Source: Candidatus Parcubacteria bacterium
GTDB taxonomy: Bacteria > Patescibacteriota > Saccharimonadia > UBA4664 > JBIOIQ01
Assembly: GCA_963718875.1 (NCBI GenBank)
Contig: OY970378.1
Location: 324,396 to 388,395, forward strand
Length of the DNA: 64,000 bases
Direction: 5' to 3'
The notes beneath the pieces are model-generated. The model was not told the origin of the DNA, did not search any database, and saw only the letters and a list, made by a program, of their open reading frames with translations. How positions within the stretch are numbered: position 1 is the stretch's first letter; each line of letters opens with the position of its first letter. Position numbers and translations under genes: made by a program. Below are positions 1 through 64,000 of this stretch, one piece after another.

Positions 1-172
1 CTGTCTTAAGTAAACAAACGGGTGGATTTTCAAAACAAGATATGTCTATTCCTCAAGAGAAGCAAGAGTTAGATATAGCAAATGCTAAAAGCAAACAAGT
101 AACGGTACAATATAGTAAACGAAAAGAATGGTTCTATTTAATGCTTATGCTTTCTGCTATTATCACATTATT

Positions 173-601
173 ATGGCTAATTTGGCTACGAAAAATTTGG
201 CTACGAAAAACAGTGAAAAAAGAGTTGTAATACTTCATCTTGCAACAGTGTTTGCTGCCTTAGTATTTTCATATGTTTTTGGATGGATCGCGAACTTTAT
301 CGGTAATAATGATTTGATGTGTGCTGGTATAGGGAGTATAGGCGGCTGCGATCGGAACAACATATTTATATATTTGTTTGGTTTCTATTTTTCGCTCATA
401 TTCTGCTTAACATTTTTGCATTTTTTTTACCTTACAAATAAATTTCGCTTATATTTGTTTCTCGTAATGCCCTTATTGGCATTTGGGTCGTTAGAGTTGG
501 AGGTTCTTAAGATAGCCATCTTTTTTCTGGTGACTGCTATTTTATTAGGGGTTGCTTTTTCAAGGCTGCTTTTCTTATTGAAAAGCAATAGTAGGGCTTA
601 G
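173..601 (+). CDS. hypothetical polytopic membrane protein (start uncertain; ORF opens at 128)
   Basis: ORF 128-601 is hydrophobic throughout. The internal ATG at 173 precedes a short ANLATKN x2 repeat. Confidence 0.4.
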   Translation: MANLATKNLATKNSEKRVVILHLATVFAALVFSYVFGWIANFIGNNDLMCAGIGSIGGCDRNNIFIYLFGFYFSLIFCLTFLHFFYLTNKFRLYLFLVMPLLAFGSLELEVLKIAIFFLVTAILLGVAFSRLLFLLKSNSRA

Positions 602-1794
602 GCAGGTTGGTAAAACATAAGACCTAGCTTAATCTGGAGTGCGTCGTCAAAGTGACGAGGGTCGAGAGAGATGAGCTTTTTGGTTTTATCTAGGCGATAA
701 ATCAGGGTGTTGCGGTGGATATGGAGGTTTTTGGAGGCGTCTGTCAGGTTAAGGCCGCTGTCTAAAAAAACCTTAACTGTCTTATATAGTTGTTGATCTC
801 GCAACAGTGGGTGAAGTATTTGATGGGCAAGCTCGGCTTTACGATCTTGCCCAATGTTAGCCAGCGTCACAAACATTCCCACCTGCTTTACGTGATAAAC
901 GCGGTTGGTCCCCCAAACTTTTTTACCAACCGTGACAGCCAATTTGGCGTCTTGATAGCTCTTACGCAGACCGCCTAGGTTGGGATAATATTGCCCAACT
1001 CCCACCGTAAGATGGAATTTATGTTGTAAATAATTCAACATCTCATATACTTGCTGACCTTTTTCGGTCATAAAACGAATGGTGTTTAAGGTGTTGGCGC
1101 TGCTTCCAGCAATGCCTTTTAGGATTACAAAAGTATCTTCTCCCAGGTATGACACTATGTTTTCTTGGTTTTTATTGAACCCTTCTCTCAGTTTTAAAAT
1201 TATATTATCGATAGCAGTACGTAATGTAACGCGCTGCTCCTCAGATGACAGATGATCGTTTTCGGCCGAAACAATAGCCTCAAAGTCGGTTAATTTTGCC
1301 AATATTACGGCTTGAGTTGCCCGCAAATTGAGCTGTAAAATGTCGGCTTGGTGATAGGCCTCGTCGTAGTCTACGTGTGAGGCAGAAAGGAGATCCTTTA
1401 TAAAGTCGGCCCGCACAATTTCGGGCGACTGCATTTTATCGAGCAACAAGTATTGGTGGATAATAACTTCGGCAAGGCCTTGAAGTAGGCTAACAGTTTC
1501 TGTAGCTATGGTTTCGTCATTACCGGTAACTCCAAATACGCCAATTACTTGTTGCTCGTAAACAAAGGGAATCCATTCTACTTTGTCGCTACCCAAAGTT
1601 CCTGCTATTCGCTTGTCTTCTTGGCAGGCTTGCAGGGCCTCGGCCACAAACTTACCGTTACTGCGAGCGCTTCCTACCAGCAAGGTGCCGGTGGCGTTGG
1701 CAATTACTATTTCGCGGTCCAAAATGCTTTTGGCCTTGTCGCGGATTTGTTTAGCGAGTTCTTTTGTGAGTTCCATAATTTTATTGTTCAACAA
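598..1794 (-). CDS. CdaR/PucR-family transcriptional regulator
   Basis: 398 aa. C-terminal PucR-type HTH (LHIHRNTLIYRLDKTKKLISLDPRHFDDALQIKLGL) and N-terminal GGDEF-like sensory region typical of sugar-diacid regulator CdaR. Confidence 0.75.
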   Translation of the reverse strand: MLNNKIMELTKELAKQIRDKAKSILDREIVIANATGTLLVGSARSNGKFVAEALQACQEDKRIAGTLGSDKVEWIPFVYEQQVIGVFGVTGNDETIATETVSLLQGLAEVIIHQYLLLDKMQSPEIVRADFIKDLLSASHVDYDEAYHQADILQLNLRATQAVILAKLTDFEAIVSAENDHLSSEEQRVTLRTAIDNIILKLREGFNKNQENIVSYLGEDTFVILKGIAGSSANTLNTIRFMTEKGQQVYEMLNYLQHKFHLTVGVGQYYPNLGGLRKSYQDAKLAVTVGKKVWGTNRVYHVKQVGMFVTLANIGQDRKAELAHQILHPLLRDQQLYKTVKVFLDSGLNLTDASKNLHIHRNTLIYRLDKTKKLISLDPRHFDDALQIKLGLMFYQPA

Positions 1795-2929
1795 ACCGGG
1801 TGAATAATATAGCTAGCCGTATCTGTACAGCATCATCAAATCGTCGGGGATCCAGGCCAAGAGTTTCGGAGATACGATCAAGGCGATATACCAATGTATT
1901 GCGGTGAATACTAAGCTCTTCGGCAGTGCGGGTAAGGCTCATATCGTAATTAAAGAAGGCTTCGAGGGTTTGAATGATTTCACTATTTTCCCCTAGGCGG
2001 TCAAGCAGTTCGCGGCTGAAATAAATGTTGGTTTCATCGATACCAGAGAGCAGTGGGGCCACAACGCCAAAGTCGTCAATGCGGTAAATGCGATCGGTGC
2101 CCCACATTTGACCACCTAGTTCGATGGCCGAGATGGCTTCGGTATAGCTTGTACGCAAGCCTCCGAGTCCAGGATGATAGTTGCCGACGCCGACACTAGT
2201 TGGGAGTTTAAGCTCGGATTTAATGATGTCGTAGATGGTGTTGATGGACTTTTTGAAAGAATCGAGGCTTTCTTCTAGTGCGCCGTTACTGGCGAGGGAT
2301 TTGAGGATGCAAAACTTGTTTTGGCCAATGTAGGCTACGATGTTGTCGTAACTTGATGTGTAGAATGATCTTAAGCCGCGATCAATACCAGCTTTGTAGC
2401 GAGCGATGCGAATTTCGCGGTCACTGGAAGGGTCGGAAAATGAAGAGGTAAGGGCGGGATCCTCAACATAAATAACAATGGCGATGCGGGGAGCCGTTAG
2501 GTCGATATCAAAAAGACGAGCCTCGGCAATCAGGAGAGGCTCATCACTTAAAGATCGGTGAAGGATGTCATAAATAAACTTATCTAGGCGCTCTTCTTGG
2601 CGCGGAATTTGGTCGATCAAAATTGATTGGTGCATAACTAGCTCGGCAATGGAACGCACCAACGGAGTTATCTCCTCGTGGTTGGGCATGGCTTGAGCTA
2701 AGACAATGTAGCCCACTACTTGGCCGCCATAATTGAAAGGGATAGCCGTGCTTGTAAGCTCAAGATCAATCATTTCATCGGCCTGGGGATCGTTACTGGC
2801 CATAACCATGCCTCGGGGCTCGACGACGGAAAGCTCACGGTTAACTAAGCCTCCCACTTTTGCTCTAATCTTCTCAGCTATGTGTTGACTCAGCACCCCG
2901 TCACCTTCCGTTAGAATATGAATTAGCAA
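1781..2929 (-). CDS. CdaR/PucR-family transcriptional regulator (tandem paralog)
   Basis: 382 aa with the same architecture (LSIHRNTLVYRLDRISETLGLDPRRFDDAVQIRLAILF). Overlaps the previous gene by 14 nt. Confidence 0.75.
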   Translation of the reverse strand: MLIHILTEGDGVLSQHIAEKIRAKVGGLVNRELSVVEPRGMVMASNDPQADEMIDLELTSTAIPFNYGGQVVGYIVLAQAMPNHEEITPLVRSIAELVMHQSILIDQIPRQEERLDKFIYDILHRSLSDEPLLIAEARLFDIDLTAPRIAIVIYVEDPALTSSFSDPSSDREIRIARYKAGIDRGLRSFYTSSYDNIVAYIGQNKFCILKSLASNGALEESLDSFKKSINTIYDIIKSELKLPTSVGVGNYHPGLGGLRTSYTEAISAIELGGQMWGTDRIYRIDDFGVVAPLLSGIDETNIYFSRELLDRLGENSEIIQTLEAFFNYDMSLTRTAEELSIHRNTLVYRLDRISETLGLDPRRFDDAVQIRLAILFTRFVEQ

Positions 2930-3158
2930 ACTTCGCTATCGATGTCGTCAGCTTATATTTAGTGTATTTTACAAGCCTGCGGCCTAAAACGTGGATGAAT
3001 TAGAACATTTAACATAATAAGCGTACTGGTATAAAAGTAACGCTGCAAGCACAAGCGCTATTTGAGAATAATGAATAATGAATTAAGAATAACGGTTGAA
3101 GCTGTTTCCGGCGAATCCTTCCCAAATTCATAGTACTTTATTCATAATTCGTACGATT

Positions 3159-3689
3159 TTAAAGTGAGGCTTTGAGTTTTTCCAATGCCTGCCTGCGCGC
3201 GCTGATGCGGTTTTTATCGGCAAAAGACATTTGGGCTTGAGTTTGATCAAAGCCATCGGGCATAAAAATAGGATCAAAACCAAAGCCGTTTTGGCCATTG
3301 GGAGGAACAATGGTACCTCCGGTGGAAGCAGAAAAATAGGTAATCTCGGTGCGGTTTTTGGCATAGCCATAGGTTACGCTTGATGTGGCGTCATAGAGCT
3401 CCATTTTGTGGGCTAGCTCGTAAATACCGTGCGGCTCAAGTACGTGGATAAACCACTTTATAAGCGGCCCAGGGAGGCCGCCAAGGCAGGCTAGCTCCAA
3501 AGAGACGTCTTCGACTATGAACGGCCCTTCATGGTGGTCAAAAGCGGCTTGAAGCTTAGCTTCAATGACCTTGCGAGGATCAAGGGACTGGATTTCGCGT
3601 AAGTTAACGTCTAATTGCTTCAAACGGGGCAATATAGCAGAAGCTTCAGCAAATTTTCCAGCGTTGCCTGTAATGAAGTAGATTGTCAT
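3159..3689 (-). CDS. rdgB: non-canonical purine NTP pyrophosphatase (RdgB/HAM1 ITPase family)
   Basis: MTIYFITGNAGKFAEA N-terminus and FGFDPIF motif. Start moved to the internal ATG at 3689. Confidence 0.8.
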   Translation of the reverse strand: MTIYFITGNAGKFAEASAILPRLKQLDVNLREIQSLDPRKVIEAKLQAAFDHHEGPFIVEDVSLELACLGGLPGPLIKWFIHVLEPHGIYELAHKMELYDATSSVTYGYAKNRTEITYFSASTGGTIVPPNGQNGFGFDPIFMPDGFDQTQAQMSFADKNRISARRQALEKLKASL

Positions 3690-3851
3690 AAAGATATTAT
3701 AGCTTGATTTGAAATTCCTTACCCAAGGCTTTATAGTGAGTAGCACGCGTTTTACTTAGGAGTTGTTAGGTATAGCAGTATCTCTCACCCGAAGGTCTTG
3801 CGGGAAACAGTGAAGCTTTGATCAAGGCCACTCTATCAAAGGAGCAGAATC

Positions 3852-4556
3852 GTGGGTCGGGTACTGATGGTGATTGGTGGTTCCGGTACTATTGGTGAGG
3901 CGGTCATCGCACAGGCTTTGGCGGACGGCTTTCGGGTCGCTGCCACTTGGAACAGCACGGTTCCTGCAGATAGCGATGACGTGCTATGGGTCCGCTGCGA
4001 TGTAGCTGATCCCGCGTCGGTTGACTCTGCGTTTACCCGGGTCGAAGCCGACCTGGGAGATGTAGAGATCCTGGTGTTCAATGCCGGCGTCAACGCGGAC
4101 GGCATGGCTCTTCGGATGACGGATGAGCAGTGGAGGAATGTGCTCAGTACAAACCTGGATGGTGCATTCTACGCCTGCCGCCGGGCTATGGCCAAGATGG
4201 TGCGTGCTCGCTGGGGTCGAATGATCGTGGTTGGCTCTGTGGTTGCTTTAACCGGAAGCGCGGGTCAGGCAAACTACGCCGCCGCCAAAGCGGGGCTGAT
4301 CGGGCTCGTTAGGGCGTTGGCGCGCGAGCTTGCCGGCCGAAACATCACCGTCAATGTGGTGGCGCCAGGTCCGATTACATCGCGAATGACCTATGCGCTG
4401 ACGTCCGAAAGGCGTGCTGAAATCGTGGCGAAAGTGCCGTTGCGGCGCCTCGGCGAGGGCCAAGATGTGGCTGAGGCGGTGGCGTTCCTGTGGTGGGCTG
4501 GGTACGTGACCGGGGCGGTCATTCCCGTTGACGGCGGTCTGGGCATGGGCCACTAG
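3852..4556 (+). CDS. SDR-family oxidoreductase (FabG-like), in a high-GC island
   Basis: GGSGTIG Rossmann motif, NAG, and YAAAKAG (YxxxK) catalytic motif. GTG start with AAGGAG Shine-Dalgarno. Local GC about 65% by eye against about 45% flanks. Confidence 0.75.
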   Translation: MGRVLMVIGGSGTIGEAVIAQALADGFRVAATWNSTVPADSDDVLWVRCDVADPASVDSAFTRVEADLGDVEILVFNAGVNADGMALRMTDEQWRNVLSTNLDGAFYACRRAMAKMVRARWGRMIVVGSVVALTGSAGQANYAAAKAGLIGLVRALARELAGRNITVNVVAPGPITSRMTYALTSERRAEIVAKVPLRRLGEGQDVAEAVAFLWWAGYVTGAVIPVDGGLGMGH

Positions 4557-4751
4557 GCGGGTGAGGCTGACTGTGTTGCGGGGCGATGGGATAGTCCCGC
4601 TGCCTCGCAACACCTTTTATTTTAAGTCGGATTTGTTGAATAACCGGCGTCATTCGGCTATACTTTCAGCTTGTACCGAGTACAATTTTCAATTTTCATT
4701 CAAAGTGCGCTTAATGAAACTTGAAACTTTAAGTAAATGAAACTTAGATAT

Positions 4752-4828
4752 GGGCCCTTAGCTCAGTTGGCTAGAGCGCTTCCTTGACGTGGAAGAGGTC
4801 AGAGGTTCGAGTCCTCTAGGGCCCACCA
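4752..4828 (+). tRNA. tRNA-Val (anticodon GAC)
   Basis: Cloverleaf folded by hand: acceptor GGGCCCT/AGGGCCC, anticodon stem CTTCC/GGAAG with loop TTGACGT, T-loop TTCGAGT, encoded CCA. Confidence 0.85.
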
Positions 4829-4866
4829 TTCGACTCACTTCGTTCGCTCATGGTAAACCATTAGCA
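4822..4866 (+). repeat. conserved 3'-flank module shared by tRNA-Val(GAC) and tmRNA (CACCATTCGACTCAC ... GCTCATGGTAAACCATT)
   Basis: Same module at 43715-43775, in both cases starting within the last bases of the RNA gene. Confidence 0.7.
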
Positions 4867-4885
4867 TGAATATGGGTCGAATGAT

Positions 4886-4903
4886 CCTGAGCGTAGTCGA
4901 AGG
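4886..4903. repeat. family C motif CCTGAGC-NN-GTCGAAGG, copy 1
   Basis: Other copies at 11599-11618, 16029-16088 (inverted pair forming a hairpin) and 43805-43822. Confidence 0.6.
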
Positions 4904-4980
4904 ACCAAAGCAATTTTCATTTTTAACAATTATCCAATTTTCAATTAATGAACGTGATTTCCTTGGCTAGGGGCAATTAG

Positions 4981-5002
4981 CTCTCCGTCGGCTGACGGAT
5001 GG
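4981..5002 (+). repeat. family D module core CTCTCCGTCGGCTGACGGATGG (partial copy between the two tRNA-Val genes)
   Basis: Core palindrome CCGTCAGCTGACGG-like. Confidence 0.55.
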
Positions 5003-5044
5003 TTAGAGCGGTCGCCGCGGCGACAGGTCACAGTAGTGACGTTT

Positions 5045-5120
5045 GGATCCGTAGCTCAGCGGTTAGAGTACTCGGTTCACATCCGAGGGGTCGGTGGTTC
5101 GAACCCACCCGGGTCCACCA
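5045..5120 (+). tRNA. tRNA-Val (anticodon CAC)
   Basis: Acceptor GGATCCG/CGGGTCC, anticodon stem CTCGG/CCGAG with loop TTCACAT, T-loop TTCGAAC, encoded CCA. Confidence 0.8.
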
Positions 5121-5170
5121 AAAGCAATTTTCATAATTTTTACTTTTAATTGTTTAAGGCAGGAGCAGTG

Positions 5171-5740
5171 ATGATAACCCAAAAACTTATAAATCGAGCT
5201 CGAGAATTAGCGGGGGTTGGCCCTTCGCAATACCAAACCCCACCCCAAGAATTGGTGTATTTGGCGTCCAGAAAAGCGCTGGAGCTGGCCGAGAAGCTGC
5301 AGGCTGATCGCAATGTAGTTGAAGTGGGTAGTTTGCTGATGGACTGTGAGCTGGGTCTGGCCACGAAGGAAGGTAAGGGTTCTCAGCATATCGAGATGTC
5401 AGTTGTGACTACAAAGAATTTGCTTGATGAATTTCCTGAAGTGTCGGTAGAGGATCGAGACAGTATTCTGGCTTGTGTGACTGAGCATCATGGAGCCAAG
5501 CAGTTCACTAGCTTAGAGTCTGAGATCTGCTGCAACGCCGATTGTTATAAATTTGCCTCGGTTGAAGGTTTTGTTTTAACGCTGCGGTTTATGAGACCAA
5601 TGGCGATTGATGATCAGATTAAAATTTTGCGAGATAAGCTTGAAGAAAAATGGAGCGCTTTGACACTGGAAGACTGCAAAACGGAGCTAAAGCCTCAGTA
5701 TGAAACGATCAAAAGATTGTTGGAACAGCTAAAAATTTAG
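5171..5740 (+). CDS. HD-domain-like phosphohydrolase family protein
   Basis: GGAG Shine-Dalgarno 7 nt before the ATG at 5171. VTEHHGAK and a conserved D/H pattern suggest an HD fold. Assignment is tentative. Confidence 0.45.
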   Translation: MITQKLINRARELAGVGPSQYQTPPQELVYLASRKALELAEKLQADRNVVEVGSLLMDCELGLATKEGKGSQHIEMSVVTTKNLLDEFPEVSVEDRDSILACVTEHHGAKQFTSLESEICCNADCYKFASVEGFVLTLRFMRPMAIDDQIKILRDKLEEKWSALTLEDCKTELKPQYETIKRLLEQLKI

Positions 5741-5761
5741 AGCGCTGATTGCAAGACTCGT

Positions 5762-5832
5762 GGATCCCCGATCCGGAGCGTCCAATTTTACATTTATGGT
5801 TATTGCCTTATGTGCTCCGATCGAGGATGACG
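5762..5832. repeat. family A palindromic element (GGATCCCCGATCCGGAGCG ... GCTCCGATCGAGGATGAC)
   Basis: Inverted arms. Related to 31601-31651. Confidence 0.55.
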
Positions 5833-5948
5833 TGAGGAGGGAAGTCGCTCATGCTTGCTTGATCTGTTGACTAGGCTTAAAATGGTCGATTGTTAGATTA
5901 GGGACTGTTTTGGACGGAGTAGCAACATCGTTTCGGCCATACTTCAGT

Positions 5949-6551
5949 ATGACCGGTTTATATTTGGCCAGAGGATGGGTGCTGTGGTTTTTGCGTTATC
6001 GCCGGCAAAAGGCGGCGATTTGTGCTACTTGGGGTGTGCTTTTTATAATTTTGCTTCAAATGAGTTATCAGATGGGGATGGGTCCAGCTGAATCAAAAGC
6101 TTCTAGACTGGCGTCAAATAAAGGTATCGTTACAACGATATTGGAGGAAGTCTCAACCCCAGCCGAAGCATCGGCTGCGCCCATACCTGCCCCTGCGCCA
6201 GTGGCGCCGCCTGCACCTGTTGTACAAAACTTTATATATGCCCGAAAAGGTGGGAATAGTTACGCCTATGGCAATTGCACTTTTTATGTAGCCAATAGGC
6301 GGACTATACCCGGAAATTGGGGTAATGCCCGTACTTGGTTGCGAAACGCTCAGCGCGCAGGTTATGCGACCGGAAACATCCCTCAAGTGGGGGCAATTGC
6401 TTGGACAGGGGCTGGGTATCTAGGGCATGTGGCCATGGTAGAGGAAGTTTCGGGTAGCCAGGTTAAGATAGCCGAAATGAACGGAATTGCGGGTTTCAAC
6501 CGAGTGGGCTATCGCTGGGTGCCTACAAGTGCCTTTTTGTACATTTACTAA
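5949..6551 (+). CDS. CHAP-domain peptidoglycan hydrolase/amidase, membrane-anchored
   Basis: Catalytic Cys (GNCTFYVANRR) and His (GHVAMVEEV) of the CHAP domain. N-terminal TM segment followed by an Ala/Pro-rich linker. Start ambiguous between 5910 and 5949. Confidence 0.65.
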   Translation: MTGLYLARGWVLWFLRYRRQKAAICATWGVLFIILLQMSYQMGMGPAESKASRLASNKGIVTTILEEVSTPAEASAAPIPAPAPVAPPAPVVQNFIYARKGGNSYAYGNCTFYVANRRTIPGNWGNARTWLRNAQRAGYATGNIPQVGAIAWTGAGYLGHVAMVEEVSGSQVKIAEMNGIAGFNRVGYRWVPTSAFLYIY

Positions 6552-6557
6552 ATTTTA

Positions 6558-6641
6558 GAAGTCTGACTTCAATCTTGAGTATAAAAAAACTGGACTTGAA
6601 GTCGGACTTTAATCTGGAGATAGAAGTCAGACTTCCATTTT
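6558..6641. repeat. family B hairpin element (GAAGTCTGACTTCAATCT ... CTTGAAGTCGGACTTTAATCT ... AGAAGTCAGACTTCC), three-arm copy
   Basis: Repeated AAGTC(A/T/G)GACTT arms. Confidence 0.55.
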
Positions 6642-6686
6642 CGGGTGTTTAAATTTTTAGTTTTGAATTGTGACTTGATCGAGTAG

Positions 6687-6723
6687 ATGATAATTATCAA
6701 TAAAAAGTCTTGATAATTATCAA
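6687..6723. promoter_or_regulatory. two copies of a perfect palindrome TGATAATTATCA (operator-like) upstream of the gene at 6765
   Basis: ATGATAATTATCAAT at 6687-6701 and TTGATAATTATCAA at 6710-6723. Centres are about 22 bp apart, two helical turns. Confidence 0.5.
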
Positions 6724-6764
6724 AGTCTACATTATGCTTATGTTTGTGGTAAGGAACAGCGCTG

Positions 6765-7262
6765 ATGGCAGTCCGTACAACTGGTAAAGCGCTCATCGAT
6801 TTTTGGCAAAGCCCGTTCGTGGAGAGCAGGGTTTCAGTCAGAATGGCCGCCGATATGGCGACCGCCTGCCGGGAAGTACTTAGTGCCAGGTCAGATGGAA
6901 ATACAGTTGACCTGCGTACATGTCCAGTAAGTGAGCTCACCGGCAGTTTTATACAAGCGCATCCTGATCGCCCAAAGGCGACTCTGGCTGCATACAAGAG
7001 CCGCTTTAAAAAAGCGGTTCGTTTGTATTTGAGCTATCTGGAAAATCCTAGTGACTGGCCGGTGGACCAGCTTGAGTCAAAGGTCAAAAGTCAAAAGTCG
7101 AAGGTTGCCATGCAGGATTATCAGTTCCCGCTGAGGAGGGATTTTTTGCTTGCAGTAGGCTTGCCGTTGGACATTACTAAGGAAGAGGCGAGGCGGTTGG
7201 CGGCTTTTATAGAAAGTCTGGCATTTACGGACAATGAGCCCTTCGACAGGCTCAGGGAGTAA
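6765..7262 (+). CDS. hypothetical protein
   Basis: 165-aa ORF with AAGGAA Shine-Dalgarno. No recognisable motif. Confidence 0.5.
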   Translation: MAVRTTGKALIDFWQSPFVESRVSVRMAADMATACREVLSARSDGNTVDLRTCPVSELTGSFIQAHPDRPKATLAAYKSRFKKAVRLYLSYLENPSDWPVDQLESKVKSQKSKVAMQDYQFPLRRDFLLAVGLPLDITKEEARRLAAFIESLAFTDNEPFDRLRE

Positions 7263-7524
7263 CGGCTCATTTGTTAAGAGACCCCCGGCACAAGGCCGGG
7301 GCAGGCCTGAAACGAGTTCAGGTTGACAAAAAATTTGTGTTATAATGAGTTCAAGTTAATAGAGCTCAGGCAAGCCTAACCATCTTGCTAGCTCCGGTCC
7401 GGGTGACGTACATCTGGGAGAAAGTGATCCGCCTGTTGGTGCGATAATCCGAGTGGAACCATCCCGCCAGAGGCGGGGTCTCGGAGCCGGCCTTTGGCGG
7501 TTTTTCGTTTTAAGGAGAGAGTTG

Positions 7525-8106
7525 GTGAAACCAAAGAAAGGCCAGGCTTTAAACCCAAGTGAGCCTAACAAAATATCAAGACCTGGTCTTGGGACGTTCT
7601 GGATAGTTCTTGGTATAGGGCTTTTAATTGCTTGGTTGATGATTCCCGTGGGTGGACTTGTCGTTCAGGCTTGGACTTGTCGTAATGCACCTGGGGTTTT
7701 AGTAGAAGGCGTCGCTTACCCCGACGTTTATAATAACTGTGGCTCGTATAGTGGTGATGTATATAGAGGGTTGTTTTTCTTAAGTTTTATTGCAACTCCG
7801 ATCATACCTGTGGGTTCATTTTTGGTATGGCGTGGGTTGAAGCGACGACAAAAAAATAGTCATGGTGTATCGTTACCAATTAAAGGTTTGTCGATAGTCC
7901 CGATGGTTTACGCAGTTGGATTGATCTTTTTGGCATTAATGTCGGCATTGGCTACCTTGATATATAGTGGTGAGAGGGTTAATGGCGGGCTAAATAGTAG
8001 CTTTTGGTTTTTCTTAATCGTAACGCTCTTTTGGTCTGGAATGGCTTGGATTACCTATAAAAGCGCAAGGAAATCACAGCAACTTGTTAAGGTCAGTAAG
8101 GGGTAA
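7525..8106 (+). CDS. hypothetical integral membrane protein
   Basis: GTG start with TAAGGAGAG Shine-Dalgarno. Four predicted TM helices. The N-terminal 20 aa are near-identical to the thrS N-terminus. Confidence 0.55.
   Translation: MKPKKGQALNPSEPNKISRPGLGTFWIVLGIGLLIAWLMIPVGGLVVQAWTCRNAPGVLVEGVAYPDVYNNCGSYSGDVYRGLFFLSFIATPIIPVGSFLVWRGLKRRQKNSHGVSLPIKGLSIVPMVYAVGLIFLALMSALATLIYSGERVNGGLNSSFWFFLIVTLFWSGMAWITYKSARKSQQLVKVSKG
7543..7594 (+). repeat. 52-nt segment near-identical to the thrS 5' coding end (copy in the upstream membrane-protein gene)
   Basis: CCAGGCTTTAAACCCAAGTGAGCCTAACAAAATATCAAGACCTGGTCTTGGG versus 8147-8198. About 45 of 52 nt identical. Both copies are in frame and encode LNP(S/G)EPNK(I/R)SRPGLG. 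Confidence 0.8.
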
Positions 8107-8117
8107 GGAGGAATGTC

Positions 8118-10133
8118 ATGAGCACACAAAACAATCAAGATAAAGACCAGGTTTTAAATCCGGGCGAGCCTAACAAAAGATCAAGACCTGGTCTTGGCGT
8201 TGAGGCAGATGAACTATACGCTATGCGGCACTCGCTAGCGCATATTATGGCTACAGCCGTAGAGGAGCTGTGGGCTGAGGCTAAGTTGGGCGTGGGACCG
8301 GTTATAGAAAACGGATTTTATTACGATGTGGATTTAGGCGAGACTAAGATATCGGAAGAAGACTTTACCAAAATTGAATCTAAAATGCAGGAAATTATTA
8401 AGGCTGACCAGCCTTTTGAGTGTTTCGAAATGCCGATTGATGAGGCTGTAGAGTGGGCCAAGGAAGCCAAGCAGCCGTATAAGCAAGAGTTGTTGAATGA
8501 CCTTAAGGAGCATGGCACTACGGTGATGAAGGATATTGATGCAAGTTCGCTAGGAGTAGAGTCTAGTTCTCGTCGTACCTCCTCAAACAATGAAGGTGAG
8601 AATCAAAATTCTGAGTCAGGTGAGGATGCTGGATCTGAGGCGTCGAAGGTTAGTGGTCAAATGTCAAATGTTACTCAGGTGTCGTTTTACCGTAACGGGC
8701 CATTTACTGACCTGTGTCGTGGTCCGCACGTGGAGTCGACCGGTAAAGTTGGGGCTTTTAAGCTGATGAAGGTGGCTGGTGCTTACTGGAGGGGGAAAGA
8801 GACCAATCCTCAAATGCAGCGGCTGTATGGGGTGGCATTTGCCACTAAAGAAGAGCTGAAGAGTTATCTTGAGACCATGGAAGAGGCCAAGAAACGGGAT
8901 CACCGTAAGCTTGGGCAGGAGTTGGATCTCTTTACGTTTTCGGACTTAGTCGGTCCAGGATTACCTCTTTATACTCCTAGGGGTACTGTGCTTATAGAAG
9001 AACTAAAAAAAGTATTGCGCGAAATTAGTAATCGTTATGATATGTTGCTTGTTTCGATTCCTCATATTGCAAAAATTGAGCTCTACCAGACATCTGGCCA
9101 TGCCGATAAGTTTTCTGATGAGCTATTTCATGTTAAGAGTCATTATGATCAACCTTTCGTGATGAAGCCAGTAAACTGCCCACACCATACTCAAATTTAT
9201 GCTGCGCGGCCGCGTAGTTACCGTGAGCTACCATTGCGCTATATCGAGCAAACAATGCAATATCGCGACGAGAAACCTGGTCAAATAGGCGGTTTGCAAC
9301 GAACAAGGGGCTTTACTGTAGATGATGGTCATACGTTCTGTCGTGTTGATCAGATTGAACAGGAAGCCTCTATGTCGGTGGAGGTGATCAAGGATTTCTA
9401 TACTAACTTAGGCCTCTGGGGTGAGCATTGGGTGTCGTTATCCGTTCGAGAGCCTGGTGCCCAAGACAAGTATATTGGCCTTTCTGAAGACTGGGATAAG
9501 GCTGAATCCATGCTTGACGAAGTCTCTACCAAATATGGGTTGAACGCAAAACGGATGGAAGGTGAAGCTGCCATTTATGGTCCAAAGCTCGACTTTATGT
9601 TCAAGGATGCGCTGGGACGAGAGACTCAACTGGCTACGGTACAGCTGGATTTTGCCATGCCCAAACGTTTTGGACTAACTTATACTGACGAAAATAGCGA
9701 GTTAATACCACCCGTAATGATTCACAGAGCCATTCTAGGCTCGTTTGAACGCTTCATAATGCTTTTAATTGAACATTTTGCGGGCAAGTTCCCGGTTTGG
9801 CTGGCGCCAGAGCAAATAAGAGTAGCGACGGTAAACGACTCCAAAAAATTGGAAGATTATGCCAGAGTGCTTGTGAAGGACATGAAGGAAGCTGGGTTGC
9901 GTGCGGAGCTTGATCTGTCGAATGAGAGTGTGGGTAAGAAGATCAGAGCGGCAGAACTTTACAAGGTTCCTTACACGCTTGTGGTGGGAGAAAAAGAGCT
10001 GGAAAGTGGCAAAGTTACGCCTAGAGTGCGCAAGGATTTGGCCACAAGTGAGCCTTCTGAGTTGGAAGTAGATAAGTTTATTCAGGTCGTGGCGGGTGAA
10101 GCAAAGTCACGGGCGAGTAAAGCGAGCTTATAA
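8118..10133 (+). CDS. thrS: threonine--tRNA ligase
   Basis: Editing-domain motif HSLAHIM, class II catalytic core and C-terminal anticodon-binding domain. Perfect TAAGGAGG Shine-Dalgarno. The TGS N1 domain is absent and there is a Ser/Glu-rich low-complexity insert. Confidence 0.9.
   Translation: MSTQNNQDKDQVLNPGEPNKRSRPGLGVEADELYAMRHSLAHIMATAVEELWAEAKLGVGPVIENGFYYDVDLGETKISEEDFTKIESKMQEIIKADQPFECFEMPIDEAVEWAKEAKQPYKQELLNDLKEHGTTVMKDIDASSLGVESSSRRTSSNNEGENQNSESGEDAGSEASKVSGQMSNVTQVSFYRNGPFTDLCRGPHVESTGKVGAFKLMKVAGAYWRGKETNPQMQRLYGVAFATKEELKSYLETMEEAKKRDHRKLGQELDLFTFSDLVGPGLPLYTPRGTVLIEELKKVLREISNRYDMLLVSIPHIAKIELYQTSGHADKFSDELFHVKSHYDQPFVMKPVNCPHHTQIYAARPRSYRELPLRYIEQTMQYRDEKPGQIGGLQRTRGFTVDDGHTFCRVDQIEQEASMSVEVIKDFYTNLGLWGEHWVSLSVREPGAQDKYIGLSEDWDKAESMLDEVSTKYGLNAKRMEGEAAIYGPKLDFMFKDALGRETQLATVQLDFAMPKRFGLTYTDENSELIPPVMIHRAILGSFERFIMLLIEHFAGKFPVWLAPEQIRVATVNDSKKLEDYARVLVKDMKEAGLRAELDLSNESVGKKIRAAELYKVPYTLVVGEKELESGKVTPRVRKDLATSEPSELEVDKFIQVVAGEAKSRASKASL
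8147..8198 (+). repeat. 52-nt segment, thrS copy
   Basis: CCAGGTTTTAAATCCGGGCGAGCCTAACAAAAGATCAAGACCTGGTCTTGGC. Confidence 0.8.
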
Positions 10134-10134
10134 A

Positions 10135-10162
10135 CTGTCATCCCGACCGTAGTGGAGGGATC
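10135..10162. repeat. family A element, short copy after thrS (CTGTCATCCCGACCGTAGTGGAGGGATC)
   Basis: GTCATCCCGACC head shared with other copies. Confidence 0.45.
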
Positions 10163-10181
10163 TAACGAAAGGGATTGATAG

Positions 10182-10847
10182 ATGTCTCGACTCATTCGAC
10201 AGGCTCAGAGTTTACAACAAGCTCGACATGACAATATAAAGCCGGTCATTGCGGTTGATATTGATGAAGTGTTGGTTCCTTTTGCTGAAGGGTTCATAGG
10301 GTTTTACAACCAGGTTAATGGTACAGCTTATGAGCTGGCTACTACACAAGTGTATCGGCTTGAAGAAATCACCGGAGATACGAAAGAATATATGTTAGAG
10401 ATGGTGCATCAGTATCATGCGCTGGTAGAGCGTCGAGCTGACCTGCCTATCGAAGGTGCCGTAGATGCCATTAATCGGTTACTTATGTACTACGAGGTTG
10501 ATATTGTAACTTCAAGGCGTTATGTAGAGCTTGAATTTACACACAAGTGGCTTAGACAGAATTTTCCGAAAGTATTTCGAAAGGTGCATTTTATTCGCGG
10601 ACCTGATGATGGAAATGTAATGACAAAATCAGAGATATGCCAGCAAATAGGGGCAAAAGTACTGATTGAGGATCAGTTAACGTATGCGCTCGATGCTGCT
10701 AAATCCGGCATTAGGGTGTTGCTCTTTGGAAGCTACCCTTGGAACCAGATTGATGTTTTGCCCCACAACGTGAAGCGAGTTTATAATTGGGATGAAGTAC
10801 TGCAAGATTTAATTGGTTTAAAAAATTCTGAAACGACCGTCGGCTGA
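10182..10847 (+). CDS. HAD-superfamily 5'(3')-deoxyribonucleotidase-like protein (NT5C family)
   Basis: N-terminal DxDxV motif (IAVDIDEVL) and overall NT5C-like length and pattern. Confidence 0.55.
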   Translation: MSRLIRQAQSLQQARHDNIKPVIAVDIDEVLVPFAEGFIGFYNQVNGTAYELATTQVYRLEEITGDTKEYMLEMVHQYHALVERRADLPIEGAVDAINRLLMYYEVDIVTSRRYVELEFTHKWLRQNFPKVFRKVHFIRGPDDGNVMTKSEICQQIGAKVLIEDQLTYALDAAKSGIRVLLFGSYPWNQIDVLPHNVKRVYNWDEVLQDLIGLKNSETTVG

Positions 10848-10876
10848 CGGTTCAGGATGACAGCTAGGAGTATGTA

Positions 10877-11548
10877 ATGCCGTCAAGTACGGATAATGAG
10901 TTGATTTTGATTGGGGGTGGGGCTACAGGCCAAGTGGCTGAGTATTTGGCGTCTAAAGCTGGCGGTGAGGTTGGTATAGTGACGTTTGCTCTGGATGATC
11001 CAAAAACCTATATTGCTCAAAAGACTGAAGTTTTTTCTGAGTACAACTGTAAGGTTAGACATGTAAACGAGATAGATGACCTAGAAGGGCTTTCATTGGT
11101 GTTTTACGCAGGAGGGGACCAGATTCGGTTAGCATTTCAACTGAAACAAACTGGCATTCACTCTGAGTTAGTAAAATGGTGGCGCAAAGGCGAGGTTATT
11201 TTAGCGGGCTCTAGCGCCGGAGCGATGGTGATGTGCGGCGTGATGTTGGAAGAAGACAGCGATGAAAATTATGGCAGAGTGGGGATTGATTTGACTCATG
11301 GTTTGGGGCCGATTGGGAGTAGTATTATAGCGCCGCATTGGTCGGAACGGTCTAGTTCTGAGTGGCGCGGCAAGCTGATCAGTGAGTATGGCGAGGCTTA
11401 TTATATTTTTGGGATCGATGAAAATACGCTTTTAAGTTGGCGGGCAGGGAAGTGTAGGGTTGTTGGGGAGGGGAAGGTTCATGCTTTTGGGCGGATGATG
11501 GGTACTTGGGGTGATGGTGATGAGTTCACAGTGGCTCGGGGTTTTTAG
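10877..11548 (+). CDS. peptidase S51 (dipeptidase E-like) family protein
   Basis: GSSAG nucleophile-elbow (ILAGSSAGAMVM) and class I glutamine-amidotransferase-like fold pattern. Confidence 0.6.
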   Translation: MPSSTDNELILIGGGATGQVAEYLASKAGGEVGIVTFALDDPKTYIAQKTEVFSEYNCKVRHVNEIDDLEGLSLVFYAGGDQIRLAFQLKQTGIHSELVKWWRKGEVILAGSSAGAMVMCGVMLEEDSDENYGRVGIDLTHGLGPIGSSIIAPHWSERSSSEWRGKLISEYGEAYYIFGIDENTLLSWRAGKCRVVGEGKVHAFGRMMGTWGDGDEFTVARGF

Positions 11549-11598
11549 CTAGCTCGCATACCATGATCCCGAACTTACTCCCTGATCCCGAACTTACT

Positions 11599-11618
11599 CC
11601 CTGAGCATTGTCGAAGGG
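11599..11618. repeat. family C motif, copy 2 (preceded by direct repeat GATCCCGAACTTACTCCCTGA x2 at 11565-11606)
   Basis: CCCTGAGCATTGTCGAAGGG. Confidence 0.6.
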
Positions 11619-11778
11619 TCTTATAACCACCCAGACTCTTTTAATAGGGTAGTTTCGCGCTGTTTTTGGCGTATCAACCTATCAACCTAACTGTCTAACT
11701 ATTTTATGAAATTAATGCTCAAACTACTCGAGGAAGTACTGATATACCAACGAGGAGGAGTAAGTCGATTTTGGTTTT

Positions 11779-11822
11779 TATACTACGAAAAGCAAATTTA
11801 TTATACTTTTTCGTAGTATAAT
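11779..11822. promoter_or_regulatory. 15-bp perfect inverted repeat operator overlapping a TATAAT -10 box, immediately upstream of the PadR gene
   Basis: TATACTACGAAAAAG at 11779-11792 and CTTTTTCGTAGTATA at 11806-11820. TATAAT at 11817-11822 lies only 7 nt before the ATG at 11830, implying a leaderless or near-leaderless transcript. Confidence 0.5.
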
Positions 11823-11829
11823 ATTGAAA

Positions 11830-12180
11830 ATGAACATCTCCTCGCGCGAAGAATATATACCTTTGACTCCTCAAGCTGGAGCCGTCCTGTTAGCACTAGC
11901 GGATGGTCCAAAACACGGCTACTGGATTGTACAGTTATGCCGAAGTGACTCAGATGACATGCTTGTTATGAGTACCGGCTCGATATACCCCATACTAGAG
12001 CGATTAAAAGCTCAAAAGTTAATTGAGGAATTTAGAAGTGAAATTGGCACATCATCACCTTTTAAAAGAAAAATGTATATGCTAACAGGTACGGGTAAGA
12101 TGGTTTTGGAGCGAGAGATGGATCGCCAAGCTAATTTTGTGGCTTTGGTTAGATTTCGATTAAAAAAGCACAATGTCTGA
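11830..12180 (+). CDS. PadR-family transcriptional regulator
   Basis: Winged-HTH PadR pattern (PLTPQAGAVLLALADGPKHGYWI ... SIYPILERLKAQKLIE). Confidence 0.75.
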   Translation: MNISSREEYIPLTPQAGAVLLALADGPKHGYWIVQLCRSDSDDMLVMSTGSIYPILERLKAQKLIEEFRSEIGTSSPFKRKMYMLTGTGKMVLEREMDRQANFVALVRFRLKKHNV

Positions 12181-12547
12181 GCTCGATAGCAGTTTTAAGC
12201 AAGATGTTTACGCCATCGTTGCACTAATTCCTTCCGGTAGAGCCATGACTTACGGTCAAATTGCTGCATTATGTGGTCACCCTCGAGCAGCCCGTCAAGT
12301 CGGCCAAATAGCCCATTGGGGCCCACAAGAATTGCCATGGCACAGAGTTGTTAATAAAAGTGGTGGCCTCGCAGGTGCGTTTACAAGTGGCGGAAGGCAG
12401 GCTCAGGCTCAAATGCTGCGTAATGAAGGAGTTCAGGTGTCGTCAAATCACATTATTGATATAAAAAACTTGATCTGGTGGCCTGAAGATAGTATCTTGT
12501 CTCAATCTGTCATCCGAGCAGAGATCGAGGGATCTCCCAGTGAATAA
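12173..12547 (+). CDS. alkyltransferase-like protein (ATL; MGMT DNA-binding domain with Trp replacing the active Cys)
   Basis: PWHRVVN motif in place of PCHRV. Overlaps PadR by 8 nt and miaA by 8 nt, so it sits in an operon. Confidence 0.7.
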   Translation: MSELDSSFKQDVYAIVALIPSGRAMTYGQIAALCGHPRAARQVGQIAHWGPQELPWHRVVNKSGGLAGAFTSGGRQAQAQMLRNEGVQVSSNHIIDIKNLIWWPEDSILSQSVIRAEIEGSPSE

Positions 12548-13421
12548 GTTGCTGGTAATTGTCGGCCCCACCGCCAGCGGAAAGAGCGCGCTAGGGTTAA
12601 AAATTGCCCAAAAGTTTAATGCCGAGATTATTAATGCGGATTCAAGGTCCATCTACAGATATATGGACATTGGCACAGCCAAACCGACCAGTCAGGAAAT
12701 GTTGTTAATTCCACATCATTTAGTAAACATTAAAAACCCCAATCAGGTATATTCGGCCTCGAAATTTAAGCGTGACGCGCTTAAAGCCATAGATGACATT
12801 GTGAGTAGAGGAAGACTGCCTATAATAGTTGGTGGGACAGGACTTTACGTTGATAGTTTGTTATTTGATTACCAATTTCCAGGTCTAAACACAGATACCA
12901 ATCGTAAAACGTTACGTGAGTTACCTCACGAAGAGTTGTTACAAAAACTACTTGATTCCGATTTTGAAGCATTTGATTCGATCGACTTGAAAAACCCACA
13001 TAGAGTTTTAAGGGCAGTTGAAACGGCTGGTTTTCCCCGCAGTAAGAGCACAGACATGCGCCCAGACACATTAGTAATTGGGCTTAGCTTGAATAAAGAA
13101 GTTATTCAAAAGCGAATTTATTCTAGAATAAAAAAAATGCTTAGGGAAGGCTTAATTAACGAGGTTGAGCAAGTGGGAGAGACATTTGGGTGGGATAATG
13201 AAAGCATGACTGGGCCAGCATACAGGTCTTTTAAGGGGGTTATTCTGAGCGATAAAACTATTGCTGATGCCTCACAGGAGTTTGCCAAAAGAGACATTGC
13301 TTTGGCCAAGCGCCAGATGACATGGTTTAAGCGTAATAAAAACATTCATTGGCTGGATGCGGCTGACTCTGAACAGCTTGAGTTTGAGGCTACAGTGTTA
13401 ATCAAGCAATTTATGGCCTAA
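12540..13421 (+). CDS. miaA: tRNA dimethylallyltransferase
   Basis: P-loop GPTASGKS and the typical MiaA length and motifs. Confidence 0.85.
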   Translation: MNKLLVIVGPTASGKSALGLKIAQKFNAEIINADSRSIYRYMDIGTAKPTSQEMLLIPHHLVNIKNPNQVYSASKFKRDALKAIDDIVSRGRLPIIVGGTGLYVDSLLFDYQFPGLNTDTNRKTLRELPHEELLQKLLDSDFEAFDSIDLKNPHRVLRAVETAGFPRSKSTDMRPDTLVIGLSLNKEVIQKRIYSRIKKMLREGLINEVEQVGETFGWDNESMTGPAYRSFKGVILSDKTIADASQEFAKRDIALAKRQMTWFKRNKNIHWLDAADSEQLEFEATVLIKQFMA

Positions 13422-13437
13422 ACTAAAAACACTTTTA

Positions 13438-13488
13438 TGTCATTCCATATCGGAAGCGAGGTACGAGCGTTCCGGGTAGGGAATCCAG
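13438..13488. repeat. family A element between miaA and murT (TGTCATTCCATATCGGAAGC ... CCGGGTAGGGAATCC)
   Basis: Inverted arms. Confidence 0.5.
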
Positions 13489-13546
13489 CAAACGTTGTTT
13501 TTCGAGGCGAGTTCAAGATGATACTAAAAGAGCGTATAATAAGCTC

Positions 13547-15010
13547 ATGTTTCTGATGATCATTTGGTTAGCAAAGCTGGCTGGAACGTTGAGTCGGCTT
13601 TTTGGTAAAGGCGGCGGATCGGCCTTGCCGGGTTTGTTGGCTGAACAAAGCGACGATAATATTTTGACTCAACTCGGTTCGCGATTAAAATATGGCTCAA
13701 TCGTTATTACCGGTACAAATGGTAAAACAACAACCACCAAAATGGTTTGTGAAATTCTCGAATCTGTAGGCTACAAAGTTATAACTAACCAATCGGGCTC
13801 AAATTTGAGTCGCGGAATTGTTTCGACTTTAGTTGAAAAAATCAGCTTGACCGGTAATTTTAGTGCTGAACTTGGTGTTTTTGAAGTGGACGAAGCTAGT
13901 ATGCCGGCAGTGTGTGCTGCCCTCAAGCCTAAAAGCGTGATGGTTTTAAACTTGTTTCGGGATCAGCTTGATCGCTATGGCGAGTTAGATCAGACGGCCG
14001 CCATGATAGGTAAAGCGATTTCGCCACTTGAGACCGAGCTGTTTTTGAATGCCGACGATCCGTTGGTGGCTAGTCTGGCCAGATACTGCAAACCTCAAGA
14101 CCAGGTCTTAAGTCCAGATGTTTCAAGTTCTCGTGTCAAGGCCTGGTCTTTGAACCCTCGTATCCATTATTTTGGGGTTGAAGCCGCAAAAACCCTAAAA
14201 CTCGATCACGATCTAGCGGCAGATTCCGATCATTGTCCGTTTGATGGAGCGGCTTTGCACTACAAGAATAATTTTTTTGGACATATTGGGCACTATGTCT
14301 GCCCGAACGGTGATTTTGAGCGGCCGAAAACCGAAACAAGCTTAGTGGAATATAAAAACGGCCAGCCTTTTAAGCTTAAAAGTGAAAATGGCGGTGAAGC
14401 TAAGCTTTATTTACCGCTGCCAGGCCTCTATAACGCCTATAACGCTCTGGCGGCGGTAAGCCTCTGTGAAACGCTGGGTATTACAGTTGAAAGGGCTGCA
14501 AAGGCTTTAGAACGCGTTACAGCGGCCTTTGGCAGGGTAGAGAGACTGGAAATTGAAGGCAGGACTGTTTACTTGCTTTTAATTAAAAATCCGACTGGCT
14601 TTAACCAAGTGATTCAGACCTTTTTGACCAGTAATAAAGCTCATAGCATTATGGTAGCCATAAACGACAATTTTGCGGATGGACGAGACGTGAGTTGGTT
14701 GTGGGATGTGGCAATTGAAGAGTTGCGAGTTCAACACCCGTCGTCAAACGTTAAAGGCCCTAAACCGGCAGTTGGCAGTGTTGGACACAATATTGTAGTG
14801 AGTGGCGATCGAGCGCTTGATATGGGTTTACGCTTTAAGTATGCGGGGCAGGCAGTGGCGATCGAGACTAATTTAGAAGCGGCTTTTAATCAAGCTGTTA
14901 GATCTGCCTCTCCTGGTGAAACGGTGTATGTACTCCCGACTTATACGGCCATGTTGGAATTACGCGAACGTGTTAGAACACTAGGCCTTGTTAAAGGCTA
15001 CTGGTCATGA
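13547..15010 (+). CDS. murT: lipid II isoglutaminyl synthase, Mur-ligase-like subunit MurT
   Basis: Mur ligase P-loop GTNGKTTT, central Cys-rich ribbon (CPFDG...HYVCPNG) and C-terminal DUF1727-like region. Confidence 0.8.
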   Translation: MFLMIIWLAKLAGTLSRLFGKGGGSALPGLLAEQSDDNILTQLGSRLKYGSIVITGTNGKTTTTKMVCEILESVGYKVITNQSGSNLSRGIVSTLVEKISLTGNFSAELGVFEVDEASMPAVCAALKPKSVMVLNLFRDQLDRYGELDQTAAMIGKAISPLETELFLNADDPLVASLARYCKPQDQVLSPDVSSSRVKAWSLNPRIHYFGVEAAKTLKLDHDLAADSDHCPFDGAALHYKNNFFGHIGHYVCPNGDFERPKTETSLVEYKNGQPFKLKSENGGEAKLYLPLPGLYNAYNALAAVSLCETLGITVERAAKALERVTAAFGRVERLEIEGRTVYLLLIKNPTGFNQVIQTFLTSNKAHSIMVAINDNFADGRDVSWLWDVAIEELRVQHPSSNVKGPKPAVGSVGHNIVVSGDRALDMGLRFKYAGQAVAIETNLEAAFNQAVRSASPGETVYVLPTYTAMLELRERVRTLGLVKGYWS

Positions 15011-15080
15011 CAATGTATTCCACGCTTTGCATATTACTTCGTCAAGCTCTCCAGTCCGCGTTCGACGTAGGCTTGCTACG

Positions 15081-15129
15081 CCTCTCCGTCAGCCGACGGA
15101 TGCGGACTTCGGTTTTTTCTTGTACTGCA
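15081..15129 (+). repeat. family D module, full copy between murT and gatD
   Basis: CCTCTCCGTCAGCCGACGGATGCGGACTTCGGTTTTTTCTTGTACTGCA. Confidence 0.6.
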
Positions 15130-15164
15130 TCGAGCTATGAAATGCTTTTACGGGGGTTAGTTAA

Positions 15165-15896
15165 ATGTTAAATGTCAAAGGTCAATCGTTAACAATCGTA
15201 CACTTGTACGCAAATGAGATGAACATTTATGGCGACAGAGGGAATGTACTGACTTTGTGTCAGCGGTTGGCTTGGCGGGGGATTGAGGCGAATGTTGTAG
15301 AGGTAGGAGTGGGGCAAAAATATGATTTTACTGAGGCCGATATTGTGTTTGCTGGTGGAGGTCAAGATAGGGGTCAGTTGGCTGTGGGAGCTGATTTACT
15401 GAAGCGCTCTACTAATCTGCATTTGGCTGCCCAAGCCGGAGTAGTTATGTTAACTGTTTGCGGTACTTATCAGTTGTTTGGGCGCTTTTTTGATACGCAC
15501 GAAGGTCATAAAATTCCTGGTATAGGTTTGTTTGGTGCTCAAACGGTGGCTAGCAAAACTAGGATGATTGGAAATGTGGTGCTCGAAAGCGCCTGGGGCA
15601 GGTTGGTGGGTTTTGAAAACCATAGCGGCCAAACTATACTAGATGCTGCTCAGCCGGCACTAGGGAAGGTGCTAAAAGGTTTCGGCAACAACGAAACTAG
15701 TGGCGCTGAAGGTGCTGTTGTTCACAATGTTTATGGCACTTACTTACATGGGCCGTTGCTGCCTAAAAACCCGGCTTTTGCCGATCATTTGCTACTGACT
15801 GCTTTGCGGCGCAAGCATAACATTAGCGAGTTGCAGCCACTTGATGATCAGCTTGAATTATCAGCTGCGGCTATTGCGGCAAAACGCCCGCAATAA
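15165..15896 (+). CDS. gatD: lipid II isoglutaminyl synthase glutaminase subunit GatD (CobB/CobQ-like GATase)
   Basis: Close pattern match to S. aureus GatD (MNIYGDRGN ... TVCGTYQLFG ... GFENHSG ... YGTYLHGPLLPKNP). Confidence 0.8.
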   Translation: MLNVKGQSLTIVHLYANEMNIYGDRGNVLTLCQRLAWRGIEANVVEVGVGQKYDFTEADIVFAGGGQDRGQLAVGADLLKRSTNLHLAAQAGVVMLTVCGTYQLFGRFFDTHEGHKIPGIGLFGAQTVASKTRMIGNVVLESAWGRLVGFENHSGQTILDAAQPALGKVLKGFGNNETSGAEGAVVHNVYGTYLHGPLLPKNPAFADHLLLTALRRKHNISELQPLDDQLELSAAAIAAKRPQ

Positions 15897-15937
15897 CATC
15901 AAGAGTCGTGAGTCGTGAGTCGTGCTCAGGGATAGAC

Positions 15938-15992
15938 TAAGTCAGACTTCAAATCGGATTGCTTTGGCTATCCAAGATTAAAGTCTGACTTA
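15938..15992. repeat. family B hairpin element (TAAGTCAGACTTCAAATCGGATTGCTTTGGCTATCCAAGATTAAAGTCTGACTTA)
   Basis: 11-bp inverted arms AAGTCAGACTT/AAGTCTGACTT. Confidence 0.6.
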
Positions 15993-16028
15993 TATTTACG
16001 CATTAGACACCAGCATTGCTACTTATTG

Positions 16029-16088
16029 CCTGAGCTTGTCGAAGGCCAGAAAAATGAGCCTGCTTTGACCCTTCGACTACGCTCAGGG
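16029..16088. repeat. family C motif, inverted pair forming a 17-bp-arm hairpin
   Basis: CCTGAGCTTGTCGAAGG ... CCCTTCGACTACGCTCAGG. Confidence 0.65.
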
Positions 16089-16128
16089 AATAAAAAGATG
16101 CGTTGCAGTGAAGCTTGGCAAGCCGGAT

Positions 16129-16184
16129 CAAAGTCAGGCTTCAAATCCAATTGCTTGATCATCCAAGATTAAAGTCTGACTTAC
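16129..16184. repeat. family B hairpin element, second copy in the same intergenic region
   Basis: CAAAGTCAGGCTTCAAATCCAATTGCTTGATCATCCAAGATTAAAGTCTGACTTAC. Confidence 0.6.
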
Positions 16185-16307
16185 ATTAACGCTATTGAAT
16201 CCGATAGGCAGACGTATTAAGAACTAAAACAAAAAACCGCCCGATGTTATCAAGCGGCTCTTTGCTTATTTTGTTTTAACCAAAAATGCGGAACAAAAAG
16301 AATGAAT

Positions 16308-16988
16308 TTATTTGTCGAAGCCTTTGCGAACCCGGGCTAAAATATCTGCCGCTAGGTCTCGGCCGCCGAGTCCAAATGCCAAACCACCGGCTAGGGCTAA
16401 CATTACTACCACGGCCGTAAATAAGCGGTCGAGGAAGATGGTGTTGACGCCTAGCTGAGCTAAGGCAGTAAAGGTTACAACCGCCCAAATTGCGTACTTA
16501 GCAATGTTTCCGAGCAGTCCTGCTACACTTGCGCCCATAGCGCGGGCAGCGTTAACAACTACTCGACTGGTTAGATCTGCAACTACACCACCAGCAAACA
16601 GCACAAAGGCGGCTGCAATGACGCTAGGGATGTAGTGGAGCAATCCTTGAACGAGGTTGTTGACCTCAAGGACATGAGCAATCGTAAACGCCTGGAGTAA
16701 GAAGACAATGATGAAAAACCATTTAACGAGATCGCCCAATAGTTCTACAATGTCGTATTTACCCGGGAAAACCGACTCCAAACGTACTTGTTTAGCTAGA
16801 GATCCTAGCTTGATTGCTCGAAGCAAGCGGACGATTAGGCCTTTTAGGACCACCCCAACTACCACACCGATAAGGAACACGACTACGGCAGCTAGGACGT
16901 CTGGTACGCCTACTACAACTTTACGTAGGGCGTCACTTACGCCTGATTGAACAACTTCTGCCCAACTTGAAATGTTTCCAGAATCCAT
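16308..16988 (-). CDS. membrane protein with repeated conserved TM-helix motifs (mechanosensitive-channel-associated TM_helix-like)
   Basis: AAGGAGGTGATAT Shine-Dalgarno before the ATG at 16988. Multiple amphipathic/TM repeats. Confidence 0.45.
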   Translation of the reverse strand: MDSGNISSWAEVVQSGVSDALRKVVVGVPDVLAAVVVFLIGVVVGVVLKGLIVRLLRAIKLGSLAKQVRLESVFPGKYDIVELLGDLVKWFFIIVFLLQAFTIAHVLEVNNLVQGLLHYIPSVIAAAFVLFAGGVVADLTSRVVVNAARAMGASVAGLLGNIAKYAIWAVVTFTALAQLGVNTIFLDRLFTAVVVMLALAGGLAFGLGGRDLAADILARVRKGFDK

Positions 16989-17225
16989 TCTTATATCACC
17001 TCCTTTCTTGATAGGATATCTTGGTAATACTCTATAAAGGTTATGCTTGTCAAATCCGAGCACAACTTTTACGAATAAAGAATATTGAATAAAGAATTAT
17101 GGGTCACGCATTTGAAGGCTGAAACCATAATCTAAATTTATAATCTAGATCCCGGTGTTGTAATGTGCAGGGGTTTGCTATAATCAGCGCATAGGTTAAT
17201 AAGTGTTCATGAGTGGGAGAGGGCG

Positions 17226-17876
17226 ATGTTCGAACAATTATTTGGCTCAAAAACTCGCGTAAAGTTACTCAGTTTGTTTTTAAATAACCCGGGTAGATCG
17301 TATTTTGTACGCGAAATAACTCGCAAAATTGATGAACAAATTAATTCGGTTAGACGTGAGCTATCAAACTTACTTAGCATTGGAATAATAAAATCGGAAG
17401 GCTCTAATAACCGTTTGTATTATGAAGTAAACCCTAAATATGAACATTACAAAGAACTACGTAGCATATTTGCATCCATACCAATTAAAAATAAAGTCAT
17501 CCGTGAAACCAAAGAAGAAGACCAGATTACCAAAAAACTTTTAGCTACTGGTCAAGTGGAGCTAGCGTTTTTGACCGGATCGTTTGTGCACGATAACAAT
17601 GTAGGGGTGGATGTGTGCATTATTGGCGATGTAAACCGGGCGAGTGTTTCAAAAGTAGTCGCAGAGCTAGAAAAAGAGCAGGGTCGGGAGCTTAATTATA
17701 CGATCATGACCCCCGAGGACTACGCTTATCGCACCAACCTCAATGACCGCTTCTTGTCTAGCATTATGGAGGCAAAACGGATAGTGTTGGTTGATGGAGC
17801 AGAAAAGCCGCTCAAACACACCACTGTATCAATACCAGAAGATGCCGAAGAAGTGCCGATTAAAGTTGCGGAATAA
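17226..17876 (+). CDS. winged-HTH transcriptional regulator-like protein with C-terminal domain of unknown function
   Basis: N-terminal ArsR/MarR-like wHTH pattern (TRVKLLSLFLNNPGRSYFVREITRKI). Confidence 0.45.
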   Translation: MFEQLFGSKTRVKLLSLFLNNPGRSYFVREITRKIDEQINSVRRELSNLLSIGIIKSEGSNNRLYYEVNPKYEHYKELRSIFASIPIKNKVIRETKEEDQITKKLLATGQVELAFLTGSFVHDNNVGVDVCIIGDVNRASVSKVVAELEKEQGRELNYTIMTPEDYAYRTNLNDRFLSSIMEAKRIVLVDGAEKPLKHTTVSIPEDAEEVPIKVAE

Positions 17877-17904
17877 CGAAAAAGTTCAAAACTAAAGGAG
17901 TTAA

Positions 17905-18516
17905 TTGTTGGATATATCATATCTTGGCGGCGGAAGTATAAAGCTTAGCGGGCGTTTACTCAATGTAGTGAGCGATCCTGGCAAAAGTAAAAAAGTAACG
18001 GCTGATGTAGTACTTTTAACGGCCGGAAATGTCGGGAATGTGACGGACGGGGCAGGCATGGTCATAGATGGCCCGGGTGAATATGAGGTAAAAGAAGCTC
18101 TAATTACTGGTATACCAACTCGTTTACATGTAGATGCCGAGGGTCAAAATGGCACGGCTTACTTGGTTGATATTGATGATGTAAAAGTAGTTGTACTTGG
18201 CAATGTGGCCCCTGAGCTTACCAATGACGAGCTAGAGCTGTTAGGCGGGGCTGATGTGCTGGTTGTACCAGTTGGTGGAAATGGGCTGACACTTGATGCT
18301 ACTGCGGCTGCGCAGGTGGTAAGTCAAATTGAACCCAAATACGTCATACCGGTCCATTATGATGACGGTGTCAGTAGCTATGCTATGCCGCAAGATAATG
18401 TTGATAAGTTTTTGAGTGAAGTGGGAGCCCAACCAGAGCCAGTGGCTAAGCTGAAAGTTAATAACAAAGAAATGCCGCTAGAAACTACGATTGTAGTGCT
18501 GACTCCGCAAACTTAA
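17905..18516 (+). CDS. MBL-fold hydrolase-like protein (metal-binding motif degenerate)
   Basis: Overall similarity to the UPF0173/MBL fold (VIPVHYDD C-terminal motif shared with the gene at 57107) but lacks HxHxDH. Confidence 0.4.
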   Translation: MLDISYLGGGSIKLSGRLLNVVSDPGKSKKVTADVVLLTAGNVGNVTDGAGMVIDGPGEYEVKEALITGIPTRLHVDAEGQNGTAYLVDIDDVKVVVLGNVAPELTNDELELLGGADVLVVPVGGNGLTLDATAAAQVVSQIEPKYVIPVHYDDGVSSYAMPQDNVDKFLSEVGAQPEPVAKLKVNNKEMPLETTIVVLTPQT

Positions 18517-18600
18517 GCAATCTCTAACAACTAAGTACCAAATCCGAAAGAATCATCCAAGTCCTAACGTTTGAAACCTGAATCAAGAAACTCCCAACCA

Positions 18601-18667
18601 GTCATTCCCTATCGGAAGCCAAACTCTACCAATGTCTAGTTTGGTGCTCCGGATAGGGAATCCAGTT
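18601..18667. repeat. family A element (GTCATTCCCTATCGGAAGCC-aaactct ... agtttgg-TGCTCCGGATAGGGAATCC)
   Basis: Near-perfect long inverted repeat downstream of rpmB. Confidence 0.6.
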
Positions 18668-18697
18668 CCCCGTTTAGCTATTGGTGTTTAATTACTG

Positions 18698-19030
18698 TTA
18701 TTTAGCGGTTTTGGCGGGAGTTTTGGGGGCTTTGGTGGTGCGACTAGACTTGGGGTCGACCTTGGGCTTTTCGGCTGATTCAGTAGATGTTGCAGCATTT
18801 GATGGCTCGGTAGGATTGAGGTTGGCCTCTTTTTCGGCAGCTTTTAGGCGATATTTATCAAGTGTGCGTAAGCATTGGGTGCAAATTTTGACCTGGACAC
18901 GGCTGGTGCCAAGGCTAATATAATGGCGCTGGAGGTTAGGTTTCCAGACCTTTTGGGTTTTGCGTTGAGAAAAGCTGACGTTGTGGCCAAATTGTTTTCC
19001 TTTGCCACAGATGTCGCAAGCGTAAGACAT
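18698..19030 (-). CDS. rpmB: 50S ribosomal protein L28 with Lys/Ala/Pro-rich C-terminal extension
   Basis: CDICGKG ... GHNVS ... KVWKPNLQ motif. Confidence 0.85.
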   Translation of the reverse strand: MSYACDICGKGKQFGHNVSFSQRKTQKVWKPNLQRHYISLGTSRVQVKICTQCLRTLDKYRLKAAEKEANLNPTEPSNAATSTESAEKPKVDPKSSRTTKAPKTPAKTAK

Positions 19031-19096
19031 AACTACTACCTTTAAATCTTAGTTAGTTTAGCTGATCTGTAGCTTAAAGTCAACGAGGCTAGATTG

Positions 19097-19154
19097 AAAA
19101 GTCGGACTTCAAATCTGGTTTCTAGGACGATGAAGATTAAAGTCCGACTTTAAT
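19097..19154. repeat. family B hairpin element (AAAAGTCGGACTTCAAATCTGG ... GATTAAAGTCCGACTTTAAT)
   Basis: Compensatory change (CGGAC/GTCCG) preserves pairing. Confidence 0.6.
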
Positions 19155-19233
19155 ACGGTTTGTAAATGAAAACGGGGGAGGCGCCGGGCGGATGCCCGGG
19201 CGTCTCCCCCGTGGGGGACTTGTTGTTCGACTG

Positions 19234-19734
19234 TCAGCGTCGGCTGGGGGTGCCGCCCCTGACCACCCGTTGGGTGGGGGTGGGGTTAGCTGCCGTAGGG
19301 CGGCGGTCTGTCTTGGCCCTGCGGATTCGGGCCGCACGCTGCCTGGCGCTTCTGTCCAGGACAATGCGCTCGTCGATCGAGTGATAGAGACGGTCGATCA
19401 GGCCAGTGATCACTTCGGCGATGAGGATGCCGATGAAGCCGATGACGGAGGCGCCGAAGAAGACGATTGGCAGGTGGAGGTACGGGTGGAACTGGTCGAG
19501 TTCGGAGGCGACGGTGTTGGTGATGCCCGTCCCGATGAACAAGAAGAAGACACTCGCCAACAATCCACCGATCTCGGAGTCGAAGATCATGGTCATCAGG
19601 TAGCGGCACATGGCGCCGACGGTGAGAGCCACGACGGCAACGATCATGCCGATCTCGAGCATCATGACGAACTCGACGAACCCGTTGTGGCTCGCGTAGA
19701 GGTGCCACAACGGAGCGATCATGCCGAGGAGCAT
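19234..19734 (-). CDS. hypothetical membrane protein, high-GC island (start uncertain)
   Basis: 4-5 TM helices and an Arg-rich C-terminal tail. GC about 62% by eye. The opposite-strand ORF 19192-19818 is acidic low-complexity and judged antisense noise. Confidence 0.4.
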   Translation of the reverse strand: MLLGMIAPLWHLYASHNGFVEFVMMLEIGMIVAVVALTVGAMCRYLMTMIFDSEIGGLLASVFFLFIGTGITNTVASELDQFHPYLHLPIVFFGASVIGFIGILIAEVITGLIDRLYHSIDERIVLDRSARQRAARIRRAKTDRRPTAANPTPTQRVVRGGTPSRR

Positions 19735-19951
19735 GACGAGGGTAGCGTTGGCCGCCCTCTGGAAGGAAGATTTCAAAGTTCTACCTGCTTTCGGAAAGGG
19801 TGGTTTCTCCACCGGTAAACTTACGAGCCCATTATTACGCTTTTTGACGTAAATGTCAAGGATTTTCTTTCTTCGCCCCACTCTAGACCGAACTCAGCGT
19901 AATGTAGAACGAAAGATCGGAGGCTAGTGTGCTTAATGCTACAATGACATT

Positions 19952-20569
19952 ATGGAAATCATTAATCTTTTAATAGCGCTTGTTTTGAGCTTAACTCTGC
20001 ACGAATTTATGCATGGTTATGTAGGCTACCTACTGGGTGATGATACAGCCAAAGACCAGGGTCGACTCACTCTTAACCCAATAGCCCATATAGATCCGTT
20101 TACTACCTTGGCGCTGCCCTTACTATTAATATTAGTGGGTTCGCCGATAGTGTTTGGAGCGGCTAAGCCAGTGCCATTTAAGCCTTGGGCGCTGCGTTAT
20201 GGCAAGTGGGGAGCAGCATTAGTGGCGGTAGCGGGTCCTCTAACCAACTTGTTTATAGCCGTATTTATTGGATTGTGGCTAAGGTTTATAGATGTCCCCT
20301 CAGGTATTGCGTCATTGTTGGTGTCGATTATCACTGTAAATTTAGCCTTCTTTGTGTTTAACATGATTCCTTTCCCGCCACTTGATGGCTCCAGGGTGCT
20401 TTACGCCCTGGCACCTCACGGATTGCGTGAGGTGATGGACAAAATTGAAGCAGCCGGTTTTATGGCAATCGCGCTATTTATCTTGGTGTTTTACAGCGTA
20501 ATCGGCCGTTATATGGGTATGATTATAGAGTTTTTAATGCAGTTATTGGTGCCAGGTTTGCGTTTATAA
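19952..20569 (+). CDS. site-2 protease family zinc metalloprotease (peptidase M50)
   Basis: HEFMHG (HExxH) and NMIPFPPLDGSRV (LDG) motifs. Confidence 0.75.
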   Translation: MEIINLLIALVLSLTLHEFMHGYVGYLLGDDTAKDQGRLTLNPIAHIDPFTTLALPLLLILVGSPIVFGAAKPVPFKPWALRYGKWGAALVAVAGPLTNLFIAVFIGLWLRFIDVPSGIASLLVSIITVNLAFFVFNMIPFPPLDGSRVLYALAPHGLREVMDKIEAAGFMAIALFILVFYSVIGRYMGMIIEFLMQLLVPGLRL

Positions 20570-20980
20570 GTTTAGTTTTTTCGTTGGTGCGATTGATTAG
20601 GGTTTAGATCTTAGAATTTAGTGCTTATAATATAGGTAGCTCTGCGACATTGGTGAATCTTGACCAAATTTTCCTGTTAACATTCTATCGGGTGTCTCGC
20701 TTTAGCGAGACGAGCCTAAGATTGTTCCAGCCCGTGGGCTGCGGACTGAAGGTACCCACCTGTCTTAAGGCAGGGAAGAATGGGTTAAGTTACCGTGGAG
20801 CGGAGTTATGTGATTATCGCTTTGAGGGACCTTAACGGTCTCTTTTAAGTTATAATCACAAGGACCCAGGGTGCAAGAGAGAAGGATGCAAATAAATCTC
20901 TAATCTCAAATCTACACCCTAAGTATTGTAATTTGTTTCTTGGGGCTTGTTTCTTCCTGGTAAAAAAGAAAATTGGAAAT

Positions 20981-21001
20981 TGCTCCGTTAGCTGACGGAA
21001 T
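20981..21001 (+). repeat. family D module core, partial copy 16 nt upstream of tRNA-Pro
   Basis: TGCTCCGTTAGCTGACGGAAT. Confidence 0.5.
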
Positions 21002-21016
21002 TGAAAATTGATGCCG

Positions 21017-21090
21017 GGGTGTGGCGCAGTTGGTAGCGCGTACGGCTGGGGGCCGTGAGGCCGCAGGTTCGAGTCCTGTCACCCCGACCA
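21017..21090 (+). tRNA. tRNA-Pro (anticodon GGG)
   Basis: Acceptor CGGGGTG/CACCCCG, anticodon stem TACGG/CCGTG with loop CTGGGGG, T-loop TTCGAGT, encoded CCA. Confidence 0.8.
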
Positions 21091-21133
21091 GCTTTTAAGG
21101 CCTATTTCTTTATTTTTATAGGACAACACGAAT

Positions 21134-21152
21134 CCAGAGGTTTAACCTCTAG
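21134..21152. repeat. cassette-boundary palindrome copy 1 (CCAGAGGTTTAACCTCTAG)
   Basis: 19-bp near-perfect palindrome 44 bp downstream of tRNA-Pro. Confidence 0.8.
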
Positions 21153-21257
21153 CTCTGATAATACTTTCAAAATGCCGTCCTGAAACTTCAATTTATTGAT
21201 TGAAAACTCGGGATGGTACCGGAGACCCTGCGCGTGCACGGTCTCCGGTGGTTGTTG

Positions 21258-21992
21258 CTACCTCTCGTGAGGTGGGCGGAAGAGGATCCGGAGGTCCTCC
21301 TTGTAGCCCAGTCGCTCGAGGATGAGCGAGAGGACTCCGTTGAAGCTGTTCTTGGAGTCGGGACAAGCTTCCTCTAGTGAGTAGCTCAGGACTTCCACCC
21401 CCGGACGAACCGGAAGGTAGCCGTGGCGGTCCTTGCTGTGCGGGTCGCGCACGTGGACTGTGAGGCTCTCTAGCGTCAGCTCGATGTGCTCGAGCGTTCC
21501 GCTGAGGTGGTACTGCCCGTTGATGCGGTAGATGACGATCTCGCCTCCGATGTAGCCGGAGAGTTGATCATTGGCGATGAGGTCGGCGATCCAGTTGCGC
21601 TTGGGGATGATGCCCCACGCGATGGCTCGTGGGCCCTTCTCACCCGGTACTACCTTCATGATGATGCGACTGGGGTTGCGCCCGCGCGAGCGGACGTAGC
21701 TCTCAGTTGAGGGCTTGTCGGTCAGGACGGGTTCGTCGGCGGTGCCGGTGACCTCACGGCATCCCTCCTTGCGGAAGAACACCGAGATGGGTCGACGCTG
21801 CTGATCGCGAACGCCGCTCTGTTCGGCGAAGCCGAACCCCTTGGCATCATCGTAGTGCGTGACGTATCCCGTCGCGATGACGGGGGTGTTGCTGGACTGG
21901 TTGCTCACGGTACACTCCTTCGAAGATCGTTCGGATGAACTGGTACAGGCTTGTGAGCCCGCACCTCTCGAAGAAGGTATCGCGTCTTGCAC
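21258..21992 (-). CDS. cold-shock-domain-like protein with C-terminal extension, high-GC island (start uncertain)
   Basis: GYVTHYDDAKGFGFA resembles the CSD RNP motif. GC about 60% by eye. Confidence 0.4.
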   Translation of the reverse strand: MQDAIPSSRGAGSQACTSSSERSSKECTVSNQSSNTPVIATGYVTHYDDAKGFGFAEQSGVRDQQRRPISVFFRKEGCREVTGTADEPVLTDKPSTESYVRSRGRNPSRIIMKVVPGEKGPRAIAWGIIPKRNWIADLIANDQLSGYIGGEIVIYRINGQYHLSGTLEHIELTLESLTVHVRDPHSKDRHGYLPVRPGVEVLSYSLEEACPDSKNSFNGVLSLILERLGYKEDLRILFRPPHER

Positions 21993-22143
21993 AAGATGCG
22001 GGAGTAGGAGGGGTTACCTACATAAGTTGGGCTTTCTCGGTTTGTTGCCGGTGCACCACGCCACAGCCGATCCTCCTTTCAAAAGTAGTCGGATGGACGA
22101 AGATAACTAGTATTATATCATACTCTTATAACAATTGCAAAAT

Positions 22144-22162
22144 CTAGAGGTTAAACCTCTGG
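22144..22162. repeat. cassette-boundary palindrome copy 2 (CTAGAGGTTAAACCTCTGG, reverse complement of copy 1)
   Basis: Exact reverse complement of copy 1. Confidence 0.8.
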
Positions 22163-22176
22163 CTATACCGACGTAG

Positions 22177-23022
22177 CTAGCAGTTGGGTTTTAGTGCGGC
22201 CGCTCCCTCGTTGCCAATCTTTTGCATCGGCGTAGCTCGGTTCCAGACGTAGTTAAATAGCTGTTTTTGCATATGGGCCAAAGCTTTGCTGTGGACCTCG
22301 ATGCAAAAGATTTCGCCATTCAAGTAGGTGTACATGGCAAAAGTGTTGTTATAAATCAGTAGCTCAAATTTAACCTCGAGCTCCTTGGGGTCGATGTAGC
22401 GTGGCTCCCAAAATTTTACAACTTGCTCGGTAACTTTTGTCCAGGGAGGCATTTCAGTTAAGCTAGTGAGTTCGCGGGTGTGGATTTTGCGCTTCACTAA
22501 GTCTTGACGGACTTCTTCGGCAAAGCCAAAATCCAGGAAAGCTGACATGTCTTTGAGCTCATAGATGAGTAATTCGTCTTTGGCTTCGAGTGAGTTCAAT
22601 GTGATCTGCTTAAGACCCTCAATGCCTGAGTAATAGCGCAGACGTGATCCCATACCGTCGTCGCTTAACAGATTGGCAATATCGCCGAACACGCTGGGGA
22701 GTGAATGTTTAAGCTCGGCTGTCTTAGCTTCTTGGGTTTTAATTAGACCTTCAAGGTTTTGATAGGGTTGAGCCTGGAACCGTAAACCGCTTTCATTAAC
22801 AAAACTTTTGGTGAGGTTTTTGTCACGTAAACGCTCGAGCAAGCGATAAACCTTGCTGCGGCCAATTTTGGTTAAACGGCTAAGCTCAAGAACCGAAATG
22901 GCGTCGTGTTGCAATAAGGTTAGATACACCGTTGATTCGTCGGCATCGAGGCCCAACGTTATCAAGTGAGCAGTTATATTGTCTATTTCTGTGGACATGC
23001 TTGTTTTATTCATACTGTACAA
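22177..23022 (-). CDS. TrmB-family transcriptional regulator
   Basis: N-terminal TrmB HTH (LGLDADESTVYLTLLQHDAISVLELSRLTKIGRSKVYRLLERLRDKNL) plus a C-terminal sugar-binding-like domain. Confidence 0.65.
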   Translation of the reverse strand: MYSMNKTSMSTEIDNITAHLITLGLDADESTVYLTLLQHDAISVLELSRLTKIGRSKVYRLLERLRDKNLTKSFVNESGLRFQAQPYQNLEGLIKTQEAKTAELKHSLPSVFGDIANLLSDDGMGSRLRYYSGIEGLKQITLNSLEAKDELLIYELKDMSAFLDFGFAEEVRQDLVKRKIHTRELTSLTEMPPWTKVTEQVVKFWEPRYIDPKELEVKFELLIYNNTFAMYTYLNGEIFCIEVHSKALAHMQKQLFNYVWNRATPMQKIGNEGAAALKPNC

Positions 23023-23079
23023 TCCAGGTTATGTGTGCTATGTTAAGGTATAAATACACATTTAGCAAGGATATAATCA

Positions 23080-23847
23080 ATGTCTATTTCTGTAGACAGC
23101 ACGATTAAAACTAAAACGGCTTTGGTTACGGGTGTATCCCGAGGAATAGGGAAAGCTATTTGCGAACAGTTGAGCGTTGAGGGGTATCGAGTTATTGGTA
23201 CGTACAACCAGGGGCTGGAAGAGTCGCAAACGCTGCAGCGAGAGTTGGGTGAGGTGGAGTTTTTTCAGGTCGATTTTGGCAATCGAGCTGAAACCACCAC
23301 CTTTTTAGAGGTTTTGAAGGGGCGAAAGTTTGAGGCCATTGTTAATAACGCCGGGACTATCGACTTTCAGCAGTTTAGTAAGTATGAAATGAAGGGTTGG
23401 GATAATACACTTGAGGTCAATTTGGGTGTGCCTATGTTGCTGGTGGCGGGCTTGCAGCATAATATTTGTGATGGTGGTTCGGTAGTTAATATTGCCAGCA
23501 CAGATGGATCGATAGGCTCGTTTGCAAGCATTGCTTATTCAGCCAGCAAGTCGGCCTTAATGAATGTCACCAAGAGTCTGGCTAATAATCTGGGCTCTCG
23601 GGGTATACGAGTAAATGCTGTGGCACCTGGGTGGATTAATACCGATATGGATACAGAAGTAGTGGGGGAGTCAGAAAAGCTGACACCGCTCGGAAGAAAT
23701 GGTACACCGGGGGAAGTTGCGGATTTGGTGAGTTTTTTATTGTCGGATAAGGCTGCTTTCATTACTGGAGCTACAGTTGTCATCGATGGCGGATACACCT
23801 GCGTCGATTACGTTATGAAGCTGGAAAACGAGTTGGAACAGGGCTAG
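23080..23847 (+). CDS. SDR-family oxidoreductase (3-oxoacyl-ACP reductase-like)
   Basis: TGVSRGIGKA Rossmann motif, NNAG, and YSASKSA (YxxxK) motif. Stop codon TAG lies inside palindrome copy 3. Confidence 0.75.
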   Translation: MSISVDSTIKTKTALVTGVSRGIGKAICEQLSVEGYRVIGTYNQGLEESQTLQRELGEVEFFQVDFGNRAETTTFLEVLKGRKFEAIVNNAGTIDFQQFSKYEMKGWDNTLEVNLGVPMLLVAGLQHNICDGGSVVNIASTDGSIGSFASIAYSASKSALMNVTKSLANNLGSRGIRVNAVAPGWINTDMDTEVVGESEKLTPLGRNGTPGEVADLVSFLLSDKAAFITGATVVIDGGYTCVDYVMKLENELEQG

Positions 23848-23862
23848 AGGTTAAACCTCTAG
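23844..23862. repeat. cassette-boundary palindrome copy 3 (CTAGAGGTTAAACCTCTAG, perfect)
   Basis: Perfect 19-bp palindrome. Confidence 0.8.
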
Positions 23863-23958
23863 CTGATTTTAAGACGAACCCGCCCCGTCAAGCCCATCGT
23901 TGTATATTCACATTAAACGGTTTTTTTAAATAAGACTACACTCGGCTATAATTGACTT

Positions 23959-24723
23959 ATGAAAGGTGATATACCGTTGCGGTTTACTAAAGGAGTGGAA
24001 GCGATTAAATCGCTACAATACTACCCACGTTATCAGGCGGCCTTTATATTTGGTTCGGTAGCCGAAGGCACAAGTACGGCCAAAAGTGATCTTGATGTAA
24101 GAGTGCTAGTCGACCAGGATAACGACTGTCAAAACGTAAATCATCCAATGTTTGATGAATATAAAATGGATCTATCATTTCGATCATTTGCTCAGATCAA
24201 GCTTGATGCCGAAAAAGATTTTGAGAAGCGTGAAAGACGACCCATCTTAGCTACCTCTAAGATTATTTTTGACAAGACGGGCGAAATAACAAACTTACAA
24301 AGTAAAGCCCGCCAGGTAGAACCAGAGAGGCTTAAGGGTAAAGACTACTTATTTATCCAGTTTATGCTTTATCATGCCAACGACAAGGTAGAGCGTTATA
24401 TTGAGGAGGATCCGCCGTCGGCGCTTTATTCTATGCATGCCAACATTGGTGATATATTGAAGTACCATTACCGTTTGAATGGTCGATGGTGGGTGAGTAG
24501 TAAGAGGATATTGGATGATTTAGAGACATGGGATGCCGAACTGGCGGGTTTGTTAAAGAAGTTTGTTGCCACTCCTGACGTAAGAACAAAATATAGTTAT
24601 TGGTCAGCTATTATTGATCACGTGACTGCTCAAATGGGAGGACGGCAGCCAATTGCGGAAAATAACTGCGATTGTAATGTTTGTAAGGTGGATATGGCCA
24701 CTTTAATGGGCGAATCTGGCTAA
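23959..24723 (+). CDS. nucleotidyltransferase-fold protein, AadA/Lnu-like (candidate aminoglycoside/lincosamide nucleotidyltransferase)
   Basis: FIFGSVAEGTSTAKSDLDVRVLV matches the GS-x9-13-DxD minimal NTase motif at the position seen in ANT(3'')/Lnu(F)-type enzymes. About 250 aa with a helical C-terminal domain. Confidence 0.5.
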   Translation: MKGDIPLRFTKGVEAIKSLQYYPRYQAAFIFGSVAEGTSTAKSDLDVRVLVDQDNDCQNVNHPMFDEYKMDLSFRSFAQIKLDAEKDFEKRERRPILATSKIIFDKTGEITNLQSKARQVEPERLKGKDYLFIQFMLYHANDKVERYIEEDPPSALYSMHANIGDILKYHYRLNGRWWVSSKRILDDLETWDAELAGLLKKFVATPDVRTKYSYWSAIIDHVTAQMGGRQPIAENNCDCNVCKVDMATLMGESG

Positions 24724-24771
24724 AGCGCGGCGATTCGCCGCTAAGGATAGAAAAACCTTCACCTAGCAGAT

Positions 24772-24790
24772 CCAGAGGTTTAACCTCTGG
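24772..24790. repeat. cassette-boundary palindrome copy 4 (CCAGAGGTTTAACCTCTGG, perfect)
   Basis: Perfect 19-bp palindrome 24 bp upstream of rnhA. Confidence 0.8.
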
Positions 24791-24813
24791 AAAACAATTG
24801 TTATGATAAGATC

Positions 24814-25242
24814 ATGTCTATGACATATGATGAAATAAAGATTTTTACTGATGGCGGGTCGCGCGGGAACCCTGGTCCTGCGGCGTCGGGTGTTGTAATA
24901 TTGACAACGCAAAATGACGTGATTGAAGCGTTTGGGCGTTTTCTGGGCTCAACCACAAATAACATAGCAGAGTGGAGTGCTGTTGAGTTTGCCCTTGAAG
25001 AAGCCAAAAAATATAGCCCAAAACGAATACATTTTTTTATGGACAGCGAATTGGTTTGCAAGCAACTTAATGGTCAATATCGCGTGAAGCATCCCGGACT
25101 CATTCCAATACATGAAAGGGTGGTAAGGCTAGCCAAGCAGTTTGACGTTAATTTTCAGCACGTTTACAGAGAACATAATAAGTTGGCAGATGCGCAGGTA
25201 AACATTGCGATTGATGCGGCGCTGGGTATAAAGCCGAAATAG
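24814..25242 (+). CDS. rnhA: ribonuclease HI
   Basis: FTDGGSRGNPGPAASG ... EWSAVEFAL ... REHNKLAD catalytic DEDD pattern. Confidence 0.8.
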   Translation: MSMTYDEIKIFTDGGSRGNPGPAASGVVILTTQNDVIEAFGRFLGSTTNNIAEWSAVEFALEEAKKYSPKRIHFFMDSELVCKQLNGQYRVKHPGLIPIHERVVRLAKQFDVNFQHVYREHNKLADAQVNIAIDAALGIKPK

Positions 25243-25292
25243 TTTCAATGACATCAGTAACATGATGTTTGGAGGTGAGAGCTGGGTCAACT

Positions 25293-25322
25293 AAAAAACT
25301 GCTCAGGTTCGAGCAGTTTTTT
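25293..25322. terminator. bidirectional intrinsic terminator between rnhA and rnpB
   Basis: AAAAAACTGCTC-aggttc-GAGCAGTTTTTT: 6-bp stem with an A-tract on one side and a T-tract on the other. Confidence 0.55.
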
Positions 25323-25323
25323 A

Positions 25324-25720
25324 GTTGCCAGACTATCTGTAAGCCGGATTTTGTATCTCGCCAGAAGGCGGGACGATGACCATCTATCTAGTCCCATAAT
25401 TGCTTATAGGATCAAGCGGGTTCAAACATTGGGGAGACGAGCAGCCTCTTATCCCAACTCCTTGCAGCAGACGGGGTTTACCTCCCTTTAATGTCACCAT
25501 TATTGGCTGAGCGCTTTTACCGCTCTCGTTTCACCCTTACCTCCACTTACGGAGGCGGTCTCGTTTCTGTGGCACTTTCCCTAGGCTTTAGTGTAAATGG
25601 ATTCTCGAGAGCTCCCATTTACACTTACTCCCGGTTGCCGTTAGCAACCGTCATTGCTCTATGCTGTCCGGACTTTCCTCTCCACGTTAATGGAGCGGCC
25701 ATCCAATAGTCTAGCGAGGT
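25324..25720 (-). ncRNA. rnpB: RNase P RNA, bacterial type A
   Basis: Minus strand shows GAGGAAAGTCCGGAC (P4 5' strand), GGGAAAGTGCCACAGAAA, AGGGTGAAACGAGAGCGGTAAAAGCGC and ACAAAATCCGGCTTACAGATAGTCTGGC (P4 3' strand plus P1). P1 pairs GCTAGACTAT with ATAGTCTGGC. Ends are approximate to within 5 nt. Confidence 0.75.
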
Positions 25721-25732
25721 CAATTATAACAA

Positions 25733-25766
25733 AAAACAGGCTTTTTGACCAGTATTCGGGTATAAT
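25733..25766 (-). promoter_or_regulatory. candidate sigma-70-type promoter for rnpB (TATAAT -10; TGGTCA -35-like 17 nt upstream)
   Basis: Minus strand reads TGGTCAaaaagcctgttttttgtTATAAT, ending about 8 nt before the RNase P 5' end. Confidence 0.4.
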
Positions 25767-25901
25767 ACAGCCTAAGCCGATTGGATAGTTTTATAGTCTC
25801 TCCTTGGTTTACAGATGATCGTTCGACGGGACTATGTTTCGAGCGGAAACAACGAGAACCTGTTTAAGCCTTATATCGAACGAATATTACTCTAAAAAAA
25901 T

Positions 25902-27356
25902 ATGCAAAAACGAAGCGAACTTATTTTTAATTTAGCGCTGCTACCAATTGATTTTTTGGCAGTGTTAGCAGCTTTTGTGGCTGCCTACGCATACCGAGTA
26001 AAAATATTAACTACTCCAATTGTTAATCCATCGGGGATTGAGTTGTTTTTAAAGGTCTTTCTGGTGATAGTCCCGGTGTGGATCCTGATATTTGCGCTTT
26101 CTGGCCTCTATAGCCAATCGGTAATGCGAAGTCGTTTGAGCGAACTGGGCAAGATATTTGTGGCGGTGTCAGGGGGAACGATGTTTTTTATTTTGGTAGA
26201 TTTTGCCTCTAGGAAACCAATATTTCCGGCTAAGTCCATTCCGATTTATGGATATATCCTAAGTTTTATATTGGTAGCGCTGGGGCGCGAGGTAGTGAGG
26301 GCAATCCAGCGGTCGTTATTTGGATTGGGTATAGGGGTGCAGCGGACGCTCTTAGTTGGCAGCGGCAAGTTAGCTCAGCGACTATTGGGTGACCTAAAGA
26401 ATACTAAGCGGTCTGGTTATGACATTTTGGCCTCGGTTGATACGGCTAAGAACGCCGAAAAACGTCTTAAGGGTCTAACGGTGTATGCGACATTTGATGA
26501 GGCGCTCGCAAAATGTGGTGAGCTAGACGAAATAATTCAGGCTGATTCTGGGCTGGAGCAAGACGAAATATTGGAAATGATTAATTACGCTAGTAACCAT
26601 CATGTGCGATATCGGTTTGTGCCTAACCAGTTTGGTTTGTATGCCACTGGATCCACCATGGCTGCGATGGCTGGCATTCCAATGATCGAAATCCGGCCTA
26701 CGCCGCTTGATGGGTGGGGGAGGATTATAAAACGCAGCTTCGATATTGTTGGCGCTGGCGTGGGGCTAGTGGTGCTATCACCCGTGTTTTTAATAATCGG
26801 AATTGTTATCAAGCTGACTGATCCGGGTCCAATTTTTTATAAACATAAACGATTGAGTCGCATTGGCAAGGAAATATATGTGTATAAGTTTCGGTCGATG
26901 AAGGCTAAGTATTCGACGGGTGCTGGTTATAGCGGCAAGACGGATGAGGAGATTTTTGCCCAGGAGCTGGGCAAGCCAGAGCTGTTTGATGAGTTTAAAA
27001 AAGAACAAAAATTAATTAAAGACCCGCGAGTGAGTAAGGTGGGCGGTTATTTACGTAAAACAAGCTTGGATGAGCTCCCACAGCTCTACAATGTGCTAAT
27101 GGGCAACATTAGCTTGGTGGGGCCGAGGCCGATTGTTGAGGCAGAGCTGGCACATTATGGAAGTGAAATTTCGACGTTCTTTGCCCTCAAGCCAGGGGTA
27201 ACGGGCTTGTGGCAGATATCTGGACGCAGCGATATTGGTTATGATGAACGAGTTAAATTAGATATTTACTATGTTGAAAACTGGAGCTTACTTCTGGATA
27301 TGAAGATTTTGCTTAAAACAGTGGCGTCGTTAGTGCGCGGCAAAGGGGCTTACTAG
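25902..27356 (+). CDS. polyprenyl-phosphate hexose-1-phosphate transferase (WbaP/WcaJ bacterial sugar transferase family)
   Basis: Four to five N-terminal TM helices and a C-terminal sugar transferase domain (KRSFDIVGAGVGLVVLSPVF ... PGVTGLWQISGRSD). Confidence 0.8.
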   Translation: MQKRSELIFNLALLPIDFLAVLAAFVAAYAYRVKILTTPIVNPSGIELFLKVFLVIVPVWILIFALSGLYSQSVMRSRLSELGKIFVAVSGGTMFFILVDFASRKPIFPAKSIPIYGYILSFILVALGREVVRAIQRSLFGLGIGVQRTLLVGSGKLAQRLLGDLKNTKRSGYDILASVDTAKNAEKRLKGLTVYATFDEALAKCGELDEIIQADSGLEQDEILEMINYASNHHVRYRFVPNQFGLYATGSTMAAMAGIPMIEIRPTPLDGWGRIIKRSFDIVGAGVGLVVLSPVFLIIGIVIKLTDPGPIFYKHKRLSRIGKEIYVYKFRSMKAKYSTGAGYSGKTDEEIFAQELGKPELFDEFKKEQKLIKDPRVSKVGGYLRKTSLDELPQLYNVLMGNISLVGPRPIVEAELAHYGSEISTFFALKPGVTGLWQISGRSDIGYDERVKLDIYYVENWSLLLDMKILLKTVASLVRGKGAY

Positions 27357-27426
27357 TCATGAGTTTTGACTCGAGAGTGGTGAGGGGGGTGCTTTTAGAG
27401 CGGAATTTTGAATCTGGATTTTCTAA

Positions 27427-27534
27427 TTGTCATCCTGAACTCCGTTTTTGTCATCCCGGACCGGAAGGCTTTAGCCGCTCCGGATCCGGGAACCACCAAC
27501 TGACGTGGATCCTGAAACTAGTTCAGGATGACAA
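27427..27534. repeat. family A composite element: outer inverted repeat TTGTCATCCTGAAC/GTTCAGGATGACAA enclosing inner GTCATCCCGGACCGGAAGGC ... CCGGATCCGGG hairpin
   Basis: Nested inverted repeats between the sugar transferase and GT4 genes. Confidence 0.6.
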
Positions 27535-27615
27535 TTCAAAAAAAATAGTTAAATGGAGTAGGTTTTCCTCGCTCTTCATTCATAATTCATCAGTCGCAGC
27601 ACTTGAGGCTTGTAG

Positions 27616-28782
27616 GTGAGCACTCAAGACTCAAAACTCACAACTCACGACTCGCAAAGTCCGCGAATCGCTTTGGTTCACGATTGGATTACACGTCGGG
27701 GTGGGGCAGAGCGGGTGCTTGATGTGCTGCACCAAGTGTGGCCGGAAGCGCCTATCTATACCTCGCTATACAATCCGGCGATGTTTCCAGAGTTTGCCGA
27801 GGCTGAGGTTAAGAGTACGTGGCTAAATTACATCAAGCTAGCTCAAAAAAAACATCAGCTGTTCGCGGTGCCGCGGGGGTGGGTTTACCGCACAATTGAC
27901 CTAAGTGATTATGACATTGTGGTAAGTTCTTGCAGTGCTGAGAGTAAATATGTAAAAACTGGTCCAAATACACTACATATTTGCTACTGTTACACGCCCA
28001 TACGCTACTACTGGAGTGATTATAAATGGTATCTTAAGCATCCACCATTTGGAGTGCTAAATCCGCTAGTTAAGTTTGTTTTACCTGCCTTAATTGGCTA
28101 CTTGCGTAAACAAGATTACAAAATGGCTCAAAAAGTAGATGTGTTCGTAACGCAGTCAAAGTATATTCAAGCTCGGATTAAGAAGTATTATGATCGCGAT
28201 TCAGTAGTGATACATCCGCCTACGCCCACAAAACTGTTTTTGGACTTAAAAAAGAAGCCCGGTGAGTATTACTTGATTGTGGGCAGACAAGTGGCCTACA
28301 AACGCTTGGATTTGGCTGTAGAAGCTTTTAATAAGTTGGGATTGCCGCTGGTAATTGCCGGAGCAGGCGAGGAGATTGCTGTCCAAAAGAAACTAGCCAA
28401 GAGTAACATTACGTTTTTGGGGTTTGTGCCGGATGGCGATTTGCCTCAACTTTATGCTGGAGCCAAGGCGGTTTTGTATCCGCAAGAAGAGGATTATGGA
28501 CTAGTACCGATTGAAGCGCAGGCTGCGGGGACGCCGGTGATTGCATTTTCAAAAGGCGGTGCGTCCGAAACCGTTGTAGATGGAACAACAGGTGTGTTGT
28601 TTGATGAGCAAACCACAACGGGACTGATAGAGGCAATTAATCGCTTCGTAAAGTTAAAATTTGACCCTAAGGTATTGCGCGAACATGCTAAAAAATTTGA
28701 TGAAGAAGTTTTTAAGCGTAAGATTAAGGAATTTGTGAAAGCAGAATACACGAAGTTTAAAGAAACCAAAAAAGTGATATGA
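27616..28782 (+). CDS. glycosyltransferase family 4
   Basis: GT4 C-terminal signature (YPQEEDYGLVPIEAQAAGTPVIAFSKGGASETV). Confidence 0.75.
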   Translation: MSTQDSKLTTHDSQSPRIALVHDWITRRGGAERVLDVLHQVWPEAPIYTSLYNPAMFPEFAEAEVKSTWLNYIKLAQKKHQLFAVPRGWVYRTIDLSDYDIVVSSCSAESKYVKTGPNTLHICYCYTPIRYYWSDYKWYLKHPPFGVLNPLVKFVLPALIGYLRKQDYKMAQKVDVFVTQSKYIQARIKKYYDRDSVVIHPPTPTKLFLDLKKKPGEYYLIVGRQVAYKRLDLAVEAFNKLGLPLVIAGAGEEIAVQKKLAKSNITFLGFVPDGDLPQLYAGAKAVLYPQEEDYGLVPIEAQAAGTPVIAFSKGGASETVVDGTTGVLFDEQTTTGLIEAINRFVKLKFDPKVLREHAKKFDEEVFKRKIKEFVKAEYTKFKETKKVI

Positions 28783-28822
28783 TTCAGTGTGGTCGTTTAT
28801 TTAAGCAGGGGCTTTAATTATT

Positions 28823-29587
28823 ATGTCAGTCGGAGAAGGATTATCAAATCATGAGGTTTTTGAGACAAACGTTGATCCGGAGTTTTCGCGAGTATTGGAC
28901 GAAGCAGCGCAATATGTGACTAATAATATAGACCTGGTGATTAATGGTCAGCTAATTGAGCACCCATTCAAAGGTACATATACTATGGCGGCTGTAGTGG
29001 TTGGCGCTGAAGCGGCCGAGAAAAGTGGAGAAGAGTTGCTTGCCGCGGGTTCTGCGAAGAGTAAAAGTGAACACCTAGAAGAAACCATGGGATATGGTGA
29101 CTTGAGCCCAATTGCCTTTAGGAAGGCAAAACAACTGGTTGAAATTGCCGAAAGCTTACCAGCAGATAAATTACGAACAAGTAATCCTGAAACAGTAGGA
29201 GCGTTAGTTGAGTCTGGGGATGACCATTTATTTATGGGTGGAAGCAGGATTGACAGCAATGAGCCAGGAAGCCAAAAGTTTATTATTGGGACAAGCGGCG
29301 GGGAGGGAACAGCTGAGCTTATTAGGGCATTATTCCCAGATGAAACATTTGATTTTGAGAACAATCCTACTGAGCTTGAGCGGGGAGCAGGTTTGTTAGA
29401 TGAGCTTGTATCTCGACTTGCGGGTGGATTAATGATATTTAAAGCCATGGGCAGACCAATACCTGAAAGGATGACGCTTGAGCTCTCTCAGCTTCAGCAG
29501 GGTAACATTGCTGCTATTGAAGAGGCTGTGGCGGAAGTTCCTGGTAACAAAAAGCCCGATGGTTCTCAGTCAGTTAGCATAGATTAG
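28823..29587 (+). CDS. hypothetical protein
   Basis: 254-aa ORF with typical local codon usage and no recognised motif. Confidence 0.45.
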   Translation: MSVGEGLSNHEVFETNVDPEFSRVLDEAAQYVTNNIDLVINGQLIEHPFKGTYTMAAVVVGAEAAEKSGEELLAAGSAKSKSEHLEETMGYGDLSPIAFRKAKQLVEIAESLPADKLRTSNPETVGALVESGDDHLFMGGSRIDSNEPGSQKFIIGTSGGEGTAELIRALFPDETFDFENNPTELERGAGLLDELVSRLAGGLMIFKAMGRPIPERMTLELSQLQQGNIAAIEEAVAEVPGNKKPDGSQSVSID

Positions 29588-29596
29588 AACAATACA

Positions 29597-29971
29597 ATGC
29601 CATTAATAAGATGTGATTACTCTAAAGAACAAATTTCTGAGCAGCAAATTAGCGAGATAGTAAAATTATTACTCAAAGTGTCTGAAGACGCGTTTAATTA
29701 TTCTCCTGAGCAAGCACTTGAGTTGGTGTCGATTTTTTCTGCTCCTTATGGTAAGTCGGATCATTCGGCCGCTGCAGCAGAAATTGAATTAAGAGCTAAA
29801 ATTGGTGAATTTGATCATCCTGCTATGTCTAGGGATGAGGTGCGTGTGCTGAAAATGCAACCTTATGAGGTGGCGTTAAAAGATTATATTCAAAGAGAAA
29901 ATCTTGTAAACGGTATTGTATTTACGATTACTTTTGAAGATTGGAAAGTTTCGTTTTTGCCTGGATCCTAA
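29597..29971 (+). CDS. tautomerase-superfamily-like protein (N-terminal Pro1; Tautomerase_3-like), native GC
   Basis: Begins MPLIRCDY. About 124 aa. Confidence 0.35.
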   Translation: MPLIRCDYSKEQISEQQISEIVKLLLKVSEDAFNYSPEQALELVSIFSAPYGKSDHSAAAAEIELRAKIGEFDHPAMSRDEVRVLKMQPYEVALKDYIQRENLVNGIVFTITFEDWKVSFLPGS

Positions 29972-30089
29972 TTGACTAGTTTAAAAAGCATTCGAGCCCG
30001 CGTTAGCGGGCAAGAATGCCTACTAATCACGGGCTCGGCGGAGTGACCTAGTATTTAATGGACTAGGTACGGCTCCTTGCACTGCACGG

Positions 30090-30467
30090 TTACTTCGTTT
30101 CGGTCCAGACGTAGGGACCGAGCTTGGTCCAGCTTGCCACCTTGCGGTCGGTGGCCAGGAGTTCCTTGACCCGCCTGTCGATTTCGAGGCCGCGCTCTGG
30201 CAGATTGGCAGCGCGGTCTGGGTAGTCCATGGCCTCGATGTCGAGCACGACGCCAGCGTTGCTGTGGTTGCCGGGACCGGAGACGTCGAACGGATAGAAC
30301 TCCGTGTCCTCGTCGGGGTCGAGCTGGATGAACGTGCCGGCATCGCCGATGGGGTTGGGAACGAAACAGGAATGCACGGCGGCGACGATCGCGCGGATGC
30401 CAGCCTCGTTGTCCCTCACTGTCTGAACAAGGTCAGGATCGCTTATGTAAGCCTTGATGAGGGGCAT
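30090..30467 (-). CDS. tautomerase-superfamily-like protein (N-terminal Pro1), high-GC xenolog of the adjacent gene
   Basis: Begins MPLIKAYI. About 125 aa. GC about 60% by eye. Confidence 0.35.
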   Translation of the reverse strand: MPLIKAYISDPDLVQTVRDNEAGIRAIVAAVHSCFVPNPIGDAGTFIQLDPDEDTEFYPFDVSGPGNHSNAGVVLDIEAMDYPDRAANLPERGLEIDRRVKELLATDRKVASWTKLGPYVWTETK

Positions 30468-30611
30468 GTGAGCCCTCCTCTGTGTTTGGGGGTGTGCAAG
30501 GGGCGTCTCGGAACTGCCGAGTCAGTCGCTTCTGTCTCCAGATTTGATCACTACATGATATCACAAGTGTCATAAAAAGTCAAACTATATTTTTTGAGTT
30601 TCACCTCAATC

Positions 30612-30657
30612 TGTCATCCCGGACCAGGAGGCTTTTAGCTGCTCCAGATCCGGGATC
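30612..30657. repeat. family A element (TGTCATCCCGGACCAGGAGGC ... GCTCCAGATCCGGGATCC)
   Basis: Inverted arms. Confidence 0.55.
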
Positions 30658-30680
30658 CAGATTTTTTTTATTTTTTTTAG

Positions 30681-30741
30681 ATTCCCTACCCGAAGCGCCA
30701 AACTAGGCAATGGCAGAGTTTGGCTTCCGATAGGGAATGAC
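30681..30741. repeat. family A element, inverted orientation (ATTCCCTACCCGAAGCGCCAAACT ... AGTTTGGCTTCCGATAGGGAATGAC)
   Basis: Shares the AAACT ... AGTTTGG core with 18601-18667. Confidence 0.55.
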
Positions 30742-30818
30742 GGATAGGGAGGTTGGTTCACGGTGGATTGACTGGGACATACAAGTATCATATGATTCTT
30801 GTATGAATGGAGAATGGT

Positions 30819-31061
30819 ATGGCTACTAAGATTATCAATATTTCTTTGCCGGAGGAGTTGGTGGAGGTTATAGACCTAGAAGCTAAGGATCAATACGCTA
30901 GTAGGAGCGATTTTATTCGACAGACTTTGGTAGAGCGCTTGGCTTTGCGAAAGGAGTTGCAAAGCATACATAAGGAGGTGGCTGCATCTGCCAAAAAAGC
31001 TGGTATTAATACCGATGTAGATGTTGTTAGGGCAATTCGAGAATTACGCGAAGGCCGTTAG
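30819..31061 (+). CDS. ribbon-helix-helix (CopG/VapB-like) antitoxin
   Basis: GGAG Shine-Dalgarno 6 nt before the ATG. RHH pattern (MATKIINISLPEELVEVID ... RSDFIRQTLVERL). Confidence 0.6.
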   Translation: MATKIINISLPEELVEVIDLEAKDQYASRSDFIRQTLVERLALRKELQSIHKEVAASAKKAGINTDVDVVRAIRELREGR

Positions 31062-31468
31062 TGGTAGTTAGGATAGTAATTGATACTAATGTTTTGGTTT
31101 CAGCCTTCAGGTTTAATAAAGATCTTTTAAGTTTGATCGAAACTTGCTTGGCTGATAGTAGTATTAGGGTGTTTAGTTCTCTTGCTTGTTACAATGAGCT
31201 GATCAGGGTGTTGGTAGAAAAGTTTGATATCCCAGAAGAGGTAATTGCATCAGTTGAAAATACTTTTAAGCGCGTTAAGATTGTTAATCCAAGGATTAAA
31301 TTGCAAGTAGTGCGAGATGCATCGGATGATAAGTTTGTTGAGGCTGCTGTTGAGGCAAAAGCCGAATACATTATTTCTGGCGATAAGGACTTGTTGGCTT
31401 TGGGGAGTTATGAGGGGATTAAGATAGTTTCGCCAGCGGAATTTTTGACGGTGCTTGCGGCGAGGTAG
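31061..31468 (+). CDS. PIN-domain toxin (VapC-like)
   Basis: IVIDTNVLVSA N-terminal Asp plus the DDKFVEAA ... ISGDKDLL acidic residues. Start overlaps the antitoxin stop. Confidence 0.65.
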   Translation: MVVRIVIDTNVLVSAFRFNKDLLSLIETCLADSSIRVFSSLACYNELIRVLVEKFDIPEEVIASVENTFKRVKIVNPRIKLQVVRDASDDKFVEAAVEAKAEYIISGDKDLLALGSYEGIKIVSPAEFLTVLAAR

Positions 31469-31526
31469 GTATTTGGATAATCTCTTGCAAGGAGTGGATC
31501 ACCGGATTGTGGTCCGGGGCAGGTTC

Positions 31527-31552
31527 TGAAACTAGTTCAGGATGACAATCTA
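31527..31552. repeat. family A partial copy (CTGAAACTAGTTCAGGATGACAATC), identical to the 3' arm region of 27513-27534
   Basis: 24/25 nt identity to 27511-27535. Confidence 0.55.
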
Positions 31553-31600
31553 GGTAGTTCTCCTGTCGTCGAACAATAGCACTGCGTTATTTTTGTTTCT

Positions 31601-31651
31601 GGGTCCCCGATCCGGAGCGATTGAGTACAATCTTCCGGTCGAGGATGACAG
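31601..31651. repeat. family A element (GGGTCCCCGATCCGGAGCG ... CCGGTCGAGGATGACAG)
   Basis: Near-identical arms to 5762-5832. Confidence 0.55.
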
Positions 31652-31709
31652 TATGGCTTACTTAGCCGTTTTGGCCTGGGCGACTATGGCTTTGAAGGCG
31701 GTGGGTTGA

Positions 31710-32009
31710 TTAACGGCTGAGCTCAGCCAAGATTTTGCGGTCTACTTCAATGTTAGCTTTTTTGGCAGCACCCATAAATACGCTGTAGCTCATACCTTCT
31801 TCGCGCAAGGCGGCGTTGATACGAGTAATCCAAAGGGCGCGGAAGTCACGTTTTTTATTACGGCGGTCTCGGTAGCCGTAAGTAAGCGCCTTAAGGATGG
31901 CCTGTTTGGCCATGCGGATGCTAGAGCGACGGGCTAGGCCCATGCCTTTGGTTTGCTGGCGAATTTTTTTATGTTTGGAGTGGGTGCTTACGCCGCGTTT
32001 AACGCGCAT
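31710..32009 (-). CDS. rplT: 50S ribosomal protein L20
   Basis: MRVKRGVSTHSKHKKI ... YRDRRNKKRDFRALWITRINAA. Start at the internal ATG of ORF 31710-32138. Confidence 0.8.
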   Translation of the reverse strand: MRVKRGVSTHSKHKKIRQQTKGMGLARRSSIRMAKQAILKALTYGYRDRRNKKRDFRALWITRINAALREEGMSYSVFMGAAKKANIEVDRKILAELSR

Positions 32010-32139
32010 GGTGGGCTCCTTTAAAGGTAAGTTTTGACGATAAGGAATAAGGAATGAGGAATAATGGGTAGAAGCGAGGAAAGCTCCGTTCACTCCGATG
32101 ATTCTTAATTCATAATTCGCAACAATTGATAATTTCATA

Positions 32140-32343
32140 TTACTTAAAATACGTTCCTAACATTTTTTTGATGTTACCAGCATCTCCGCTTGAAACCTCG
32201 AACTCTTTAACGTATGTGCGCTTTAGTGAAGCGCCTTTGTGGGCAAGGAGGTGATTGCGATAGGCTTTACGACGGAGTAGCTTGCCGGTAGCAGAGAGCT
32301 TAATTCGTTTGGTCATTCCTTTGTGGCTTTTGAGCTTCGGCAT
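32140..32343 (-). CDS. rpmI: 50S ribosomal protein L35
   Basis: MPKLKSHKGMTKRIKL. Confidence 0.8.
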   Translation of the reverse strand: MPKLKSHKGMTKRIKLSATGKLLRRKAYRNHLLAHKGASLKRTYVKEFEVSSGDAGNIKKMLGTYFK

Positions 32344-32858
32344 CTTTTTTCTTTCCTATAATCATGTTTAAATCGCGGCCGGTCATTTGAGGTGGTTGTT
32401 CGACTTCGCCAATGTCTGCGAGTTGTTCTTGAACACGAGCCATGATGGCGCGGCCAAGGTCGGGGTGAGTAATTTCACGACCTCTAAAAATGAGGCTAAT
32501 CTTGACTTTGTTGCCCTCATCCAAAAACTTGCGGGCATTGCGCAGTTTGACCTGCAAATCATGTTCGCCAATTTTAAGCCCCAAGCGAACCTGCTTTACT
32601 TCAACAATCTTTTGATTGCGACGACTACGGTTTTCTTGCTTGGTCTGCTCGTAGCGGAACTTACCCCAATTGAGTACTTTTGCTACGGGAGGATTGGCGT
32701 TTGGAGCGATTTCGGCTAAATCGAGACCGGCGTTGACCGCTTCTGCAAGCGCTTCACTGAGACTAACAATACCCAGTTGGGTACCATCTTCACCGATCAG
32801 GCGAACCTGAGGGGCGCGAATCTCATGATTTAGGCGGATCTTGCTGATCTATGTCTCC
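32300..32858 (-). CDS. infC: translation initiation factor IF-3, initiating at a non-canonical ATC codon
   Basis: Reading frame ISKIRLNHEIRAPQVRLIGEDGTQLGIVSLSEALAEA ... matches the IF3 N- and C-domains. It continues in frame upstream of the listed ORF (32300-32584) up to a TAG. AAGGAG Shine-Dalgarno sits 6 nt before the ATC at 32856-32858. No in-frame ATG/GTG/TTG occurs upstream. Confidence 0.75.
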
Positions 32859-32952
32859 TTAAGTGCTTAAACCCATTGTGGGCTAGCTCTCGGGTGATTA
32901 TAGCAGCAAAGTCAGTACCAATCAATAGTTTGGATGGACTGCGAGTTGTGCA

Positions 32953-33016
32953 AGATCAAAGTTTGCAGACTTAAAATCAAATTTCTTGGGTGTCCGAGAT
33001 CAAAGTTTGACTTACA
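32953..33016. repeat. family B degenerate copy upstream of infC
   Basis: GATCAAAGTTTGCAGACTTAAAATCAAA ... GAGATCAAAGTTTGACTTACAT. Confidence 0.4.
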
Positions 33017-33048
33017 TAACCCGAAATCTGAAGTAGTGATTAGAGTGT

Positions 33049-33927
33049 CTATAGGCCGGATTTGATATCTCCAAGCTGCTTTTCGGTAATAATGCGGATT
33101 CGGCGGTCGGTAAGCCGGATGGCAATGGGGGTGCGTCCGGCGACTTTGCCATCAATCATAATGCCTGTGGCGGGTTCGGTGGATATAACCACGCGTTGCC
33201 CGTGCAGGCGGGTAGAGGGAATGTCTTGTGTTGACTTTGCCCCTTTAAGATGTCGCCATAGGTAAGTGGCCATACTGGTGGTGCTGGGTTTCTCGATGGC
33301 ACTAATTTCTAACTCGTTGCTGGCCAGGGGGTTGCTAAATTTTTGGTTTGTTAGGGATAAGCTAAATATGTTGGCGTCAATTTCAAGCTTGTCGTCTATA
33401 GTGAGGTGGCATTGCAAGGTTTGGTAATGTCGAGCGTGCCCAAAGGCCGCTTTAAATTGTCCTAAGCGTTGTTTTATTTTTTGTTCGGGAGCTATGTCAA
33501 CGTTTTTGTCCAAATCGGTCTCAAAGCCAAGGGTAAGCGTGGATAAGAAAAATTTTTGTCCGGCGGCAATCAATCCGTAGCTAGTAATCCGTCTGGCTGC
33601 TAACACGCCGACTGCTTGTTGCCAGCTACTAATACCAAACTGGTTGGCCAGGGCATTGGTGCTACCTATAGGGATAATACCAAGTGCAGCATTACTTCCG
33701 GCCAATCCATTTACAACTTCGTTAACGGTGTTATCGCCACCAATAACAACCACCGTGGTAAAGCCTTTTTCAACGGCCACTTTGGCCATTTTGGTAGCTT
33801 CGCCGGGGCCGGTGGTTTTGGCAAACTCACCGCCAATGCCGACACTGTTTAATTCGGCCCGCAGCTTGTCTTGGATGCCATTGATTGCGCCCCGGTTTGA
33901 TGATGGGTTAATGATGTAGTAATACAT
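33049..33927 (-). CDS. diacylglycerol kinase catalytic-domain family lipid kinase (YegS/DgkB-like)
   Basis: MYYYIINPSS ... VVVIGGDNTVNEVVNGL ... IIPIGSTNALA. Confidence 0.7.
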   Translation of the reverse strand: MYYYIINPSSNRGAINGIQDKLRAELNSVGIGGEFAKTTGPGEATKMAKVAVEKGFTTVVVIGGDNTVNEVVNGLAGSNAALGIIPIGSTNALANQFGISSWQQAVGVLAARRITSYGLIAAGQKFFLSTLTLGFETDLDKNVDIAPEQKIKQRLGQFKAAFGHARHYQTLQCHLTIDDKLEIDANIFSLSLTNQKFSNPLASNELEISAIEKPSTTSMATYLWRHLKGAKSTQDIPSTRLHGQRVVISTEPATGIMIDGKVAGRTPIAIRLTDRRIRIITEKQLGDIKSGL

Positions 33928-33944
33928 ATTTCCTTTTGAATCGT

Positions 33945-34346
33945 TTAAGAGTCCAGGTTCGAGTCGGTATCTGATGGGTGAGGGAGCGGGCTGCGAGCCT
34001 CAGTCATTTTGCTTTCTCCTATAAATACTGCTCCGCTAGAGATTGAGAGGAGACCGGTTGTGATCGTGCCGTGTACTCGTCCGCTCTCGGCTATATTGGT
34101 TTCGCCTTCTGCGGTGACATTGCCAGTGAGCTGGCCGCCAATCCATACGTTAGTGGCCGAGATGTTGGCTTTTACTACGGCGTTAATGCCTAGCGAGACG
34201 TTTCCGCCCGCCTTAATGTCGCCGCTAAAAACCCCGTCAATGATGATGTCGGTTTCACTTACCAAATTGCCCTTGGCCGAAACGCCCGTTCCGATAATAG
34301 TTTCAGAGCTGCCGGTTACACTTAAAGCATCAGATTTTTTGGCCAT
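33945..34346 (-). CDS. bactofilin (polymer-forming cytoskeletal protein)
   Basis: Repetitive beta-helical G/V/S-rich pattern typical of DUF583 bactofilins. Confidence 0.65.
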   Translation of the reverse strand: MAKKSDALSVTGSSETIIGTGVSAKGNLVSETDIIIDGVFSGDIKAGGNVSLGINAVVKANISATNVWIGGQLTGNVTAEGETNIAESGRVHGTITTGLLSISSGAVFIGESKMTEARSPLPHPSDTDSNLDS

Positions 34347-34737
34347 CAGTTGTCTCCTTAAAATTAGGTACTCGTTTCGCTGCTTGGCTAAGGGCTTGTT
34401 TTTCTTCGTTGGAAAGCTGGTATTTACTAGATCCGTAATCTATTGGCTTAACATAGACACGAGTGCCTTCGCGACCGTGGATGCTAGTAAGGACGTATCC
34501 TGAGTCGTGGGCATCCAAGACCGCCAAGGTAAAGCTTTGATCCCCGCCGGTGTCTCCAAAAGGGTTAAACCTCACGACCGAAATTTTTTGCGATGCCAGG
34601 GCGCTTGTAACTGTGAGCTTTTGGTAAGATTGATTTAGTTGATCAAGTTTTTTATCAACTGAGCTTACTTGTTCAGTATAACCAACCAATTGTTGTTCTA
34701 AGTCCCCAGATGCAGTATTGCCAAGTGCGGCAGTCAT
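34330..34737 (-). CDS. hypothetical protein; the frame is open upstream through a TM segment without a canonical start
   Basis: Listed ORF starts at the ATG at 34737. An in-frame upstream run encodes FFLATTAFLTLGLSWCLWKLARINRR with only a CTG after a GGAGG sequence. Confidence 0.35.
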   Translation of the reverse strand: MTAALGNTASGDLEQQLVGYTEQVSSVDKKLDQLNQSYQKLTVTSALASQKISVVRFNPFGDTGGDQSFTLAVLDAHDSGYVLTSIHGREGTRVYVKPIDYGSSKYQLSNEEKQALSQAAKRVPNFKETTDGQKI

Positions 34738-34960
34738 GCGTCGATTGATGCGAGCAAGCTTCCATAGGCACCAAGAAAGACCCAGTGTTAGAAAAGCTGT
34801 TGTAGCTAAAAAAAACGTTTGCAGTGTTCCTCCAAAAAAATCTTATAAATGTAAGTATACAGGACTATTTTTTTAAGTTTTAATCATTACATTCTAAAAA
34901 TCGGCAGTTTGGCGGTATGGATTGGTTATTATATTCAACGAGTGCTACTATGGATGTGTT

Positions 34961-35263
34961 ATGGCAAAGAAGAAAAAATCACACAAGAAACACTATAAGC
35001 AAAACTATTCTAAACCTGCTGTGTCAAAAGTTCTTTCTGAAAATGCTACAGCACGCACGGGTTCTGTTAGTGCTCCCAGTGTGCCCGTAGTTTCGTCTAA
35101 ACCCATAGCTAGTTACCAAGTGGCTAATCTAAACCTTATAAAACAAGATGTGATTAAAGTGGCAATTTTGGCCTCGACATTTGTTGTTCTGCAGCTGCTT
35201 TTGTGGGGATTATTCGAAAATACTTCGATTGGGCCTACTATCTACAATTTTGTAAAAGTTTAA
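34961..35263 (+). CDS. small hypothetical membrane protein (Lys-rich N-terminus, C-terminal TM)
   Basis: MAKKKKSHKK ... VAILASTFVVLQLLLWGLF. Confidence 0.35.
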   Translation: MAKKKKSHKKHYKQNYSKPAVSKVLSENATARTGSVSAPSVPVVSSKPIASYQVANLNLIKQDVIKVAILASTFVVLQLLLWGLFENTSIGPTIYNFVKV

Positions 35264-35266
35264 GCT

Positions 35267-36763
35267 CTATCTGGAACGGTACTGAATAGCTTCGGTTATA
35301 TGTCTTGTCTCAATATTAGGACTGACGTCAAGGTCGGCAATGGTCCGAGCCACTTTTAGTGTGCGCATAAAAGCTCGGGCGGATAAGTTTAGGCTGTTCA
35401 TTGCTTGCTGCAATAGGCTAGAGCTGGCCAAGTCTAGCTTACAAAACTGTTCTATTTGTACGTTTGTCATGGCGGAATTGGTAATCAAGGTGCTATTAAA
35501 CCGCTGGTTTTGTGTTTTACGTGCTCTAGCAACTCTAACAGCGGCTTCCTCACTAGTACCGCTGTGTGATCGTTGCAATAACTTGCTTTGGTCCACCCGT
35601 GCAACTTGCACCGACAGGTCGATCCTATCGAGTAAGGGGCCAGAGATTTTGCGATGATAGTTGGCTACTTGGGCGGGGCTGCAATCGCAGTTTTGGATGG
35701 CGTCGCCAGCATAGCCGCATGGACAAGGGTTTTGGGTGGCGATGAGCAGAAACTTTGATGGAAATGTTACAACACTATTAGCTCTAGCTACGGTTACATA
35801 CCCGTCTTCTAGAGGTTGACGTAATACTTCGAGTACACTTCTGGGAAATTCAGGAAGTTCGTCTAAAAATAAGACTCCATAGTGGCTGAGGCTGATTTCG
35901 CCTGGCTTAGGAAACCGTCCTCCGCCTATCAGTGCAACTGAGCTTGCGGTATGGTGAGGATGACGGAATGGCCGTTGCTGGATAATGCCGCTAAGGGCAT
36001 TACCGGCGAGGCTGTGAAGCTGGGTAATTTCTATGGTTTCGGCCAAAGATGGTGGAGGCATCAAGCCAATTAGAGCCTTAGCAAGCATGGTTTTGCCGGC
36101 GCCCGGTGGACCTGACAGGAGTATATTGTGGCTACCTGCAGCAGCAATTTCCAACGCCCTTTTAGCTTGTTCTTGGCCATATATAGTATTTAAATTTGTT
36201 GTAATATTTACTTTATTGAACTCAAGTCTACTTGATTTGTATGTTGTAATTAACTCTTCACCAATAAGATGACGATAGAGCTCAAATAAGTTTTTAACCG
36301 GGTAGACGTTAATGTTCTGCATAATAGCTGCTTCAGGAGCGTTTTGGGCAGGTATAAATAAATTTTTTATCCCGTGCCTGCTGGCCAGTAGAGCATATGA
36401 CAGAACTCCGGGTATTGGCCTTAAATTTCCGTCTAAGCCGAGTTCTCCGGCAAATATTGCTTGGTCAGGGTTAATTTTAATTTGGCCGCTGGCCTGTAAT
36501 AATGCAACCGCGATCCCAAGATCAAAGGCGCTGCCATCTTTGGGAAGGTCGGCCGGAGCTAGACTTAAAGTGATGCGTCTCGGGGGTAGCTGGAGATTAC
36601 TGTGCTTTATAGCACTGCGTACGCGTTCTTTTGATTCCTCGATGGCTTTGTCGGCTAATCCAACCACAATAAAGGCTGGTAAACCGTTTGATAAGTCGCA
36701 CTCTACGCTTACTATCTGTCCGTCCATTCCAAAATGGGTAGGGGCGAGAACTTTGGCTAGCAT
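35267..36763 (-). CDS. YifB/ComM-family Mg-chelatase-like AAA+ ATPase
   Basis: N-terminal Lon-like domain, Walker A (GPPGAGKT), Walker B (LFLDELPEF) and C-terminal ChlI domain. Confidence 0.8.
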   Translation of the reverse strand: MLAKVLAPTHFGMDGQIVSVECDLSNGLPAFIVVGLADKAIEESKERVRSAIKHSNLQLPPRRITLSLAPADLPKDGSAFDLGIAVALLQASGQIKINPDQAIFAGELGLDGNLRPIPGVLSYALLASRHGIKNLFIPAQNAPEAAIMQNINVYPVKNLFELYRHLIGEELITTYKSSRLEFNKVNITTNLNTIYGQEQAKRALEIAAAGSHNILLSGPPGAGKTMLAKALIGLMPPPSLAETIEITQLHSLAGNALSGIIQQRPFRHPHHTASSVALIGGGRFPKPGEISLSHYGVLFLDELPEFPRSVLEVLRQPLEDGYVTVARANSVVTFPSKFLLIATQNPCPCGYAGDAIQNCDCSPAQVANYHRKISGPLLDRIDLSVQVARVDQSKLLQRSHSGTSEEAAVRVARARKTQNQRFNSTLITNSAMTNVQIEQFCKLDLASSSLLQQAMNSLNLSARAFMRTLKVARTIADLDVSPNIETRHITEAIQYRSR

Positions 36764-36879
36764 TTTATATTCCTTTTCTACACCCTCTAAAGGTATAATA
36801 CCGAACATAAACCGAACTGTCAATACGAAAACTTTTAACCTATAACATTTAATTTTTAACTTTTTCGCCCAAAATTAGC

Positions 36880-36907
36880 AGGTCAAAGGTCAAAGGTCAA
36901 AGGTCAG
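36880..36907. repeat. tandem heptamer AGGTCAA x4 in the divergent promoter region between the YifB-like gene and a TrmB regulator
   Basis: AGGTCAAAGGTCAAAGGTCAAAGGTCAG. Confidence 0.6.
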
Positions 36908-36962
36908 TTAAGTGTTGTTGATGGTTGACATTATTAAACCCAATAGGTATGCTCGAGCAGGT

Positions 36963-37742
36963 ATGAACGAAGATTTACTACGATCAATTGAAGATTTGGG
37001 TTTGAGCCAGAAAGAGGCCAGAGTTTACGTAGCTAATTTAATGCTTGGTCCTGCCACTGTTCAAAAAATTGCCGATCAAGCAGAGATTAAACGTGTAACA
37101 ACCTATGTAATTTTGGAATCCTTGGCTGCGCTCGGCTTAGTGAGCCAAAGCAATCAGGGTAAAAAAACCTATTTTACAGCCGAGGATCCTATAAGTCTGA
37201 GGCGCTTGTTAGATAAAAAAGAGCAGCAAGTTAAAGAACAGAAGCTTGGATTTGAAAATGTTTTACCAGATTTGCGAGATCTTCGTGGTATGCCTGCTGA
37301 TAGCCCCAATGTAAAGTTTTATAATAGTACGGAAGGTATTAATAGCCTGATGAAAGTTTTTTTTGCCTTGCAGGCTGAGGCCGGCAAGAAAATACTATAT
37401 GGCATTAGTAATTTAGACCAAGTAGATGAGTTTTTTCCCGAAATTGAGCGCAATTTATTTAATCCTGAGAGACTAAAAGCGGGGATTAAAAGTCGATTCC
37501 TTTATACTTCGTCTAAAGGACCTGTCTTGCATACCACAGACGCGAAAAGTTTTCGTGAGTCTAGATATATACCCATTGATAAGTATCCTTTGAACGGGGA
37601 TTTTACTATTCTTGGAGATACGATTGTCATGTTATCATTGGTTGGAAAACCCTTGGGCATATCTATCAAAAGCGTAGAAATAGCAATTGGATTGACAGCG
37701 ATATTCAATTTGGCCTGGGATGCTGCTGAAAAATACAATTAG
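36963..37742 (+). CDS. TrmB-family transcriptional regulator
   Basis: LGLSQKEARVYVANLMLGPATVQKIADQAEIKRVTTYVILESLAALGLV. Confidence 0.6.
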   Translation: MNEDLLRSIEDLGLSQKEARVYVANLMLGPATVQKIADQAEIKRVTTYVILESLAALGLVSQSNQGKKTYFTAEDPISLRRLLDKKEQQVKEQKLGFENVLPDLRDLRGMPADSPNVKFYNSTEGINSLMKVFFALQAEAGKKILYGISNLDQVDEFFPEIERNLFNPERLKAGIKSRFLYTSSKGPVLHTTDAKSFRESRYIPIDKYPLNGDFTILGDTIVMLSLVGKPLGISIKSVEIAIGLTAIFNLAWDAAEKYN

Positions 37743-38508
37743 ATTTTAAATTCAGAGACCTACCTACTAAATATTGTACGATTGAGCTTGTGTTTTTTAG
37801 TAGTAATTATTATTGACTCAGTGTTGCTTAAAGTGTAGAATTGACTCTGCTTCGAAGCGCACCGTTACTTGGTCGCAGAGATGCACTCCGGCATGACAAG
37901 TCGTCTTCCGGGGTTACCATAGGCCACTCGTACCTGATAGAAGGAGGGGATGATGGGACGTTGAGCCCAAAGTTCTCATATTCTACTCGCGTACCGGGTT
38001 GCCGCCAGGCAGATCCGAAGGCTATCTCGGCCTGAAGTAAATCCTGAGGGCAACCCTGGGAACTAGATCTGCGATCCTCCTTCCCAGGGGAGGTAGCAGA
38101 ATGGTCATAGGCGCCTGCAGCGCCAACGGCCCCAAAGCGAGGAGATGAACTCCGGCCCACGGTCAACTATCGACCTCGCTGCGGTTTGGAAAGACTGCAA
38201 GGCCGCGCCGCAATGGCAGCCGCTTGCAGCAAAAACGCGGAAAAGACTTTCGCGTTTTTGTCCAGGTGAGAACGTGTTCTCACCAATATTTGCTCGTGAC
38301 GACCTCATCGACAACCCCCCCACGTTACCGATGAACGTCACGAGCAAAATTTCCCCGGTAACGGCAACTTCCTCTCCGCTCACTCTCTTTGTAGTGTCGG
38401 AGCGGAGTCGTTACCGGGGTAGTGTCCCCAATGATCCTGGATTTTTTCAGGGTCTACCATAAGGCCCTTAGTTTTCAAAAGGAACTCGGGGTCTTTTTCT
38501 TAACTTAA

Positions 38509-39447
38509 TTATTTAAAACTTTGACGATACCAGTCAGCTGCTGATTCTGGGAATATTGGGTTTATGATAATGCCAGTACTTAACTCAAATCCGCCGCCAA
38601 TTGTTTGGCGTGGTTCAACTTTTAACACAAAATGATGATCGTAACCAACCAGCGAATCTTGCAGTAAAAAGTTAAAACTAATTTTTGACTCATCTAGAAA
38701 TTGAGTAATTTTTTGCAAAATTACCGCAAATTGATAACGCTCATCTTGTGTAAGTTCTGCAAAAGTTCCGCTGTGTCGTTTTGGGCTAATCCAGGCTTCA
38801 AAAGGGTTTTCGCTGCAGTAGGGTGCATATGCTACAACGTCAGGTTGGTCATATATAATGCGCTCTTTTTGGCCTTGTTCCCAAGCTATAAGATCACAAT
38901 AGGCGCAGGTGCCATATTCTTGGGTGTAGCTATTGAGGGCAGTAGCTTCGTGAGCTAAATGCGGAGGAACGATGGGTAGGGCAAATATTTGCGAGTGGGC
39001 GTGGGCAATAGAGGCGCCAGATTTGGGCCCGTCGTTTTTAAAGACTGTGACATGTCGGATGTCTTTAATTTTTCGTAGGTGGGCTAGACGGTGGGCATAG
39101 GCAGTAAATACTCGTTCAATTTGGGTCAGTGAAAGTTCCGAGAACTCTATATTATGTTCCGGTGTCTCAATCACAACCTCTTGCTTGCCGTAGGCCTTTT
39201 TATTATCAAGGGTAAAAGCTGGATATTTATTGTCGATTACTTTAACAAGCCATTGGCCGCGGGAATTCTTGATTTCATAAATCGATGGGTCATTTTCAAT
39301 TGCTGGGCTGGTAGCCGTTTCGCCAGTATGGGATATATTGCGGCTGATTAACTCATTTGGGCGCATGTTACGTTTTGGAGCTATGACAACGTAGCGATCA
39401 AGAAAATAATGTTTACGCAGCTCAGATTTTGATGATTGATGCTCCAT
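38509..39447 (-). CDS. galT: galactose-1-phosphate uridylyltransferase (HIT family, GalT-type)
   Basis: SIAHAHSQIFALP (HxHxQ) and the Cys/His metal site pattern. Confidence 0.75.
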   Translation of the reverse strand: MEHQSSKSELRKHYFLDRYVVIAPKRNMRPNELISRNISHTGETATSPAIENDPSIYEIKNSRGQWLVKVIDNKYPAFTLDNKKAYGKQEVVIETPEHNIEFSELSLTQIERVFTAYAHRLAHLRKIKDIRHVTVFKNDGPKSGASIAHAHSQIFALPIVPPHLAHEATALNSYTQEYGTCAYCDLIAWEQGQKERIIYDQPDVVAYAPYCSENPFEAWISPKRHSGTFAELTQDERYQFAVILQKITQFLDESKISFNFLLQDSLVGYDHHFVLKVEPRQTIGGGFELSTGIIINPIFPESAADWYRQSFK

Positions 39448-39479
39448 ATTTTAAGCGTAACAATTTTTAGAGGTATCGG

Positions 39480-40742
39480 CTAGCTTTTAGTCTGGACAGG
39501 TTTGTTTAAAAGGTCTTTATATAGGGCTTCAAGTCGCTTAGCCTGGCTGTTTACGGATAATTTGGATGCCCGAGTGCGTGCATCATCGCCCAATCTGTCA
39601 TGTAGGGCTTGATCCTTGAGGATACTTATAAGCTTGTCGGCAAAATCAGCGGCATTATTTTTGGCGTAAAGACCGCTTTTATTGTCAATTACGACTTCTG
39701 TTATGCCATGATCAATCATTACAGTAGGGACTCCGGCAGCCGCAGCCTCATTAACTACCAGCCCTTGGGTGTCGGTTCGCGATGGGAAAGCAAAAACATA
39801 GCTACTTTCGAAAACTGCTCCCAAAACAGTTCTGTCGGTGATAAAACCAGTAAAAATAACTTTATCGGTCAAGCCAAGCGACTTTGCCATAGCTTGTAAC
39901 ACTTTCCTATGAACGTTATCGCCAACAATCACTACGCGACTGTCTGGAACGTGTTTATGTACAATGGCAAAGGCTCGAATTAGTAGCTCCAAGTTTTTTT
40001 CGGCGGCAGGACGGCCAACATTTAAAATAACTTTTTTACCACGCAATGAACTGTATTTGTTGTAAAAAGACTTAATCTCGTCTGAATTCGTTGTGATTTT
40101 ATCAACACCTGTTGGCAAAATAGCTACTGGCTTAATTGTTTTCCAAGATTTTAATTGCTCGGCAACTTTAAAAGATGGGGCTATGACTAGATCACATAGA
40201 TTGTTCATTAGCGGAATCATTTTGGTAACAAGTTTTTGGCTCCAGCGGTCTATACTGATCTCGGGACGCATTAAAGTAATAGAGGTTTTATAAAGGTTTG
40301 GCTTATTTACTAGAAGCGGCAGCATTTGGCTCAGTATTATCGCTCCAGGTAGCGCTTGCGGGTAATGTTTTACATATTCAAATAAATCGGTGTGGTAAGT
40401 AGTCACAAGAGGGATATTGTCTTTAAGCGCAACGGCAATGCCAAAAATTCCCATTTCGCTAGGAGTATGTATATGAACAATATCTAGGCCTAGCCGATGG
40501 GCGCGGCGGTATGCTTGTGGTGTCCAGGGAAACTTGGTCAGATAATCATCAAAGCCAAGTCCCTTGATGGCAGGGAAGCGGATAATATGCGGGTCGGTTT
40601 CTTTGTAGCGAAAGCTTGGTGCGGGAGCAAAAATAAATACCTCGTGTCCAAGGGCCTCGAGTTCTTTACGAAAGTTAACAATTGAATACACTACACCATC
40701 TATTTGGGGGAGGTAGCGTTCACTGAAAAAACCTATTTTCAT
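39480..40742 (-). CDS. glycosyltransferase family 4
   Basis: GT4 pattern (GRPAAEKNLELLIRAF ... FAFPSRTDTQGLVVNEAAAAGVPTV). Confidence 0.75.
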   Translation of the reverse strand: MKIGFFSERYLPQIDGVVYSIVNFRKELEALGHEVFIFAPAPSFRYKETDPHIIRFPAIKGLGFDDYLTKFPWTPQAYRRAHRLGLDIVHIHTPSEMGIFGIAVALKDNIPLVTTYHTDLFEYVKHYPQALPGAIILSQMLPLLVNKPNLYKTSITLMRPEISIDRWSQKLVTKMIPLMNNLCDLVIAPSFKVAEQLKSWKTIKPVAILPTGVDKITTNSDEIKSFYNKYSSLRGKKVILNVGRPAAEKNLELLIRAFAIVHKHVPDSRVVIVGDNVHRKVLQAMAKSLGLTDKVIFTGFITDRTVLGAVFESSYVFAFPSRTDTQGLVVNEAAAAGVPTVMIDHGITEVVIDNKSGLYAKNNAADFADKLISILKDQALHDRLGDDARTRASKLSVNSQAKRLEALYKDLLNKPVQTKS

Positions 40743-41911
40743 TTTGTTGTCCCCTGGACTAACCGCTTATATTGCAGTTCATATTCGTGGAAAGTTACAT
40801 CGGTAGAGTGGTGGTCGCCGATAATTTTTAGGCTGGCTTTGCCAAAATCCTGCTGGCGCTGAGGGTTTTCGAGTATTGCCAAGGTTTTTACGGCTAGTTC
40901 TTGGTAGTCGTCGCGCTTGAACAAATATCCATTAACGCCGTCTTGGCACAGCTCTTTTAGAGCTGCAACGTCAACCGACACAATTGGTAGTCCTGTGGCC
41001 ATTGCTTCAAGTATAACAATGCTTTGGAGCTCGGCCGGAGATGCCATTAAAAACATGCTTGATGCAGTATAAAGTAGGGGCTTATCATCTTCATCTAAAA
41101 ATCCCGTAAAGCTAATATGGCTTTCGACGCCCAAATCACGGGCCTGTTTTTTGCAAGCGTTTAAAGCTACGCCGGCGCCGGCAATTACAAGATGTGTTTT
41201 TTTGTGCTTAAGAATGAGAGGTAAGGCGGAAATTATGAGGTCAATACGCTTTTCGCCGTCTACTCGGCCAAGATAGAGCAATATTGGTCTATCAGTGGGC
41301 AAATTGTATTTCTTGATGAGCGAAGATGCATCAAGGCCTGGGTGAAAAACTGCGGTATCGATACCATTGGTAATGGCTTTGTGGGGTGATTTGAGGCCAC
41401 GGTCAACCAAGAGTTGGACGGCGGTGGGGGTGGGGGAAGTAACAAAATTGCACTTATTATGGAACCACACCAAATAGCGCCAGATTAGAGCATGAAAAAA
41501 TGGCCGGTTTATGAAGTGCATATTTAAAAGAGCGTTTTCTGGCATAAAATGGTTGGTGCCGAGAACCGGAATATGATAGCGTTTAGCCCACATAAGGGCG
41601 GACAATCCCATGAGACCGGCGTTGTGGATGTGGATGACGTTTGGTTTAACTTGCTTTATAACACGGCGGGCTGACCAGAAGGGCCAGTAGCTGACTCGGT
41701 ATTTGGGGTTGTATAGTAGGACCCAAGACTTTTCGCGGTAGATGGTAGTGGGGCCGTCGGGCTGAATATAGGAACTAAAGCCAACTGCGGGAGCCCAGAT
41801 ACTTAAGCTGTGGCCAAGCGCTGAGATGCCATAGGCTAGTCGGCGTTCAAATAACGCTCCACCGTCGAGGCTTGGCCAGTAGCTTTCGGTTGCCAAAAGA
41901 ATCTTCATCTT
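40739..41911 (-). CDS. glycosyltransferase family 4
   Basis: MKILLATESYWPSLDGGA N-terminus and a GT4 C-terminal motif. Overlaps the downstream glycosyltransferase by 4 nt. Confidence 0.7.
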   Translation of the reverse strand, partial: KMKILLATESYWPSLDGGALFERRLAYGISALGHSLSIWAPAVGFSSYIQPDGPTTIYREKSWVLLYNPKYRVSYWPFWSARRVIKQVKPNVIHIHNAGLMGLSALMWAKRYHIPVLGTNHFMPENALLNMHFINRPFFHALIWRYLVWFHNKCNFVTSPTPTAVQLLVDRGLKSPHKAITNGIDTAVFHPGLDASSLIKKYNLPTDRPILLYLGRVDGEKRIDLIISALPLILKHKKTHLVIAGAGVALNACKKQARDLGVESHISFTGFLDEDDKPLLYTASSMFLMASPAELQSIVILEAMATGLPIVSVDVAALKELCQDGVNGYLFKRDDYQELAVKTLAILENPQRQQDFGKASLKIIGDHHSTDVTFHEYELQYKRLVQGTTK

Positions 41912-42011
41912 CATTAGTATAGCAAACTGATTATCCTTAGGGTGTTTTTGAAGTTTGGGTAAAAAAACGGCCCAGCAATGCAAGACCGTTTTTTTTTGTG
42001 CGAACTAGGTT

Positions 42012-42284
42012 CTAGAATGCGCCTGAATCTGATGCAGGGGTAACATTGTCATCGTCATCGTCCCCTTCGCTGTCATCGTCATCGTCATCAGAATCGTTGT
42101 CATCTGCTGCATCAATGTCTTCGAGTTCATCGTCTTCTGGCTCTGCCGTAACGTCATCATCGTTAGCAGGAGGAGTTCCGCCCCCTAATTCCTCACCAAA
42201 GACGTTTTCTGGCCAATCCAAAGGGGTGTTATATGTTTCGTGGTCTTTCATTTGCCAATCTGTTCGGTCACCGTATATATCCAT
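42012..42284 (-). CDS. small highly acidic protein with C-terminal poly-Asp tract
   Basis: GGAGGT Shine-Dalgarno 5 nt before the ATG at 42284. C-terminal DDDDDDSEGDDDDD. Confidence 0.4.
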   Translation of the reverse strand: MDIYGDRTDWQMKDHETYNTPLDWPENVFGEELGGGTPPANDDDVTAEPEDDELEDIDAADDNDSDDDDDDSEGDDDDDNVTPASDSGAF

Positions 42285-42386
42285 CTCGTACCTCCACGTT
42301 TTAGTTATCGTAACGAACTGCACACCCCAATACATTACGTTGTCGATCCTCCAGCCCGCGCTCGTCGTAGGCAATTACTACGACTT

Positions 42387-42430
42387 TTCCGTCAGCTGAC
42401 GGATACGGGCTTCGGCTCTCCTGTACTGCA
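42387..42430 (+). repeat. family D module, full copy
   Basis: TTCCGTCAGCTGACGGATACGGGCTTCGGCTCTCCTGTACTGCA. Confidence 0.6.
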
Positions 42431-42580
42431 TTAAAGTGTGCAGTTCGTTGTAGTTACTATCTTATGTGTGTGTGCGTAGCTTTACTATTGAAAGATTATC
42501 CAAAAATGTGTTCGGTTTTGAGGCGAACAAAGTGCTGTATATGCTGATTACTTTTCTAATCGTTATCTGTATCTGCTATT

Positions 42581-42639
42581 GATAAAAACATTGTTGATGC
42601 CCCGACCAAGCGCAACAAAATGCGCAAGGTCGGGGCATC
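42581..42639 (-). terminator. intrinsic terminator downstream of the Flp pilin gene
   Basis: 12-bp perfect stem GATGCCCCGACC/GGTCGGGGCATC (42596-42607 and 42628-42639) followed on the minus strand by a T-rich tract. Confidence 0.55.
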
Positions 42640-42656
42640 TGGGTGCGGATGCCGTG

Positions 42657-42830
42657 CTACTGAGTGGCTGTAGTCGCGGTGGTGGGTGGGGTGTTGGAGC
42701 TGGTGTCTTCGCCCATGGTGGTCAGGGCCACGATGCAGACCACGGCGATGAGGGCCATGAGTAGGGCGTACTCGATGAGAGCCGAACCCGCCTCGGTTGT
42801 GCTCCTGCGAATTGCTTTCATGTGCTGCAT
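42657..42830 (-). CDS. Flp/Fap-family type IVb pilin (Tad pilus major subunit), high-GC island
   Basis: MKAIRRSTTEAGSALIEYALLMALIAVVCIVAL matches the Flp motif. GGGAGG Shine-Dalgarno. GC about 60% by eye. Confidence 0.6.
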   Translation of the reverse strand: MQHMKAIRRSTTEAGSALIEYALLMALIAVVCIVALTTMGEDTSSNTPPTTATTATQ

Positions 42831-42902
42831 GAAACCTCCCTGTAGTTGGAACATATATGGTAATGGAAACTGATGCTCCTGCTGTCAAACGGGGCAAGGC
42901 CT

Positions 42903-43217
42903 CTAGTGTATGTGTCTTTCGGCCGCCCGTCCGAGCTCGTCACCAACGCGGCCGTCTCGTTCGCCCACAGACTGCGCGAAAGCTTGGCCTCTAACCTTGT
43001 CGAGCTCCCAACCGGCTACAAATACTGCCACCAGAAGTGGCAAAGTCAGAGTCTTGCACACAAGGGTGACCCATCCTGGGAGTTGTTGCTCAAAGCCGTA
43101 CCAGGTCATGGCCACAACAAAAGCCACGGCTGCTAGAGTCAGAAAGCGTGTCCATGCCGCGCCGTTCTTGGCGGGCCGAAGACGACTCAGCTCTGTGAGA
43201 TCTGCAAAATCATCCAT
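42903..43217 (-). CDS. hypothetical membrane protein in the high-GC Flp island (strand call tentative)
   Basis: Two TM helices. Co-oriented with the Flp gene. The overlapping plus-strand ORF 42873-43136 was rejected. Confidence 0.3.
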   Translation of the reverse strand: MDDFADLTELSRLRPAKNGAAWTRFLTLAAVAFVVAMTWYGFEQQLPGWVTLVCKTLTLPLLVAVFVAGWELDKVRGQAFAQSVGERDGRVGDELGRAAERHIH

Positions 43218-43324
43218 TTCCCGCTCCTAGCGTCGACGTTTCTGCCTGCGGATGCAGGTTTAAAATATAATAATATAATTGCTAGCACTTGTAAAATATT
43301 CTTGATTAACTACCCTCAAAAATG

Positions 43325-43330
43325 CTATAA
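43325..43330 (+). promoter_or_regulatory. TATAAT -10 box for ssrA
   Basis: TATAAT lies 12 nt upstream of the tmRNA 5' GGGG. Confidence 0.4.
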
Positions 43331-43342
43331 TTTTGAACACAT

Positions 43343-43721
43343 GGGGCTGATATTAGCTTCGACGTGAGGACATTTACAAACTACTCGGCAGGTCGCAGGC
43401 AGGCGTTACTATCCAAACAATAAACAAATCACAACTTTGTTTCACGGGTGAAGTCGCTCTTTGCAGTTCCTTCATTCGCACCTGCTTTCGCCTAAACACG
43501 AAAGCCATCGTCTCCCTGATGCCCGGTAGGGGACAGACGGTGCCAATTATCGGGACGCTTCCCGCCATTTGCCTCATTGGTGGGACTAAGACTTGAGGTT
43601 GCTGCGTTTGATTATCTTGTCTGTTCTAAGATCAGCGCTTAAGACAATTGAATAGGATAAGCCTGTAGAAGAGTAGTGCGTAACTTCGCGGACCGGGGTG
43701 CAATTCCCCGCAGCTCCACCA
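43343..43721 (+). ncRNA. ssrA: transfer-messenger RNA (tmRNA, SsrA)
   Basis: 5' GGGGCTGATATTAGCTTCGACGTGAGG and 3' GGACCGGGGTGCAATTCCCCGCAGCTCCACCA (T-arm plus acceptor plus CCA). The 5' and 3' ends pair as a tRNA-like domain. I did not resolve the tag reading frame. Confidence 0.8.
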
Positions 43722-43775
43722 TTCGACTCACTTTAACTATCGTTAAAGCTCGCTCATGGTAAACCATTCTCCTGT
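43715..43775 (+). repeat. conserved 3'-flank module, tmRNA copy
   Basis: See the copy at 4822-4866. Confidence 0.7.
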
Positions 43776-43804
43776 AAAAAGTGAGGAGAATGACCCTGAG
43801 CTTG

Positions 43805-43822
43805 TCGAAGGGCCATTAAAAG
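43805..43822. repeat. family C motif, copy 4 (downstream of tmRNA)
   Basis: CCCTGAGCTTGTCGAAGGG. Confidence 0.6.
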
Positions 43823-43852
43823 CACCTTCGGAGTCGGTTGCAATTATTTAAA

Positions 43853-43883
43853 CAAAAAAACCTGAGGGAACTCAGGTTTTTGT
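43853..43883. terminator. bidirectional terminator hairpin after ssrA
   Basis: AAAAAAACCTGAGggaaCTCAGGTTTTTGT. Confidence 0.5.
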
Positions 43884-43896
43884 ATTTAAGGAATTT

Positions 43897-44152
43897 ATGA
43901 AGCCTTGGTTTGTTTATATCGCAAAAGCGCGAACTGGCAGGTATTACACAGGAATCACGACTGATTCCGACGAAAGAATCAAAAAACACAATGAGGGCAA
44001 AGGGGCTATGTTTGCAATTGAGCAAGGACCCTTCGAGCTAATATTGTTCTGAGCCTTTTGAAGAAAAATCTGAGGCTAGAATCCGCGAAATCCAAATCAA
44101 GGGCTGGAGTAAGATTAAAAAAGAAAAACTGATTAACGGTGAGTGGGAATAA
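43897..44152 (+). pseudogene. GIY-YIG nuclease-superfamily protein (YhbQ/UPF0213-like), disrupted by a single frameshift
   Basis: Frame 1 reads MKPWFVYIAKARTGRYYTGITTDSDERIKKHNEGKGAMFAIEQGPFELILF then stops. The conserved C-terminus SEPFEEKSEARIREIQIKGWSKIKKEKLINGEWE continues in the +1 frame from about 44041. Confidence 0.55.
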
Positions 44153-44181
44153 AGCTTCCTTGTTTTTGATACAATGGCACA

Positions 44182-44586
44182 ATGAAACCAACTCTCCGAA
44201 CAGCAGGATGCTTTATTCAATATGAGGGCAAATTTCTTATACTACTACGCGGTGTTACGTCAAGACAGCCCAATACATGGGGTTTGCCAGCAGGCAAAGT
44301 TGAAGAAGGTGAGTCCGATTCGACAACGGTTTTGAGAGAAGTCAGGGAGGAGACCGGCTACCAAGCATCAGCAGATGAGCTGGAGCTAATCAGAGTTCAT
44401 GAATACGATTTTCCAGATTTCCATCTATCCTTTCCGACATATAGGATAAAACTCAAGAAGCCGATTGCAGTTGTTATTAATACGAACGAGCATACGGAGT
44501 ATCGTTGGGTATCTGCGGGTGAATGCTTAGAGCTACCTAATCTTATTGAAGGGTTCGCTGAATTAATAGAAAAAGTAGCGGTATGA
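44182..44586 (+). CDS. NUDIX hydrolase
   Basis: Nudix box GLPAGKVEEGESDSTTVLREVREETG. Confidence 0.7.
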   Translation: MKPTLRTAGCFIQYEGKFLILLRGVTSRQPNTWGLPAGKVEEGESDSTTVLREVREETGYQASADELELIRVHEYDFPDFHLSFPTYRIKLKKPIAVVINTNEHTEYRWVSAGECLELPNLIEGFAELIEKVAV

Positions 44587-44822
44587 AAACGAAATTTATC
44601 CTTCATGGTGGGCGGTTGAAACTGAAAGATGAGCGGAATAACACTTACTTTCAGGAGTTGGCTCGTGATTTGGTGGATGGGGATGAAGTATTATTTATTG
44701 GGTTTGCTACGATGGATGACTTCGATCGTAGCGACAATGGCCCTTTGATTACTGTTGTATTTTTTACTACGTTTTTAAGTACAAAGCCATTGACAATAGG
44801 GTATAAGTTTGCTATAGTGTGA
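44583..44822 (+). CDS. peptidase S51-like N-terminal fragment (possible truncated remnant)
   Basis: FILHGGRLK ... EVLFIGFATMDD parallels the N-terminus of the S51 gene at 10877 but the ORF ends after 79 aa. Confidence 0.3.
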   Translation: MKTKFILHGGRLKLKDERNNTYFQELARDLVDGDEVLFIGFATMDDFDRSDNGPLITVVFFTTFLSTKPLTIGYKFAIV

Positions 44823-44858
44823 GCAAGTAAAAAATAACAAAAACAAAAGGAAATAAAA

Positions 44859-45245
44859 GTGGCTACCAAGCGCAAAAGATCGGTCAAAAGACAGAACAAT
44901 TTTTATGAAGTAATCGGTGCCTCAGCGAATCGCTCATTAGCCATTCCAGCTGTTGCTGATCACGCAAAAAATGTTTCAAAATTAGTAACAGTTGCATTAG
45001 CAGCTGCTATTCTTGTCATTGCTATTACAGCACGTTCTACAGTATTAGTAAGCACTCCTGAAGTAACTCCAGCTGGCTCAATTGGTATAACTGGTGCTAA
45101 TCTGGCTGATGTTAAATTGCAAAATGCCCAGACCGTTGAGTCGTACCAATCTACCCGCAGTGACCTACAGGTTCAGGATGGTTCTAAGCTCCAGGCTTAC
45201 TCCGACTCGGCTAACCTTCAAGGTGGCATTCCTACTCAGCAATAA
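44859..45245 (+). CDS. hypothetical membrane-anchored protein
   Basis: GTG start. Basic N-terminus and one TM helix. Confidence 0.4.
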   Translation: MATKRKRSVKRQNNFYEVIGASANRSLAIPAVADHAKNVSKLVTVALAAAILVIAITARSTVLVSTPEVTPAGSIGITGANLADVKLQNAQTVESYQSTRSDLQVQDGSKLQAYSDSANLQGGIPTQQ

Positions 45246-45417
45246 GCTTTCTTATAAAAAGCGGTTCAAGATTATTCTGAGCCGTTTTTTTATTTTGAAG
45301 TATTTATCAATGGTAGATATTACAAAAATAAAGCCTTAAAAATTCTTTTATAACATTGCTTAAAGACCCCTAAGTTCGCTAGTGGTAAGTTTAGACTTGT
45401 ATTTTTAAGGGGGTTTT

Positions 45418-45645
45418 ATGACCAAACAAAAATTGCCACTCGAACCTGTTAAGCGGGTGAAAAATGAATATTTAAGCGGATCGACAGGGGTAGTTGTGCT
45501 CGAGCGGAGTGATGATCAGGAGATAACTTTGCGATTTTTGAACGCTAACCCAGAGTGGGGTTCTAGGGTAAAGGAAGTTAAGCTGGATTTTGATCTGGCA
45601 GAGCAGCTCCAGCGGCTGCTAGCAGCGGAGCTAGAAGACTATTAA
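45418..45645 (+). CDS. small hypothetical protein
   Basis: TAAGGGGG Shine-Dalgarno 4 nt before the ATG. Confidence 0.4.
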   Translation: MTKQKLPLEPVKRVKNEYLSGSTGVVVLERSDDQEITLRFLNANPEWGSRVKEVKLDFDLAEQLQRLLAAELEDY

Positions 45646-45704
45646 CGGGTAGGTTCTATAAAGGGTCCGTGATTATATTTGCAGTCCTGTTACAATTGTA
45701 GTTA

Positions 45705-46370
45705 ATGACTAAAAAAACGATGTTGATTGTAGGTGTAGGAGCATTGGCCTTAGCGTTGGCAGCCATTGGTATTTGGGTATGGTATTGGAAATCTATTTAC
45801 CCGCAGGTTGCTTCAAACGCCACAATTGGTGCAGCCGTGCCTTTAAGTAATAACAATAGTAGCAAAACTATACCCCTAAGCTCAGACGACACGCCAGACC
45901 CCAATGCGCTTAAGGTGGTGAGCGAAGGAAATGGTCAAACTGGCTCGGCCTCACTTTCGTCATCTTCACCAGGTGCAAGCAACTCTAGCTCATCAAGCAG
46001 CACTGATACGCCGGATAAGTTTAAAGAATACGATAAGTACAAAGATGCATCCGATGCTTTGTTTGGCGAAATAGTTGTGGGTGCTGGTCCAGTCGCAGAA
46101 GCCGGCAAGCAAATAATTGTAAATTATCGCGGCTGGTTGACCGATGGTCGGTTGTTTGATGATTCGTATCAAAAAGGCAAGCCATTCGTGTTTATACCTG
46201 GTGAACATAAAGTTATTCTAGGGTGGGAACAGGGGGTACTGGGAATGAAGGTGGGTGGTAAGAGACGTCTAATAGTGCCGCCAGTGGTTGGCTATGGGGC
46301 AGAAGGTAAGGATCCGATTCCGGGTAATGCGGTTTTAGTATTTGATATCGAGCTGGTCGGCGTTCAGTGA
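45705..46370 (+). CDS. FKBP-type peptidyl-prolyl cis-trans isomerase, membrane-anchored
   Basis: N-terminal TM, Ser-rich linker and an FKBP domain (VNYRGWLTDGRLFDDSY ... LVFDIELVGV). Confidence 0.75.
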   Translation: MTKKTMLIVGVGALALALAAIGIWVWYWKSIYPQVASNATIGAAVPLSNNNSSKTIPLSSDDTPDPNALKVVSEGNGQTGSASLSSSSPGASNSSSSSSTDTPDKFKEYDKYKDASDALFGEIVVGAGPVAEAGKQIIVNYRGWLTDGRLFDDSYQKGKPFVFIPGEHKVILGWEQGVLGMKVGGKRRLIVPPVVGYGAEGKDPIPGNAVLVFDIELVGVQ

Positions 46371-46544
46371 AAAACTACATACATAGCGTATTACTGCGCC
46401 AAGCCTGCGTTCCGCACTCAACGTAGCTTTAACTACGTATTGCTTACGGTACTGGGCTTTCCTCGTACTCCATAGATGTATGTGACTTTTAAGTAGGGTA
46501 GGTGTCGATTCTTTCAGTCCGCATTCGCCTTAGGCATAACTACG

Positions 46545-46600
46545 GCTCTCCGTTAGCTGACGGATACGGGCTTCATTTCTCCTTCTGCTGCACCACAGTA
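46545..46600 (+). repeat. family D module, full copy
   Basis: GCTCTCCGTTAGCTGACGGATACGGGCTTCATTTCTCCTTCTGCTGCA. Confidence 0.6.
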
Positions 46601-46695
46601 GGTAGCTTCGGGGTCAGGTTGGGGTATCCGCCCCATCTCTTAAGCTCTTATAGACGATGATTACACTTGCGATGTAGATATTACAACTTTATTAT

Positions 46696-47247
46696 TTACA
46701 TCCAGCCGTGTTTTTGCATGGTTTGAAGTAGTTTTTGCCGGTAAGGCTCCTCGCGCCAATAGCCTGGATAATCGATCAATGCATCGTTTATAACATTTAG
46801 GCCAGCCTCCTTTAAGGGTCCAGAAGCAATGTTGTAGGGGTTGGATTTGATCAAAATAATTTTAGTGTTCGGTCCTGATAAAGCTTCAATTTTTGTTATA
46901 AGTTGAGGTAGAATGTCCTTAATTTTTTGTTTGCGCACTGCTGGAGTCGTGCCGTGAGGAAGTGATTCTTCTAAGGATTCTATCATGTAACATCCGTCAC
47001 TCTGAAAGCGCTTGAGCCAATCATGTTTTTGCCGTGCTAAGTCGGTTTCGCCTATGTTCAATACTTCGGGGTACAGGGCTTTTACGGTATTAGTAAAGAG
47101 TCGGTCGCCCTCACCAACATCATTAAGGTAAAAATGACGTGTACTGATTGTACCCGCTGGCGGGGGAGCTGACTCAGCTACAAACAACCACTTAATATCG
47201 GCTGGTTTGTAGGTTTGACGTATTAATTCGTATTGTTGATCGGCCAC
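46696..47247 (-). CDS. hypothetical protein
   Basis: 183-aa ORF with no recognised motif. Confidence 0.4.
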   Translation of the reverse strand: MADQQYELIRQTYKPADIKWLFVAESAPPPAGTISTRHFYLNDVGEGDRLFTNTVKALYPEVLNIGETDLARQKHDWLKRFQSDGCYMIESLEESLPHGTTPAVRKQKIKDILPQLITKIEALSGPNTKIILIKSNPYNIASGPLKEAGLNVINDALIDYPGYWREEPYRQKLLQTMQKHGWM

Positions 47248-47382
47248 GTGGTTATTTTACCATTATAGGAACAGCTCTAGTCTTGAGGTTTATTATTGCC
47301 TTAGTCGAGATACTGGAGCCAGTTTCTGATAAAATATGATGGTGTCTAACTTTTGATGGCTGAAATCAACGAGAGGAAGTAC

Positions 47383-47835
47383 ATGTATACGGTGAGATTA
47401 GGCAACAAGGTCCGCCGAGGTTTAGTCGCGAGTGCTGTACTGGCTTTCATGCTGATCGCTAGGGCTGCCGAGATGCCCGCCACGGCCTATAACCAGCATC
47501 CCACTGTGTGGGGTCAAACCCGGCTCAGTGAGCCAGATAACGGAAATGTGCTTTTCCGTTATGGCCCGGATGGCACACTGGTGGACGCATACGCAACTAA
47601 CTCAGTGCCTGGGCGGGACTACAATCTTGTAATCGGTAAGGTGTTGGGGATGAATCCTTGCGGAGCAGACACCCATATTGTTAACCCTCGTCCGAACACT
47701 TCCGACAGTACGGGCAAGTTGGGCACGATTACAGGAAATATCCCTTCTACAACTCCTCAAGGCTGGTGGTCTCTATGCTTTGAAGAGGTAGATGGTTCGA
47801 CGACTACGTCCGGGGTGCCCTTTACGGTCATCTAG
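47383..47835 (+). CDS. hypothetical secreted protein (signal peptide), moderately GC-elevated
   Basis: GAGAGGAAG Shine-Dalgarno. N-region RLGNKVRR then a hydrophobic core and ARAAEMPA. Confidence 0.4.
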   Translation: MYTVRLGNKVRRGLVASAVLAFMLIARAAEMPATAYNQHPTVWGQTRLSEPDNGNVLFRYGPDGTLVDAYATNSVPGRDYNLVIGKVLGMNPCGADTHIVNPRPNTSDSTGKLGTITGNIPSTTPQGWWSLCFEEVDGSTTTSGVPFTVI

Positions 47836-48031
47836 AGATGTCTGAACACTATTCGCGCGACCGACGACTTCGGCAAACAGCCTTGACCGGCTGCTGCTTG
47901 GTTTCATCTTGAGGGATGGAACCTTTACCCAAGTTTATAAAAGACTTATAGCCTTAGGTAAAGGAGAAGTAATGATATATAGGTTACCCCTTGTGCTTGC
48001 AAAGGTTATTTTGGCGGTAGAAAATTGATTA

Positions 48032-48346
48032 ATGGGAATCATAAATCAATCCGAAGAGCGGCGCAAAAAGAACGAAATCGAGTTTCGTGATTTTAATGTG
48101 GCTAATAGAGAAGCTTTAGAAAATGTTATGGATGAAGAGTCGAAAGTTAGTTTTCCGCTAGGCATGGTGTGTGAATGCTCAAACCCAAATTGTTTTGAAA
48201 GGATCGAATTAACTGTGGCGCAAAGGAAGGAAATTCGAAAAGATCCGTTGGTTTTTGTCATTGCACCCGGACACCAAGACAATCAGATTGAAAAAGTTAT
48301 AGATCAGCACAAATATTACGCTTTGGTAAAAAAATACTCTAATTAA
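48032..48346 (+). CDS. hypothetical protein
   Basis: 104-aa ORF. Confidence 0.35.
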   Translation: MGIINQSEERRKKNEIEFRDFNVANREALENVMDEESKVSFPLGMVCECSNPNCFERIELTVAQRKEIRKDPLVFVIAPGHQDNQIEKVIDQHKYYALVKKYSN

Positions 48347-48396
48347 CGTTCGCTTTTGTTTGGTTTGGTGACATAGGCCTTAGAAATATAAAATGC

Positions 48397-48960
48397 TTGC
48401 CTGAGACTCTGTTCAATATTGCGGATATCTTAGGTTTGCTTTACATTTTATTTATGAATAATGCACGGCTTCTTGCAAGCAAGGAACAACTTGAGAAAAT
48501 TTTGCAACATGTGGCAGATGGTATTACAGTCCAGTCCAAGGCGGGAGGGCTGGTGTATGTAAATCAATCTGCTGCCAAGATTATGGGTTTTAGTGAGCCG
48601 TCAGAGGTGTATAGCGTCTCCGTGACAGATCTTTTGTCGCGGTTTGAGATTATGGATGAAAATCTTCAACCGTTAGATATTGCTGAGCTACCTGGAAGGT
48701 TGGCTTTGAAAGGTGAAGAAGAGCCGGCGAAGATTATAGGTTTTCGAGTTCGCCCACATAATAAAGTATCGTGGTCCTCTGTAAAGGCCTCGCCGATTTA
48801 TGACAAGCCTGGAGAGGTCGGATTTGTGGTAAACGTTTTTCAGGACATCACAGATCTTAAGCAAACCGAAATTGAACTTCGTGAAGCTAATAACCGCATC
48901 ACAAAATTGTTGGAAACAGTTTTAGATAAAGACATTTTGCCTGTTACCAACGTAAAATAG
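48397..48960 (+). CDS. PAS-domain sensor protein (no output domain)
   Basis: PAS S-box pattern (LEKILQHVADGITVQSKAGGLVYVNQSAAKIMGF ... ). Confidence 0.5.
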   Translation: MPETLFNIADILGLLYILFMNNARLLASKEQLEKILQHVADGITVQSKAGGLVYVNQSAAKIMGFSEPSEVYSVSVTDLLSRFEIMDENLQPLDIAELPGRLALKGEEEPAKIIGFRVRPHNKVSWSSVKASPIYDKPGEVGFVVNVFQDITDLKQTEIELREANNRITKLLETVLDKDILPVTNVK

Positions 48961-49044
48961 TTGTAAATAAAACAACATTAATTATAATTTTTGGGTTTTG
49001 TGTATCTAGAGTTGAAAAAATTATCAATGTGGTATATTTGCATT

Positions 49045-50130
49045 ATGAACCGCAGTTCTAATAAAAAAACTTTATATGTGATTCTATGCTGCGTAATCGT
49101 TTTACTTGTCGCTGGGTGTGTGTATACCTTGAATAAGGTAAGTAACGTTAAGGATTTGGCAGAAGCAGTTCCACTAAAAACGACTAGTTTTAAATATGCA
49201 TGTAAAGGTGATCCCCAGAGCCTACCTTGCTTACAAAAGCAGTATCAAAAGCTAACAAGCGAGCAAGGTGTTGCAAGGGCTTTTGAGCAGCTTAAGAAGG
49301 CGTACGATAAAGACAGTAGTGTAAAAGCTGGGTGTCATCAGCTAGTTCATGTCATAGGGCGAGTGCAGGCGGAAAAATCGGCTTCGATTTCAGAGGTGTT
49401 TAGTCAGGGCGACCAATTTTGTTGGGCGGGTTACTTTCATGGGGCGATGGAAACGTTTATAGCTAAAATTGGCGCAGAAAATGTTGTAGGTAAACTTCCA
49501 ACTGTTTGTGCCCAAATAAAAGCTGAAAAACCGTATTCGTTTTATCATTACAACTGCGTTCATGGTATGGGGCATGGGGTTTTTTCGATTGAAGATAATG
49601 ATTTAATGAAAACTCTATCTTTGTGCGACCGGGCGGGCGACAGTTGGGAGCAAAAATCTTGCCAGGGTGGTGCTTTTATGCAAAACGTCATGGCCGCGGA
49701 AGATCCCAATGATCACACTGATTTTTTGAAGGGTGATCAGCCGATGTATCCCTGTACGGCAGTATTAGAGCAGTATAAAGATCAATGTTATTTGATGCAA
49801 ACGTCATATGCTTTACGTCTGGCTCGCCAAAACTTTGCCACTGTTTTTGCACAGTGCGCTGGTATAGAAGAAAAATACCGCGATACTTGCTATCAGAGCT
49901 TGGGAAGGGATGCTTCTGGTAACAGCGTTAGTAATGTAGATCAGACCAAAGCTACTTGTATGCTAGGAAGCACTCAAAATGCCCGTGCTAACTGCATCAT
50001 TGGAGCGGTCAAAGATTTTGTATCGTATTTTCATAGCGATAAGCAAGCAACCCAGTTGTGCCAAGTGCTTGATGCCAGCCTTTCAACCGTCTGTGAAGCA
50101 ACCAAAAAGTCATACTACGAGACATTCTAG
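49045..50130 (+). CDS. Cys-rich hypothetical lipoprotein
   Basis: Lipobox-like LVAGC after a basic N-region. More than 20 Cys residues. Confidence 0.4.
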   Translation: MNRSSNKKTLYVILCCVIVLLVAGCVYTLNKVSNVKDLAEAVPLKTTSFKYACKGDPQSLPCLQKQYQKLTSEQGVARAFEQLKKAYDKDSSVKAGCHQLVHVIGRVQAEKSASISEVFSQGDQFCWAGYFHGAMETFIAKIGAENVVGKLPTVCAQIKAEKPYSFYHYNCVHGMGHGVFSIEDNDLMKTLSLCDRAGDSWEQKSCQGGAFMQNVMAAEDPNDHTDFLKGDQPMYPCTAVLEQYKDQCYLMQTSYALRLARQNFATVFAQCAGIEEKYRDTCYQSLGRDASGNSVSNVDQTKATCMLGSTQNARANCIIGAVKDFVSYFHSDKQATQLCQVLDASLSTVCEATKKSYYETF

Positions 50131-50159
50131 CCTTTTAGTGATGTAAAGCGTAACCGTAA

Positions 50160-51509
50160 TTGACATCCTCTGGCAACCCGGAGTACGCTTTTAGTTATAA
50201 GCCGATGGAAAATATAACTACTCGATATTTTGATCCCGAAGAACTGGAGCCGGTTCTTGAATATATCGATAGGATGTGGGCGGTTTTGACCGTATATAAT
50301 CCCAAGGATCGAGGGACTCTAATAGGTCTACCTAAACCTTATATTGTACCTAGTAGTCGTAGCAATGCAGGGTTTAGTTTTAAAGAATCGTATTATTGGG
50401 ATAGTTTTTTCATAGCCCAAGGACTTTTTGGTACCAGGCATAAAAAACTAGCTGGCGATATGCTGGAAAATTTAATTTACCTGCAACGCCGTTTTGGTAT
50501 TATTCCTAACGGTAACCGATTTTATTTTTTGAGCCGATCTCAACCACCTTTCTTGACTACTTACATTTTGCAGGTGTACCACCATTTACGCAAAAGCAAA
50601 AAATGGTTAAGTAGGGCAATGGCGGCTGCGGAGTCGGAGTATTTACAAGTTTGGACAAATAGCGAACATCCCAACAATCGTGTTGTGTTTCAAGGCCTTA
50701 GCCGTAACTATGATATTAATTTAGAATCATCTTTAGCTGAAGCCGAAAGCGGCTGGGATATGACGCCCCGATTTGGTAACCAATGCCTAGATTATTTACC
50801 GGTTGATCTTAATGCGCTGTTATATAAATACGAAAAAGATTTTGAAAATGCAAACCGTATCTTGGAGAGGCAGCAGGACGCTTTAATGTGGGCAAAGCGG
50901 GCCTATCGTCGAAAAGTAACCATGAACAAGTTGATGTGGGATGATAAATCTGGCATGTACTTTGATTACAATTACAAACAAGGCGATAAAAGTTTGGTTT
51001 GGTCGCTTGCAGCTTATTTTCCATTGTGGGCAGGAATGGTTAATGAGGCTCAGGCAAAGATGCTGGTAAAAAACTTAAGTAAGTTTCAGTTTCAAGGAGG
51101 TTTGGCTACTACAACAGCAGATGCAGTGGCAAGTACAAATGAGCGTTCGTTACAGTGGGAATACCCTAATGGATGGGCTCCATTGCAATGGATAGCGGTT
51201 GAGGGGTTGGTAAGGTATGGGTTTAGAGAAGAGGCTGATCTGGTTGTAAGAACTTGGATAAGCGCAAACTTAGCGATGTTTAAAAAACACCAAAGTTTGT
51301 TTGAAAAGTACAATGTGGTGAAGGTAGGGTCGTCGCCTAAGGCAGGTTTGTATCCTGCACAAGAGGGTTTTGGTTGGACAAATTCGTTGTTCTATCGTTT
51401 GAGTAATGATTACTTATTGCCTCAAGAGCTACAGCCAAGCGTTAAGCGTGCCCGTTCTCAGCTGAAATCATATTTAGAACCAGAATGGTCAATTAAAACT
51501 TCTAGCTGA
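50160..51509 (+). CDS. alpha,alpha-trehalase (glycoside hydrolase family 37)
   Basis: GH37 signatures (PGGRF-like RFGIIPNGNRFYFLSRSQPPF and WDMTPRFG ... GWAPLQWIAVEGL). Start may be the ATG at 50205. Confidence 0.75.
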   Translation: MTSSGNPEYAFSYKPMENITTRYFDPEELEPVLEYIDRMWAVLTVYNPKDRGTLIGLPKPYIVPSSRSNAGFSFKESYYWDSFFIAQGLFGTRHKKLAGDMLENLIYLQRRFGIIPNGNRFYFLSRSQPPFLTTYILQVYHHLRKSKKWLSRAMAAAESEYLQVWTNSEHPNNRVVFQGLSRNYDINLESSLAEAESGWDMTPRFGNQCLDYLPVDLNALLYKYEKDFENANRILERQQDALMWAKRAYRRKVTMNKLMWDDKSGMYFDYNYKQGDKSLVWSLAAYFPLWAGMVNEAQAKMLVKNLSKFQFQGGLATTTADAVASTNERSLQWEYPNGWAPLQWIAVEGLVRYGFREEADLVVRTWISANLAMFKKHQSLFEKYNVVKVGSSPKAGLYPAQEGFGWTNSLFYRLSNDYLLPQELQPSVKRARSQLKSYLEPEWSIKTSS

Positions 51510-53079
51510 CCTCAACCACACGATATACTTCTTCTACTGTGGTTAACCCTGCTATGGCTTTGAGCAATCCATCTTGAAGTAGGGTAATCATACCGTCTTT
51601 GGCGGCTTGTTCGGCAATAGCCCGGGTAGTTGAAGCTCCTGTTCCGCTACTAACAATAGCTTCCATAGCGGGTGTCATTTCTAGCATTTCTAGTAGTGAT
51701 ATGCGCCCAAAATATCCATAGTTGTTGCAAGATTCACAACCTTTGCCTCGTGAAAGAGTTATCTTTTCGGTGGGTTGGTAGATAGCGCTTGATACATTTC
51801 GTAGTGCAGCCTTAATTTGATTACTTTGGTTTTGGTCTGGTTCATAGGTTTGGGCGCAGTGTTCACAAACTTTGCGGATTAGCCTTTTGGCTACTATAAG
51901 TCGTAGTGATGATGGTAATAGTGGGTTTTGGCCAATCATATCCATTAAGCGACTGATGGCGGCGGAGGCACTATTGGCATGGAAGGTAGAAAGTACTAAA
52001 TGCCCGGTCAGGGCTGCTTGTAAGGCAGTCTTGGCAGTATCGATGTCGCGAATTTCACCAAGCATGATGACGTTGGGATCCTGTCTTAGAACAGCCCGGA
52101 GCTTTTCGGCAAACAGTTCGTTATCGTCAGCGTTTACGGGTATTTGGCTTGTTCCAGGAAGCTCGTATTCTACTGGGTCTTCTAGAGTAACAGCTTTTAT
52201 TTCGGGAGTGTTTACTTTGTTAATAATTGCGTAAAGCAATGAAGTCTTGCCGGAGTTAGTTGGGCCTACCGTTAAAATCATGCCATGCATATGGGTAATA
52301 ACTTCTTCAAGTTTTTGTTTTTGCGACTCTAACATAGACATACTCGCTAGGCTTAGATATTGGGCGTCGAGGATCAAAAGTCGGGCAATAATTTCTTCAC
52401 CGCGTAGAGTCGGAATACTTTCAAGGCGAACATTAAGAGTAAATTCTTTCCCGGATGAATCAGTCAGGATCTCATCAACACGTCCACCTTGAGGCCGGTC
52501 GCTTCCCCATGTCATATGGCCTTTGGTTTGCAGGCTACTTAATAAAATTTTGTAACTTTCAGGTGGCAACGTCATAACTTGATGCAGCGCACCGTCAATG
52601 CGGAATCGCACTAAGACTTGATCGAGCTTGGGTTCTATGTGGATGTCGGAAGCACGCATGTTATAGCCTTGTTGTGCTAAGAGCCTAAAAATATCGTCGC
52701 CTTTGGCGGTTTTGATTCTAGTAGCAATGTCCTCAAGCGATCCGCTGGAAACTTGACTCATAACGGCAGCATCCAGAACCTTGGCAATTTCATCGAAACT
52801 AGACTGGGTAATAACGTAAAAACGACATTGGTAGTCGGGGAAGCGTTGCTTGATAAATTGTAACCTGCCTAAATCTGTTTTAGATGTGACGCCAAAGTTG
52901 ACTTGGCCGCCAACTTTTCCGAGCGGGACTATTTGATATGTGGCAATGTCGTTTCCGCTCATAAGATTGGAGGCCTGATCGAACCCACTGGCATTGCGCA
53001 GATCAAGATAAACCGACTTATGTTCGGCCGCCCATTGCTTGGCTTTTAGTTCTTCTTGCTCGCGCTCACCATCTTGCAT
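51502..53079 (-). CDS. pilB: type IV pilus assembly / type II secretion ATPase (PilB/GspE family)
   Basis: Walker A GPTNSGKT, Asp and His boxes, tetracysteine motif (CEHC ... CESC) and an N-terminal GSPII_E_N domain. Confidence 0.8.
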   Translation of the reverse strand: MQDGEREQEELKAKQWAAEHKSVYLDLRNASGFDQASNLMSGNDIATYQIVPLGKVGGQVNFGVTSKTDLGRLQFIKQRFPDYQCRFYVITQSSFDEIAKVLDAAVMSQVSSGSLEDIATRIKTAKGDDIFRLLAQQGYNMRASDIHIEPKLDQVLVRFRIDGALHQVMTLPPESYKILLSSLQTKGHMTWGSDRPQGGRVDEILTDSSGKEFTLNVRLESIPTLRGEEIIARLLILDAQYLSLASMSMLESQKQKLEEVITHMHGMILTVGPTNSGKTSLLYAIINKVNTPEIKAVTLEDPVEYELPGTSQIPVNADDNELFAEKLRAVLRQDPNVIMLGEIRDIDTAKTALQAALTGHLVLSTFHANSASAAISRLMDMIGQNPLLPSSLRLIVAKRLIRKVCEHCAQTYEPDQNQSNQIKAALRNVSSAIYQPTEKITLSRGKGCESCNNYGYFGRISLLEMLEMTPAMEAIVSSGTGASTTRAIAEQAAKDGMITLLQDGLLKAIAGLTTVEEVYRVVEVS

Positions 53080-53121
53080 CTTATGCTTAACTATATCATG
53101 AGCACTTTGGCTTGCGTAGAG

Positions 53122-54747
53122 CTACGGTGTAATATCAAGGCTCAAGGGCGGCTTGGTGGTTGTTTGGCCAAGGTAAGAAATGATTGACTCGACTTTCCAT
53201 TGGCCAACCGATAGTCCGACTGAGGCAGCATTCCATATAAAGTTAGCCCCGCCCCATTCATCCAAGGTTTGGCTACCAAGGTATTTAACAGTATTCCCAT
53301 CGCTACTAGTAATGCGTATATTACAGCTTGCGCCTGGTTCACCCTGACAGGTAGAGTTGAGCAGAGGACCATTTACGATGTCAGCAGCCGATAAACTAGC
53401 CTTGTTCTTGTTCAGTAGTTGGCCTTTTGGAGATGCCAAAGAAGCAGCTAGAATAGATTTGTAGATGCTTATCCTGCCGTAGCCGTATTGTAGCGTGCGC
53501 CCTTGGCCGCCCATACCCGCAGGTTTATCGGTATTTTGAGTGATTAAGCGGATGATGTCACCAGGGGAGGCTACGGGGCTTTGCATTTGTAGCAGTGAAG
53601 CCAGGCTTGCTACGATTGGGGCGGCAAAAGAAGTCCCGGAGTAGTTGCAGCTATAAGACGAAGTTTGGTTGGCGGGCGTCCATAATGCTCCACAAACGTC
53701 ATTAGCTGTTCCAGGAGCTACTACGGCTAAGCTGGCTCCGTAGCTAGAGAATGAGGCTACTTGGTCGGAACTGGTAGTAGCACCGACGGAAAGGACTTCT
53801 GGGTAAGCTGCGGGGTAAGATAGGCAGTTACAGCCGCTGTTTCCGGCTGCCGCGACAACAACAATACCCTTACTGATGGCATAGTTGATTTCTGCTCGTA
53901 GATAACTGTCATCGTAGGGTGATCCTAGACTGAGACTTATAACGGTAGCTCCATGGTCTGCTGCATAACGCACCGCTGCAGCGACAGTGTCGGTATATCC
54001 TACACCGGCGTCGTCTAGTGCTTGCAGCGGCATTATCTTGACGTTGGGGTTTAGGACCGCTGCTAAGCTGGCTGTAAGTGTGCCGTGGGCTACTGATGAG
54101 CCGTAAGGATTAGATGAACCGGTGGAGGGGTCATTATCGTTACCGACAAAATCCCATCCACGCCAGTTGCTGGGGTAGCCATCATTATTATTGTCGTAAT
54201 TATTACAACGTTTATCTTGGACCAAGCCTTGATTTGTGCAGTTTTGTGCTGATCCAAGTAGGCTCGGACCCATTTCAGATGAGTCGGTGGCCCAGAGTGA
54301 TTGGAGGTTATTGTGGGCCATGCCAAAGCCAGTATCTATGACGGCTATTATTGGGGCTATAGAACTGCTTGAAACGGCCGCATTAAGACCGGCGGGCGCT
54401 CCCAGGCGGTTTACAAAAGGCTCCATTGCATAGAGGGGATTGCTGGTCGATACAAGAGCAGTGTATTGATAGTTGGGGTGAGATTTGGGTGCGCTTAAAG
54501 CAGAATTAACACTCGTTGTTTCATTATTTGTAATCTTATTTGAGTTTGGTTTGTTGTTTTGTTGGGGTGTTGGCGCAGGAGTTGGGGGGGGAGTAAGTGT
54601 TTGTGGTGGTTGGGGCTTATAAGCAATGTTGGGTGGTGTAAAAGATACTTGGGGACTAATGTTTTTTCTAAAATTAAGATTGGCTAGGCTAATAAATGAG
54701 CTTAGCTCGAGGGTGATAATTAGTGCAAACCGAACTTTTTGTAACAT
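53122..54747 (-). CDS. subtilisin-like serine protease (peptidase S8), secreted, with Pro-rich linker
   Basis: Asp (VIDTGF), His (HGTLTAS) and Ser (GTSFAAPIVAS) catalytic triad motifs. Confidence 0.75.
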   Translation of the reverse strand: MLQKVRFALIITLELSSFISLANLNFRKNISPQVSFTPPNIAYKPQPPQTLTPPPTPAPTPQQNNKPNSNKITNNETTSVNSALSAPKSHPNYQYTALVSTSNPLYAMEPFVNRLGAPAGLNAAVSSSSIAPIIAVIDTGFGMAHNNLQSLWATDSSEMGPSLLGSAQNCTNQGLVQDKRCNNYDNNNDGYPSNWRGWDFVGNDNDPSTGSSNPYGSSVAHGTLTASLAAVLNPNVKIMPLQALDDAGVGYTDTVAAAVRYAADHGATVISLSLGSPYDDSYLRAEINYAISKGIVVVAAAGNSGCNCLSYPAAYPEVLSVGATTSSDQVASFSSYGASLAVVAPGTANDVCGALWTPANQTSSYSCNYSGTSFAAPIVASLASLLQMQSPVASPGDIIRLITQNTDKPAGMGGQGRTLQYGYGRISIYKSILAASLASPKGQLLNKNKASLSAADIVNGPLLNSTCQGEPGASCNIRITSSDGNTVKYLGSQTLDEWGGANFIWNAASVGLSVGQWKVESIISYLGQTTTKPPLSLDITP

Positions 54748-54873
54748 TTTTTATTTGTTTTGAATACCTGACTGTATTATGTCACTTAAAGCATAAGTTT
54801 TTCAAGAGTTATCCTTGCACTTATGTTATATTTCGGCGACAATTAACCATAAGAGTTACAAACCAAGTGGCGG

Positions 54874-56283
54874 TTGATGATTAAAAAAATTCTAAATAAG
54901 CGAGTTTTGATAGTAGTCATAGGGCTGACTGGGTTTTTATTCGTGTCTACAAACGTGGTTTTAGCTAGTCTGCTGCAAGACCGTATATATCCAGGAGTAA
55001 AAGTGGGATCACTGGACTTAGGTGGTTTAACGCGATCAGAGGCACTGAAGCTGCTACGTGCTCAAGTGCGGGCTTATCATCTGTCGTTGGTGGTTGATAA
55101 TGTCAAATATAGGGTTAAGTTAGGAGATTTGGGCGCAAGCTATGATCCTGCCCTAACTGCTAGCCAGGCTTTTGCAGTGGGCCGTAACGAAGTTTTGCCA
55201 GTTATTGGGTTAATTGACTCATCAAGACGCAAGCCACTGGTGCTGGCATATAGCATTGATAGGGTAGTGCTAGCTAAATTTACCTCGACCTTTGTTAGCC
55301 AACAATCAGCTGCGCCGGTAGATGCCGCAATCGTAATCAAAAATGGTATTGCGACTGTTGAACCAGATAAACCTGGTTTGGGGGTAAACATCGAGGCATT
55401 AGTGGCGGCTTTAGAAGAAAGTGTGGGTTCGAATGTGGAACAGCTTACTATCCAGCGCGGCCCAGTACCGGCTGATGTTCAAGCGGCAGAGGCTCAGACA
55501 GTAGCAGAAGCGACCAAAAGCCTAATTGGAACGTCCGTGAAGCTGGTGTATGGTGAAAAGACGTTTATTCCGTCGCTTGCTCAAGTAGGTAGTTGGATCA
55601 CTTTTTCAAAACAACTTAATGGCGGTTTAATCCCGGCTGTTGATTCTGGGAGGGTAAATGATTATTTAAAGACTATTGCGCCTCAAGTAGAAGTGGCGGC
55701 AATTTCCAAAAAGATTAGCGTGGTGAATGGTGAAGTTAAGGCTGAGGAGGGTGGGGTTGATGGTACGGCCATAGACAAGGCATCGCTATCTGCCCAAATT
55801 ATTGCGGCTGTTACAGCGGCAAAGGGCTCTACCATAACTATTCCAATGGTGGTGGTGGCATTTAAAACCCAATATAACCGAACGGTGTCGCTCGATGCGC
55901 CTAAATATATCGAGATAAATTTAAGCAGCCAGCGCTTATGGGCCTATCAGGATCATAAAGTGGCTTATGAGTCACAAGTGACTTCTGGGGCTACTGGCTA
56001 TGGGTTCCCTACAGTCACAGGTCTGTTTAGTATTTATGCCAAGCAAACTAACCGCTATTTAGATGGACGTCCATTAGGATATAACTACAACGTCTTTGTA
56101 CAGTTTTGGATGCCTTTTCATACCGATTATGGGCTACACGATGCCAGTTGGCGCAATGGCGTTTTTGGTGGGCAAGACTATTATTATAACGGCTCACATG
56201 GTTGCGTAAACCTGCCAATTGCAACAGCCAGCTGGCTTTATAACTGGGCGCCCATTGGCACGCCTGTTTGGGTGCATCTATGA
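54874..56283 (+). CDS. L,D-transpeptidase (YkuD-fold) with N-terminal membrane anchor and PG-binding-like region
   Basis: C-terminal catalytic motif HDASW ... SHGCVNLP. Confidence 0.7.
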   Translation: MMIKKILNKRVLIVVIGLTGFLFVSTNVVLASLLQDRIYPGVKVGSLDLGGLTRSEALKLLRAQVRAYHLSLVVDNVKYRVKLGDLGASYDPALTASQAFAVGRNEVLPVIGLIDSSRRKPLVLAYSIDRVVLAKFTSTFVSQQSAAPVDAAIVIKNGIATVEPDKPGLGVNIEALVAALEESVGSNVEQLTIQRGPVPADVQAAEAQTVAEATKSLIGTSVKLVYGEKTFIPSLAQVGSWITFSKQLNGGLIPAVDSGRVNDYLKTIAPQVEVAAISKKISVVNGEVKAEEGGVDGTAIDKASLSAQIIAAVTAAKGSTITIPMVVVAFKTQYNRTVSLDAPKYIEINLSSQRLWAYQDHKVAYESQVTSGATGYGFPTVTGLFSIYAKQTNRYLDGRPLGYNYNVFVQFWMPFHTDYGLHDASWRNGVFGGQDYYYNGSHGCVNLPIATASWLYNWAPIGTPVWVHL

Positions 56284-56850
56284 TGATGTATAGGACTGGC
56301 TAAGGATTCTTTTGCTATAGGAGGCCATGCCGGTCTTATAGTCGTCAATTCGCTTCAAATGATAAGGTATGACATTTTCTGGAAGTTTGCTTAAAGGGAA
56401 CCAGCTGGCTTTGTTGGCATCGTCTCCTACTCTAAGCCGCCCGTCTATGAGCGTAGCCACAAAAGCTACAATTTGTCGTAATGAGGCGTCTGGCATGGTC
56501 TCTACATAAATACCTAGAATTTGGGTTATTTCTATGTTTAATCCTGTCTCCTCCACAACTTCACGTATTGCGGTGCTTGTGGGGTGTTCACCATATTCTT
56601 GAAATCCCCCTGGCATTGCCCAGTAGCCTTTGAATGGTGGTTGCTTTCTTTGGATGAGCAAGAGCATACCATCTTGAATTACGAGTGCATCGGCGCATAA
56701 GCCAGGTTGTTTTAGCTTCCATAAAATTCCGTGTTGAGCGCACTTAGGATATTTGTCAGGATCAAGTGTGGTTTGTGCGCCACAGTGATAGCAAAAAGTG
56801 TTGGGCATAGCTCCATGATAACAAGAAAATTGGTCGATGGATAATTCCAT
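56278..56850 (-). CDS. NUDIX hydrolase with N-terminal zinc ribbon (NudC-like)
   Basis: CYHCGAQ ... KCAQH zinc ribbon plus Nudix box GGFQEYGEHPTSTAIREVVEETG. Confidence 0.65.
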   Translation of the reverse strand: MELSIDQFSCYHGAMPNTFCYHCGAQTTLDPDKYPKCAQHGILWKLKQPGLCADALVIQDGMLLLIQRKQPPFKGYWAMPGGFQEYGEHPTSTAIREVVEETGLNIEITQILGIYVETMPDASLRQIVAFVATLIDGRLRVGDDANKASWFPLSKLPENVIPYHLKRIDDYKTGMASYSKRILSQSYTSS

Positions 56851-57106
56851 AGTTGAACACCCGATTGAGTGTACGTAACAAATTGCGGTAACGAAAAAGG
56901 CTCCGGAGAGCCTTGTTTCGGTGGAGTTTTGATTGTTTTTGTATCTGAGTACTTTTTTTGTCCAGTACCTATTTGAATCTTATATCAGGCTTGAACGGGC
57001 TGTCAATGGGTTTACATAAGAATTATCAGTTTTTTTCAAGGGGGTGTGAAAAAACGGACCAACTGGTGCTTAAATTGATATAATTGGTGAAAGGGAGGAA
57101 ATATTA

Positions 57107-57730
57107 TTGAAGGTAACAAAATATCCTCAGTCGTGTTTATTGTTAGAAAAAGACGGGCATAGGCTGTTGATTGATCCGGGGTCTCATTTTACCGCCCGAT
57201 ATAGTAGTCGTGATATAGGAACGGTTGAGACGGTGTTGATAACTCATCATCATGGCGATCATTTTGATCCTAAATTCATTTCTGGGCTAGTATCTGAAGG
57301 TGTTTCGATATACGGAAACACTGATACTTGTGCTCAGCTTGAAGGGATTAAGCAAATTAAATCAGGAGAAGGGTTTAGCGTGCCTGGGTTTACGGTTATG
57401 CCTCATGATTTACCGCACTGTCGAGTACCCAAAGTCTATGGTGACGTTCAGAATACGGGCTACGTTATAGATGGAACTTTTTTCCATCCTGGAGACGGGG
57501 TGGAAACGAGCGGGGTAACGGTTCATGATGCGGCGGTACCTGTAGCAGGCCCTGACATTAGCTTTTATGATGCCATGGAGTTGATTAAGTCGATCGGAGC
57601 TAAGAGAGTGATACCGATACACTATAACGACCATCATAACTTGGCCAACCTAGACCACTTTAAGCTTTACGCTGATGAAGCTGAGGCAGAGGTTATAGCT
57701 TTGGGTGACGGTCAGTCCGTGGAGTTGTAG
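57107..57730 (+). CDS. MBL-fold metallo-hydrolase
   Basis: LITHHHGDH metal-binding motif. Confidence 0.6.
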   Translation: MKVTKYPQSCLLLEKDGHRLLIDPGSHFTARYSSRDIGTVETVLITHHHGDHFDPKFISGLVSEGVSIYGNTDTCAQLEGIKQIKSGEGFSVPGFTVMPHDLPHCRVPKVYGDVQNTGYVIDGTFFHPGDGVETSGVTVHDAAVPVAGPDISFYDAMELIKSIGAKRVIPIHYNDHHNLANLDHFKLYADEAEAEVIALGDGQSVEL

Positions 57731-57782
57731 AGGGTGGGAGTCTGTCTACCCACAGACAGGTTTATTAACGATTTTCGGACGG

Positions 57783-58529
57783 CTACCGCTTAATCGGAAT
57801 GGCTTTTTCCCAGCGCATGTAAAAAAAGTCGCGCAGCGCCTTTGTGAGCTCAGGGCTAGTAATAACCATGCCGGTTCTCTCGGTTGTTTCCTTGGGGTTG
57901 CTGGCAACCAAAACGGCTTTTTGACTATCAAATATTAGTAGATGAAAGCCGCTGTCGGGGTAATGTGAGACCTCAACTCCCATGGCAACCCAGCTACTGA
58001 GGAGTGATTGGTTATTTTTATCATATTTATGGAACATAAACTTACATTCGACGTTGCGAGCTAAAGCATCTCGAGTAGAAAGCTTGATTTCATCTGGAAC
58101 GGGTTCGCCAATTGATATGACAAGTATTTCTTGCTTGGCAAAGTGCGAAAGCTCAACAAACTTATCAAAAAATTGGTTTTGGCCTGAAATGAAATTTATG
58201 AGGGTTTCGTCCTGGGGGATATGCTTATTAAGGCTTGCAAGAGCTTGTAGTTTAGATGAGCTCAGCGCTTCAGATTGATATCGAGAATACGCCTCAATTG
58301 CTGCCTTCGGAGGTAGAGCTTGATATTTAAGAGGGCTGGTAGCTAGCTCGACTACCATTCCGTAGACCTGTAGTTTATCAAGTAAACGATAAACCGAATT
58401 TACAAGAACGCTAATTTGCTCTGCCGCTTCCGACACTGTCATTGAGCCCTTCTTAACCAGAGCCAGATAACAAAGTGCTTCGTTGTGGGTTAAGCCTAGT
58501 TTTATAAGAGAGTTGGATTGTTTTATCAT
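57783..58529 (-). CDS. TrmB-family transcriptional regulator
   Basis: LGLTHNEALCYLALVKKGSMTVSEAAEQISVLVNSVYRLLDKL. Confidence 0.6.
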   Translation of the reverse strand: MIKQSNSLIKLGLTHNEALCYLALVKKGSMTVSEAAEQISVLVNSVYRLLDKLQVYGMVVELATSPLKYQALPPKAAIEAYSRYQSEALSSSKLQALASLNKHIPQDETLINFISGQNQFFDKFVELSHFAKQEILVISIGEPVPDEIKLSTRDALARNVECKFMFHKYDKNNQSLLSSWVAMGVEVSHYPDSGFHLLIFDSQKAVLVASNPKETTERTGMVITSPELTKALRDFFYMRWEKAIPIKR

Positions 58530-58734
58530 ATTTACTATATTTTAACATTAAATAAATAAAAGCGTATAAGCACTGATACACTATGTTCTCGTCCCTACCA
58601 AGGAGGGGTGCTATGTTCTTCTTTTCAGCCATATTAGCTTTAATTGCTTTGGTGTTGATGGGCGTAATGGTCATATCGACGATTGTTCAGGAAAGAAAGT
58701 GTCGCGAGGGAAGTTCCTTCCGCAAAGGAGCGTC

Positions 58735-59283
58735 ATGACAGACAATTGGAGACGCTCGGCTGATCCAGCTGAGCTTAGGCTGTTAGGTCAACAGATTCGT
58801 AAATGCCGCAAAGACAGCAAAATGTCGATGCGACAGGTAGCGAGTGCAGCTGGCTTCACAGCGTCTTATCTTAGCATTCTTGAGTTAGGCAAAAATCCTA
58901 GGACTGGACATCCCAGTCGACCCAGTCCAAATCACATTCTTGCACTAGCAACCATCTTGGCAGTTGAACCGGAAGAGTGGCTTAGTTTGGCAGCATATGA
59001 TCGTGACGAGTGGGTGGGGGCGACCGATCAGGTTGAGTTCTTACCAACCAGTAAGGCAGCAGCAGGCCGTAAGTTTTGGCAGAGCCAGCGCTACCTGGTG
59101 GCGCAGATTGAAGCAGGTATCCGGGAACAGTACGCTCCTGGTGGTACTGTTGTCGTAAATTTTGGTTCAGACGTTAACGAAGAACTAGCTAACGGACTGG
59201 CTCAAATGTTTGGCCATCCTGAGCTCGGCTGGACAACAACCGTAGAACAGCTTAATGGCTGTTGGATTCTCAAGATGAGTTAG
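58735..59283 (+). CDS. XRE-family HTH transcriptional regulator
   Basis: AAAGGAG Shine-Dalgarno 5 nt before the ATG at 58735. HTH LLGQQIRKCRKDSKMSMRQVASAAGFTASYLSILELG. Confidence 0.55.
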   Translation: MTDNWRRSADPAELRLLGQQIRKCRKDSKMSMRQVASAAGFTASYLSILELGKNPRTGHPSRPSPNHILALATILAVEPEEWLSLAAYDRDEWVGATDQVEFLPTSKAAAGRKFWQSQRYLVAQIEAGIREQYAPGGTVVVNFGSDVNEELANGLAQMFGHPELGWTTTVEQLNGCWILKMS

Positions 59284-59512
59284 CGGTGCCCGAAGGAGAG
59301 GATTTGATCCTTAGCCTTCGGGCCTTCTTCGTTCTACTCTAAGAAGTGCATACGGATTCTTTTAACGAGGTAATCCGAATTATTTTTTAGATCCGGGGCA
59401 AGATAAGAGTTCTTTTAATAAGAGTATGGAGGCCTTTATATAACCTGGTACTTTAGTCTTGATTAACCCTAAAAATAAGACCACGACAGGAGTGGGGTAG
59501 TACTTCTGCAGT

Positions 59513-59562
59513 ATTATATCACCAAAAGTACTAATATATTATTACTTTTGGTGATATAATAC
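59513..59562. promoter_or_regulatory. 19-bp perfect inverted repeat operator overlapping a TATAAT -10 box upstream of the second PadR gene
   Basis: TATTATATCACCAAAAGTA at 59513-59531 and TACTTTTGGTGATATAATA at 59544-59562. TATAAT at 59555-59560 lies 7 nt before the ATG at 59568. Confidence 0.5.
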
Positions 59563-59567
59563 TGAGT

Positions 59568-59921
59568 ATGAACATCGCGGACGGAGACAGTTTAATTCCG
59601 CTCACTCCCCAAATGGGCTCAATCTTGTTAGCTTTAGCTGAAAAACCCCAGTATGGCTATGCAATATCGCAGCAGGCAGAAGTTGATAGCAAGGGGGTTA
59701 TTTTGATGAGTGCTGGTTCCTTATACCCTGGCCTCAATCGATTAGAGGCTATGGGTTACATTGAACCTGCGGGTATAGTTAAAGCCACATCATCGCCTTA
59801 TAAGAGAAGGCTGTATCGTTTGACCTTGCGTGGGAGAGAGATACTGGAAATGGAGACCAACAGACAGGCAGAATTTGTGGGATTAGCAAGGTATAGATTA
59901 ATAAAAAACAAGCCTATTTAA
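59568..59921 (+). CDS. PadR-family transcriptional regulator (paralog of the gene at 11830)
   Basis: PLTPQMGSILLALAEKPQYGYAI ... SLYPGLNRLEAMGYIE. Confidence 0.7.
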   Translation: MNIADGDSLIPLTPQMGSILLALAEKPQYGYAISQQAEVDSKGVILMSAGSLYPGLNRLEAMGYIEPAGIVKATSSPYKRRLYRLTLRGREILEMETNRQAEFVGLARYRLIKNKPI

Positions 59922-60351
59922 CTGCTCGGCGGGCTTCGCGCTCAGTATCACGTTTTTTAATGGCTTCTCGCTTGTCGTATTTGTGTTTGCCCCGTCCAAT
60001 CCCAACTTCGAGTTTTATGAGTCGCTTGTGCTCAAGTAAGGCCATAGGAATGGCTGACAGGCCGGCAGTTTTGTTGCCAATGAGTTCTTGTAGCTGTTTT
60101 TGGTGCAACAGTAATTTGCGCGTGCGGGTAGGGTCGGGCTGATTGCTGTTACCGGCCATGTTGTAAGGCGTAACATGAGCGTTGGTAAGGTAGGCTTCAC
60201 CGTCTCGAATAGCGATAAAGCTGCCTTTAAGGCTAGCATGGCCATTTTTGATGCTTTTAACTTCGGGTCCAACCAGTATTAAACCGGCTATGATTTTGTC
60301 GGTAATCTCATAGTCAAAGGTCGCTCGTTTGTTTTTGGCCAGTAGTTTCAT
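59914..60351 (-). CDS. smpB: SsrA-binding protein
   Basis: KNKRATFDYEI ... GLILVGPEVKS ... C-terminal basic tail. Confidence 0.8.
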   Translation of the reverse strand: MKLLAKNKRATFDYEITDKIIAGLILVGPEVKSIKNGHASLKGSFIAIRDGEAYLTNAHVTPYNMAGNSNQPDPTRTRKLLLHQKQLQELIGNKTAGLSAIPMALLEHKRLIKLEVGIGRGKHKYDKREAIKKRDTEREARRAVK

Positions 60352-60400
60352 AATTAGCATTATACAGCCTCACTTCAACTAAGGTATAATCGATACCATT

Positions 60401-62062
60401 ATGGTTGAGAAGTTGCAGAATATTATTGCTCAGGCGGTTGAGTCTAGCTATGGCGTGAAGATTACTCCAAATGTTAGCTTGCCTGAGTCCGAGTTTGGGG
60501 ATTTTAGCACCAATGTGGCGTTCCAAGTGGCTGGTCAACTAAAAAAGGCGCCCAAAGCGATTGCAGATGAGCTAGTCCAAGCTATTAAAGCCCCTCAAAT
60601 AGCGGAAGTTATGGTGGCTGGGAGCGGTTTTATCAATTTCCGTCTGACCGACAACGCTTTGTGGCAACGGCTAGACGAGCCCATTCACCAGAGCTTAGTG
60701 GGTCAGACGGTGGTGGCTGAGTATTCTGATCCCAACCCTTTTAAAGTTCTACATGCAGGACACTTGTATACCAGTGTGGTAGGGGATGCTATTGCAAACC
60801 TAATGGAGGTGGCTGGGGCCAAAGTGTCGCGCGTTAACTTTGGTGGGGATGTTGGTCGTCATGCAGCGAGAGCGATGTGGGGGATTATACAAAAGCTAGG
60901 TGGAGAGTTCCCGGATAAGTTGGGTAGCGTTTTAGAGGATAAGCGAGCAGATTGGATGGCTGAGGCTTATGTTGTGGGATCTACAGCGGATGAAGAAGAT
61001 TTAGAAGCTAAAACAATGATTGATCAGCTGAATCAACAAATTTACAAAATCGCATCTTCAAATGATCGTGAATCAGATTTAGCTAGAATATACTGGGTCT
61101 GTCGGCAATGGAGTTACGATTACTTTGAGGAGTTTTATGCGCGTATTGGGAGTAAATTTGATAAGTACTATCCCGAAAGTATAACAACGCCGTTTGGATT
61201 GGAATTGGTTGAAAAAGGCCTGGACAAGGGCGTACTAGAACGTTCGGAGGGTGCGGTGGTGTTTCGGGGCGAGCAATATGGTCTCCATACCCGGGTATTC
61301 TTAACTTCAAAAGGCGTGCCGACCTACGAGGCTAAAGACGCCGGGTTAAATATTTGTAAGTGGAATGATTATCATTTTGATAAGAGCGTCGTAATAACAG
61401 GTAATGACATTCTAGAATACATGAAGGTAGTATTAAAGGTTGTAGAGCAGCTATGTCCAGACATACCTCTTAGTACGAAACATATTACTCACGGCCAAGT
61501 AAAGTTGCAGGGTGGAGTAAAAATGAGTAGCCGAAAAGGTAATATTTTGCGGGCTACGGATGTCATGGATGCGGCTAGTGAGGCAGCCAAGACAGTGACA
61601 GTCCAAGCTAGCGATCAAATGGTTCTAGCAGCCGTAAAATACGCCTTTTTAAAGTCACGCATAGGCGGAGATGTTGTGTACGACCCGGCAGAATCAGTAA
61701 ATATATTGGGAAATTCAGGTCCGTATCTGCAATACGCTCATGCGCGGGCTAGGAGTATATTGACCAAGGGTGGACCATTAACAGGGCAGTCGGCAGAGTC
61801 ATTAGAGCCTGGTGAACGTGTTTTACTTGCAAAATTAGGGGAATATCAAATGGTGGTTGAGGGTGCTGTTGAGGAATTGATGCCACATGGCGTTTGCGGA
61901 TATCTGTATGAGCTAGCGCAAGTTTTTAATGCCTTTTATGAAAAAAATCGAGTGATGGGTGATCCTAGGGAGAAGGTACGATTAAATTTGGTTCAAGCCT
62001 ATGCAGGTATTCTTAAAAACGGTCTTGAGCTGTTAGGTATTACCGCCCCAGACCGTGTTTAG
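60401..62062 (+). CDS. argS: arginine--tRNA ligase
   Basis: Class I HAGH motif and C-terminal DALK-domain signature YLQYAHARARSIL. Confidence 0.85.
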   Translation: MVEKLQNIIAQAVESSYGVKITPNVSLPESEFGDFSTNVAFQVAGQLKKAPKAIADELVQAIKAPQIAEVMVAGSGFINFRLTDNALWQRLDEPIHQSLVGQTVVAEYSDPNPFKVLHAGHLYTSVVGDAIANLMEVAGAKVSRVNFGGDVGRHAARAMWGIIQKLGGEFPDKLGSVLEDKRADWMAEAYVVGSTADEEDLEAKTMIDQLNQQIYKIASSNDRESDLARIYWVCRQWSYDYFEEFYARIGSKFDKYYPESITTPFGLELVEKGLDKGVLERSEGAVVFRGEQYGLHTRVFLTSKGVPTYEAKDAGLNICKWNDYHFDKSVVITGNDILEYMKVVLKVVEQLCPDIPLSTKHITHGQVKLQGGVKMSSRKGNILRATDVMDAASEAAKTVTVQASDQMVLAAVKYAFLKSRIGGDVVYDPAESVNILGNSGPYLQYAHARARSILTKGGPLTGQSAESLEPGERVLLAKLGEYQMVVEGAVEELMPHGVCGYLYELAQVFNAFYEKNRVMGDPREKVRLNLVQAYAGILKNGLELLGITAPDRV

Positions 62063-64000
62063 GGTAGTGGCGCACTGATTAACTTGCCCCTAGTGAGAGC
62101 ATAGAGAGTGGTTGAGCTGGAATCAACCGTAACTGAATAAACGGGTGTAGAGTCTAGGGTAACTTGATCACCCATTATGAGTGCATCGGGAGTGGATTCA
62201 AACAGGACAAGTTGGAGTGATTTTGAATCAATGGCAATTAGTCTGTCCCCGTTGCCGATTGAGCGCAAATGAGTGGGGTTTATGAAGTTTTGAGGTAGGG
62301 GCGCTAAAGATTCATCAAGTACACCGGCTACAAATCTGCGTATACCGCTTTTGCCTCCCATAAGATAAATCGAGCCGTCTATGGCTATAGTGGTTGTGTC
62401 CTTGATCGTACTAGCGTCAGTGAAATAGTCGACTGGCGCGGTAAAGCCAGCTGAGGTCGGTGAAAATTTATACAATTGGCTTGAGTCGTGGGCCAGGACA
62501 TAAAGATTGCCGTTATAACTAGCTAAGGCTTTCCCGCGGGGCCAATCGCCAAAGCTTAGGCTTTGTTCAGATATTGTGCCATCTATGGCTTTATAGAACC
62601 ATACAGAAGGTTTGTCGGTAAGGACATATATTCCGCTATTATCGCTGCTGGGAGTTGTGGCTACTACACGGCCAAAACCAGTGGGGGTTTTAGGGCTGGT
62701 AGATACCGTCTTAGCCGTTAGGTCGTAGACATAAAACGATGAGTTGCCTTGTCCGTCAGCCATGATTAGCTTGGTTCCTACTAGTTCAAGGAAAGTTGGC
62801 TTAGTGTTTTTGAGCTTAGTCAAGTCGGCTAAGACGGTGGATTTAAGTTTTGCAACATTATTCAATTTATCTAAGAGTGTGGTTATTTGACTCTCTAAAG
62901 CTGAGATAGAAGTTGGCTCAGCTTCGAGGTGAGAGCGAGATGATAGGGTCGAGGAAAAGGCGGCTTCGTTAACAGTGCCCTTGAGTGAGGATAGCTGAGA
63001 ATTTGCCCTAGACAAGACCTTACTAGCGCCGTCTTTATCTCCGCTAGCGGCCATAGTTTGCGCTTTGGCATAGTCTTGATAAATGCTATGGAAGATGGCG
63101 ATTTTTTGCGATTGAGTTTGGTTTAGGCTGCGTCTAGCTCCTAGGGATATTATTATAATAATAATTGTGAGGACTACTCCAATAAGCTGAAGTTGGCCAC
63201 CTTTGGTGTGGAGACGGCTGCGAATGGCGCCTGCTGCTTGGTGTCCGAGGTTGTTCATTTTTGGAACAACGTGGTTTTTGGCTTGCTCTGCAGCCTTGGT
63301 GCTAAGGCTCTTTGAAGAATTAAGGATGCTACGAGCAGCTGGAGAGGCGATAGCTTTGGCAATTTCAAGCGGTTTGTCAGGTTGACCAACTGCAATGGAT
63401 TCGGGTTGGTCGCTCTGGACTTGTTGTGCCAGAAGTTCTGCTGTAGTGAGCTCCACTATAATGAGTGCGACTCGGCTAGCTTCGTCGCTATCATTTATAA
63501 GCTCAGATAGCTTTTGGATCCCGCTGCTAGCGGTGTTGTCTTTTAAAATGGACTTTAATTGGGTTCGTAACACTTGGTGAAAGAACGCTGGGGTGGCTAT
63601 TACAAGTCGGTCGTGTAGCTGTAACTGACCGGTGGCGATATTTGCAAATGTGTTGATGGGTCGTTGTTGCGATTTGTTGTGCAGATCGGCAGTGACGTGA
63701 CTAGTGATGTTGCCACGATATAGATAAGCTTCAGCAGAACCGGTTTGGCTGATGTGTATCTCGTCACTTACGATAACTGCAATTACTGCACTCATCCTGC
63801 CAACCCAACTAGCGTTTCCTTTGTTGGTGTACTCAGCTAGGGCTTGGTTTGTGGCTTTAACAGCTTGCTCAAAGCGTTCAAGCGGCGTATTTTGATCATC
63901 TGATAAGTTATAAAAATGGTTTCCGAGCGTTTCTATTACTAAGTCGGCTACTGTCTCGGCTTGCTTGGGATTGGTTAAAACTTCGATTGCAACATAAAGA
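62059..64000 (-). CDS. PP2C-like Ser/Thr phosphatase domain fused to a TM helix and a large extracytoplasmic beta-rich domain (5' end beyond window)
   Basis: The frame stays open upstream of the listed ATG at 63795 to the window edge (… LYVAIEVLTNPKQAETVADLVIETLGNHFYNLSDDQNTPLERFEQAVKATNQALAEYTNKGNASWVGRMSAVIAV … TGSAEAYLYRG), consistent with PP2C. It is followed by TM (LIGVVLTIIIIIISL) and a Ser/Thr-rich repetitive C-terminal domain. Confidence 0.5.
   Translation of the reverse strand, partial: LYVAIEVLTNPKQAETVADLVIETLGNHFYNLSDDQNTPLERFEQAVKATNQALAEYTNKGNASWVGRMSAVIAVIVSDEIHISQTGSAEAYLYRGNITSHVTADLHNKSQQRPINTFANIATGQLQLHDRLVIATPAFFHQVLRTQLKSILKDNTASSGIQKLSELINDSDEASRVALIIVELTTAELLAQQVQSDQPESIAVGQPDKPLEIAKAIASPAARSILNSSKSLSTKAAEQAKNHVVPKMNNLGHQAAGAIRSRLHTKGGQLQLIGVVLTIIIIIISLGARRSLNQTQSQKIAIFHSIYQDYAKAQTMAASGDKDGASKVLSRANSQLSSLKGTVNEAAFSSTLSSRSHLEAEPTSISALESQITTLLDKLNNVAKLKSTVLADLTKLKNTKPTFLELVGTKLIMADGQGNSSFYVYDLTAKTVSTSPKTPTGFGRVVATTPSSDNSGIYVLTDKPSVWFYKAIDGTISEQSLSFGDWPRGKALASYNGNLYVLAHDSSQLYKFSPTSAGFTAPVDYFTDASTIKDTTTIAIDGSIYLMGGKSGIRRFVAGVLDESLAPLPQNFINPTHLRSIGNGDRLIAIDSKSLQLVLFESTPDALIMGDQVTLDSTPVYSVTVDSSSTTLYALTRGKLISAPLP

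Follow-up and report, generated by a model that had tools for sequence, protein, structure and literature searches.

Why does an SDR oxidoreductase gene of markedly high GC content lie in a GC-poor Saccharimonadia genome, and what might its product do there? The whole stretch of DNA analysed here (the window, 64 kb) has a GC content of 45.4%, and its 500-bp windows average 45.5% (sd 4.4%), with the window at 4001-4500 reaching 61.8%. The SDR open reading frame (ORF) at 3852-4556 has 62.0% GC, compared with 44.9 ± 2.4% (maximum 48.8%) for 34 native ORFs (z = 7.0). An earlier note on this DNA had called the gene GC-rich at about 65% by eye; the richness is real, while the figure was slightly high. 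GC1, GC2 and GC3 are 0.677, 0.506 and 0.672, and the last of these is also an outlier against the native median of 0.434 (MAD-sd 0.071; z = 3.3). The codons named in that note as dominant (GCC, GCG, CGG and GTG) are roughly those found, the most frequent being GTG (15), GCG (15), GGC (10), GGT (10), GCT (10), GCC (9) and CGG (6). When codon usage is expressed as a log-likelihood difference (native minus 70% GC actinobacterial model), the SDR gene scores +0.21 and native genes score 1.25 ± 0.20 (minimum 0.81), placing it approximately 5 sd away. In composition and in codon usage, the gene therefore deviates from the host genome and looks foreign.

The surroundings have the low GC content that had been noticed. 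A maximum-likelihood two-state segmentation placed the GC-rich segment at 3894-4608 (62.9% GC), with 200-nt flanks of 44% and 39.5% GC. Its 3′ edge near 4620 is as sharp as first described, and lies approximately 140 nt 5′ of a tRNA-Val gene. A second SDR gene at 23080-23847 is considered native, as the earlier note held, because it has 46.9% GC and a GC3 of 0.488. The features of the SDR locus are as follows.

3159-3746, minus strand: rdgB/Ham1 (XTP/dITP diphosphatase), left of the SDR gene and divergent from it; native composition, 46.4% GC
3709-3737, plus strand: candidate sigma-70-like promoter, TTGAAA-17-TATAGT (10/12), in AT-rich native-type DNA about 115 nt 5′ of the SDR start codon
3839-3844, plus strand: Shine-Dalgarno sequence AAGGAG, as read from the sequence, 7 nt 5′ of the SDR GTG start
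3852-4556, plus strand: SDR gene, 234 aa, FabG1/MabA-type 3-oxoacyl-ACP-reductase-like; 62% GC
4573-4623, plus strand: putative intrinsic terminator, a GC-rich hairpin whose 19-nt arms (4573-4591, 4595-4613) are 79% complementary, then CTTTTATTTT
4752-4828, plus strand: tRNA-Val(GAC), adjoining the SDR gene on the right
5045-5120: second tRNA-Val(CAC)

The true rdgB start is likely the one that gives 176 aa (3159-3689). The start assigned to the SDR gene gives an N-terminus, MGRVLMVIGG, that aligns with MGGR(I/V)ALVTGG of the homologues, and the hairpin, missed by a strict terminator scan, ends at 4613, which is the 3′ limit of the GC-rich segment. Between rdgB and tRNA-Val the SDR gene stands alone. 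No other fatty-acid synthesis genes were found in the 64 kb, where tblastn with donor-type FabD, FabH, AcpP, FabF, FabA and FabI matched only the two SDRs, and no fabH or acpP remnants were found around the gene in the window. The island sits 5′ of tRNA-Val; no integrase or recombinase ORF was found, nor convincing direct repeats on its flanks of the kind that stem from a tRNA 3′ end, the repeats that do flank it being short and chance-like.

We consider it likely that the SDR gene is a xenolog from a high-GC Actinomycetota-like donor, that it arrived as a single-gene insertion, and that the insertion is old, with GC3 half ameliorated. The family of the encoded protein is consistent with such an origin. 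It matches Pfam adh_short_C2 (PF13561) with 166.5 bits (cut-off 27; 1e-48) and adh_short (PF00106) with 151.2 bits (cut-off 26.6). The top NCBIfam model is mycolic_FabG1 (NF040605), matched over its full length (residues 3-234 vs 2-233 of 233) with 257.6 bits, far below the cut-off of 420; TIGR01830 scores 243.8, under its cut-off of 297.75. By these profile matches the protein is FabG-like, and the NCBIfam equivalog rules do not permit the name FabG. Among solved structures, the best matches are 2nm0, 5ovj/5ovk/5ovl and 1uzl/1uzm/1uzn, which we take to be Streptomyces and mycobacterial FabG/MabA, with E. coli FabG (1i01) behind them. Likeness to actinobacterial FabG1/MabA (PDB 1uzl, 5ovj and 2nm0) extends to the catalytic residues N101, S129, Y142 and K146, all in invariant alignment columns (YxxxK reads YAAAK), to the short beta2-alpha3 loop typical of the form of approximately 233-236 residues, to an identity of 60-67% with Acidimicrobiales FabG, and to a C-terminal DGGxGMGH tail, with the C-terminal signature VIPVDGGLGMGH common to the SDR and its homologues. 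Conversely, the classical TGxxxGxG motif is absent. Where homologues have TGGSRGIG the SDR reads IGGSGTIG, so that the Arg and one Gly are lost; T8 has become Ile and G13 Thr, at positions each 99% conserved across 117 homologues, and the Gly spacing, judged from the alignment, now resembles the extended-SDR pattern TGxxGxxG. Near the C-terminus a 2-residue deletion gives FLW--WAGY vs FLASDAAGY. Also unlike FabG1/MabA, the SDR is encoded outside any FAS-II operon and in a CPR genome. Of 99 positions with at least 95% conservation among the homologues, 11 are altered in the SDR, and these are concentrated in the dinucleotide-binding loop; the homologues themselves differ at a median of 0 such positions (95th percentile 6). 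Such changes may thus have modified or abolished the original activity or cofactor preference.

These substitutions, together with the changed Gly-rich loop, the C-terminal deletion, the scores under the family cut-offs and the lack of pathway partners in 64 kb, could be taken to mean that the transferred gene is no longer useful, a decaying passenger whose frame is open only because GC-rich sequence holds few stop codons. We regard this as unlikely. The 234-codon frame is intact and free of frameshifts despite approximately 35% protein divergence and half-ameliorated GC3, and the four catalytic residues and 88 of the 99 conserved positions are kept. The root-to-tip distance (0.765 vs a homologue median of 0.743 ± 0.016) is normal, and there is therefore no pseudogene-like acceleration. 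The gene has a good Shine-Dalgarno sequence, a promoter-like site and a terminator, and streamlined genomes of approximately 1.2 Mb quickly lose useless DNA. To judge from the residues kept, the protein is most likely still an NAD(P)H-dependent ketoreductase.

With respect to the donor, the 120 best matches to the SDR have 57-69% identity. The nearest relatives lie at about 60-67% (nucleotide identity approximately 68-70%), and the best non-self match among 5.8 billion proteins is 64-67% identical, approximately 67% being the maximum, the only closer database sequences being identical copies from the same organism. Taxon names are attached to six of the 120 listed matches, and all six are Acidimicrobiales or Actinomycetota, in agreement with the high-GC, actinobacterial donor first suggested. 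Two sampled relatives lie inside fabD-fabH-fabG-acpP-fabF operons on contigs of 70-71% GC, with fabG GC3 of 0.87-0.90. Compared with these genes, the SDR gene is lower by 0.06 to 0.08 at GC1, by 0.03 to 0.07 at GC2 and by 0.20 to 0.23 at GC3. In a neighbor-joining (NJ) tree weakly rooted on a 29%-identical paralog, the SDR forms a long deep branch, sister to most matches. By sequence comparison its nearest relatives thus belong to another phylum, Actinomycetota, and the nesting within a high-GC clade that had been anticipated is not seen in this tree. The earlier note had also called the acquisition recent, which is unsupported because GC3 sits roughly midway between those of donor and host and the sampled sequences include no close donor.

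The deep branch and the lack of a close donor lend themselves to another explanation, in which the SDR is foreign and its immediate donor was not an Actinomycetota host, rather another high-GC lineage or an intermediate, such as GC-rich single-gene units circulating among Saccharimonadia. In line with this, a 56% GC Saccharimonadia model describes the codon usage better (-1.81) than does the 70% GC actinobacterial one (-2.16), Saccharimonadia contigs of 53-56% GC exist, and the family of the 21209-22076 island (see below) demonstrably moves between Saccharimonadia-like genomes. However, every taxon-named relative is from Actinomycetota, no Saccharimonadia homologue of this FabG type was found among the best 120 matches, and the drop in GC is largest at GC3, as expected if a gene from a donor of about 70% GC had ameliorated. 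Moreover, membrane-lipid synthesis is reported to be missing from CPR bacteria, Saccharibacteria among them (PMC10939385), and these bacteria are therefore unlikely long-term reservoirs of a FAS-II gene. On balance, we find such a donor quite improbable.

The same compositional signature had been noticed in four other segments, and the segmentation confirmed all four, each with 58-64% GC and with best-supported ORFs of GC3 0.76-0.80.

19173-19762, minus strand: GC-rich single-gene segment; the frame of ORF 19234-19881 (GC3 0.787) encodes a small membrane protein
21209-22076, minus strand: protein with an N-terminal cold-shock domain and a beta-rich C-terminal domain (ORF 21258-21992, 216-244 aa, GC3 0.78)
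29993-30529, minus strand: protein of tautomerase-superfamily fold with N-terminal Met-Pro (ORF 30090-30467, 125 aa, GC3 0.80)
42599-43258, minus strand: Flp/Fap-like pilin (42657-42854, 65 aa, GC3 0.76; Pfam match below threshold) and a 104-aa membrane ORF (42903-43217, GC3 0.56)

Translation in the first segment probably begins at an internal Met, given that an 11/12 promoter-like site (19859-19831) falls inside the long ORF; promoter-like sites were also found at 22140-22112, 30583-30555 and 43295-43267 for the other three. The second segment begins approximately 120 nt past tRNA-Pro (21015-21090) and the fourth ends approximately 85 nt before tmRNA (43343-43721), and of the five coding islands three have a tRNA or tmRNA gene no more than approximately 150 nt away, for which a rough estimate gives P of about 0.01. 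A further GC-rich stretch, at approximately 37857-38442 and absent from the earlier list, lacks codon periodicity and was rejected as a sixth gene island. That the tautomerase-like gene and its native-composition neighbor (29597-29971, also starting MPLI) are paralogs is unproven, with no BLASTP match and an hhalign E of 0.0056 (probability 6.5%); a tandem partner in a further locus, L092, gave no help to that pairing.

The proposal that these segments record repeated uptake from one kind of genome does not hold. The only detectable homologues of the 21209-22076 protein are in Saccharimonadia-like contigs, with none in Actinomycetota, and the family is GC-rich in those genomes as well. The contig carrying its closest homologue was considered as actinobacterial and rejected, since its AtpD is a poor match to mycobacterial ATP synthase and shares 85% identity with ‘Ca. 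Saccharimonadia’ proteins. The protein of the 29993-30529 segment comes from an orphan family that is itself rare, with 11 matches among 1.84 billion representatives. Searches for mobile-element relatives gave no match among 50,697 phage and 72,556 plasmid records when the island proteins and the L093 neighbor were run through tblastn, no match in PHROGs, and no relative in IMG/VR with a profile of the 21209-22076 family.

The islands do have a common outline. In all five, GC-rich DNA starts shortly 3′ of a near-consensus sigma-70 promoter-like site in AT-rich DNA and ends at a GC-rich terminator hairpin; the distance from the predicted transcription start to GC-rich DNA is 2-30 nt in three islands, approximately 60 nt in 19173-19762 and approximately 70-150 nt at the SDR gene. 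The 8-mers common to the edges of the five islands are no commoner than in shuffled sequence. Homologous units in two other Saccharimonadia-like contigs have GC3 of 0.96-0.98, with AT-rich spacers (28-55% GC) between them. Including its spacer, the unit is approximately 90% identical between these two genomes, with a dS of 0.12 and dN/dS near 1, compared with a dS of 1.5 and dN/dS of 0.04 for the native gene beside it. It is conceivable, as a long shot, that the SDR gene exemplifies a habit of Saccharimonadia of holding foreign or mobile genes as transcript-shaped single-gene units, from a pool moving among epibiont genomes. If so, cassettes may be captured from hosts singly rather than as arbitrary pieces of host DNA, conceivably via RNA intermediates or a cassette-type recombination.

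The distribution of the gene bears on whether it is foreign at all. The neighboring regulator is 85% identical to a protein of a ‘Candidatus Saccharimonadia’ metagenome-assembled genome (MAG). In one relative (L001, regulator 85% identical), the SDR gene is missing from the corresponding locus, where synteny is broken. In another (L002, regulator 80% identical), the SDR gene is likewise missing and the tRNA-Val pair directly adjoins the regulator, but this is not a clean empty site because rdgB is missing as well. A metagenome scan with the rdgB protein for an empty site returned 80 loci, the best 54% identical and none syntenic, and thus gave no relative closer than L001 and L002. A native gene, with its GC content set by amino-acid composition or gene-specific selection, would fit the abundance of Ala (38), Val (31), Gly (26) and Arg (19) among the 234 residues, which raises GC1 and GC2, and at least one other GC-rich family stays GC-rich across several Saccharimonadia backgrounds. 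That origin is nevertheless highly improbable, given that GC3, which is independent of amino-acid content, is also an outlier, the same-fold paralog at 23080-23847 has only 46.9% GC, and the nearest relatives are in another phylum, with no Saccharimonadia orthologues among the matches listed and the gene missing at the two relatives’ loci. Finally, metagenome assemblies can be chimeric and Actinomycetota would share the source sample of run ERR12037361, but contamination by actinobacterial reads joined to a Saccharimonadia contig is barely credible: the 0.7-kb segment is flanked on both sides by native sequence in a 1.19 Mb contig, its edges fall at expression signals of native type, remnants of fabH/acpP and a GC3 near 0.9 would be expected in a real actinobacterial fragment (neither is seen), and the locus is not an assembly artifact because a separately assembled Logan contig repeats the order regulator-regulator-Ham1-SDR plus approximately 230 nt downstream.

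Under the preferred reading, an old transfer from an Actinomycetota-like donor, a FabG1/MabA-type gene would have been inserted singly into the spacer between rdgB and tRNA-Val of a 45% GC Saccharimonadia genome, and its third codon positions would since have drifted approximately halfway to host composition. Of the FAS-II operon only the coding sequence would survive, now expressed from an AT-rich promoter of sigma-70-like type and a Shine-Dalgarno sequence and closed by the hairpin terminator. In the protein, the Rossmann fold would bind the dinucleotide, and Ser129 and Tyr142 would polarize the substrate carbonyl and protonate it, with Lys146 and Asn101 completing the proton relay. Because there is no ACP or condensing enzyme nearby, the enzyme probably acts on host-cell 3-oxoacyl thioesters or other carbonyls and not in de novo fatty-acid synthesis. 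We infer a direction of transfer into the Saccharimonadia genome, an Actinomycetota-like donor that may have been this organism’s own host, entry by uptake of host DNA, and expression of the gene with a substrate of this kind. The suggestion that the organism is an epibiont was a good one, because Saccharimonadia are reported to live on Actinomycetota.

Comparable cases have been described. Transfers between Saccharimonadia and Actinomycetota hosts have been reported for Ca. Lutisaccharimonas with Ca. Phosphoribacter and for Microsaccharimonas with Leucobacter (bioRxiv 10.64898/2026.09.16.751625), with further reports on Saccharimonadia-host transfer (PMC7427843; PMC12455944). They resemble the present one in the pair of phyla, the inferred direction, the gene-sized pieces and an epibiont lifestyle that offers likely opportunity. 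The published transfers are very recent, as they were detected at above 90-99% nucleotide identity; the SDR transfer, in contrast, appears old and partly ameliorated, was found by composition and not identity, and has an unsampled donor. In Minisyncoccus archaeiphilus, another CPR genome with an incomplete fatty-acid pathway has an orphan FabG-like reductase of unclear role (PMC12281837), although that FabG accompanies FabK, a FabA-like protein and AccC, while the SDR gene is alone and clearly xenologous. Classical tRNA-linked genomic islands likewise have deviant composition and lie beside a tRNA gene, but they measure 10-100 kb vs 0.6-0.9 kb for the islands of this window, and the SDR island is a single gene 5′ of the tRNA that lacks an integrase and direct repeats.

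Gene transfer between Saccharimonadia and Actinomycetota has thus already been published, and the SDR gene adds an older, partly ameliorated and apparently domesticated case. Similar GC signatures within one genome need not mean one donor, because at least one neighboring island belongs to a GC-rich family circulating among Saccharimonadia. Saccharimonadia are ultrasmall epibionts dependent on other bacteria, often Actinomycetota, and their hosts are mostly unknown. Few clues to host identity are purely genomic, and host-derived genes are among them; they also reveal functions added to the epibiont’s minimal metabolism. The presence of a lipid-pathway reductase in a lineage from which membrane-lipid synthesis is reported to be missing hints at the processing of host-derived acyl compounds.

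The SDR gene (3852-4556, + strand) stands out sharply from its surroundings. Against a window GC of 45.4% (500-bp windows: mean 45.5%, sd 4.4%), positions 4001-4500 reach 61.8%, and the ORF itself has 62.0% GC, a z-score of 7.0 relative to 34 native ORFs (44.9 ± 2.4%, highest 48.8%), with a GC3 of 0.672 vs a window median of 0.434. Two-state likelihood segmentation confined the GC-rich segment to 3894-4608, between flanking DNA of 44% and 39.5% GC, and a 150-bp sliding window placed it at 3815-4665. The neighboring rdgB (46.4% GC) and a second SDR at 23080-23847 (46.9% GC, GC3 0.488) have native composition. These observations bear out the compositional contrasts described in an earlier note, as well as its four further high-GC segments, which segmentation recovered at 19173-19762, 21209-22076, 29993-30529, and 42599-43258.

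The window's sequence assigns it to a Saccharimonadia genome: the CdaR-like regulator adjoining rdgB is 85% identical to one from a MAG titled Candidatus Saccharimonadia and 80% identical to its counterpart on a second contig (L002, DATIHE010000027.1). Two window proteins have identical copies on a 1,189,924-bp NCBI/ENA contig, so this genome is near-complete. Saccharimonadia have been reported as epibionts of other bacteria, often Actinomycetota. Two tandem paralogous CdaR-like regulators (Diacid_rec / GGDEF_2 / HTH_30; 398 and 382 aa) occupy 598-2929 on the - strand; their ORFs overlap by 14 nt, and the pair is kept on both relatives' contigs, L001 and L002. L002 is titled "Candidatus Nanoarchaeia archaeon," yet shares with the Saccharimonadia window both the tandem pair (80% identical) and a pair of bacterial tRNA-Val genes, and is probably mis-binned or mislabelled.

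With an adh_short_C2 match at 1e-48, the SDR protein belongs to the classical short-chain dehydrogenases. Its top NCBIfam model, matched end to end, is mycolic_FabG1; TIGR01830, which covers FabG in general, ranks next. The best-matching solved structures, 2nm0, 5ovj/5ovk/5ovl, and 1uzl/1uzm/1uzn, are the FabG/MabA enzymes of Streptomyces coelicolor, Mycobacterium smegmatis, and M. tuberculosis, and all rank above E. coli FabG (1i01). In alignments, catalytic Asn101, Ser129, Tyr142, and Lys146 are all present, the C-terminus (VIPVDGGLGMGH) is of the actinobacterial type, and the beta2-alpha3 loop is the short one of 233-236-residue forms. The protein keeps 88 of 99 highly conserved positions; the 11 altered ones exceed what homologs show (median 0, 95th percentile 6), and six of them fall within residues 6-27, the dinucleotide-binding region. 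Two residues are also deleted in the FLASDAAGY region. Together, the retained fold, catalytic tetrad, and 88/99 positions point to an NAD(P)H-dependent ketoreductase, presumably working like FabG/MabA. The SDR departs from that family in three membership attributes: its scores fall below the curated cut-offs for both models, the canonical Gly motif TGGSRGIG is replaced by IGGSGTIG, and the pathway context is missing. Searching the window by tblastn with donor-type FabD, FabH, AcpP, FabF, FabA, and FabI recovered only the two SDRs, and no remnant of fabH or acpP was detected beside the SDR. The best label is FabG1/MabA-like, not FabG. CPR bacteria including Saccharibacteria have been reported to be without membrane-lipid synthesis (PMC10939385), and another Patescibacterium keeps an orphan FabG (PMC12281837). 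The SDR might act as a stand-alone reductase for 3-oxoacyl thioesters or other host-derived carbonyls, possibly with an altered cofactor preference.

Apart from the organism's own identical copies, the closest sequences listed among 5.8 billion proteins searched were 119 matches at 57-69% identity. All six taxon-named matches among those listed belong to Acidimicrobiales or Actinomycetota, and the contigs of two of these matches have 70-71% GC, supporting a foreign origin from an actinobacterial-type source. On both of these contigs the homolog lies in a fabD-x-fabH-fabG-acpP-fabF operon (GC3 0.87-0.90). In donor-type loci fabG leads directly into acpP, whereas the SDR ends in a hairpin terminator of its own. 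The local features are:

3709-3737, + strand (the SDR's own): sigma-70-like promoter (10/12) in AT-rich DNA
7 nt 5′ of the SDR's GTG start codon, + strand: AAGGAG
4573-4623, 3′ of the SDR: hairpin with 19-bp arms, then a T-tract
4752 (start), + strand, 3′ of the SDR: tRNA-Val(GAC) gene
5045 (start), 3′ of the SDR: second tRNA-Val gene

The SDR sits between the divergent rdgB and tRNA-Val(GAC). An assembly chimera is argued against by a separately assembled Logan contig (run ERR12037361) with the same gene order, regulator-regulator-Ham1-SDR, plus ~230 nt further. No integrase was found at the SDR, nor convincing direct repeats bracketing it. The gene is missing from L001, which has tgt at the corresponding place by the regulator, and from L002, where the tRNA-Val pair lies ~500 nt from the regulator, without rdgB and without the SDR; neither offers a clean empty site. 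An rdgB-based metagenome scan found no closer relatives.

The age of the transfer is where the earlier note fares less well. In a neighbor-joining tree of the SDR protein and 117 homologs, the SDR is deep sister to 109 of them and is not nested within them. Its terminal branch is long (0.207 vs a median of 0.025), with an ordinary root-to-tip distance (0.765; homologs 0.743 ± 0.016), and nucleotide identity to the closest relatives is 68-70%. Compared with fabG on the two sampled donor-type contigs, the SDR has GC1 reduced by 0.06 to 0.08, GC2 by 0.03 to 0.07, and GC3 by 0.20 to 0.23. This would be the order expected under the Lawrence-Ochman amelioration model for a 70% GC gene ameliorating in a 45% GC genome. 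Synonymous codon usage is intermediate (native vs actinobacterial log-likelihood difference +0.21; native genes 1.25 ± 0.20). The deep branch, modest identity, partial GC3 shift, and intermediate codons together indicate a transfer that is real, yet not recent in the sense of published events at >99% identity. Alternatively, the donor may have been a moderately high GC lineage outside the sampled genomes.

All five coding islands share an anatomy. A promoter-like site (at least 10/12) lies on each island's own strand, in the AT-rich DNA that borders its 5′ GC boundary, and a GC-rich hairpin marks each 3′ boundary, which gives the islands the outline of transcription units. Besides the SDR promoter at 3709-3737, the sites and the gaps to RNA genes are:

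19859-19831, own strand: promoter-like site, island 19173-19762
22140-22112, own strand: promoter-like site, island 21209-22076
30583-30555, own strand: promoter-like site, island 29993-30529
43295-43267, own strand: promoter-like site, island 42599-43258
4608-4752: gap from the SDR island to tRNA-Val
21090-21209: gap from tRNA-Pro to island 21209-22076
43258-43343: gap from island 42599-43258 to tmRNA

In islands 21209-22076, 29993-30529, and 42599-43258, GC-rich DNA begins 2-30 nt past the predicted transcription start. Three of the five islands have a tRNA-Val, tRNA-Pro, or tmRNA gene ~85-145 nt away (P about 0.01, a rough estimate in which ~7 of 70 intergenic slots adjoin such genes); no integrase or repeat was found at these three. 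L002 likewise has a 60% GC ORF beside its tRNA-Val pair.

The best-supported frames of the four non-SDR islands have GC3 of 0.76-0.80. Island 19173-19762 encodes a small membrane protein, and island 42599-43258 a small membrane ORF along with an Flp-like pilin, whose Pfam match is below threshold; no relatives of either island's proteins were traced. The 29993-30529 protein has a predicted tautomerase-superfamily fold (pLDDT 86) with an N-terminal Met-Pro, Pro1 being a hallmark of tautomerases, and its family yielded only 11 matches among 1.84 billion representatives. Convergent neighbors at 29597-29971 (+, 124 aa, 36.8% GC) and 30090-30467 (-, 125 aa, 61.6% GC) both begin MPLI, the GC-rich one being confidently predicted to adopt the tautomerase-superfamily fold; comparison of the two proteins did not establish homology (hhalign E = 0.0056, probability 6.5%). 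Near 37857-38442 lies a sixth GC-rich stretch, ruled out as a gene island because it shows no codon periodicity in any frame. The surrounding stretch, 37830-38480 (+; ~630 nt, about 56% GC), has many long hairpins and is predicted to fold much more stably than shuffled controls (z = -7.0 for the + strand, -6.2 for the - strand); Rfam yielded no match with E up to 1. The stretch is thus a candidate for a large structured RNA, with these signals:

37813-37841, + strand: sigma-70-like promoter (10/12), 5′ of the stretch
38449-38468, + strand: terminator-like hairpin, at its 3′ end

The 21209-22076 protein combines an N-terminal cold-shock domain with a beta-rich C-terminal domain (pLDDT 84, predicted structure). 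Only eight homologs were found; the nearest (49% identity) is on a 56% GC contig. The AtpD encoded there shares 85% identity with Saccharimonadia proteins and is a poor match to mycobacterial ATP synthase. The family exceeds its surroundings in GC in all genomes examined, with GC3 of 0.84-0.85 in 53-56% GC backgrounds and 0.96-0.98 beside genes of GC3 near 0.5. Between two homolog-bearing contigs, L093 (832-2537) and L095 (1-2386), the GC-rich block (GC3 0.96-0.98, among genes of about 46-50% GC) is ~90% identical, including the 28-55% GC spacer between its two genes; L095 has one additional GC-rich gene (245 aa). The block has a dS of 0.12 and dN/dS near 1, vs 1.5 and 0.04 for the adjoining native glyoxalase gene, making it younger than the split of the two genomes. 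By these divergences the block has moved horizontally, acting like a unit that is mobile, or was recently exchanged, among Saccharimonadia-like genomes. Its AT-rich spacers are unexpected of a plain fragment from a 70% GC genome. Another contig, L091 (ENA k119_246353), has a perfectly palindromic gene order (175-539-55-213 | 213-55-539-175 aa); this most probably reflects a hairpin artefact of assembly, and the contig was therefore left out of the evidence. A more unusual and improbable reading, drawn from one family and a handful of contigs, would have a pool of GC-rich single-gene units, shaped like transcripts, circulate in Saccharimonadia.

Transfers between Saccharimonadia and Actinomycetota hosts have been reported for Lutisaccharimonas with Phosphoribacter and Microsaccharimonas with Leucobacter, both found at >99% identity (bioRxiv 10.64898/2026.09.16.751625), and HGT into Saccharibacteria and Patescibacteria generally has also been described (PMC7427843, PMC12455944). 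Transfer of the SDR's type is already known between these groups; unlike the published cases, the SDR is older, partly ameliorated, and detected from composition, and apparently domesticated. The foreign origin and actinobacterial-type source first proposed for it stand; a recent date and one donor type behind all islands are not borne out. Taken together, the islands do not support one kind of donor, the nearest homolog of the 21209-22076 protein lying on a Saccharimonadia-like contig and its family circulating among such genomes.

Follow-up and report, generated by a model that had tools for sequence, protein, structure and literature searches.

Hairpin modules behind two RNA genes of the window

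The tRNA-Val(GAC) and tmRNA genes of the window (the whole 64-kb stretch of DNA analysed here) each end in CCA, and in both this CCA is followed by a module of about 80-95 nt (4829-4906 and 43722-43815). Past each CCA the identical blocks come in the order CCACCATTCGACTCACTT, TCGCTCATGGTAAACCATT and GAATGA-YCCTGAGC-N-GTCGAAGGRCCA. The sequence-only reading had reported one identical module 3' of both genes, about 38.9 kb apart in direct orientation, and we confirmed this: the copies share these blocks, lie 38,893 bp apart on the same strand, and are exactly the two full copies found in the window by the covariance model R1. The same model gave no matches in 363 kb of unrelated metagenomic DNA, used as a negative control. 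Likewise, GCTCATGGTAAACCATT has two sites in 64 kb, both in module copies, where only about 0.16 would be expected by chance even with three mismatches. The position previously given for the second family C motif (43805-43822) had to be corrected to 43794-43812. The features are as follows.

4752-4828, plus strand: tRNA-Val(GAC) gene (ARAGORN; Rfam, 69 bits); its 3' ACCA is one closing-stem strand of the first hairpin unit
4829-4906, plus strand: module copy 1, without ORF (R1 match 4826-4907, 76.6 bits)
4826-4853, minus strand: inverted hairpin unit (A-box) of copy 1, minus-strand reading CCAT-GAGC-GAACGAAGTGA-GTCGA-ATGG (unit regular expression; reverse-strand R1 sub-hit)
4827-4883, plus strand: P1 stem of copy 1, 4827-4838 pairing with 4872-4883 (RNAfold, RNAalifold, pair counts)
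4885-4904, plus strand: direct hairpin unit (family C) of copy 1, TCCT-GAGC-GTA-GTCGA-AGGA; its stem covaries among copies
7239-7257, minus strand: solo family-C unit, CCCT-GAGC-CT-GTCGA-AGGG, intergenic or at a gene 3' end
11599-11618, plus strand: solo family-C unit, intergenic, adjoined by a 19-nt tandem repeat
16028-16088, both strands: inverted family-C doublet (16028-16046 plus, 16069-16088 minus) between convergent genes
43343-43721, plus strand: tmRNA gene (Rfam RF00023, 105.6 bits), undetected by ARAGORN
43722-43815, plus strand: module copy 2 (R1 match 43719-43815, 83 bits), between the mature tmRNA 3' end and the terminator
43719-43759, minus strand: inverted hairpin unit of copy 2, CCAT-GAGC-...-GTCGA-ATGG with an apical hairpin
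43794-43812, plus strand: direct hairpin unit (family C) of copy 2, CCCT-GAGC-TT-GTCGA-AGGG
43856-43881, bidirectional: intrinsic-terminator-like hairpin between the module and the GIY-YIG pseudogene, with weak matches to terminator-bearing sRNA models
43897-44152, plus strand: Slx1/UPF0213-type stand-alone GIY-YIG gene, frameshifted near 44045-44052 (translation, family alignment)

The P1 stem of copy 1 takes in the CA of the tRNA CCA and encloses the P3 hairpin ATGG-TAAA-CCAT (4850-4861). Copy 2 (fold z = -4.96) has two additional hairpins, P2 (43731-43748) and TTCTCCT/AGGAGAA (43767-43790), and a promoter scan gave a promoter-like site at 43302-43331, ahead of the tmRNA gene. The 64 kb hold eight units, including the doublet and the units of the modules. 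The inventory of the window is an ORF-less copy at tRNA-Val, a complete but decaying copy at the tmRNA, and four solo units/doublets elsewhere.

A filled and an empty site could be compared within the window. In the filled site CCA is followed by 78 nt and then by AAAGCAATTTTCAT (4907-4920), whereas in the flank of tRNA-Val(CAC) the CCA is directly followed by AAAGCAATTTTCAT (5118-5134). Compared in this way with the flank of its paralogue tRNA-Val(CAC), copy 1 behaves like an insertion of 78 nt.

Some Saccharibacteria copies carry a stem ACTCGCTTCG...CGAAGCGAGT followed by TTTT (L031, L042, L047, L068, L079, L113), as would a Rho-independent terminator module common to stable-RNA genes. However, a U-tract is absent from both window copies, and no site within the module came up in the terminator scan. 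A separate canonical terminator (43856-43881) follows the tmRNA copy, and a second tRNA gene comes after the one at tRNA-Val. The terminator reading is very improbable in general and already contradicted for the window copies.

Anatomy of the hairpin unit

The whole module consists of repeats of one REP-like hairpin unit, s-GAGC-x-GTCGA-s', in which s and s' are the complementary halves of a 4-bp stem and x, between GAGC and (GA)GTCGA, is either a variable apical hairpin or a short loop. In the first unit, which is inverted, the CCA of the tRNA plus T pairs with the downstream ATGG to form the closing stem. Read on the minus strand, this A-box matches the unit pattern of family C. A degenerate unit in the opposite orientation comes second and the direct unit (family C) third. 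The first and the degenerate unit form a REPIN-like palindrome, with (CA)TTCGACTCNN pairing with NNGAGTCGAA(TG) in P1 and ATGG-TAAA-CCAT as P3.

The stems covary. Across copies the P4 stem occurs as CCCT/AGGG, CTCT/AGAG, TCCT/AGGA, CAGT/ACTG and other variants, all of them complementary, and covariation was also seen at P1 positions 12-13. We counted 26 double-change cells against 6.6 in shuffles, and none of the 500 shuffles reached the observed value. Pairing was found in 93% of the cells, compared to 28-42% when the partner was slid. RNAalifold recovered P1 and P4 independently, covariation included.

The units also have a preferred strand. C-GNA-G loops lie on the unit strand in both orientations (31 vs 2 for the inverted unit, 18 vs 3 for the direct unit), and the asymmetry of folding energy agrees with this bias. 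For the inverted unit the favoured strand is antisense to the tRNA transcript.

Tandem A-boxes were found at four loci (L063, L026, L029, L112) and mini-hairpins nested within P4 at five (L017, L044, L059, L082, L100), while in L014, L105 and L021 the A-box alone makes up the entire spacer between two tRNAs. At the orthologous tRNA-Val loci L007 and L024 the apical hairpin of P4 is swapped wholesale; one of the two has the ORF and the other does not, and their downstream flanks are non-homologous. Solo units and doublets lie in intergenic DNA in either orientation. The tandem A-boxes, the nested mini-hairpins, the A-box-only spacers, the P4 swap, the filled/empty site and these scattered units are signs of DNA-level dynamics.

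Rfam 15 (cmscan at the gathering threshold and at E <= 10) returned only the tRNA and tmRNA genes and chance-level matches. A hammerhead-like core seen by eye in CUGAGC...GUCGAAG was rejected, as it lacks the CUGANGA...GAAA spacing and has no Rfam match.

Anchoring at tRNA and tmRNA 3' ends

The two longest module blocks were used as a search pattern on the GTDB genome contigs. More than 118 loci were found among the matches listed, nearly all in Patescibacteria (Peribacteria/Peregrinibacteria and Saccharibacteria), while a few of those listed come from other CPR phyla, from Omnitrophota or from single MAGs of other kinds. At least 82 of the 123 listed matches have the module at offset 0 from a tRNA or tmRNA 3' end called by ARAGORN, and 28 anticodons were represented. 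The other listed matches mostly follow tmRNAs that ARAGORN misses or duplicated 3' fragments of tRNAs. Since the stems are complementary and the pattern contained ATGG, a CCAT in the left flank is partly built into the matches; the coincidence with tRNA ends is not.

Module-bearing genes prefer ACCA. The genes with a module end in ACCA 83 times, in TCCA five times and never in GCCA or CCCA, compared to 46, 10, 11 and 6 for the genes without one (Fisher p = 7e-7). The module always has the orientation of its RNA gene and begins at the first trailer nucleotide, and the exact abutment on the mature 3' end is also seen in three tmRNA genes without an encoded CCA (L046, L096, L097). It is missing from 79 of the 170 tRNA/tmRNA genes in the fetched loci, and of the window's three tRNA genes only one has it. 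The more conservative proposal of the sequence-only reading, a shared downstream processing or termination module, therefore stood in part: the module does recur at tRNA and tmRNA 3' ends, but these counts do not agree with a generic trailer that follows most tRNA genes, nor does the lack of a U-tract agree with termination.

The same reading had seen in the two copies a possible att-like footprint of island integration. Direct repeats that begin where a tRNA and a tmRNA gene end, both classic integration sites, would indeed be expected of attL and attR of a 39-kb island moved by a site-specific recombinase. However, tRNA-Val and tmRNA differ, and the repeat begins after the CCA and lies wholly outside both genes, with no gene-specific 3' sequence; all that the two genes share is CCACCA, the universal ending of both kinds of RNA. 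Pfam scans of the 23 ORFs flanking both copies, covering about 5 kb around each, detected no tyrosine or serine recombinase or other integrase. ThrRS and other housekeeping genes lie in the interval, as had been noticed before, and the module stands beside 28 tRNA species; more than 100 other genomes have it, after dozens of different tRNA genes. The island reading is already refuted, and we give it practically no probability.

Copies of the module are diverged. The best pair from the same genome is 85% identical, the median over all pairs is 64%, and among the loci compared no genome contained near-identical copies. There is therefore no evidence for recent transposition. The confinement of conservation to the blocks in such old copies fits a host function too. 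We saw no target-site duplication and could define no right boundary of the ORF cassette. A pattern scan of viral contigs and a phage BLAST revealed no phage or viral carriers, and a metagenome search with the SDR gene upstream of tRNA-Val found only distant FabG-like relatives (<=64% identity) without synteny.

The anchoring could also be read at the RNA level. As a cis-acting trailer or leader, the module would act within the primary tRNA/tmRNA transcript, either by positioning an endonuclease cut exactly at the mature 3' end or as a 5' leader or stabiliser of the GIY-YIG mRNA. Because P1 starts at the CCA, the module could direct an endonuclease to the exact mature 3' end; the cut could be made by the GIY-YIG protein itself, or by RNase P if it read the 12-bp P1, with ACC after it, as an acceptor/T-stem mimic. 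Two features would be expected of an RNA-processing element: the exact abutment, CCA-less tmRNAs included, and the roughly 12-bp P1 stem, which pairs with the CA of the CCA. The constant co-orientation with the RNA gene and the covariation of P1 and P4 point in the same direction, as does the tmRNA copy, which is co-transcribed since it lies upstream of the terminator. Conservation of the blocks alone in old, diverged copies is also typical of functional RNAs, and a TrmH-GIY-YIG fusion described in the literature hints at a possible role of bacterial Slx1-like proteins in RNA metabolism (PMC1564403). However, only a subset of tRNAs carries the module, no Rfam ribozyme or RNA family matches it, and a single unit, present in either orientation and at sites away from tRNA genes as well, explains all the conserved blocks. 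Moreover, the C-GNA-G loops and the lower folding energy of the inverted unit are antisense to the tRNA transcript. We regard the RNA-level reading as possible, though on balance doubtful.

The GIY-YIG gene and the nature of the element

A frameshifted GIY-YIG gene beyond the tmRNA copy had already been noticed, and our analysis confirms it (frame change near 44045-44052). Once repaired, the window sequence matches Pfam PF01541 with E = 2e-15; its ORF is separated from the module by the terminator. In the complete form of the element a gene of 84-87 aa, of the Slx1/UPF0213 type, begins 30-80 nt past the direct unit on the same strand. Among the pattern-selected loci 22 modules (about one copy in five) are linked to this ORF, which lies 47-144 nt past the A-box and always on the same strand. 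When sampled by protein similarity instead, all five distinct homologues had an R1 module (45-69 bits) just upstream, and four of the five abut an intact tRNA. By this genomic linkage, the GIY-YIG gene turns out to be a probable integral part of the complete element.

The encoded protein is the catalytic domain alone, with no separate DNA-binding domain. PF01541 matches (E = 1e-14 to 1e-15) indicate a GIY-YIG domain with intact motifs, and VYI, YTGI, R..HN and RE.QIK, with the catalytic Tyr, Tyr, Arg and Glu, are conserved in 110 homologues. This stand-alone domain is closest to BH0048 and EF2693 (phmmer E = 2.4e-14 to 1zg2 and 3.4e-7 to 1ywl), and PHROG, PADLOC and NCBIfam have no family for it. 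One identical protein (P0077) was present in 24 contigs. Its context was the same in 24 of 24, which rules out spread of the identical protein over several loci; that locus is stable and not jumping. An in-frame N-terminal extension from the ATG in CGAATGAC was also considered and dropped, because the length of P4 varies and the reading frame is not conserved.

Two observations concern annotation and assembly. The element gives rise to spurious ORFs and N-terminal extensions, such as 'MTLS...KSKSP' from the ATG in CGAATGAC, and many GIY-YIG homologues are recorded only on contigs shorter than 2 kb, so the element may break assemblies.

To our knowledge, the function of the widespread bacterial Slx1/UPF0213 family is not known. 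The Slx1/YhbQ/UPF0213 proteins are regarded as repair-type and not selfish (PMC1564403; PMC7017083). YhbQ of E. coli, YazA of B. subtilis, BH0048 and EF2693 share domain and family with the protein described here (phmmer E = 2e-14 to 1zg2), but the accessible literature treats them as repair-type housekeeping genes, and in it we found no tRNA-linked hairpin module.

The closest parallel in organisation is the REP/REPIN system of gamma-proteobacteria with its RAYT transposase (PMC3116915, PMC3337134). Both have short imperfect-palindrome units scattered in intergenic DNA, inverted doublets that form long hairpins, many gene-less copies next to an associated nuclease gene that is present once or a few times with units on its flanks, and long-term persistence instead of bursts of identical copies. 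However, the partner here is a minimal GIY-YIG (Slx1-like) nuclease and not an IS200/IS605-type tyrosine transposase, and we saw no RAYT in the window or next to the copies. The units include a large subfamily attached to the CCA ends of tRNA and tmRNA genes, their sequence is shared throughout whole phyla, and their mobility is putative. Near-identical copies within one genome, as known from REPINs and RAYTs, were not found (85% for the best pair, median 64%).

Phage T4 SegB is a free-standing GIY-YIG homing endonuclease encoded within a tRNA gene cluster (PMC2330249). With genes of this type the element shares a small GIY-YIG gene among or beside tRNA genes and a patchy presence in related genomes. 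The enzymes of the Seg and I-TevI type, in contrast, are members of the UvrC/HEase branch with a DNA-binding domain at the C-terminus, whereas the protein of 84-87 aa falls into the Slx1/UPF0213 branch (PDB 1zg2, 1ywl). The conserved hairpin module and its many copies without an ORF also set the element apart from SegB.

The PATEs and MITEs derived from IS200/IS605 may resemble the element in their subterminal hairpins, in their position 3' of a fixed tetranucleotide without target duplication and in a strand-specific hairpin signal; here, the ACCA preference, the hairpins and the lack of target-site duplication would correspond. This raises the possibility of a non-autonomous element of the IS200/IS605 or REP/RAYT type, inserted 3' of ACCA by a Y1 transposase encoded elsewhere, with the GIY-YIG gene as a passenger or neighbour. 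Hairpin units, inverted doublets and the position directly 3' of a fixed short sequence would fit, and the right end of many copies is also CCA, while the A-box terminus is AACCA and is re-targeted in tandem arrays. However, we saw a Y1 transposase neither in the window nor beside any copy, and no TnpA or TnpB was found. The GIY-YIG gene takes the place of the transposase, the target is a tRNA 3' end, and the gene keeps a fixed distance and orientation to the module in every complete copy, with the module upstream in five of five protein-sampled cases. This makes a Y1-driven element quite unlikely.

With moderate confidence, at about an even chance, we favour the reading that the two stretches belong, independently of each other, to a large family of compact DNA elements, mainly of Patescibacteria (CPR), which are anchored on tRNA and tmRNA ends in ...ACCA, linked to a nuclease and REPIN-like. 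The hairpin units would form DNA-level structures, namely hairpins, either single-stranded or cruciform, whose C-GNA-G apical loops are very stable, and the co-encoded structure-specific nuclease may recognise and cleave them. Its gene would be expressed through read-through from the strong tRNA/tmRNA promoter. The nuclease would then drive copy-and-paste or gene-conversion spread and the turnover of units, and the ORF-less copies would depend on it as non-autonomous derivatives, much like REPINs on RAYTs. An anchor placed exactly at the CCA would spare the RNA gene. What counts against such a DNA element, besides the divergence of the copies and the lack of a target-site duplication, is that the nuclease is minimal (84-87 aa), has no DNA-binding domain and comes from a family seen as repair-type.

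Our literature search found no description of the element, which is apparently undescribed. CPR bacteria have reduced RNase repertoires. Tentatively, and with rather low confidence, we propose that the hairpin unit and the minimal Slx1-like nuclease make up either a nuclease-driven repeat system, a GIY-YIG counterpart of REPIN/RAYT that targets the universally conserved ACCA of tRNA and tmRNA gene ends, or an RNA device that sets tRNA 3' ends in CPR as an RNase P mimic or as the substrate of a GIY-YIG ribonuclease.

The element could mislead island finders that are keyed on repeats at tRNA and tmRNA genes. If our interpretation is true, it would add a repeat system, mobile or persistent, in which a GIY-YIG nuclease takes the part of a tyrosine transposase, and would account for a conserved, lineage-wide feature of CPR tRNA/tmRNA loci. 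It would also give the Slx1/UPF0213 family its first concrete genomic context and a candidate substrate, the hairpins at tRNA ends.

Module copies behind tRNA-Val(GAC) and tmRNA

The sequence-only reading had described matching blocks directly 3′ of tRNA-Val(GAC) and tmRNA, in direct orientation about 38.9 kb apart. These blocks are real, lie on the same strand and are spaced by 38,893 bp. Immediately 3′ of the CCA both loci carry TTCGACTCAC(TT), then TCGCTCATGGTAAACCATT and a variable stretch; an optional hairpin (43731-43748) separates these two blocks in the tmRNA copy only. The last common block is GAATGA-YCCTGAGC-N-GTCGAAGGRCCA. The family C motif of the tmRNA copy, formerly placed at 43805-43822, is at 43794-43812. 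The 17-mer GCTCATGGTAAACCATT does not occur in the 64 kb beyond the two copies, and the covariance model R1 (built from the alignment A3 of 26 copies) found exactly two full modules in the window, with weaker reverse-strand hits on the same two. The source organism is probably a Saccharibacterium: at the nucleotide level the window is most similar to L072 and L095, both Saccharimonadales loci, and it has a GC content of 45%.

4752-4828: tRNA-Val(GAC), called by ARAGORN
5045-5120: tRNA-Val(CAC); module copy 1 lies between the two tRNA-Val genes
43302-43331: promoter-like site (good) of tmRNA
43343-43721: tmRNA (Rfam RF00023, 105.6 bits), missed by ARAGORN; T-loop GGGGTGCAATTCCCC
43856-43881: bidirectional terminator hairpin

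Two adjoining PucR/CdaR-type regulator paralogues (598-2929, minus strand) are located upstream of the tRNA-Val locus.

The sequence-only reading had preferred a shared processing or termination module, and in some Saccharibacteria relatives a U-tract does follow the stem formed by the A-box, the inverted hairpin unit at the CCA. For the window copies the terminator explanation fails. Neither contains a terminator, and no terminator-like site was found between tRNA-Val(GAC) and tRNA-Val(CAC). The tmRNA copy lies between the mature 3′ end and the separate terminator, which places it in the primary transcript and means that it is itself no terminator. The att-like repeats of an island, also proposed, are rejected: there is no integrase near either copy, the stretch between them carries ThrRS and other housekeeping genes, and the family is very large. 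Rfam gave no match to either copy, whether with the gathering threshold or with E <= 10, and no description of the element was found in Rfam or in the full-text literature, a search outside which most subscription journals fall.

Architecture of the module and its hairpin unit

About 60 copies were sorted into blocks and 26 of these were aligned. The consensus begins CCA, TTCGACTC-N-(P2 hairpin, optional)-(C)TC-GCTCATGG-TAAA-CCA-(variable) and continues NNGAGTCGAATGA-(4-bp stem)-GAGC-(loop or hairpin)-GTCGA-(complementary 4-bp stem)-CC. RNAalifold independently predicted P1, (C)ATTCGACTCNN paired with NNGAGTCGAAT(G), which takes in the CA of the tRNA CCA, and P4, the 4-bp stem around GAGC...GTCGA. 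Pairing holds in 93% of cells, compared to 28-42% with a slid partner, and 26 cells are double changes against 6.6 +/- 2.1 after shuffling (0/500 shuffles reach 26). P4 occurs as CCCT/AGGG, CTCT/AGAG, TCCT/AGGA, TTCT/AGAA, CAGT/ACTG, CCCC/GGGG, TCTC/GAGA and GCCG/CGGC. P3 is ATGG-TAAA-CCAT; in L119, L062, L080 and L215 its loop is CAAG, CGGG or a whole hairpin. These variants fall outside our search pattern, so the family extends beyond the copies that it captured.

The minus strand of the A-box reads CCAT-GAGC-(hairpin)-GTCGA-ATGG and matches the family C unit CCCT-GAGC-(..)-GTCGA-AGGG, so the module consists of three parts derived from one unit. A single hairpin unit accounts for every conserved block. 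The first part, an inverted unit, is closed by a stem in which the tRNA CCA plus T pairs with ATGG of GCTCATGG; the second is a degenerate unit pointing the other way (3′ half GAGTCGA-ATGA) and the third is a direct unit. The inverted and degenerate units form a REPIN-like palindrome, from which P1 and P3 originate. The window holds eight units, namely two A-boxes, two P4 units, two solo units and one doublet, the last three elements all being intergenic or at a gene 3′ end.

7239-7257, minus strand: solo unit
11599-11618, plus strand: solo unit
16028-16088: inverted doublet of units

Direct repeats of ~63 nt (15939-16001 and 16131-16192, 88-94% identical), each containing the inverted repeat TAAGTCAGACTTCAA/TTAAAGTCTGACTTA, lie on either side of the doublet. 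A 19-nt tandem repeat, CC[AC]TGATCCCGAACTTACT x2 (11561-11598), immediately abuts the plus-strand solo unit, so that CCCTGA is present three times.

In either orientation the unit strand (GAGC to GTCGA) has C-GNA-G triloops as its apical loops: 31 vs 2 for the inverted unit in minus-strand reading and 18 vs 3 for the direct unit in plus-strand reading. By folding energy, the minus strand gives the more stable P2 (20 vs 8, p = 0.001) and the plus strand the more stable P4 (42 vs 12, p = 3e-4). In the inverted unit, the strand so favoured runs antisense to the tRNA transcript. As DNA, GNA hairpins of the d(GCGAAGC) type have exceptional stability. The main rival reading, which is less likely, is a role at the RNA level, in tRNA/tmRNA 3′-end processing or as an mRNA leader: the module abuts the mature end exactly, P1 pairs with CA and conservation is block-wise, whereas the asymmetry of loops and folding energies, modest in effect size, favours a DNA-level unit working in both orientations over a trailer RNA. 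The DNA-repeat and RNA-level readings are not mutually exclusive and both may hold.

Distribution at gene ends and possible turnover

A scan with TTCGACTC-N(5-32)-GCTCATGGTAAACC, in which each GTDB species was represented by a single genome, gave at least 118 loci. The matches listed come chiefly from Peribacteria/Peregrinibacteria and Saccharibacteria, with a few from Magasanikbacteria, Vogelbacteria, Howlettbacteria, Altimarinota and Omnitrophota, and single MAGs labelled PVC group, Actinomycetota, Limnocylindria and Gammaproteobacteria. In 82 of the 123 matches listed the module starts at the first base past an ARAGORN-called gene (28 anticodons plus tmRNA). Most of the remainder follow tmRNAs found by Rfam and missed by ARAGORN; others follow a duplicated 3′ fragment (T-arm, acceptor strand, CCA) of the upstream tRNA or tmRNA, 40-1700 nt past the intact gene. 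Where tmRNA lacks an encoded CCA (L046, L096, L097) the module begins immediately after the discriminator base, so the abutting CCA is the last two acceptor-stem Cs and the discriminator A.

A generic 3′ trailer is contradicted by tRNA-Val(CAC) and tRNA-Pro, which lack the module in the window, as do 79/170 tRNA/tmRNA genes in the fetched loci of the matches listed. There, module-bearing genes end in ACCA 83, TCCA 5, GCCA 0 and CCCA 0 times, and module-less genes 46, 10, 11 and 6 times (Fisher p = 7e-7).

Tandem diverged partial tRNAs (anticodon arm to CCA) stand between intact tRNA and module at L105:6124-6409 (minus strand), L092:5590-5823 and L108:7349-7546 (minus strand), the L108 pseudo-copy having a hairpin inserted in its T-loop. 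A minihelix-like pseudo-tRNA, GGGGGCG-hairpin-CGTCTCCACCA, adjoins tRNA-Ala at L025:3245-3283 and is followed by the module; it also occurs downstream of the module in L034. Its G3:U70-type pair is the alanine identity element. A LOOT RNA (Rfam RF03000, 92.7 bits) lies at L046:2547-2670 (minus strand), in a Saccharibacteria MAG, immediately downstream of the tmRNA gene and A-box. Directly after tRNA-Leu(TAG) in L088, CCA is followed by TTCGACTCGAATG..., both P1 strands fused with nothing between; this minimal remnant could be the deletion footprint of a module.

Several arrangements speak for turnover at the DNA level. A-boxes are in tandem in L063, L026, L029 and L112, each ending AACCA and recreating the target, and an A-box alone forms the entire spacer between two tRNAs in L014, L105 and L021. 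Mini-hairpins are nested within P4 (L017, L044, L059, L082, L100), some ORFs have duplicated tRNA 3′ fragments around them (L018, L044, L030) and the P4 apical hairpin is swapped wholesale between the orthologous tRNA-Val loci L007 and L024. In the window, tRNA-Val(CAC) presents an empty site, CCA followed by AAAGCAATTTTCAT, and tRNA-Val(GAC) a filled one, with 78 nt between CCA and this 13-mer, which has no third occurrence there.

Against turnover, no same-genome module copies exceed 85% identity, one identical GIY-YIG protein has the same context every time, and neither a target duplication nor a right boundary of the ORF cassette is definable. The family thus seems to be old and long-lasting, conserved only in blocks, and not to have undergone a recent burst.

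The associated GIY-YIG nuclease gene

With one intact ORF, tblastn gave 26 matches in the pattern-selected loci listed; in 22 of them the ORF starts 47-144 nt past an A-box, always on the same strand. The protein (84-87 aa) has only a GIY-YIG domain (PF01541, E about 1e-14). Among solved structures it is closest to BH0048 (1zg2) and EF2693 (1ywl), both bacterial Slx1-like proteins, and no NCBIfam, PHROG or PADLOC family matches it. A word-indexed search returned 389 homologues, nearly all from CPR bacteria; the family conserves the GIY, YIG, Arg and Glu motifs. In a sample chosen by protein, independently of the module (P0077, P0096, P0071, P0107, P0055), an R1 module (45-69 bits) ends shortly upstream of the ATG in all five, and abuts an intact tRNA in four (Leu-TAA, Ala-CGC, Lys-TTT, Gly-TCC).

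As the sequence-only reading had noted, a frameshifted copy lies beyond the tmRNA module (ORF 43897-44152, one frameshift). It is decaying, with the terminator separating module from ORF.

In L215 tRNA-Met is followed first by a different hairpin repeat that abuts the CCA, CCA then CGTAAA...TTTACGTGG, and then by a second GIY-YIG paralogue, so a GIY-YIG gene behind a tRNA with a CCA-using hairpin is a theme broader than the module. This repeat, CCA then CGTAAAnn...nnTTTACGTGG, is seen in L215:290-500 and L073:381-497 with CACGTGGCG repeats.

In the best reading, to which we give an even chance, the module belongs to a family of REPIN-like DNA hairpin units that is anchored on tRNA ends and linked to a structure-specific GIY-YIG nuclease. 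The nuclease would recognise the hairpin units, its gene would be expressed by read-through, and the units may be mobile.

Follow-up and report, generated by a model that had tools for sequence, protein, structure and literature searches.

Two adjacent genes in a small Saccharibacteria (CPR) genome, thrS and the membrane-protein gene before it, share a near-identical segment (copies c1 and c2) that recurs within murT (c3). We conclude, with a probability of roughly three in four, that the three copies represent a new family of repeats resembling REP doublets (REPINs) and Rickettsia palindromic elements (RPEs), and not a control element of thrS. The family is called family A here, and the window denotes the whole stretch of DNA analysed, 64,000 nucleotides in length, with features located as in Table 1.

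Table 1 Features of the window discussed in the text.
Feature	Coordinates	Strand	Details
Family B cluster, intergenic	6559–6634	.	arms AAGTCNGACTT at 6559, 6599 and 6624
Operon leader, candidate regulatory RNA, separate from the repeat	7353–7524	+	sequence, terminator scan, fold
Membrane-protein gene, host of c1, first gene after the leader	7525–8106	+	193 aa, four helices predicted
c1, family A doublet	7528–7592	+	within membrane-protein gene
c1 arms	7538–7550 and 7578–7590		AAGGCCAGGCTTT and AAGACCTGGTCTT; spacer 27 nt
thrS, threonyl-tRNA synthetase without TGS domain, host of c2	8118–10133	+	Pfam, homologues; ATG at 8118
c2, family A doublet	8133–8197	+	within thrS
c2 arms	8143–8155 and 8183–8195		AAGACCAGGTTTT and AAGACCTGGTCTT; spacer 27 nt
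murT, lipid II isoglutaminyl synthase subunit, host of c3	13547–15010	+	Pfam Mur_ligase_M and MurT_C, homologues
c3, family A doublet inside murT	14095–14152 (doublet 14097–14150)	+	in frame
c3 arms	14097–14109 and 14138–14150		AAGACCAGGTCTT and AAGGCCTGGTCTT; spacer 28 nt
GATase_3 (CobB/CobQ-like amidotransferase) gene, partner of murT	15165–15896
Family B, further doublets	15939–15991, 16131–16182, 19099–19150

Copies of the repeat in the window

A repeat search of the window aligned c1 with c2 over 65 nt at an offset of 605 nt, with 83% identity overall (54/65) and a best core of 48 matches in 55 positions (87%; 7538–7592 against 8143–8197). The repeat is real and far beyond chance; the 32-mer at its 3′ end occurs exactly twice in the window and in none of 100 shuffles, and no other offset between 52 and 2000 nt yields a 52-nt window with 44 or more matches. 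The original prediction was correct in reporting a near-identical segment, with coordinates that were one base out of register: 7543–7594 pairs with 8148–8199 (44/52, 85%), not with 8147–8198 (20/52). Both copies are in frame, as had been proposed, and lie closer to the starts than the 20–30 codons given there, c1 spanning codons ~2–23 of the membrane-protein gene and c2 codons ~6–27 of thrS. Similarity ends at the element edges, with a sharp 3′ boundary after CTTGG, and the flanks are dissimilar, in agreement with the unrelated surroundings described earlier.

RNA structure prediction, which had been suggested for both segments, returned a stable hairpin for c2, with a 13-bp stem (−22.1 kcal/mol, z = −2.9) that begins 26 nt past the thrS AUG; c1, whose left arm has partly decayed, gave a weak hairpin and no significant fold (z = −0.5). 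The two copies have the same orientation and belong to the same subfamily, and they are sister copies of a short dispersed repeat. Because one spacer is common to both, one is probably a copy of the other, or both derive from a single master; the copying would have happened after the split from the lineage of a related contig, L143.

The third copy encodes the insert QDQVLSPDVSSSRVKAWSL in MurT, which is predicted as a low-confidence coil (pLDDT 52–60) in an otherwise confident model, and its hairpin has a z of −3.9. No insert is present at this site in 41 of the 44 aligned MurT homologues, and one homologue (P0122, locus L003) has an element at the same site. Two further elements lie near P0122, one of them providing the stop codon of miaA, giving a density at that locus of 3 doublets in 4.8 kb. 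Fold z values of c2, c3 and the L003 copies range from −2.9 to −4.6.

Architecture and distribution of family A

The family A unit measures ~55–66 nt and consists of two inverted palindromic arms of 13–17 bp with 20–30 nt between them. Each arm, with the consensus TCAAGACC-N-GGTCTTGA, is a perfect palindrome around one free base. The arm pattern AAGRCCWGGYYTT has six sites in the window, always paired 40–41 nt apart; counted by strand this gives ten matches, where 0.45 would be expected. When three mismatches or fewer were allowed, arm pairs occurred in the window in about the number expected by chance (roughly 4, by our own estimate), and only three copies were therefore accepted, which cluster within 6.6 kb (3 doublets in 64 kb).

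Each copy is able to fold into a hairpin of 13–15 bp, the base of which is formed by the arms when the DNA is single-stranded. In 123 of 135 doublets, the centre base of one arm is complementary to that of the other; among the 125 unique doublets this holds for 90%, compared to 28% for shuffled sequences, and each of the four pair types is represented. Across the same 125 unique copies, pairing of the arms extends into the spacer, where inner pairs are elevated, and not into the outer flanks. A flank profile of 118 doublets shows T at −2 (66%), C at −1 (68%), G at +1 (64%) and A at +2 (52%), and contains no GTAG or CGTC tag. Target-site duplication was not seen, direct repeats of 2–5 nt at offsets 0–3 being no commoner than chance. 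An AGAT flanks the gap at c2 in the comparison with L143 and is ambiguous as a target-site duplication.

Doublets with perfect AAGACC-N-GGTCTT arms occur on at least 120 metagenome contigs, and scans of genome MAGs located 15 loci, which belong to Omnitrophota, Planctomycetota and Parcubacteria. Most copies are intergenic: 91 lie between genes, with co-directional neighbours in 81 of these 91 classified cases, and 8 lie inside genes. In-frame read-through inside a long ORF (60 or more open codons to either side) is limited to 15 of 163 copies. Copies within genes are translated in whatever frame happens to be open and sit at protein termini or, in MurT, in the low-confidence loop; the uvrC gene of a Parcubacteria MAG (L011) also carries an in-frame copy. 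Viral contigs searched with two patterns contained no copies, and the element is therefore not phage-borne. Rfam scans of the locus, the three copies and ten element-bearing loci found no family. In the literature searched, the arm sequence matched only unrelated primers, and the literature on REP, MITE or T-box in CPR or Omnitrophota held nothing on the family A element.

The window also contains a second set of repeats, the intergenic family B, with the same architecture as family A and similar inner flanks. Three family B doublets have complementary centre bases (A/T, A/T and G/C) at a spacing of 41–42 nt.

No factor that could mobilise family A was seen in the surrounding genes. An all-against-all BLAST of ~1,565 flanking ORFs found no neighbour gene common to more than 8 loci and no transposase, and no parent insertion sequence with the same ends was found. 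A search for an autonomous element among distant arm pairs found only ordinary genes enclosed between doublets. A RayT-like motif search covering 853 kb of loci and the window returned two ORFs only (L102 and L110), both flanked by ordinary GTAG REPs and not by family A arms. RAYT genes are present as a single copy per genome, so that their absence from genome fragments proves little.

From the architecture and distribution of the copies and the insertion pattern described below, we infer that family A is mobile, as a non-autonomous, selfish-type repeat that would spread within the genome like REPINs or RPEs. It probably moves in single-stranded, folded form, with a symmetric (dimeric) protein acting on it in trans and recognising the palindromic stem base, and copies would persist only at sites that tolerate about 20 additional residues in frame. 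A bolder proposal, which we hold tentatively and regard as somewhat more likely wrong than right, is that the AAGACC-N-GGTCTT doublet represents an undescribed, untagged REP-like superfamily, whose 17-bp arm would be held constant by one horizontally shared, putative hairpin-recognising enzyme, not a RayT of the GTAG type, that spreads it even into essential genes of streamlined CPR genomes.

Insertions relative to orthologues and competing explanations

The operon on L143 has the same leader, membrane-protein gene and thrS, and carries neither c1 nor c2. Against its thrS, c2 appears as a clean in-frame gap of 66 nt, and none of the 119 listed ThrRS homologues has the N-terminal insert. The membrane-protein homologue on L143 (P0242) is without the c1-derived peptide; its diverged N-terminal DNA gives only a 30-nt alignment gap, and the boundaries of the c1 insertion are undefined because of this divergence. 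On the evidence of these alignments, c1, c2 and c3 are shown to be insertions relative to their orthologues.

These comparisons do not support the suggestion of a duplicated thrS leader or autoregulatory element. The segment lies inside coding regions and not in the leader; it is missing from the 119 ThrRS homologues and from the otherwise identical L143 operon, where an alignment of related loci, proposed as a check on conservation, finds neither copy. Nor is it specific to thrS: the element also lies within murT, at the stop codon of miaA in a relative and, in other phyla, in unrelated genes. On our reading, thrS needs no assumed function for the repeat. A shared protein or RNA target, also raised in the original prediction, is possible because the arms are strict palindromes; such a factor would act genome-wide and not on thrS.

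A related explanation is that the repeat has been co-opted, so that hairpins or arms bound by one protein or RNA, or slowing early elongation, co-regulate the membrane-protein gene and thrS. Both copies do lie within the first ~27 codons of consecutive operon genes, in the same orientation and from the same subfamily, the hairpin of c2 is stable and close to the AUG, and strict palindromes are often protein-binding sites. We nevertheless judge co-option unlikely, since the L143 operon has neither copy, no ThrRS homologue has the insert, and other copies, in several phyla, occupy the interior of a gene, a stop codon or the space between unrelated genes. The decayed left arm and non-significant fold of c1, and the presence of a leader with a terminator ahead of the operon, argue in the same direction. 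The position of c1 and c2 just past the start codons leaves room for a secondary effect on translation.

Alternatively, a conserved DNA-binding protein of the hosts could account for arms that are nearly identical from phylum to phylum. The arms would then be chromosomal sites of such a protein, parS-like or operator-like, and no mobile repeat, with doublets arising because the protein needs paired sites. This would fit the occurrence of one identical 13–17 bp arm, with differing spacers, in Saccharibacteria, Parcubacteria, Omnitrophota and Planctomycetota, the failure to find a transposase, a target duplication or a viral copy, and the clustering of the three window copies. However, duplex binding leaves the 90% complementarity of the centre bases and the pairing of the spacer unexplained, and the copies are insertions of ~20 codons in conserved proteins that are gained or lost between relatives. 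Densities of up to 4 doublets in 9 kb (L054), the occurrence of tandem arrays, and a second arm sequence of the same design in the same genome (family B) likewise argue against a binding site, which we consider improbable to a similar degree as co-option.

It is far less plausible that the upstream ORF arose when the 5′ end of thrS underwent a local segmental duplication, or that the repeat is an assembly artefact. The direct repeats are just 605 nt apart with a spacer common to both, and a first homologous-protein search gave no match for the upstream ORF; an exhaustive search, however, identified P0242, which lies directly before thrS on L143 and is 50% identical over residues 29–192 (E = 7e-42) without the segment. 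P0242 starts at a GTG equivalent to GTG 7525, from which public assemblies call the window gene (193 aa), and an RBS-like AAGGAG can be read from the sequence just 5′ of this GTG. Frame 0 has the best codon score, and no Pfam family was found for the protein. A second contig, 16 kb long and from a Logan assembly of run ERR12037361, carries calls for the same two proteins (193 aa and 671 aa); this and the loss of similarity at the element edges also speak against a duplication or an artefact. The membrane-protein gene is a real, conserved gene and no duplication product. The idea of a partial duplication holds to the extent that c1 and c2 are sister copies and that c1 lengthens the N-terminal tail of the upstream protein; it fails in that the upstream ORF was not created by it. 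Nor do relatives display the pattern that had been associated with a functionless duplication, namely a motif present only in thrS with the upstream ORF missing. We also considered whether a membrane-gene cassette had integrated at the element in Campbell fashion and rejected this, as each gene keeps a native-looking N-terminus and L143 has both genes and no element.

The right arm of c3 is read in another frame than the right arms of c1 and c2, and conservation is therefore at the nucleotide level. Intragenic copies in other phyla yield unrelated peptides (e.g. RPGLD.., DQALTS.., KDRVL..), and family A copies are shown to be conserved as nucleotides rather than as peptide. Selection of the motif ..LNP.EPNK.SRPGLG.. 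at the protein level, for instance as a targeting or interaction tag, is hardly credible despite the similar in-frame peptides of c1 and c2, given these frame changes, the mostly intergenic location of the copies and the homologues that have no such peptide.

Known repeat systems and the operon leader

In several respects, family A resembles REPINs as defined by Bertels & Rainey (PMC3337134). Both consist of two short inverted palindromic units with a variable spacer that tends to pair, are predicted to form a hairpin in the single strand, occur in several discrete spacing classes and are mostly extragenic with some tandem clusters. Intragenic REP dimers encoding 20–30 aa provide a precedent (Di Nocera et al., PMC3733652) for the occasional intragenic copies of this length in family A, of which that in the DNA-repair gene uvrC is an example. 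Family A departs from REPs in having TC..GA flanks in place of a GTAG/CGTC tag, and arms that are perfectly palindromic about one free base rather than stems with a loop. No association with a RAYT was seen for family A in the loci searched, where the RayT-like genes have GTAG REPs. The arm is common to several phyla, in contrast to many described REP families, which are species-specific, and the hosts are CPR, Omnitrophota and Planctomycetota.

In-frame insertions of RPEs into genes (Ogata et al. 2000, 2002, as summarised in PMC10969869) are a second precedent. As outlined in that summary, RPEs are palindromic, lie in frame in unrelated housekeeping genes, are absent from orthologues and are tolerated, much like the family A insertions in thrS, murT, the membrane-protein gene and uvrC. 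By the same account, RPEs measure ~100–150 bp and have a conserved peptide per family, whereas family A units are ~55–66 nt and are read in various frames; family A is also mostly intergenic and has no sequence relation to the RPEs covered there. Like MITEs, family A is small, non-coding and multicopy with inverted ends, but it is far shorter than typical MITEs and has no target-site duplication or parent IS. We take its unit size and the missing signature sequences to set it apart from CRISPR-like mini-arrays and integron attC sites.

Finding hairpin repeats in frame in an aminoacyl-tRNA synthetase and a cell-wall enzyme of a small CPR genome (source contig 1.19 Mb) recalls the RPEs of Rickettsia, and the same short arm recurs in distant uncultivated phyla. 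If one factor recognises this arm, the family would open a way into the study of single-strand transactions of DNA or RNA in unculturable organisms. Family A explains some lineage-specific protein inserts, and masking such inserts would help annotation pipelines and protein alignments of these phyla.

Known leader control of thrS, by the translational operator in E. coli or the T-box in Gram-positive bacteria, likewise involves RNA structure close to the start of thrS. In those systems the controlling element is part of the 5′ untranslated leader and is conserved together with thrS, whereas the repeat is in coding sequence and absent from orthologues in all relatives examined.

As originally predicted, the encoded ThrRS has no TGS domain; its Pfam matches are limited to tRNA_SAD, the class II core and the anticodon-binding domain, and TGS is missing in all 119 listed homologues too. 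The predicted Ser/Glu-rich insert, which is also rich in Asn, was confirmed at roughly 30 aa and is absent from 42 aligned homologues.

The repeat is no sign that thrS regulates itself or that a gene has newly arisen here; the real candidate regulator is the leader ahead of the operon, which has T-box-like features. An Rfam scan of the leader and locus gave no T-box match. By eye, an ACC (7379–7381) lies in the loop of the first hairpin, a UGGAACC (7454–7460) lies between two helices, and a putative terminator hairpin (7464–7500) is followed by a U run. Homologous leaders are found 5′ of thrS in two further loci (L002 and L140) and 5′ of the membrane-protein gene in L143.

An insertion in the thrS operon

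A repeat search of the window recovered a direct repeat of 65 nt, 83% identical at an offset of 605, in thrS and the upstream membrane-protein gene, with a core in which 48 of 55 positions agree and a 3' 32 nt differing by a single base. No comparable match was found at any other offset up to 2 kb, nor in shuffled sequences. This confirms the near-identical segment of the original prediction, in which the coordinates of one copy were one base out of register. Similarity stops abruptly after CTTGG, and the sequences outside the segment are unalike. The upstream gene, annotated as 193 aa in public assemblies, most likely starts at GTG 7525, with an RBS-like AAGGAG 7 nt 5' of it, and thrS starts at ATG 8118, so that the copies (c1 in the upstream gene, c2 in thrS) cover codons ~2-23 and ~6-27, respectively.

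Each copy carries two palindromic arms matching AAGRCCWGGYYTT, 40 nt apart, and an arm search of the window returned a third pair, 41 nt apart, in a MurT-type ligase gene (c3); these six sites correspond to 10 strand matches versus 0.45 expected. The left arm is translated (K/Q)(D/G)Q(V/A)L in all three copies, whereas the right arm reads KAWSL in murT and SRPGL in c1 and c2, owing to one extra base in the murT spacer. This difference in frame shows that the conserved entity is DNA or RNA, and contradicts a shared peptide motif. Within a copy, the left arm is complementary to the right; c2, c3 and a relative's copies are predicted to fold into hairpins whose stems span 13-15 bp (z = -2.9 to -4.6), and c1, in which the left arm is decayed, scores z = -0.5.

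The host genome is a Saccharibacterium (source contig 1.19 Mb), and the best ThrRS matches are named Candidatus Saccharimonadales. Among the matches listed, all 119 ThrRS homologues (<=72% identity) start M-(5-12 polar residues)-L[HY]AMRHS; compared to these, the window ThrRS has ~22 additional residues precisely at the c2 position. The upstream-gene protein was orphan-like in a word-indexed search, and exhaustive searching yielded a sole homologue, P0242 (E = 7e-42, 50% identity, residues 29 to 192). The contig encoding it, L143, has the 3' end of the leader with its terminator, the membrane gene and thrS (MKEDNQKDNLYAMRHS...) in this order, the element is absent from both genes, and c2 appears as a clean 66-nt in-frame gap in the DNA alignment. 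This empty site is decisive for insertion status: the operon is older than the repeat, c1 and c2 both having been added later. They are sister copies, since their spacers match at 22 of 28 positions and that of c3 is different.

The element-free L143 operon, together with other copies at unrelated locations, leaves the proposed regulation of thrS unsupported and makes a co-opted role of c1 and c2 at the two start regions, which is not needed, improbable. That a duplication created the upstream ORF is contradicted by P0242, encoded before thrS without an element, and an assembly artefact by both proteins also being called in another assembly.

Positions of elements, leaders and other features
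Feature	Sequence	Position	Detail
c1	window	7528-7592	core 7538-7592; arms 7538/7578
c2	window	8133-8197	core 8143-8197; arms 8143/8183
MurT-type ligase gene	window	13547-15010	contains c3
c3	window	14097-14150	arms 14097/14138
Element at equivalent murT site	L003	3109-3162
murT-loop insert of P0133	L004	about 3460-3580
Doublet in uvrC	L011	1033-1087
Tandem array	L010	6939-7130
Tandem array	L032	1995-2186
RayT-like gene	L102	2352-3041
RayT-like gene	L110	390-929
TGTTATAAT	window	7338-7346	5' of leader
Candidate leader	window	7353-7524	first hairpin 7362-7394; ACC 7379-7381; bulge 7454-7460; terminator 7464-7500
Homologous leader	L002	about 3830-3990
Homologous leader	L140	about 1020-1185
Homologous leader	L143	1-40
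ThrRS insert	window	about 8560-8650	residues about 148-178
Family B, three arms	window	6559-6634
Family B doublets	window	15939-15991, 16131-16182, 19099-19150
GATase_3 gene	window	15165-15896
GAGTCGT x3	window	15903-15923
CYAGAGGTTWAACCTCTRG palindromes	window	21137, 22147, 23847, 24775

A REP-like family across phyla

Doublets of this type (family A) were found by a species-representative genome scan in MAGs labelled Omnitrophota (three MAGs, ten contigs), Planctomycetales/Planctomycetia and Parcubacteria, and in one unclassified bacterium. Scanning metagenome contigs with the arm centre bases left free gave at least 120 loci, and none was found in 2.9 million viral contigs, scanned twice. 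Of 135 doublets, 123 have free centre bases that can pair (C/G 45, A/T 36, G/C 27, T/A 15); for 125 unique copies the proportion is 90%, versus 28% in shuffles. Spacer positions 3-7 also pair above chance (41-65% versus 27-34%, peaking at positions 3-4), and the outer flanks of the 125 unique copies show no excess, so the boundary of the element lies at the arms. The arm unit extends to TCAAGACC-N-GGTCTTGA, and no target duplication was found at the doublets.

Of 163 copies, only 15 lie within a long ORF that reads through them in frame, the remainder being mostly intergenic; the 91 intergenic copies classified lie between co-directional (81), convergent (7) or divergent (3) genes, near background. 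Intragenic copies are translated in differing frames, in hosts including giant ORFs and a Parcubacteria uvrC (MAG JAHWKN01), where the doublet is in frame within the RNase H-like endonuclease domain. No recurrent gene family adjoins the elements.

REP doublets (REPINs) likewise consist of two short inverted palindromes with a variable, self-pairing spacer (PMC3337134). Family A also resembles Rickettsia palindromic elements (RPEs) and those REP dimers that lie inside genes, which extend housekeeping proteins in frame by 20-30 residues or more (PMC3733652, PMC10969869). The UvrC doublet echoes the preference for repair genes published for intragenic REPs. Given these matching features, c1 and c2 would represent two insertions of one REP/RPE-like element, in adjacent genes whose N-terminal tails are tolerant. 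Unlike the described REP superfamilies, family A has no GTAG/CGTC tag and thus does not belong to them; the segment represents a new family of a known type of element, the REP-doublet or RPE-like in-frame hairpin repeats. Two RayT-like (HUH/Y1) genes among the loci examined have classical GTAG-tagged REPs on their flanks, not family A arms, on contigs that also contain family A doublets, so two repeat systems coexist there.

The palindrome at the stem base points to a symmetric dimer as the recognising factor, which may act on the folded strand to spread the element. The most intriguing feature is the conservation of the arms across phyla. A conserved duplex-binding protein recognising the arms would account for their identity, but not for the complementary free centre bases or the pattern of insertion and loss, and we consider it unlikely.

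Tandem arrays of three doublets each, with a period of ~36 nt and centre bases alternating C/T/A/T/C/G, occur in a Planctomycetales MAG (L010), 3' of neighbouring genes that are convergent, and likewise downstream of neighbouring genes in an unassigned metagenome contig (L032).

Repeated gain or loss in murT

No insert is present at the c3 site in 41 of 44 aligned MurT homologues. P0122, 75% identical to the window MurT and encoded at locus L003 (GCA_025491075.1), carries one at the equivalent site, with two more within 4.8 kb, one intergenic and one forming the last codons and stop of miaA. The element-free P0123 (80%) and P0124 (79%) are closer to P0122 than is the window MurT, so the element has been gained or lost here more than once, and this loop appears to be a hot spot for insertion. 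An AlphaFold model of the window MurT has a mean pLDDT of 86.6, falling to 52-60 over the insert. A longer insert in the same loop of P0133 has a family A right arm as its 3' end.

Operon leader, ThrRS and other repeats

The leader 5' of the upstream gene is probably the candidate regulatory RNA that had been sought in the shared segment. Read by eye, its anatomy is T-box-like, with ACC in the loop of the first hairpin, a UGGAACC bulge between helices CCGAG/CUCGG and AUCCCGCC/GGCGGGGU, and a terminator followed by a U run. Homologous leaders occur in three relatives, directly 5' of thrS in L002 and L140, and are absent from L001, L141 and L142. Rfam assigns no T-box to the window leader or its relatives, even at E <= 10, so it remains a lead.

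ThrRS indeed lacks the TGS domain, a clade-wide trait. Its reported Ser/Glu-rich insert is borne out as 30 Ser/Glu/Asn residues that are unique to the window genome, none of 42 aligned homologues having them; it occupies a variable loop immediately before the tRNA_SAD match, and neither arms nor repeats were recognised in its surroundings.

A second family, B (arms AAGTCNGACTT), of the same design as family A and with similar inner flanks, occupies four intergenic sites in the window, its three doublets having 41-42 nt spacing and complementary centre bases; it is absent from the other loci examined (853 kb). Four consecutive intergenic regions each contain one copy of a 19-21 bp palindrome, CYAGAGGTTWAACCTCTRG, which may represent an operator or a further repeat family. 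The stop codon of the GATase_3 gene is immediately followed by a short tandem repeat, GAGTCGT x3.
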